From the NCBI RefSeq assembly GCF_006345805.1, contig NW_021823950.1, positions 1 to 20,711 of the forward strand: a stretch of DNA of 20,711 nucleotides. Direction: 5' to 3'. The notes below the pieces were generated by a model that was given only the letters and a program-made list of their open reading frames with translations, did not search any database and was not told the DNA's origin. How positions within the stretch are numbered: position 1 is the first letter of the stretch; each line of letters begins with the position of its first letter. Positions 1 through 20,711 of the stretch are shown here, one piece after another. Position numbers and translations under genes: made by a program. Source of the stretch: Octopus sinensis. Lineage: Eukaryota.

Positions 1-127
1 TGTTGGGAAGGTAGGGGGTTCTGATCGATCGGCTTTGATTGTAAATGTAAGAGGAAGTAATTAAAACACAAAAACATTGATTCTATAATCGATATTGTAG
101 CTAAAATGGAGTCTGCAACTAATGTTA

Positions 128-338
128 CCACTACTACTACTACAACTACTACCAACACTACTAACGATAATTATACAAATAATTCTATTAATAATGATGA
201 TGATGTGTGATGATGATGATGATGATGTTGATGATGATGAGGAAGAGGATGATAATTTCTTTTTATTGAAATCATTATAACAACAACAATAATAATAATA
301 ACAGTAATAATAAAAAATAATAATAAAAATAATAATCA

Positions 339-387
<49 letters not shown>

Positions 388-726
388 CATTATTATTATT
401 ATTATCATTATCATTATTATTATTATTAAAATTATTATTATTATCATCATCATCTCATCATAATCTATTACTAATATTTCAATAATAACTCCAACTAATA
501 TTATCGCTACTATTTTTGTTACTACTACTACTACCCCTGCCACTACCACTACCACCTCACATTCTAATATTTATAGTACTGTTATTAATCCTTCTAGGAC
601 AGCTATAACTACAATTATTTCTACTCCTAGGTCTAATAATACTACTACCACTACTATCATTTTTCCTCCTGCTACTACTCATTCTACTGCTACTAATCCA
701 AATACTACTACAGTAATAACAACTAC
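128..726. repeat. Compound trinucleotide microsatellite/low-complexity region (ACT, GAT, AAT, ATT)
   Basis: Directly visible runs: (GAT)n ~196-241, AAT-rich ~280-335, (ATT/ATC)n ~340-455, ACT-rich 500-726. The 164-aa minus-strand ORF is only poly-I/S/Y. Confidence 0.9.
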
Positions 727-749
727 AAGCCAACAAGGAGCTTAAGAAG

Positions 750-960
750 GATTAGCCTTTGCATGGTCGCTCCATATGTTTGATTAATTAACCGAATGTT
801 TAAAATAAAAAGTCATACATCTGAAAGTGGAAGGTCACGTTGTACAGCGTAAGCTTAAACATACAATATATAACAACCTGGGATCAAAGGCGCTTTGAAC
901 CGCATTTGATCGCAAGTTGACTCGGTCTGGTTTCACTTGGGGCTTAAACGGCAACAATAT
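750..960 (+). mobile_element. Degraded copy of a ~200-bp dispersed repeat (family B, SINE-tail-like)
   Basis: catggtcgctc (762-772) is identical to 8931-8941. The end 'ggtttcacttggggcttaaacggcaacaa' resembles the reverse complement of the 7335-7375 end. Confidence 0.45.
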
Positions 961-974
961 TGAACAGGTAAGGA

Positions 975-1170
975 AGGCTCTTCTACGTGATTCTTTTGGT
1001 CTGCAAGAAACGGTAGGTAAATCATCCTCAGCTCACACAACCTGTTGTAGTCTGTTATGAATAGGACACGTTGAATAACGTGCAGTCGTATATATCGTCT
1101 GTGTCGGAAAATAAAAACCGATGGCCATTACTGGAATGTCTTTGGCCTTATATCTGCTCAGTCAGAGATC
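975..1170 (+). mobile_element. Degraded copy of dispersed repeat family B
   Basis: tggaatgtctttggccttatatctgctcagtcagag (1132-1167) aligns with the reverse complement of ~7374-7407 (tggaaagctttgatcataggtctgctcagtcaagg). Confidence 0.6.
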
Positions 1171-1214
1171 ATAAACTTTCAGATACTGACGATGAGAACA
1201 ATAAGGACAGAAAC

Positions 1215-1319
1215 TGCAGCAGCGGCAGCAGCAGTGACGACAACAATAACGTCAACTGCTACCACCACCACCACCACTACTACTACTACTACCACCACTA
1301 CTACTACTACTACTGTTAC

Positions 1320-1356
<37 letters not shown>

Positions 1357-1370
1357 TAATAATAATAATA
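1215..1370 (+). repeat. Compound microsatellite (CAG, CAC, TAC, AAT)
   Basis: Directly visible runs. Confidence 0.9.
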
Positions 1371-1588
1371 TCCAAGGGTTTTGAAAAACATATTAAGAAT
1401 ATTGGAGCTGCTGTCAGGCTCGAAGCGATCCAGAAGACAGCATTGTTGGGTACAGCTCGCATTCTAAGGAGAGTATTGTCTCTTTGAGTCACATAAGGAG
1501 GCACTACTTGAAAACTTTGGTGATTTGGTATTGCCTGCTTTCAAGTAAAGAATACCTGGTAATTAAGAACTATCCGAGAGTCTTTCAG
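1371..1588 (+). mobile_element. 5'-truncated 3' end of an RLE (R4/Dong-like) non-LTR retrotransposon, copy 1
   Basis: 1371-1487 translates to SKGFEKHIKNIGAAVRLEAIQKTALLGTARILRRVLSL*. QKxALLGTAxIL is the typical C-terminus of R4/Dong-type ORFs. A ~100-bp 3' UTR follows, and (AAT)n flanks both sides. Confidence 0.85.
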
Positions 1589-1601
1589 AATAATAATAAT
1601 A

Positions 1602-1647
<46 letters not shown>

Positions 1648-1808
1648 GTAATAATAATAATAATAATAGTAATATATGATAAAAATAATATAATAAATAT
1701 ATAATAATTATATAATTTATAATAATATAATGATAATATAATAATATAATATAATATAATAATATAATAATAATAATAATAATAATGATGATGATGATGA
1801 TGATGATG

Positions 1809-1842
<34 letters not shown>

Positions 1843-1862
1843 TGATGATGATGATGATGATG

Positions 1863-1924
<62 letters not shown>

Positions 1925-2207
1925 AATAATAATATAATAATGATAACAATAATAATAATAATAATAACAACAACAACAACAATAATAACGCTAATAATAA
2001 TAATGATAACAATAACAATAAGAAGAAATAGTGATAATAATAATGATCATCATCATCCTCCTCTTGATCATGATAATGATGATGATGATGATGGTGGTAG
2101 TGGTAGTGGTGGTGGTGGTGTGGTGGTGGTGGTGGTGGTGGTGATGATGATGATATAACTACTATAACTACTGCTGTTGCTGTTGCTGCTGCTGCTGCTG
2201 CTGCTGC

Positions 2208-2238
<31 letters not shown>

Positions 2239-2290
2239 ACTACAAAAGTAATCGTTGCTATAGAAATAACAATAATAACAGCAACAGCAA
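1589..2290 (+). repeat. Compound microsatellite (AAT, GAT, AAC, GGT, GCT) containing a 54-bp higher-order unit
   Basis: GAT blocks start at 1787, 1841 and 1895, separated by AAT blocks. (GGT)n ~2093-2142, (GCT)n ~2172-2238. Confidence 0.9.
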
Positions 2291-2399
2291 TATCCATTGG
2301 TTATACATCAGAAGAGCAACATCAGCGAAAAACAATGGCATTACCAATTCCAAAGACTGTGAGGATAAGCAGAAAGTAGGAAATAAGAACAGGATCTAT

Positions 2400-2634
2400 G
2401 ATGGGGAGGAGGGAGGGGTGGGGAAAAGGGAGAGACGGGAAGAGGAAGGGGGAGAGAGAGAATCGTAGAAAGAAAGAAAGGGGGAAAGAAAGAAAGAAGG
2501 AAAGAGGGAATGAAGGGAGGAAAAATTGAAAGAAAGAATGAAATAGAAAATAGGAAGGATAGAAACGAAGAAACAAGCAAACTGATAAACAAAGAATGAA
2601 GGAATAAAAGAAAGAAAGAAAGAATGAAGGAAAG

Positions 2635-2667
<33 letters not shown>

Positions 2668-3099
2668 AAGAAAGAGAGAGAGAAGGAGGGAAAAAGAAAG
2701 AAAGAAAGAAAGAAAGAAAGAAGGAATGAAGGAAAGAAAGAAGGAAAGAGAGAATGAAGGAATGAAGGATTGAGAAAAGAAAGAAATAAAAAATAGGAAT
2801 GATAAAAACAAAGAAGCAAACAGACAAACAAGCAAAGAATGAAGGAATAAAAGAAGGAAAGAGGGAAAAAGAAAGAAAGAAAGAAAGAAGAAAGAAAGAA
2901 AGAAAGAAAGAGAGAAAGAAAGAGAGAGAGAAGGGGGAAAAAGAAAGAAAGAAAGAAAGAGAGAAAGAAAGAAAAAGAAAGAAAGAAAGAAAAAGAGAAA
3001 GAAAGAGAGAGAGAGAAAGAGAGAAAGAGGGGAAAATAAAGAAAGAAAGAAAGAAAGAGAGAAAGAGAGAAGAGAAGAAAGAAAGAAAGAAAGAAAGAG

Positions 3100-3130
<31 letters not shown>

Positions 3131-3240
3131 AAGAGGGAAAAAGAAAGAAAGAAAAAAAGAAAATGAGAAAGAAAGAAGGAATGAGAAGGAGGACAGAAGG
3201 AATGAGAGATGCATTAGTGACAAATAAAGAGAGAGAAGAC
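2400..3240 (+). repeat. Polypurine (GAAA/GAGA)n tract with an internal ~240-bp duplication
   Basis: Almost purely A/G on the + strand. Landmarks 'aaaataggaa' and 'caaagaatgaaggaataaaagaa' recur at ~2547/2590 and ~2790/2833. Confidence 0.9.
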
Positions 3241-3419
3241 ATCAATGAAATGAATAGTTCATTGAATGATAATTAATCAGAACTTGGAAAGTTAACAGAT
3301 TAACAAATGGCATTTAATTAATTTTATTTACATAATTGAAAATCATTTTTCTTTGTATTGTTTTAAATTTATTTAGTAATAAAAAGAAATTTTAGGGCCC
3401 AAGAAAAATAGAACACGAA

Positions 3420-3775
3420 TTGTGACGGCGGCGGCCGGGGTGGTTGTGGTCGTGGCCGTCGTCGTCGTCGTGGTATTTGTGATGATGACTGTATCAAGGG
3501 AAGTCGTAACGTTGGAGGTGATAGTGGTGGTAATGGGAGGTAATCGTTGTGTTTCTGAAAATGGTTCCATTTCATTGAGGTGGAGACGGTGATAGTGGTT
3601 GTAGTAATGGAGGCGATTTTGTGGTGGTGGTGGTGGTGGTGGTGGTTATTGTGACAGTGGTGATGTCTTTGACGGAGATAACATTTGTGATTGTAACTGT
3701 GGTAGTGATTGTGTCAACGGCGGCATTAATAGCGATGACGGACGTGGTAGCTTTCGTAGGTTAAGGTGACGGTGT
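3420..3775 (+). repeat. Degenerate GGT/GTC/GTG low-complexity tract
   Basis: (GTC)n ~3458-3471 and (GGT)n ~3623-3646. A ~35-bp imperfect duplication lies at ~3517 and ~3587. Confidence 0.7.
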
Positions 3776-3859
3776 TAGCTTACTAAATGAGGCGAATCGT
3801 TTGCATAATTATTAAAGCATTGGCTAGACCGATTTGCTTGCACGCTGCAGCACTACTAT

Positions 3860-4090
3860 AACACATTTGAAAATTTAAGTAAATATAAGGACCTTCAAAA
3901 CCAAAAGTCTCAAAATTGTGACATCTAAGAACAACGATTGTAATTTCGATCATCGGAGCAATGGAGGCAATACAACATGTCGCTCTTGAACACTATGGCC
4001 AAATATCAGGAATCTCGAATGTAACAGAACTACAAAAAATTGTTTTTATGAGTACAGCCGACATCCTGAAAAATACAAGATATTCAACAG
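3860..4090 (+). mobile_element. Old, degraded 3' fragment of an RLE (R4/Dong-like) retrotransposon, copy 2
   Basis: 3860-3895 gives NTFENLSKYKDL. After a frameshift, 3907 onward gives VSKL*HLRTTIVISIIGAMEAIQHVALEHYGQISGISNVTELQKIVFMSTADILK. This matches the K..KYxDL / W..K..VxPxxIGAxG / LQKxxLxGTAxIL end of RLE ORFs. Not in the ORF track. Confidence 0.7.
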
Positions 4091-4292
4091 AAAAATACTT
4101 GAATTTCTTTAAAGTTTTTCGAGCATTTCAGAACTGAAATATTATAAATTTCACAGAATCTGACCGCCTTCGCATACATCGTATCGTTGCTAGTCATAAA
4201 TAGCAGCCATTTGAAAATGGCCGATTTGCTGTTACTTGGTGTTTCGAGGTGACACTTCGAACAGCTCATATGAAACAAGGCAGCACTACCGA

Positions 4293-4394
4293 AAATAATA
4301 ATAATAATAATACTAATGATGATGATGATGATATAATAATAATAATAAATAATAATAATAATAATAAATAATATAATAATATAATAATAATATA

Positions 4395-4469
<75 letters not shown>

Positions 4470-4492
4470 TAATAATAATAATAATAATAATG

Positions 4493-4524
<32 letters not shown>

Positions 4525-4525
4525 C

Positions 4526-4559
<34 letters not shown>

Positions 4560-4567
4560 TGATGATG

Positions 4568-4609
<42 letters not shown>

Positions 4610-4629
4610 TAATAATAATAATAATAATA
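4293..4629 (+). repeat. (AAT)n/(GAT)n microsatellite
   Basis: Directly visible. Confidence 0.95.
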
Positions 4630-4827
4630 TACATAACAAAAACACCAGGACTTACAAACACATATAACATACAGAAAATTGCACTACTAGGCACTGCACA
4701 CATCCTACCTAGAACACTTTCCATACAATAACCATCAGAGCATCACAACAAATCACAGTACATACCTAAAGCACACAGAGCTGCGCTCGGTAGTGAAGTG
4801 AAAGCACGCTATAAAAGAAAAAAAAAA
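4630..4827 (+). mobile_element. 5'-truncated 3' end of an RLE (R4/Dong-like) retrotransposon, copy 3
   Basis: 4630-4731 translates to YITKTPGLTNTYNIQKIALLGTAHILPRTLSIQ*. The 3' UTR ends in an A-run that merges into (AAT)n, and (AAT)n also lies upstream. Confidence 0.85.
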
Positions 4828-4867
4828 TAATAATAATAATAATAACGATGATAATAATAATAATAAT

Positions 4868-5756
4868 TGTCAGGACTGTATCGAAAGAGAGGAAGACGGC
4901 TTACGGTCGTGTATAAAAAATGCCGTGGAACCACTGTTTAAATGCACGAAGAAGCCCGGTGTCATCAAAATTGAAAATTGAGTAAAATTTTGAAAGAAAT
5001 GAACAAAAAAATGCATGGAATGAAGCGAAATGTACGGTCAGTTTGCAAGATATGTGAACACCAAGACAGATACAGAGGACCTGTGGCTAAGGATGAAGAG
5101 GAATGACCTGAAGATAGAGACAGAAGCACTCATATGCGCAGCTGAAGAACAAGCGTTAAGGACTAACTATGTGAAGTGCAGAACTGATAACACTACCGAT
5201 AGCGACAAACGCAGAATGTGTGGTGAAAGGAATGAAACAGTATGGCTCATCGTTAGCGAATGCCCGAAATTGGCACAACGCGAATACAAGCAACGTCATG
5301 ACAATGTGGCAAGAATTATCCATTGGGAGCTCTGTGGAAATCACGGCCTACAAAGAGCAAAAATGTGGTATAAGAAAACCCCAGAAGAACTGCAAAATTC
5401 TGTGGGATGTAATGATCCAGTGCGATCACTGGACGAGACATCCGAATCCGGATATTGTTTTGGTGAATTAAAAGAAAGAACATGTATGATAATCGACATA
5501 GCATTCCCCAGTGTCAACAAGATCAATGTGAAAGAGAAGAAAAATAGACAACTACGACAATACGAAGGGTGTGGTCAATGAAGAGAGTAGAGGTGATACC
5601 AGTAGTAATTAGGGCACTTGGAAGTATCAGCACTCAACTACTAGCATGGCTGAAAAAGATTGGTGCAAATGTAAAGATAGAACACCTACAAAAAACGCAG
5701 AGTTCTTGAAGCATGACCAGTAAACAAGTGTCACCTCAGTCTGCTGGCTGTGGGCA
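4868..5756 (+). mobile_element. 5'-truncated RLE (R4/Dong-like) retrotransposon, copy 4: pseudogenised C-terminal zinc knuckle and PD-(D/E)xK endonuclease region
   Basis: ORF 5030-5581 contains MYGQF, W..DLKIETEALICAAEEQALRTN, a decayed CCHC knuckle (KRRMCGERNETVWLIVSEC) and YKQRHDNVARIIHWELC. Shifted frames give KILWDVMIQCDH..NPDIVLVN, CMIIDIA, WSMKRVEVIPVVIRALGSI..EHLQKT and RRVLEA* (stop 5714-5716). Several frameshifts and deletions. (AAT)n on both sides. Confidence 0.92.
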
Positions 5757-5757
5757 A

Positions 5758-5800
<43 letters not shown>

Positions 5801-5820
5801 TAATAATAATAATAATAATA

Positions 5821-5858
<38 letters not shown>

Positions 5859-5876
5859 TAATAATAATAATAATAA
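5757..5876 (+). repeat. (AAT)n microsatellite
   Basis: Directly visible. Confidence 0.95.
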
Positions 5877-5947
5877 GACTGAGTTTCTTTGCCCTAGGTG
5901 TCGAGAAGTCACTCGGTAAAAAAGGAAAACAAAACTGAAAGAAGAGA
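5877..5947 (+). mobile_element. Possible 3'-UTR-only remnant of another AAT-associated retrotransposon (copy 5)
   Basis: A ~70-bp complex island between AAT runs ending in A-rich sequence and then aataataat, like the neighbouring element ends. It has no coding sequence, so the call is positional only. Confidence 0.35.
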
Positions 5948-5991
5948 ATAATAATAGTAATGATGATGATGATGATGATGATGATGATGTT

Positions 5992-6082
5992 GATGGCTTG
6001 AAATTTTGTCGTACAAGGCCAGCAATTTCCGGGGAGTGTACAAGTCGATTACATCGCTTCCAGTGCTCAATTGGTATTTCTC
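5992..6082 (-). mobile_element. SINE 3' fragment (family C)
   Basis: aaattttgtcgtacaaggccagcaatttccgggg...gtcgattacatcgcttccagtgctcaattggta resembles the reverse complement of ~19855-19925 and the + strand of 19281-19314. Confidence 0.7.
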
Positions 6083-6159
6083 TTACGTCACGGCGGATTG
6101 TATACGAAACATCAGTTTATATATTTCAGAGATGTTATGTAAGTCAGAACGTGATAGTG

Positions 6160-6258
6160 TGAGAGGAATAGAAAGAGAGAAAGAGACAGAGAGAGAGAGG
6201 GAGAGTGAGAGAGTGTGTGAATGTGTGTTTTTTGCTTTATGTATGTCTGTGTGTCTCT
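6160..6258 (+). repeat. (GA)n/(GT)n microsatellite
   Basis: Directly visible. Confidence 0.8.
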
Positions 6259-6332
6259 ATGATACGCCGACGTACATATGTATAGTAATTATTGATTAGG
6301 TAACAGTCTTCTGTTGTTTTCCTCTATACCTC

Positions 6333-6337
6333 ATATT

Positions 6338-6374
<37 letters not shown>

Positions 6375-6453
6375 GCAACAACAATAACAACAACAATAAC
6401 AATAATGATACTTAGTTTTATTTTTATTTTCATCATCATTATCATTATTATTA

Positions 6454-6493
<40 letters not shown>

Positions 6494-6519
6494 CACTATT
6501 ATTATTATCATTATTATTA

Positions 6520-6567
<48 letters not shown>

Positions 6568-6660
6568 TATTATTATTATTATTATTACTATTGTTGTTGT
6601 TATTATACTATTGTTATTATTATTATTATTATTATATTATTATTATTATTATTATCATTA

Positions 6661-6702
<42 letters not shown>

Positions 6703-6740
6703 CACTATTATTATTATCATTATTATTATCATTATTGTTA

Positions 6741-6771
<31 letters not shown>

Positions 6772-7230
6772 CATTATTGTTATCATTATTATTATTATTA
6801 TTACTATTGTTGTTGTTATTATTACTATTGTTATTATCAGTTTCATCTGATATCATCGTTGTTGGTGTTATTGTTGTGACTGCTGTTGCACTTGTCGCTA
6901 TTCTTGATGTTGTTTTTCTTGTCATTGTTGTTGCTGCTGCTGCTGCTACTGCTGCCGTTCCTGTTGTAGTTCTGTTATTATTATTCTCGTCATTGTTGTT
7001 GTTGCTATTATTGTTGTTGCTGTTGTTGTTATTCCTAATACAGTTTGATATTTGTTTATTTTCCGTGTATTTTTTCTTCTATATTGTTAATAACGTTGAT
7101 GTTACTTCAGTCGCCATCTTTGTTCAAAATATTATTATTGTTTTTGCTGTTCCTGTTATTAATATTGTTGTTATTTTAATTTTTTCGTTTTTGTATTTTA
7201 TTTTTGTTTGATTTTTGATTTTTGATTTTT
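6333..7230. repeat. AAT/AAC run followed by long (ATT/ATC/GTT/GCT)n microsatellite and low-complexity sequence
   Basis: AAT/AAC at 6340-6408, then the complementary motif ATT from ~6420. ORFs here are poly-I/L/Y/N. Confidence 0.92.
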
Positions 7231-7231
7231 C

Positions 7232-7272
7232 CAGTTTCAGCTAATGAGCTGTGGCCATGCTGGGGCACCGCC
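7232..7272 (-). mobile_element. Short SINE tail fragment (family A)
   Basis: gtttcagctaatgagctgtggccatgctggggcaccgcc is the reverse complement, with a few changes, of ggcggtgctccagcatggccgcagtcaaatgactgaaac at 10122-10160. Confidence 0.8.
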
Positions 7273-7334
7273 ATTATTGGTTTTCTTAATTTTGGTTTTT
7301 TAATTTCTTACGCATTCTTCTGTTAATGTGGTTG

Positions 7335-7535
7335 TTGTCGTTGTTATTGTTCTTGCTGTGTCTCTAGGTCAACCTTGACTGAGCAGACCTATGATCAAAG
7401 CTTTCCAACAATGACAACCTCCACCTTATTTTTAAATAATAAAATTGTGTCTTTCATATTATTAGATGATACTGTATGCTCTGAGGGAAAATTTGGCTGC
7501 TATTTCTCGTTGTTCAATCGACCTCATAGAGGCAC
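7335..7535 (-). mobile_element. Dispersed repeat family B, reverse orientation
   Basis: The reverse complement aligns with 1132-1167 and with 8931-8967 (gaaatagcagccaaat versus gaaataacaactaaat), and ends in an (AAC)n-like tail. Confidence 0.65.
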
Positions 7536-8539
7536 CATTATCCTTCTTCTTATTATTATTATTATAGCTGCTGTTGTTGTTGTTATTATTGTTAATGTTA
7601 ATATATTTCATTCCTCTATTTTGTTTTCGTCTCCTTTTTCTTTTTATTTTGTTTTTCCTATTTGTTATCTTGGATATTGTTTCTTATGTTATATTTTTAT
7701 TGAAAATGTTGTTGTTGCTGCGGCTACTGCTGCTGATCCTGTTGCTGCTGCTTTTGCGGTTTTTGATGTTCTTTATAAATTCCATGTTGAAATTTGTAGC
7801 TATTTTTGATAATTTTTCAAAAATATTTTATTGTTTTCATTTGCCTTGTAATTGTTATTGCTGTTTTTTTTTCATTTACTTCCGTTCTTATTGTTAGTGA
7901 TGCTGTTGTCATTTCTCTCCCTTTTATTATTGTTGTTCTTGTTCTTATTTTCGTAACTATCTCATTTCGATTGCAAAAATTTTAATTATTTTACTGAAAG
8001 TTTAATTTTCGTTTTTCAATTGTACATCGGTTTTATCAATAGAAGCCATCAAAGATATCGATATAGCCTCTAGCAAGATGGCGTCTAAATGAAACAAAAA
8101 AATTATCGATGTGACTTGCCTTCAGCTAAATAGATTTTTGAAAATAAGTGCATTCATATAGCCTGAAGCGAAGATAGAATCGAATGGAAAATAATTCACA
8201 ATACAGGCATATAGAAAGAATATGCAGCTTCCATTGAAGGTGATTTCCATACTAGCATGTATTGGATTATTTAGCTTCTGTCAAGACAAATTTAGAAAAT
8301 TAATGGCACCGATATAATCTATATTTAGTATAAGGTCCGAAACGAAAATAAAATCTGATATTGGACTGCATAAATACTTATGTAATTTCAAATTTGACAA
8401 CAGGGTATAGTAAGATTACTTACAGTACGAGATAAATGGATTTAGATATGGTTGTCTTCTTCCAACGTTCTCTTTGAAAATATGTGATATATTAGTTAAA
8501 TCCCGATAATTTGACCCTTGGAAAAGTCTCTTCTAGTTT

Positions 8540-8635
8540 TGCTCCTTGGACAATTGTTTTCTACTGTCGCTTCGGTTCGACCAAAAACTTTTGGGTGAAA
8601 TTTGGTGGATACAAGTTGTATAGTAACTCAGTGGA
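8540..8635 (+). mobile_element. Degraded SINE body fragment (family A)
   Basis: ccttggacaattgttttctactgtcgcttcggttcgaccaaaaacttttgggtgaaatttggt aligns with ccttgggcaagtgttttctactatagcctcgggccgaccaaagccttgtgagtggatttggt (9861-9922). Confidence 0.75.
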
Positions 8636-8924
8636 CGAACTCTTCTTGGGACGTAGATTTAATCCATTACTGAGTTAAAACCATCACCCGGGTTTTTAGT
8701 GGTCTGGGATTGGGTGTTGAGGGTTGCGATTCCTTAGCCTAAATCTCCGCTGTTGTTAGCATTCTATCCAGGTCTTCACTCTGTGGATAACTTGAACATT
8801 TCCTCTCATCAGTTACGGAATACAGGTAAAGGGTCCTCGGAGCACCCTTCCCCTCTGACTCAGGCATTAACCAAAAACATTGGTCTCTAACCAATGATTA
8901 CTCCACTTTTCACCCAACAAAATG

Positions 8925-8973
8925 TCTCTACATGGTCGCTCGATCTGCTAGAAATAACAACTAAATCACCCTA
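8925..8973 (+). mobile_element. Short fragment of dispersed repeat family B
   Basis: catggtcgctcgatctgctagaaataacaactaaatc matches 762-772 and the reverse complement of ~7490-7527. Confidence 0.55.
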
Positions 8974-8979
8974 AATGAG

Positions 8980-9280
8980 AAAGCATGTGACCAAATGGCT
9001 TATGATCATAAAATCGTGGGTTCAATTCCCGAACCAGGCAGTGTACTCAAGCGAATTACTTCATATCGTGTTACTTGACAGTAAAGGAGTGTCAGACAAG
9101 TGCTGGTGCAAACCTCTCTTTCTCCAGCTTCCACATTCTGGACTTACCACTGATTAAAGTGTTAAAAGGGACGAGAGGCTGTTTATGTATATCATCACAG
9201 AATAATCGCCTGAAAGAATTAGCCAAAGCAGGTTACATGCTACCAAACATTGCACCCTTGCACACTCGTGGATAATGTTT
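8980..9280 (+). mobile_element. Degraded tRNA-derived SINE-like element
   Basis: B-box-like gggttcaattccc at ~9018-9030, with head layout similar to the 10954 element. The 3' boundary is uncertain. Confidence 0.4.
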
Positions 9281-9784
9281 TTGAATATACTCCATCTCTG
9301 TCTCTCTTAAACTCAAAGGCCACCGTCATAGGAAATGAAAGGACGCTTTATATAGTCGATCATAAATTTAAACTGGAAATTCATGCTTTGATCTTTCGTC
9401 TTAGATCGATTCGTCAGAGTTGTCCGAGTGCTAAATCACATTTATACAAAAGAAACAAATTTCTTAAGGAAAGCTTTCGAAGTGAGAATATTTCAGCGTA
9501 ATAATGTCTCGGGAAACAGTTTTTATCTTGTATGTATTCATTAAGAACCTTCTTTTCTCTCTATTGTTAAACTACTAACGTTCTATGAAGAGAAAAAGCA
9601 AAATAACACACATTTCATTAACTTCCTAGAGAGTGAAATGATTTCCATTTTTAATTAAATTTCTCCCTTCTAAAATCTTTAATAAGTCACAGGCTGAATT
9701 ATGCTGATGAACTCTAAAAAGAATGAAATTGTACTATTTATGATTAACACTGACAAGAAATATTGAGAACTTTGTAATAACTAT

Positions 9785-10175
9785 AGGCGCAGGAGCGGCT
9801 GTGTGGTAAGTAGCTTGTTTACCAACCACATGGCTCCGGGTTCAGTCCCTTTGCGTGGCACCTTGGGCAAGTGTTTTCTACTATAGCCTCGGGCCGACCA
9901 AAGCCTTGTGAGTGGATTTGGTATATATGTATATATGTATATATATGTATGTGCGTGCGTGTATGTTTGTGTGTCTGTTTGTCCCCCTAGCATTGCTTGA
10001 CAACCGATGCTGGTGTGTTTATGTCCCCGTTACTTAGCGGTTCGGCAAAAGAGACCGATAGAATAAGTACTGGGCTTACAAAGAATAAGTCCCGGGGTCG
10101 AGTTTCTCGATTTAAAAAAAAGGCGGTGCTCCAGCATGGCCGCAGTCAAATGACTGAAACAATTAAAAGAGTAAT
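9785..10175 (+). mobile_element. Near full-length tRNA-derived SINE (family A)
   Basis: A-box-like ggctgtgtgg (~9797) and B-box-like gggttcagtccc (9838-9849), an internal TA/TG microsatellite, and an A-rich end. Partial copies occur at 7232, 8540 and 16750. Confidence 0.88.
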
Positions 10176-10675
10176 TAAATGAGAAAATTAAACAGTGAAT
10201 CCTGCGGAAATTTTCTTCCTGTAATTCCTTCAAATTTACATTTTTGGCAAATAGTACGAAGAAATGATTATCACCATTCTAATAGCAGCCACCACAATGT
10301 GAACAACACGTGGCTTTTCCCAAAATAATTTAATTAGGCACACTCAGATTCAAGCTTTACAAAAGAAGAATTGGGTATGCTATTAGCGACCATTACTTCA
10401 ATCCCGAGGATATTACTGCTAATAATATTCATAGATTATCACAGAAAGTTTAATTTGCGAATTTCCGAATTTCCATCACGTGAAGGTTTGATCTGATGGA
10501 GCTAAGAAAACTTGAAATTAAACTAAATAAACTGCCGCATCAGCCATCTGACTTTTCTAAATTAATATAGATTGAAATCTAAATTCTCGAGCAAAATTAC
10601 GCTTATCAGCGAACGTTTATAGATTCTTAATTAATGAATATATGGCAATGTGTCTGCTAGCAGAAATGCATTCCT

Positions 10676-10680
<5 letters not shown>

Positions 10681-10726
<46 letters not shown>

Positions 10727-10800
10727 TATATATATATTCAGATACATATATGTGTATGCATTTGTGTGTATGTACTTGTGTGTATGTGTGTGTGTATATA
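10681..10800. repeat. (AT)n/(GT)n microsatellite
   Basis: Directly visible. Confidence 0.95.
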
Positions 10801-10953
10801 CCTTGCCAGCCATCTGACGACTCATTCTTTGCTTACTAGAAGTTTATTCCACGCGCATTCCTTCAGGAAACAACTTTGAGGACGTATGCGTGTGCATTTA
10901 TGAGCGTGTGCGTGTGTGTGTGTGTCGGGTGTGCGTAGATATGTGTGTTTAGT

Positions 10954-11268
10954 GAAAGTGCATGGCTTAGTGCTTCGGGTAATCGGCTCTCGATCGTAAT
11001 GTTGTGAGTTCGATCCCCAGCAACGCCTTGTGTTCTTGAGCAAGACACTTTATTTCACGTTCTTCTAATCCACCCAGCAGGCAAAATTGAGTCATATATT
11101 TCAAAGTGAGGTGGGGGGGGAGGGTTGCATCTTTGTCACATCTGTGTAACCCTGAATCTCTGTGTGTACACTTGTCTTTGGGGTGCTCATCCACGTCAAT
11201 TTCATGAGTAAACTGCTCCGATGATCGGATCAACAGGAACACTCGTCGTAGTAACCGACGGAGTACCT
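10954..11268 (+). mobile_element. tRNA-derived SINE (family D)
   Basis: A-box tggcttagtg (10963-10972) and B-box gagttcgatccc (11006-11017), then tgtgttcttgagcaagacactt, a central motif common in metazoan SINEs. The tail recurs in degraded form at ~12190-12275. Confidence 0.8.
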
Positions 11269-11809
11269 ATTTGTTATGTGTGGTTGTGTATCGAAATATG
11301 TATGTGCGAATATCGATCCATTTGACTCTGTGTACCTTAAAGCTATGTATGCCACTATACAGATGTAACCTCTCTTGCAAAGCATAATGTTAAGTGAAGC
11401 ATTCGCTATAAGAGAAGTCGATTAATTGAAGAGAAAAACTGAATAGTTGGGTCGATATGAATAATTAAAGTGAAACCCTTGAAGCTGGTCTGGCATCCCA
11501 TCATGATCGCAGACAAATGACGGAAACCAAAAACAAGAAGAACAGAAAAGAAGAGGAAAGCTTTCTCACCTTTCAGGAAAAGCGACTGCAAATGCGAAAG
11601 ACGTTATTTTAACCTTCAGTAGCAAATGTCACACCTTGTCAAGTTTCAAGAACACTACTAAACCAATAGACTATTCAGTAGGATGGTTCTGGAAATATAG
11701 CCTTTAGCGAGGAAAAATGTTTTAGAATTTGATATATAAGAGCTTTAAATTTGTGCTAATATATTTAATACGAAGAGCAAGAGTTCAGGTATTTTCATTG
11801 CTCTACGAT

Positions 11810-11925
11810 TGGCAAGGTGGTGCCGTAAGAGTTTTAGATAGAATGTCAAGCGTTGTTTTCTTTCGTTCCAACTGTCCTGGCTTCAGAGTTCAAATCCCGG
11901 AGAATTCAGCGTTTGATTGAATTTC
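11810..11925 (+). mobile_element. Highly degraded SINE head (family C-like)
   Basis: ttcagagttcaaatcccgg (11882-11900) resembles ttctgagttcaaattcc (19606-19622). Upstream similarity is weak. Confidence 0.4.
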
Positions 11926-12189
11926 GACCTGGCATTCAATGGAAATGTGTTTGTTAAGAGGAAGTGCAAATGATGATAAAATCACATGTTACTACTGTCC
12001 CTCTGTCGGTGCTGACGAAATTTCGTCTGCCGATGTAATTTCTCCGCAGACAGATGACGGAGATCAAAATAACCTTCACTGCTTTTTAGCACTCAACGTC
12101 TACACGGAATGGTTTCTCAAGATGATTACCGCAGTCTACTGCGCTCTTCGCAACACACCCAAGTTAAGTTGGATGTGGAAATTAATAAA

Positions 12190-12275
12190 ATATAGGAGCG
12201 TTTGTGAAATATTCAGCCACTTCGCATGCTGATTCAATCAACAGCTTATTCAGCTGAATGAACAGCGTAACCGCC
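12190..12275 (+). mobile_element. Degraded SINE tail (family D-like)
   Basis: gtttgtgaaatattcagccacttcgcatgctgattcaat...gcgtaaccg resembles gtctttggggtgctcatccacgtcaatttcat...gtagtaaccg (11175-11257). Confidence 0.4.
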
Positions 12276-12466
12276 ATACATCGCAGTCGGCATTACACCT
12301 ATGGCTTATTCGTGAATATGCCCGTGCATGATTTTCTTCCTTTCCATGGTGTGTGTGTGTGTCTGTCGTTACGTTTTACATATGCATCTTTGTAGATGCA
12401 CACAGGCAAGTGTGTGCATTTATTCATTTAGAGAATTCCAAATGCCAAATCATTGGAATTACAAGT

Positions 12467-13848
12467 TGTATGTATGTATGTATGCATGCATGCATGTATG
12501 TATGTATGTATGTATGTATGTATGCATGCATGCATGTATGTATGTATGTATGTATGTATGTTGTATGTATGCATGTATGTATGTATACATGCATGTATGT
12601 ATGTATGTATGTATGCATGTATGCATGTATGTATGTATGTATGTATGCATGTATGTATGTATGTATGTTTGTATGTATGAATGTATGTATGTATGTATGT
12701 TTGTATGTATGAATGTATGTATGTATGTATGCATGTATGTATGCATGCATGTATGTATGTATGTATGCATGTATGTATGTATGTATGTATGAATGTATGT
12801 ATGTATGTATGTTTGTATGTATGAATGTATGTATGTATGTATGTTTGTATGTATGAATGTATGTATGTATGTATGCATGTATGTATGCATGCATGTATGT
12901 ATGTATGTATGTACGTATGCATGTATGTATGTATGCATGTATGTATGTATGTATGTATGTATGTATGTGTGTATGTATGTACGTATGTATGTATGTATGT
13001 ATGTATGTATGTATGTATGTATGTATGCATGTATGTACGTATGTATGCATGTATGCATGTATGTATGTATGTATGTATGCATGCATGCATGTATGCATGT
13101 ATGTATGTATGTATGTATGCATGAATGCATGTATGTATGTATGCATGTATGTATGCATGCATGTATGTATGTATGTATGTATGTACGTATGCATGCATGT
13201 ATGTATGTATGTATGCATGTATGTATATATGTATGTATGTATGCATGTATGTATGTATGTATGCATGCATGCATGTATGCATGCATGTACGTATGTATGC
13301 ATGTATGCATGTATGTATGTATGTATGCATGCATGTATGCATGTATGTATGTATGCATGTATGCATGTATGTATGTATGTATGCATGTATGCATGTATGC
13401 AAGTATGTATGTATGTATGTATGTATGCATGTATGTATGTACGTATGCATGCATGCATGTATTATGCATGCATGTACGTATGTATGCATGCATGCATGTA
13501 TGTATGTATGTATGTATGTATGCATGTATTTAAGTATGTATGTATGTGTGTATGTATGTATGTATGTATGCATGCATGTATGTATATATATGTATGTATG
13601 TAAGCATGCATGCATGTATGTAAGTATATATGTATCTATGTATGTATGCATGTATGCATGTATGTATGCATGCATGCATGTATGCATGTATGTATGTATG
13701 TATGTATGCATGCATGCATGTATGCATGTATGTATGTATGTATGTATGTATGTATGTATGCATGTATGTATGTATGTATGTATGCATGTATGTATGTATG
13801 CATGTATGCATGTATGTATGTATGTATGCATGCATGCATGTATGCATG

Positions 13849-13880
<32 letters not shown>

Positions 13881-14330
13881 CATGTATGTATGTACGTATG
13901 CATGCATGCATGTATGTATGCATGCATGTACGTACGCATGCATGCATGTATGTATGTATGTATGCATGCATGTATGCATGCATGTACGTATGTATGCATG
14001 TATGCATGTATGTATGTATGTATGCATGTATGTATGTATGCATGTATGCATGTATGTATGTATGTATGCATGTATGTATGTATGCATGTATGCATGTATG
14101 TATGTATGCATGCATGCATGTATGTATGTATGTATGCATGTATGTATGTATATATGTATGCATGCATGTATTTAAGTATGTATGTATGTGTGTATGTATG
14201 CATGTATGTATGTATGTATGCATGCATGTATGTATATATATGTATGTATGTAAGCATGCATGCATGTATGTAAGTATATATGTATCTATGTATGTATGGA
14301 TGGATGGATGGATGGATGGATGGATGTATG
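12467..14330. repeat. ~1.86-kb (TATG)n tetranucleotide array rich in CATG variants, ending in (GATG)n
   Basis: Directly visible. It accounts for all the MYVC/HTYI ORFs in this interval. Confidence 0.97.
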
Positions 14331-14459
14331 GCCACTCTTAGTTCTACTAGTAACATGTAACTTATTGCATGGTCGGGCCGTAGGTGACTAAGGTGGCAAC
14401 TCTGCCAAATCTACTTGATTAGAAGGGTGGTTTTACTTGAACAACCTGCACTATGGAAA

Positions 14460-14600
14460 ACAAAACCTGTTGAAGAGCAAATGAACTCGGTAGTGTCAAC
14501 GGCCATATCCAGTGCTGAGAGCGAATACTCCGAGTTACTTTCAAAATGTCTCTCAAAGAGAAAGAACTCTTGCGGATATGTTTGCCGCCAATGATGAAGA
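14460..14600 (-). mobile_element. Possible inverted RTE-clade fragment
   Basis: The minus strand reads KHIRKSSFSLRDILKVT..LPSSFALQQ. This resembles the RTE segment (xHIRxLxxFHxRCLRxILxIxW...LPSxxxLL) that normally precedes RWLGHV. Weak and degraded. Confidence 0.35.
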
Positions 14601-14704
14601 CCAGTTCTTCTCTTTGGGCAAATGTATACATTATTTAGAAAGAGGGGTTCACCCTGTATTAGGATTTTCCTAACTTCGGGCACAGTCACCGATTAAGTTT
14701 TAAC

Positions 14705-15115
14705 ATTCCATTCAACGTATCAGATATGCATGGCTTGGACGTGTGAAGCTGATGGATGACAGCAGAATTCCTAAACCGCTGTTGTATGACGAGTTGGCTC
14801 AGAGTAGCAGACCCAAGGGATGACCAAAACTGTGATTTAAGGACATATGTAAGAACAGCCTGACCAAGTGCCACATTGTTGCAAGGACTTGAGAAAAGTT
14901 GACTGAAGACAGAACAGCATGGAAAACCCCTCAGTGGGACAAAGGAGTCAAACAGCTTGAGGAAGAAAACATTCTGGCACTTGAAGCAAAGCGGCAAAGA
15001 AAGACAACACGCCTCAGCCCTGCAGCAACTTCCTTGCTTGCAGATTTTACAGCAGAATTTGCTCATCAGACATAGGAAGCAACAGTTATGATAGAAGCTG
15101 CAGGAAGAAGGCTAT
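14705..15115 (+). mobile_element. Degraded 3' fragment of an RTE-clade LINE (post-RT region and C-terminal Cys/His motif)
   Basis: From 14707: SIQRIRYAWLGRVKLMDDSRIPKPLLYDELAQSSRPKG*PKL*FKDICKNSLTKCHIVART*EKLTEDRTAWK...GVKQLEEE...KRQRK. A shifted frame gives CRFYSRICSSDIG..YDRSC. This matches the RTE pattern RWLGHVxRMxDxRxPKxLLYGEL..GRPxxRFKD..DRxxWR. Three in-frame stops. Confidence 0.9.
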
Positions 15116-15169
15116 GAGAACTCATCTAAGATATTCTCTGCTGCTTAGACCGTCTGTGGAAACGTAAAG

Positions 15170-15520
15170 AGCCGAATACAAAGACTTAGGCGAAGTCGAA
15201 AAAGGCAAAACAAACAATGAAAAATTCCATGATGGAAAGAAGCTGTGTCAACGTGCGTGGATGTTTTGCAAGCAACTTGCACATGCAAGTGCTACCGGTC
15301 AAAAACTCCGCATACCGGAAGCCAGCAAGTGTATGGGATCATCAGGAGAGAGTGCATGCTGTTTCGGTGTAAATTGTCTGGACACTTTCCGCAAATGGCG
15401 GCCAGTGTCGTCACATGTGTGAAAAGCGTGTAAGTCGTGGGCAGGGCTGAAAGACAGCCGCCATGTTACTTTAAGACAACGATCAAGCGATGGCAATGCT
15501 CAGTATGGAACTGCAGCCAT
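15170..15520 (+). mobile_element. Second degraded RTE-like 3' end running into (TATG)n
   Basis: YKD near 15177, WKEAVSTCVDVLQ from 15233, and CRHMC (15406-15420) followed after a frameshift by KACKSWAGLK, a C2H2-like terminal motif. The TATG array follows after a short tail. Confidence 0.5.
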
Positions 15521-16158
15521 TATGTATGTGTGTATGTATGTATGTATGTATGTATGTATGTATGTATGTATGTATGTGTGTATGTATGTATGTATGTGTG
15601 TATGTATGTATGTATGTGTGTGTGTATGTATGTATGTATGTATGTATGTATGTATGTATGTGTATGTATGTATGTATGTATGTGTGTATGTATGTATGTA
15701 TGTATGTGTGTGTGTATGTATGTATGTATGTATGTATGTATGTATGTGTGTATGTATGTATGTGTGTATGTATGTATGTATGTATGTATGTATGTGTGTA
15801 TGTATGTATGTATGTATGTGTGTATGTATGTATGTGTGTATGTATGTATGTGTGTATGTATGTATGTATGCACGTACGTACGTACGTATGTATGTATGAA
15901 TGTATGTATGTATGTATGTATGTATGTATGTATGTATGTATGTACGTATGCATGTATGTATGTATGTATGTATGTATGTATGTATGTACGTATGTATGTA
16001 TGCATGTATGTATGTATGTATGTACGTATGTATGTACGTATGTATGTATGCATGTATGTATGTATGTATGTATGTATGTATGTATGTATGTATGCACGTA
16101 CGTACGTACGTACGTATGTATGTATGTATGAATGTATGTATGTATGTATATATGTATG

Positions 16159-16192
<34 letters not shown>

Positions 16193-16372
16193 TGCATGTG
16201 TTTATGTATGTATGTAGTTAAGTATGCATATATGTATGTGCATATGTATGTAGATATGTATGTGTGTATATATATGAATGTATGCATCTATGTGTATATG
16301 TATGGCTGTATGTATGTATGAGTGTATGTATGTGTATGTATGTGTATATGTATGTACGTATGTATGTATGCA
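15521..16372. repeat. ~850-bp (TATG)n array with TGTG and TACG variants
   Basis: Directly visible. Confidence 0.97.
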
Positions 16373-16749
16373 GGTCAACTCGAGACTCTGTTAATGCAGA
16401 AAGCGAAACACGGTGTGGACACAAACACAAAAATAAACAACCCATTAAACACAGCAAAAGTTCAAATTTATTGTTTTAATTCCATAAATCCATACCTACT
16501 TTAATTAGTCATTTGGGAAAACACGCGAAGGTAATTACACTATATCAATAATCACATTAATATTATACTCTTAATACATAATTAAAACATTAAATTTATT
16601 GTGAAATTTTGCCCCGGTAGTAATAAGAGGAAAACAATGCTTTGTTAAGTTTATTGATTAAAAGGAAGGTTTGGCGAATGCGTTAATTGAAATGTCCCCA
16701 TTTGGAGAACGTTAATAATCGTTGCCATTATCTTAATTCATTAGAGATA

Positions 16750-16895
16750 CAGTCACGTGATCACGTGGTGAAGGGGTTCGCTTTCTAAATGTGCGGTCCC
16801 GGATTCAGTCCTGTTGCTCGCCACGTTGGACAAATTTCTTCCACCATTGCCTCCATTTCGTTGCCTCATGTTTTGTCAAAGAGCTGTGAATTGGT
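16750..16895 (+). mobile_element. Degraded SINE head and body (family A)
   Basis: ggtcccggattcagtcctgttgctcgccacgttggacaaatttcttccaccattgcctc aligns with ggctccgggttcagtcccttgcgtggcaccttgggcaagtgttttctactatagcctc (9832-9890). Confidence 0.65.
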
Positions 16896-17465
16896 ATGAA
16901 CTGGAAGAACAGAATGGTAGGGGAAAGACGTGGATTGGTTGAACCAGTACGAGTGATAATAGGCGATCGAGATAGCAACAATTTTCAAGAACTGGTAAAC
17001 TGGCAGTCATGCTGGCAGCATTCTGGTAGAACTGGTAAAATGCCTGTCAAGATGGTGGTAGATCAACTGTTGTGGTAGAATAAAGTAACATCCAAAACGG
17101 TGACGGATGTATAGAACTGGTAGAATGACAAGCAACATGGTGGTATATTTGTTGAATTATTAGAGTAACAGTCAAGATGGCGGCAGATTTGTAGGTCGTA
17201 CAGTAGATTGATTGCTAAAATGGTGGAACTTGTAGAGTGGCAGTCAAGATGGTGGCAGATATTTAGAACTGGTAGAGTGAGTACCAACATGACAGAAAGT
17301 TGACGTTACTGGTAGAACAGTAGTCGATATGGCAGTAGATTAATAGAACTTGTAATGTTAAGTGTCAAACAAATTTCTGATGAATTAACAGAACTAGTAG
17401 AATAATATAGAGCCGAGAGCAGAATGCTGGTAGACTGGAAGGACTTGTAGAACGGTGTAGAAGAT
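16895..17465 (+). repeat. Degenerate ~40-bp minisatellite (consensus approx. GAACTGGTAGAGTGGCAGTCAAGATGGTGGCAGATTTGTA)
   Basis: GAACT(G/T)GTA-like unit starts at 16989, 17029, 17114, 17154, 17226, 17266, 17306, 17346 and 17391. gtcaagatgg recurs three times. Confidence 0.8.
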
Positions 17466-17469
17466 GCAA

Positions 17470-17840
17470 TGAGGTATTTTCAGTCACATCTTTTTACGTT
17501 CTGCGTTCAAATTACACTGAAGATGTTTTTGCTTTTCAAACTTGCAGAAACGCCTAAATTAAGTACGAGTCCCGAATTGGTGCCAGTGTTCCTCCCAACA
17601 AACGTAAGACATTTTGCTTATTTAAAAAATCGTACTTCATTTCAGAGCAGTTGTTAGAATAATTGGGAGAACGTTTGCCCAAGAATTTTGTGGTTTTCAG
17701 TTACATCCCGGAGTTCAAAACCCACTTCAGTCGAAATCACTTTTCATCCTTCCGAGCTTCTTAAAACAAATGAGTAGTTCCACAGTATTCGATGTGATAT
17801 CTTTTACAGTTCTTTACATTCTGAGTTCAAATTTCAGTTC
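17470..17840 (+). mobile_element. Three degraded family C SINE fragments
   Basis: ttacgttctgcgttcaaatt (~17494), gagttcaaaaccc...cttttcatccttccg (~17711-17755) and ttacattctgagttcaaatt (~17814) each match 19602-19654. Confidence 0.6.
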
Positions 17841-18430
17841 CCCTATCATTGGACATTGTGTGACGGTAAACTGGTTATGAGGCCCCAAACTAATAGGGCT
17901 ATTAACACTACACCGAACGGGTTGATACGAAAGGAGTAAAATCTCTGTCACATCAATATCACAAGCTGATCCTCAGAAAATAAATAGAATAAATAACGCC
18001 AAGACAAAAAAAATTATTCTGCAGAAGGATTTCTTTCACAATTCCAGATATTAAAAATTCTGGCAGTCTTAGAAACCGATGCCATAATTCTTTCAAACAT
18101 TAGAATAACAGAGATGAGTCAAGTGGACGCCTGACTATTATACGTTTTCCTGTATTTTCTTTTAGTTATGCATCTTTACAGTTGAATTTTTAACAAATGT
18201 TTGGTTTGCCTTTCATTCAAGAAAGTACTTAATATTCATTACGTTATTTAAAGTACAACTCTAAAATGTATAGCATTTTTATTTAATAGTTTACTAGTAC
18301 GCCTTTCAGGGGCCTTCGAGACGCAGAAAGTAATATTTAAAGAATTTGGGAATACGAAACCTTCGAACTGTAACTTGTAAGCTTTAAAATGCAAGAAAAA
18401 CGGCGATTCCACCCAAGCAATTTAAGAATC

Positions 18431-18762
18431 CAATTGCAGCGTGGAGGTGTTTGTAAGTCATTTAAGAAACACACAAAAGCCGTTCGATTCACTTCAACAT
18501 TTTAGTTTAATTTGTCAAAATATTTTCGTCGCTTTAAAACCGCGACCCGTTCACTGACAAAAATCCGTGCTGCATCTCGGATCTCGGATCGCGGTCTTAA
18601 AGCGACGAAAATATTTTGACAAATTAAACTTAAATGTTGAAGTGAATCGAACGGCTTTTGTGTGTTTCTTAAATGGCTTACAAACACCTTCCACGCTGCA
18701 ATTGTTTTCGTTTCAGCACACGATCTCAGATCAAATCACTTGCTATGCGAGGACATCTCTGT
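18431..18762. mobile_element. Inverted-repeat insertion with a 12-bp flanking direct repeat; probable Penelope-like element terminal (pLTR) remnant
   Basis: Arms 18431-18545 and 18589-18704 are reverse complements with about 3 mismatches and 1 indel. aatttaagaatc occurs at 18419-18430 and 18763-18774. The element contains a hammerhead-like motif. No RT or GIY-YIG sequence is present, so the family call is inference. Confidence 0.7.
18511..18561 (-). ncRNA. Minimal type I hammerhead-ribozyme-like motif with a variant core
   Basis: The minus strand reads UUUGUCA-GUGAACG-G-GUCGC-GGUUUUAAA-GCGAC-GAAA-AUAU-UU-UGACAAA. This gives a 7-bp stem I, a core at the CUGANGA position, a 5-bp stem II, GAAA, a palindromic mini stem III and UH. 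Confidence 0.55.
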
Positions 18763-19212
18763 AATTTAAGAATCAGAGCGACAAAATAAATAACAATCTG
18801 AGATAAAAAGGGTTTTTTTTTTTTTCAGAAACACTATCACGCGCAAACAACAACCGTAATTGAAAAACAACAAAACAAAAATGAAAGAAAAAGCATCAGA
18901 AAAACATATTTGACTTTAAGCAAGAAAAGGGCAAATGCATTGGGTTAATAACGAACAAACATAAACTAGAAAAACAGGATGACAGAAATAGAACAGGTAC
19001 TGAACCGAATGCCAAACTGTATTTCCTAAGCGGAATTTACAGCCAGTTGGTGAATTTGGTATAAGCACCGGGGAGAGTAGAAATTATAGATTTCGAAAAG
19101 TGTGGAATCGGTAAATCGAAGATGGAACTGAATATGGATGTTTTTATAAAGAAAGTGATGACCTAGAAACGGCGCCTAGCTGTCATCACTACTACTACTG
19201 CTGTGGGTGATA

Positions 19213-19447
19213 TATTTATTTCTTTATTGCCCACAGGGGGCGAAACATAGAGGAGCAAACAAGGATAGACAAGGGGATTGAGTCGATTATATCGACCCCA
19301 GTGCGTAACTGGTATTCATTATATCGATCCCGAAAGGATGAAAAGCAAAGTCGACCTCGGCGGAATTTGAACTCAAGAACGTAACGGCAGACGAAATTCT
19401 GCTAAGCATTTCGCCCGGTGTGCTAACGTTTCTGCCTGCTCGCCAAC
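19213..19447 (-). mobile_element. tRNA-derived SINE (family C), reverse orientation
   Basis: The reverse complement aligns along its whole length with 19541-19770. Confidence 0.9.
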
Positions 19448-19537
19448 TTGCTGTGTGTGATATATTAACAGACATATTTATATAGTAAACTAAACTTACA
19501 CTCTCAAGAAATATATTCAATATTCGAAGATCCTTAA

Positions 19538-19942
19538 AGCGGCGAGCTGGCAGAAACGTTAGCACGCCGGGCGAAATGCGTAGCCGTATTTCGTCTGCCG
19601 CTACGTTCTGAGTTCAAATTCCACCGAGGTCGACTTTGCTTTTCATCCTTTCGGGGTCGATTAAATAATTACCAGTTACGCACTGGGGTCGATATAATCG
19701 ATTTAACCCGTTTGTCTGTCCTTGTTTGTCCCCTCTGTGTTTAGCCCCTTGTGGATAGTGAAGAAATAGGCATTTCGTCTGTCTTGACGTTCTTGAGTTC
19801 AAATTCCGCCGAGGTCGACTTTGCCCCTTTCATCCGTTCGGGGTCGATAAATTAAGTACCAGTTGCGTACTGGGGTCGATCTAATCAACTGATCCTCTCC
19901 CCCAAAATTTAAGGCTTTGTGCCTAGTGTAGAAAAGAATATT
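19538..19942 (+). mobile_element. tRNA-derived SINE (family C) with dimeric structure
   Basis: A-box-like agctggcagaa and B-box gagttcaaattcc (19610-19622). A second, headless unit restarts at atttcgtctg (19772; compare 19588), with its own B-box and a different tail. Confidence 0.9.
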
Positions 19943-19983
19943 TGAAGATTAGTAAACAGACAATTAAACTACCCGTGTATCAA

Positions 19984-19984
19984 C

Positions 19985-20044
<60 letters not shown>

Positions 20045-20072
20045 GCTCTCTCTCTTTCTCTCATACACACAC
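19984..20072. repeat. (CT)n(CA)n compound microsatellite
   Basis: Directly visible. Confidence 0.95.
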
Positions 20073-20711
20073 CGTTTGAATACAAGGGTGCATTTGTACC
20101 GCTGGTTTTCATAGTAAATAGGGAATATCAATGGGGTACAGCAGAAGTTGGCACTTGGTGATAACTTTGAAATTGCAGAGTAATGAGTTGAAAACCGAAC
20201 AAGCTCTGTGGAGCGTCTGTAGCGATGCACTAAATAAATGTTGTTAGCAGGCGACTATTTTTCGTTCAAAATAAGATATGTTAACAAAATAATTCTTTTG
20301 TTAATACATTTATTAGAAAGTCGCAAATACCTTTTTAACGAAACATTCTAGAAACCCTGGATTGAATCAATTAAATCAGCCTGCAGGTCATCAATGAAAC
20401 AAGGTTTGATAGAATAAATAGCACTTTGTATGTCCCCCATGAAATAAAGTCGAAGTAATAATTAAATTTTTGTTTAAAGACATCAACAAATATAATAAAT
20501 GTTTTGATTGATGGCGATAAAATAGATACAAGAGACTTCTAAATCTTCTTTTTTTACAGCGTATTAACTTCACACTAACATTTAAAGTCACAAATACTTC
20601 AAATTTAAAATTGCCAAACAATGTTTTAATGGCCTATATATACGCGTAGGTGCACTTGTATGTATACATGAACGAAAGTATGTATGTACCACACATATAT
20701 ATATGTATACA

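What the first reader, a model, noticed from the sequence alone, without database searches (positions are those of the whole stretch)
18511..18561. Hammerhead-ribozyme-like fold with a swapped G3-C8 core pair inside the inverted-repeat element
Seen: the minus strand folds in minimal type I hammerhead order. Stem I is UUUGUCA/UGACAAA, the 7-nt core is GUGAACG followed by one extra G, stem II is GUCGC/GCGAC, and GAAA leads into a palindromic AAAAUAUUUU stem III region ending in UU. Established: Penelope-like elements carry minimal hammerheads whose palindromic stem III permits dimeric cleavage, and core positions 3 and 8 form a Watson-Crick pair (normally C3-G8). Here both positions are changed and still pair (G3-C8), so a CUGANGA motif search would miss it. 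Position 9 is G rather than the conserved A, so this copy may be inactive. Inference: the repeat family encodes a non-canonical self-cleaving RNA.
Basis: partly seen in the sequence, partly recalled or inferred. Interest (0 to 1): 0.75.

Follow-up and report, generated by a model that had tools for sequence, protein, structure and literature searches.

The report
Swapped-core hammerhead in Penelope retrotransposon
This is one of over 4,000 short end-pieces of a Penelope-type jumping gene whose leader carries a hammerhead-shaped RNA with its central base pair naturally flipped (G-C in place of C-G); the family form is predicted to cut itself slowly, and this particular copy is likely dead.

Summary
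Observation confirmed. The motif is the minimal type I hammerhead in the pseudo-LTR of an endonuclease-positive Penelope-like retroelement; a pLTR-ORF-pLTR copy with RT and GIY-YIG motifs carries it at both ends. G3-C8 is the family state: 4,063 of 4,600 genome matches read G3, C8, A9. The window's G9 is sporadic (24 matches). A sister family, older relatives in the genome and most metagenome relatives have C3-G8 at the same place, two have U3-A8, with compensatory stem changes; the RT tree makes G3-C8 derived. That points to selection on the 3-8 pair. Cleavage is untested. Against strong activity: all-A-U stem III, no excess of 5' ends at the predicted cut, frequent G3-G8 copies. This copy is a 344-bp head-to-head stub with a 12-bp target duplication; its RNA would fold into a long hairpin. 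I found no natural G3-C8 in print (key papers unreadable). This scan has reported the same family before on other DNA (13 notes). New variant of a known kind.

The parts
18419..18430 (.). left copy of 12-bp target-site duplication
   Evidence: identical 12-mer at 18419 and 18763
18431..18577 (-). short arm: pLTR stub from the inferred transcription start (18577) to the short 3' end (pLTR end, 18431)
   Evidence: 92% identical to both pLTR ends of the pLTR-ORF-pLTR copy L127; same short end in many copies
18511..18561 (-). minimal type I hammerhead motif, G3-C8 core, G9 in this copy (family A9)
18548..18554 (-). core positions 3-9 (G3 at 18554, C8 at 18549, G9 at 18548)
   Evidence: aligned to C3-G8 and U3-A8 relatives
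18528..18546 (-). stem II (5 bp) and 9-nt loop II; loop II differs among subfamilies
18519..18524 (-). 6-nt palindromic stem III (A15.1 to U16.1), able to pair only with a second copy
   Evidence: duplex -0.2 kcal/mol; over-extended 10-bp duplex -3.8
18517..18518 (-). predicted cleavage site after U17 (untested)
   Evidence: hammerhead numbering; no genomic footprint
18578..18578 (-). non-genomic G at the 5' end of the short arm, likely a reverse-transcribed cap (inference)
   Evidence: 33 of 43 copies with this 5' boundary have G where the element's upstream DNA has C
18579..18588 (.). junction filler made of short duplicated pieces
18589..18762 (+). long arm: pLTR stub 5'-truncated inside stem II (lacks the core 3-9 box), running through the pLTR end (about 18704) and the roughly 60-nt tail
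   Evidence: 96% identical to L127 upstream pLTR plus ORF start; same long end in many copies
18673..18762 (+). first 30 codons of the element's ORF (MAYKHLPRC...); the tail lies inside it
   Evidence: translation matches the L127 ORF start
18763..18774 (.). right copy of target-site duplication

Best explanation
The motif is the pLTR hammerhead of an abundant Penelope-like retroelement whose family has a flipped G3-C8 core pair; the family form (A9) is predicted to be a slow, partner- or protein-assisted self-cleaving RNA, and this copy is likely inactive. Shown: family membership, position 56 nt upstream of the ORF start, family-wide G3-C8-A9, and C3-G8 or U3-A8 at the same place in relatives. 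Inferred: a capped transcript starts about 16 nt upstream of stem I; RT primes at one of two sites in the ORF start and copies mostly uncut RNA to the cap, giving 150-260-nt stubs that often insert head to head; two RNAs would complete stem III through the 6-nt palindrome; selection kept the 3-8 pair while its letters were exchanged. This copy has G9 and an antisense arm that would sequester the motif.
For: pLTR-ORF-pLTR copy L127 with hammerheads 4,361 nt apart. RT motif YSRYVDD, DKSG, CxxxCxxC linker and GIY-YIG-type C-terminus; 277 homologues, some with RVT_1 or GIY-YIG hits. 4,063 of 4,600 matches are G3/C8/A9, control 0. Sister family (56% aa identity) has C3-G8 at the same place; older genomic relatives have C3-G8-A9 with near-identical stems; metagenome relatives have C3-G8 or U3-A8. 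In an 18-row alignment the 3-8 pair is Watson-Crick in 18 of 18 rows (12 C-G, 5 G-C, 1 U-A), 8 of 11 pairs show double changes, 0 of 500 shuffles reach this, slid controls pair 20-49% against 93%. RT tree joins this family to the C3-G8 sister (100/99) among C3-G8 relatives. Engineered C3G/G8C partly restores cleavage in a PLE hammerhead, and uncut RNA is the main insertion substrate (PMC11167929). Whole-insertion fold is a -217 kcal/mol hairpin.
Against: No cleavage was measured. Stem III is all A-U and weak (-0.2 kcal/mol); a 10-bp over-extended duplex that would pair A13/A14 is more stable (-3.8), and neither cofold MFE shows the active double hammerhead. No excess of 5' junctions at the predicted cut once microhomology is spread (5.2 of 76 against a mean of 4.0 over 19 offsets; the raw count there, 10, was the highest). 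Unpaired G3-G8 is the commonest change at position 8 (50 of the first 100 listed of 256, counted by eye). No covariation among copies within the family. The sister family and L178 have C at position 9, so this clade tolerates departures from the core. 8 of the 18 alignment rows were found with a pattern that demanded C3-G8 and the 5' stem strands. Pfam does not recognise this family's own protein.
Confidence: 0.7

Rival explanations
1. Catalytically dead relic kept for another reason: the fold descends from a hammerhead but now serves as a protein-binding, promoter-proximal or translation-start element, and the 3-8 swap only keeps its shape.
For: No footprint of cleavage among genomic 5' ends; most short copies span the cut site up to the inferred cap; weak stem III; G3-G8 copies are common; C9 in two relatives; hammerhead mutants do not affect insertion in vitro (PMC11167929).
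Against: The 3-8 pair is a tertiary contact of the cleaving conformation (PMC3088659 section 8), so keeping it Watson-Crick in three forms is what selection on catalysis predicts; G5, A6, G12, A13, A14, A15.1, U16.1 are kept in the family.
Confidence: 0.2
2. Neutral double change: a founder lineage drifted C3 to G and G8 to C while the ribozyme was dispensable, and the restored pair is luck amplified by a burst of copying.
For: One fixation event only; abundant G3-G8 copies could be traces of an unpaired intermediate; within-family variation looks like neutral decay.
Against: The only two constrained core positions that differ from the closest C3-G8-A9 relatives are the two paired ones and they stay complementary; U3-A8 appears on two other branches; G3-C8 persists across subfamilies with different loop II and in runs of four organism labels.
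Confidence: 0.08
3. Chance look-alike inside a MITE-like inverted repeat.
For: The window copy looks like a hairpin element with 105-bp arms.
Against: 0 descriptor hits in 2.53 Mb of random sequence; the arms are stubs of a retroelement end with an RT/endonuclease ORF; inversion points vary from copy to copy.
Confidence: 0.01

Closest known systems
Minimal type I hammerheads in pLTRs of metazoan Penelope-like elements (Cervera and de la Pena 2014, PMC4209133; read parts 1-2 of 4 and passages of one supplement)
   Same: Type I order, extra nucleotide between 9 and 10.1, G10.1-C11.1, short palindromic helix III, location in the pLTR, single and opposite-strand pairs across the genome.
   Different: G3-C8 in place of C3-G8 (their consensus is CUGANGAH; their one core covariant is U3-A8 in Schistosoma); extra base is G; stem I is 7 bp.
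PAc (Poseidon, Anolis) hammerhead (Frangieh et al. 2024, PMC11167929; read parts 1-2 of 4)
   Same: Hammerhead next to the ORF start, two 3' ends with a tail inside the ORF start, insertion from uncut RNA.
   Different: There C3G/G8C was an engineered partial rescue; here it is the natural family state. Tail about 60 nt against 30-40; ORF starts 56 nt after the cut site, not at stem II.
Natural core-variant hammerheads (Perreault et al. 2011, PMC3088659; passages and section 8)
   Same: Natural covariation of the 3-8 pair.
   Different: They report U3-A8 only in the text I read; figures are not held.
Neptune-type EN+ PLEs (Craig et al. 2021, PMC8557442; passages, section 11, part 2 of the supplement)
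   Same: C-terminal GIY-YIG with CCHH-like residues, CX2-5CxxC linker, DKG-like motif, (TA)n preference, inverted 5'-truncated copy, tail.
   Different: Clade placement not tested against reference Neptune proteins; Hydra's diagnostic DKT and CxCX5C are absent.

Membership tests
Hammerhead ribozyme, minimal type I | Stems I and II around the core in type I order | tested here: met
Hammerhead ribozyme, minimal type I | Invariant U4 G5 A6, G12 A13 A14, A15.1-U16.1, H17 | tested here: met
   present in the window copy; each in at least 114 of 121 family copies
Hammerhead ribozyme, minimal type I | Watson-Crick 3-8 pair | tested here: met
   G3-C8 in 4,063 of 4,600 matches (with A9); pair kept in 18 of 18 aligned rows
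Hammerhead ribozyme, minimal type I | Consensus letters C3 and G8 (CUGANGA) | tested here: not met
   swapped; no Rfam hammerhead hit
Hammerhead ribozyme, minimal type I | A9 | tested here: inconclusive
   met in the family (117 of 121); not met in this copy (G9; 24 such matches)
Hammerhead ribozyme, minimal type I | Stem III, or a palindrome that completes it in a dimer | tested here: inconclusive
   perfect 6-nt palindrome but -0.2 kcal/mol, with a competing 10-bp form
Hammerhead ribozyme, minimal type I | Site-specific self-cleavage | not testable with these tools
   no raw RNA reads were available; genomic junction profile flat
EN+ Penelope-like element | Single ORF with RT and C-terminal GIY-YIG | tested here: met
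   motifs in L096 and L127; homologue P0117 passes the GIY-YIG cut-off, RVT_1 hits weak, own protein not recognised by Pfam
EN+ Penelope-like element | pLTR direct repeats with hammerhead, inverted 5'-truncated copy, tail | tested here: met
   L127 direct pLTRs; L131 and L132 inverted upstream copies; two 3' ends
EN+ Penelope-like element | AT-rich or (TA)n targets, target duplication | tested here: met
   12-bp duplication in the window; (TA)n flanks common
Neptune clade | CX2-5CxxC linker plus CCHH in the endonuclease | tested here: met
   read from the translation against the text of PMC8557442
Neptune clade | RT phylogeny with reference Neptune elements | not tested
   the tree holds no reference PLE
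Non-LTR retrozyme (tandem non-coding hammerhead repeat) | Head-to-tail tandem units without an ORF | tested here: not met
   copies are stubs of a coding element; the one 3-kb array examined was a host duplication

The most novel reading that the evidence does not exclude
A natural, active G3-C8 hammerhead that crossed the C3-G8 to G3-C8 valley through an unpaired G3-G8 intermediate which still transposed: the ribozyme would be dispensable for any single insertion yet selected over the life of the lineage, for example as a protein-assisted, two-RNA switch that limits or times cleavage in a dimeric RT particle. Swapped cores would then hide hammerheads in elements now listed as lacking them.
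Probability: 0.25. Interest if true: 0.6.

Novelty: new variant of a known kind. Interest (0 to 1): 0.4.

Why it matters
The 3-8 pair forms only in the cleaving fold, so a natural G3-C8 fixed in thousands of copies, beside C3-G8 and U3-A8 relatives, is evolutionary evidence that PLE hammerheads are selected for that fold although in vitro insertion does not need them. It supplies a natural series (C-G, U-A, G-C, and unpaired G-G) for testing what the PLE ribozyme does. It also shows that CUGANGA descriptors and Rfam miss whole families, so claims that some PLE clades lack hammerheads deserve a re-screen with a pair-aware descriptor. The scope is modest: hammerheads in PLEs, natural 3-8 covariation and engineered G3-C8 rescue are all known, and this copy is likely junk.

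Tried and rejected
Rfam: no hammerhead hit in 18300-18900; the whole-window listing was filled with microsatellite hits and only 150 of 300 rows were shown. A 2.5-3.2-kb array of matches on C2 was taken for a tandem element but is a host duplication without the ORF. My first descriptor run missed the sister family's hammerhead because it demanded A9; it was found by eye. Cleavage footprint: 51 matches starting at the cut against 31 at one control position looked suggestive, but the full profile from the first 100 of 502 matches (96 distinct, 76 junctions) is flat after microhomology weighting: rejected as evidence of cleavage. Intron reading of the sequence upstream of the short copies (branch-point-like and AG-ending): not excluded, but letters before the extra G vary, which fits a copied cap better. 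G3-G8 as a clean subfamily: not shown, since it occurs in several loop classes and opposite a C8 partner in 4 two-copy insertions. Expression: no RNA holder listed; contigs of four runs guessed to be RNA cover the pLTR and parts of the ORF but cannot show ends or strand. Papers not held: Lunse 2017, Przybilski and Hammann 2007, Martick and Scott 2006; one Cervera 2014 supplement was not searched; any of these may already hold a natural G3-C8. PMC7461866, PMC13725137, PMC6155905, PMC11014351 (passages) and PMC3884650 (passages; engineered G3-C8 only) showed none. A search for A9G data found nothing relevant, so the effect of G9 rests on recalled knowledge that A9 is a conserved core residue.

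Full report
Observation. It folds with stems I and II (-13.8 kcal/mol, z -2.38). A strict pair-aware descriptor finds it as the only hit in the window and finds nothing in 2.53 million strand-bases of composition-matched random sequence. Rfam has no hammerhead match in 18300-18900.

Family. A DNA search of the own genome gave 1,538 candidates (40 scored) with top copies 92-97% identical. A pattern leaving positions 3, 7, 8, 9 and the extra base free matches 4,600 times, control 0; 4,063 of these read G3, C8, A9. The window's exact G9 form occurs 24 times; the 14 copies inspected fall in different loop classes, so G9 is sporadic. In 121 aligned copies, drawn from the loci and not a random sample, G3 is in 118, C8 in 108 and A9 in 117; no core position has a minor letter at 10%, one of 24 stem positions does (A to G, giving a U-G pair, 13 copies), and 5 of 9 loop II positions do. 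Copies within the family do not covary. Contigs of runs under four organism labels hold the element with no other letter at 5% or more at core positions 3-9. The closest named protein, P0001, is labelled Octopus vulgaris by its source and matches a sister family in this genome at up to 99%.

What the repeat is. Copies that run further 5' lead through a 1-kb CATA-rich region into an ORF. L096 has a 722-residue open frame with DKSG, YSRYVDD, a CxxxCxxC linker and a GIY-YIG-type end. L127 is pLTR-ORF-pLTR: hammerheads 4,361 nt apart, ORF from 3657 to 6871 in two frames with one frameshift, and the 3' pLTR ending before (TA)n. The ORF starts 56 nt after the predicted cut. The family has two 3' ends about 60 nt apart; the stretch between them lies in the ORF start, and the window's long arm translates to the same N-terminus. 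This matches the inverted-copy and tail structure described for PLEs (PMC8557442 passages) and the two RT start sites inside the ORF start of PAc (PMC11167929). Pfam does not recognise this protein; three homologues hit RVT_1 weakly and one passes the GIY-YIG cut-off. The linker and CCHH-like residues fit Neptune-type architecture and not Hydra; no reference tree was built. The window insertion is a short arm (18431-18577, minus) and a long arm (18589-18762, plus) between 12-bp target duplications.

The swap is derived and compensatory. The sister family (56% aa identity) has a hammerhead at the same pLTR position with C3-G8, C at 9, and double changes in stems I and II. A pattern for C3-G8-A9 with this family's 5' stem strands matched 25 times, control 3. 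Of the 20 inspected, none is a copy of this family; about half are decayed older relatives with recognisable 3' stem strands and the same downstream pLTR sequence. Of 29 metagenome loci, 3 passed the descriptor (L180 and L184 C3-G8, L178 U3-A8 with C9); L179, L182, L183, L187, L191 and L197 were read by eye as further, partly mutated, C3-G8 or U3-A8 motifs, and the others showed none or lacked the flank. On an 18-row alignment the 3-8 pair is Watson-Crick in all rows, 8 of 11 pairs have double changes, 0 of 500 shuffles reach the scores and slid controls pair 20-49% against 93%. Caveats: rows are related, 5 are this family, 8 were picked by a pattern that fixed C3-G8, and damaged relatives were left out. 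A 16-row RT tree joins this family to the C3-G8 sister (100/99) inside a set of mostly C3-G8 relatives, with U3-A8 on two other branches; the root is the midpoint.

How it likely works. Of 143 copies examined, 43 have their 5' boundary just upstream of stem I with foreign sequence before it, and 33 of these carry a G where the element has C. I read this as a capped transcript start at an initiator-like site with the cap copied by RT (inference; the initiator consensus and cap copying are recalled). Such copies span the cut site, so they come from uncut RNA, as in PAc in vitro. 5' junctions are not enriched at the cut: 5.2 weighted against a mean of 4.0 over 19 offsets, 76 junctions, although the raw count there (10) is the highest, largely because stem I gives 7 nt of microhomology. 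Cleavage, if it occurs, would need a second RNA: the 6-nt palindrome is weak and competes with an over-extended duplex. Minimal PLE hammerheads cleave poorly and as dimers (PMC4209133; review PMC6765202), the PAc one needs its protein, and engineered C3G/G8C partly rescues it. I therefore expect slow, assisted cleavage by the A9 family form (0.7). This copy has G9 and sits in a -217 kcal/mol hairpin if read through, so it is likely dead.

Results against. Position 8 differs from C in 256 otherwise exact matches; of the first 100 listed, 50 are G, 36 T and 14 A, counted by eye. A transversion to unpaired G3-G8 outnumbering the transition is unexplained. It may be a hotspot or the trace of an intermediate lineage; in 4 two-copy insertions a G8 copy faces a C8 copy. 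C at position 9 in two relatives also shows slack in the core.

Literature and novelty. Natural U3-A8 is reported (PMC3088659 section 8; PMC4209133). Searches for natural G3-C8 found only engineered variants, and a search for octopus Penelope hammerheads found no such report. The hammerhead table in PMC8557442's supplement has only C3 cores. Lunse 2017, Przybilski and Hammann 2007 and Martick and Scott 2006 could not be read, one supplement of PMC4209133 was not searched, and figures are not held, so prior report is possible. This scan already holds 13 notes on the same kind of motif in at least 2 genomes (8 shown; none near this window). They agree with a reading I reached before seeing them and are not independent support. 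One gave a lead that the two arms can come from different subfamilies: 9 of 100 head-to-head pairs differ at two or more diagnostic marks, 5 of them with one shared pattern that may be a single event; the window pair scores 0.

Verdict. Real, family-wide and evolutionarily supported; a new variant of a known kind; activity untested; interest 0.4.

Noticed in passing
window 18578; family-wide: Non-genomic G at the 5' end of 33 of 43 copies with this boundary, likely a reverse-transcribed cap marking the transcription start.
   Followed up: partly
G000, 256 matches; e.g. L048, L128, L373, L382: Unpaired G3-G8 is the commonest change at position 8, above the C-to-T transition; hotspot or evolutionary intermediate, unexplained.
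   Followed up: partly
L163:6862-6922 and L178:2488-2548: Two related PLE hammerheads have C at position 9 (one C3-G8, one U3-A8); a CUGANGA search would miss these too.
   Followed up: partly
L003, L227, L016, L265, L038: Head-to-head insertions whose arms carry marks of different subfamilies, which suggests two RNA templates per insertion in a minority of cases (9 of 100, not all independent).
   Followed up: partly
L127:3520-3545 and 453 genome matches: Sequence just upstream of the inferred start also looks like a branch point, pyrimidine tract and AG acceptor; an intron as in Drosophila Penelope is not excluded.
   Followed up: partly
L159:4265 and 4629: Two copies, 364 nt apart, of another hammerhead-like motif with a U3-A8 core and palindromic stem III; possibly a retrozyme-like tandem.
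   Followed up: no
L134:1297-4659: The sister family's ORF carries a long Asn-rich low-complexity insertion upstream of the RT, still in frame.
   Followed up: no
window 19256-19895: Several copies of a SINE-like repeat in inverted and direct arrangement; resemblance to an octopus SINE is recalled, not tested.
   Followed up: no
window 16984-17340: Degenerate 40-bp tandem repeat, 7 copies.
   Followed up: no
window 5024-5581: 185-residue frame resembling the C-terminal zinc-knuckle region of a non-LTR retrotransposon (resemblance recalled).
   Followed up: no
window 12450-14340 and 15500-16300: Long (TATG)n-type microsatellite arrays that give many spurious miRNA-family hits.
   Followed up: no
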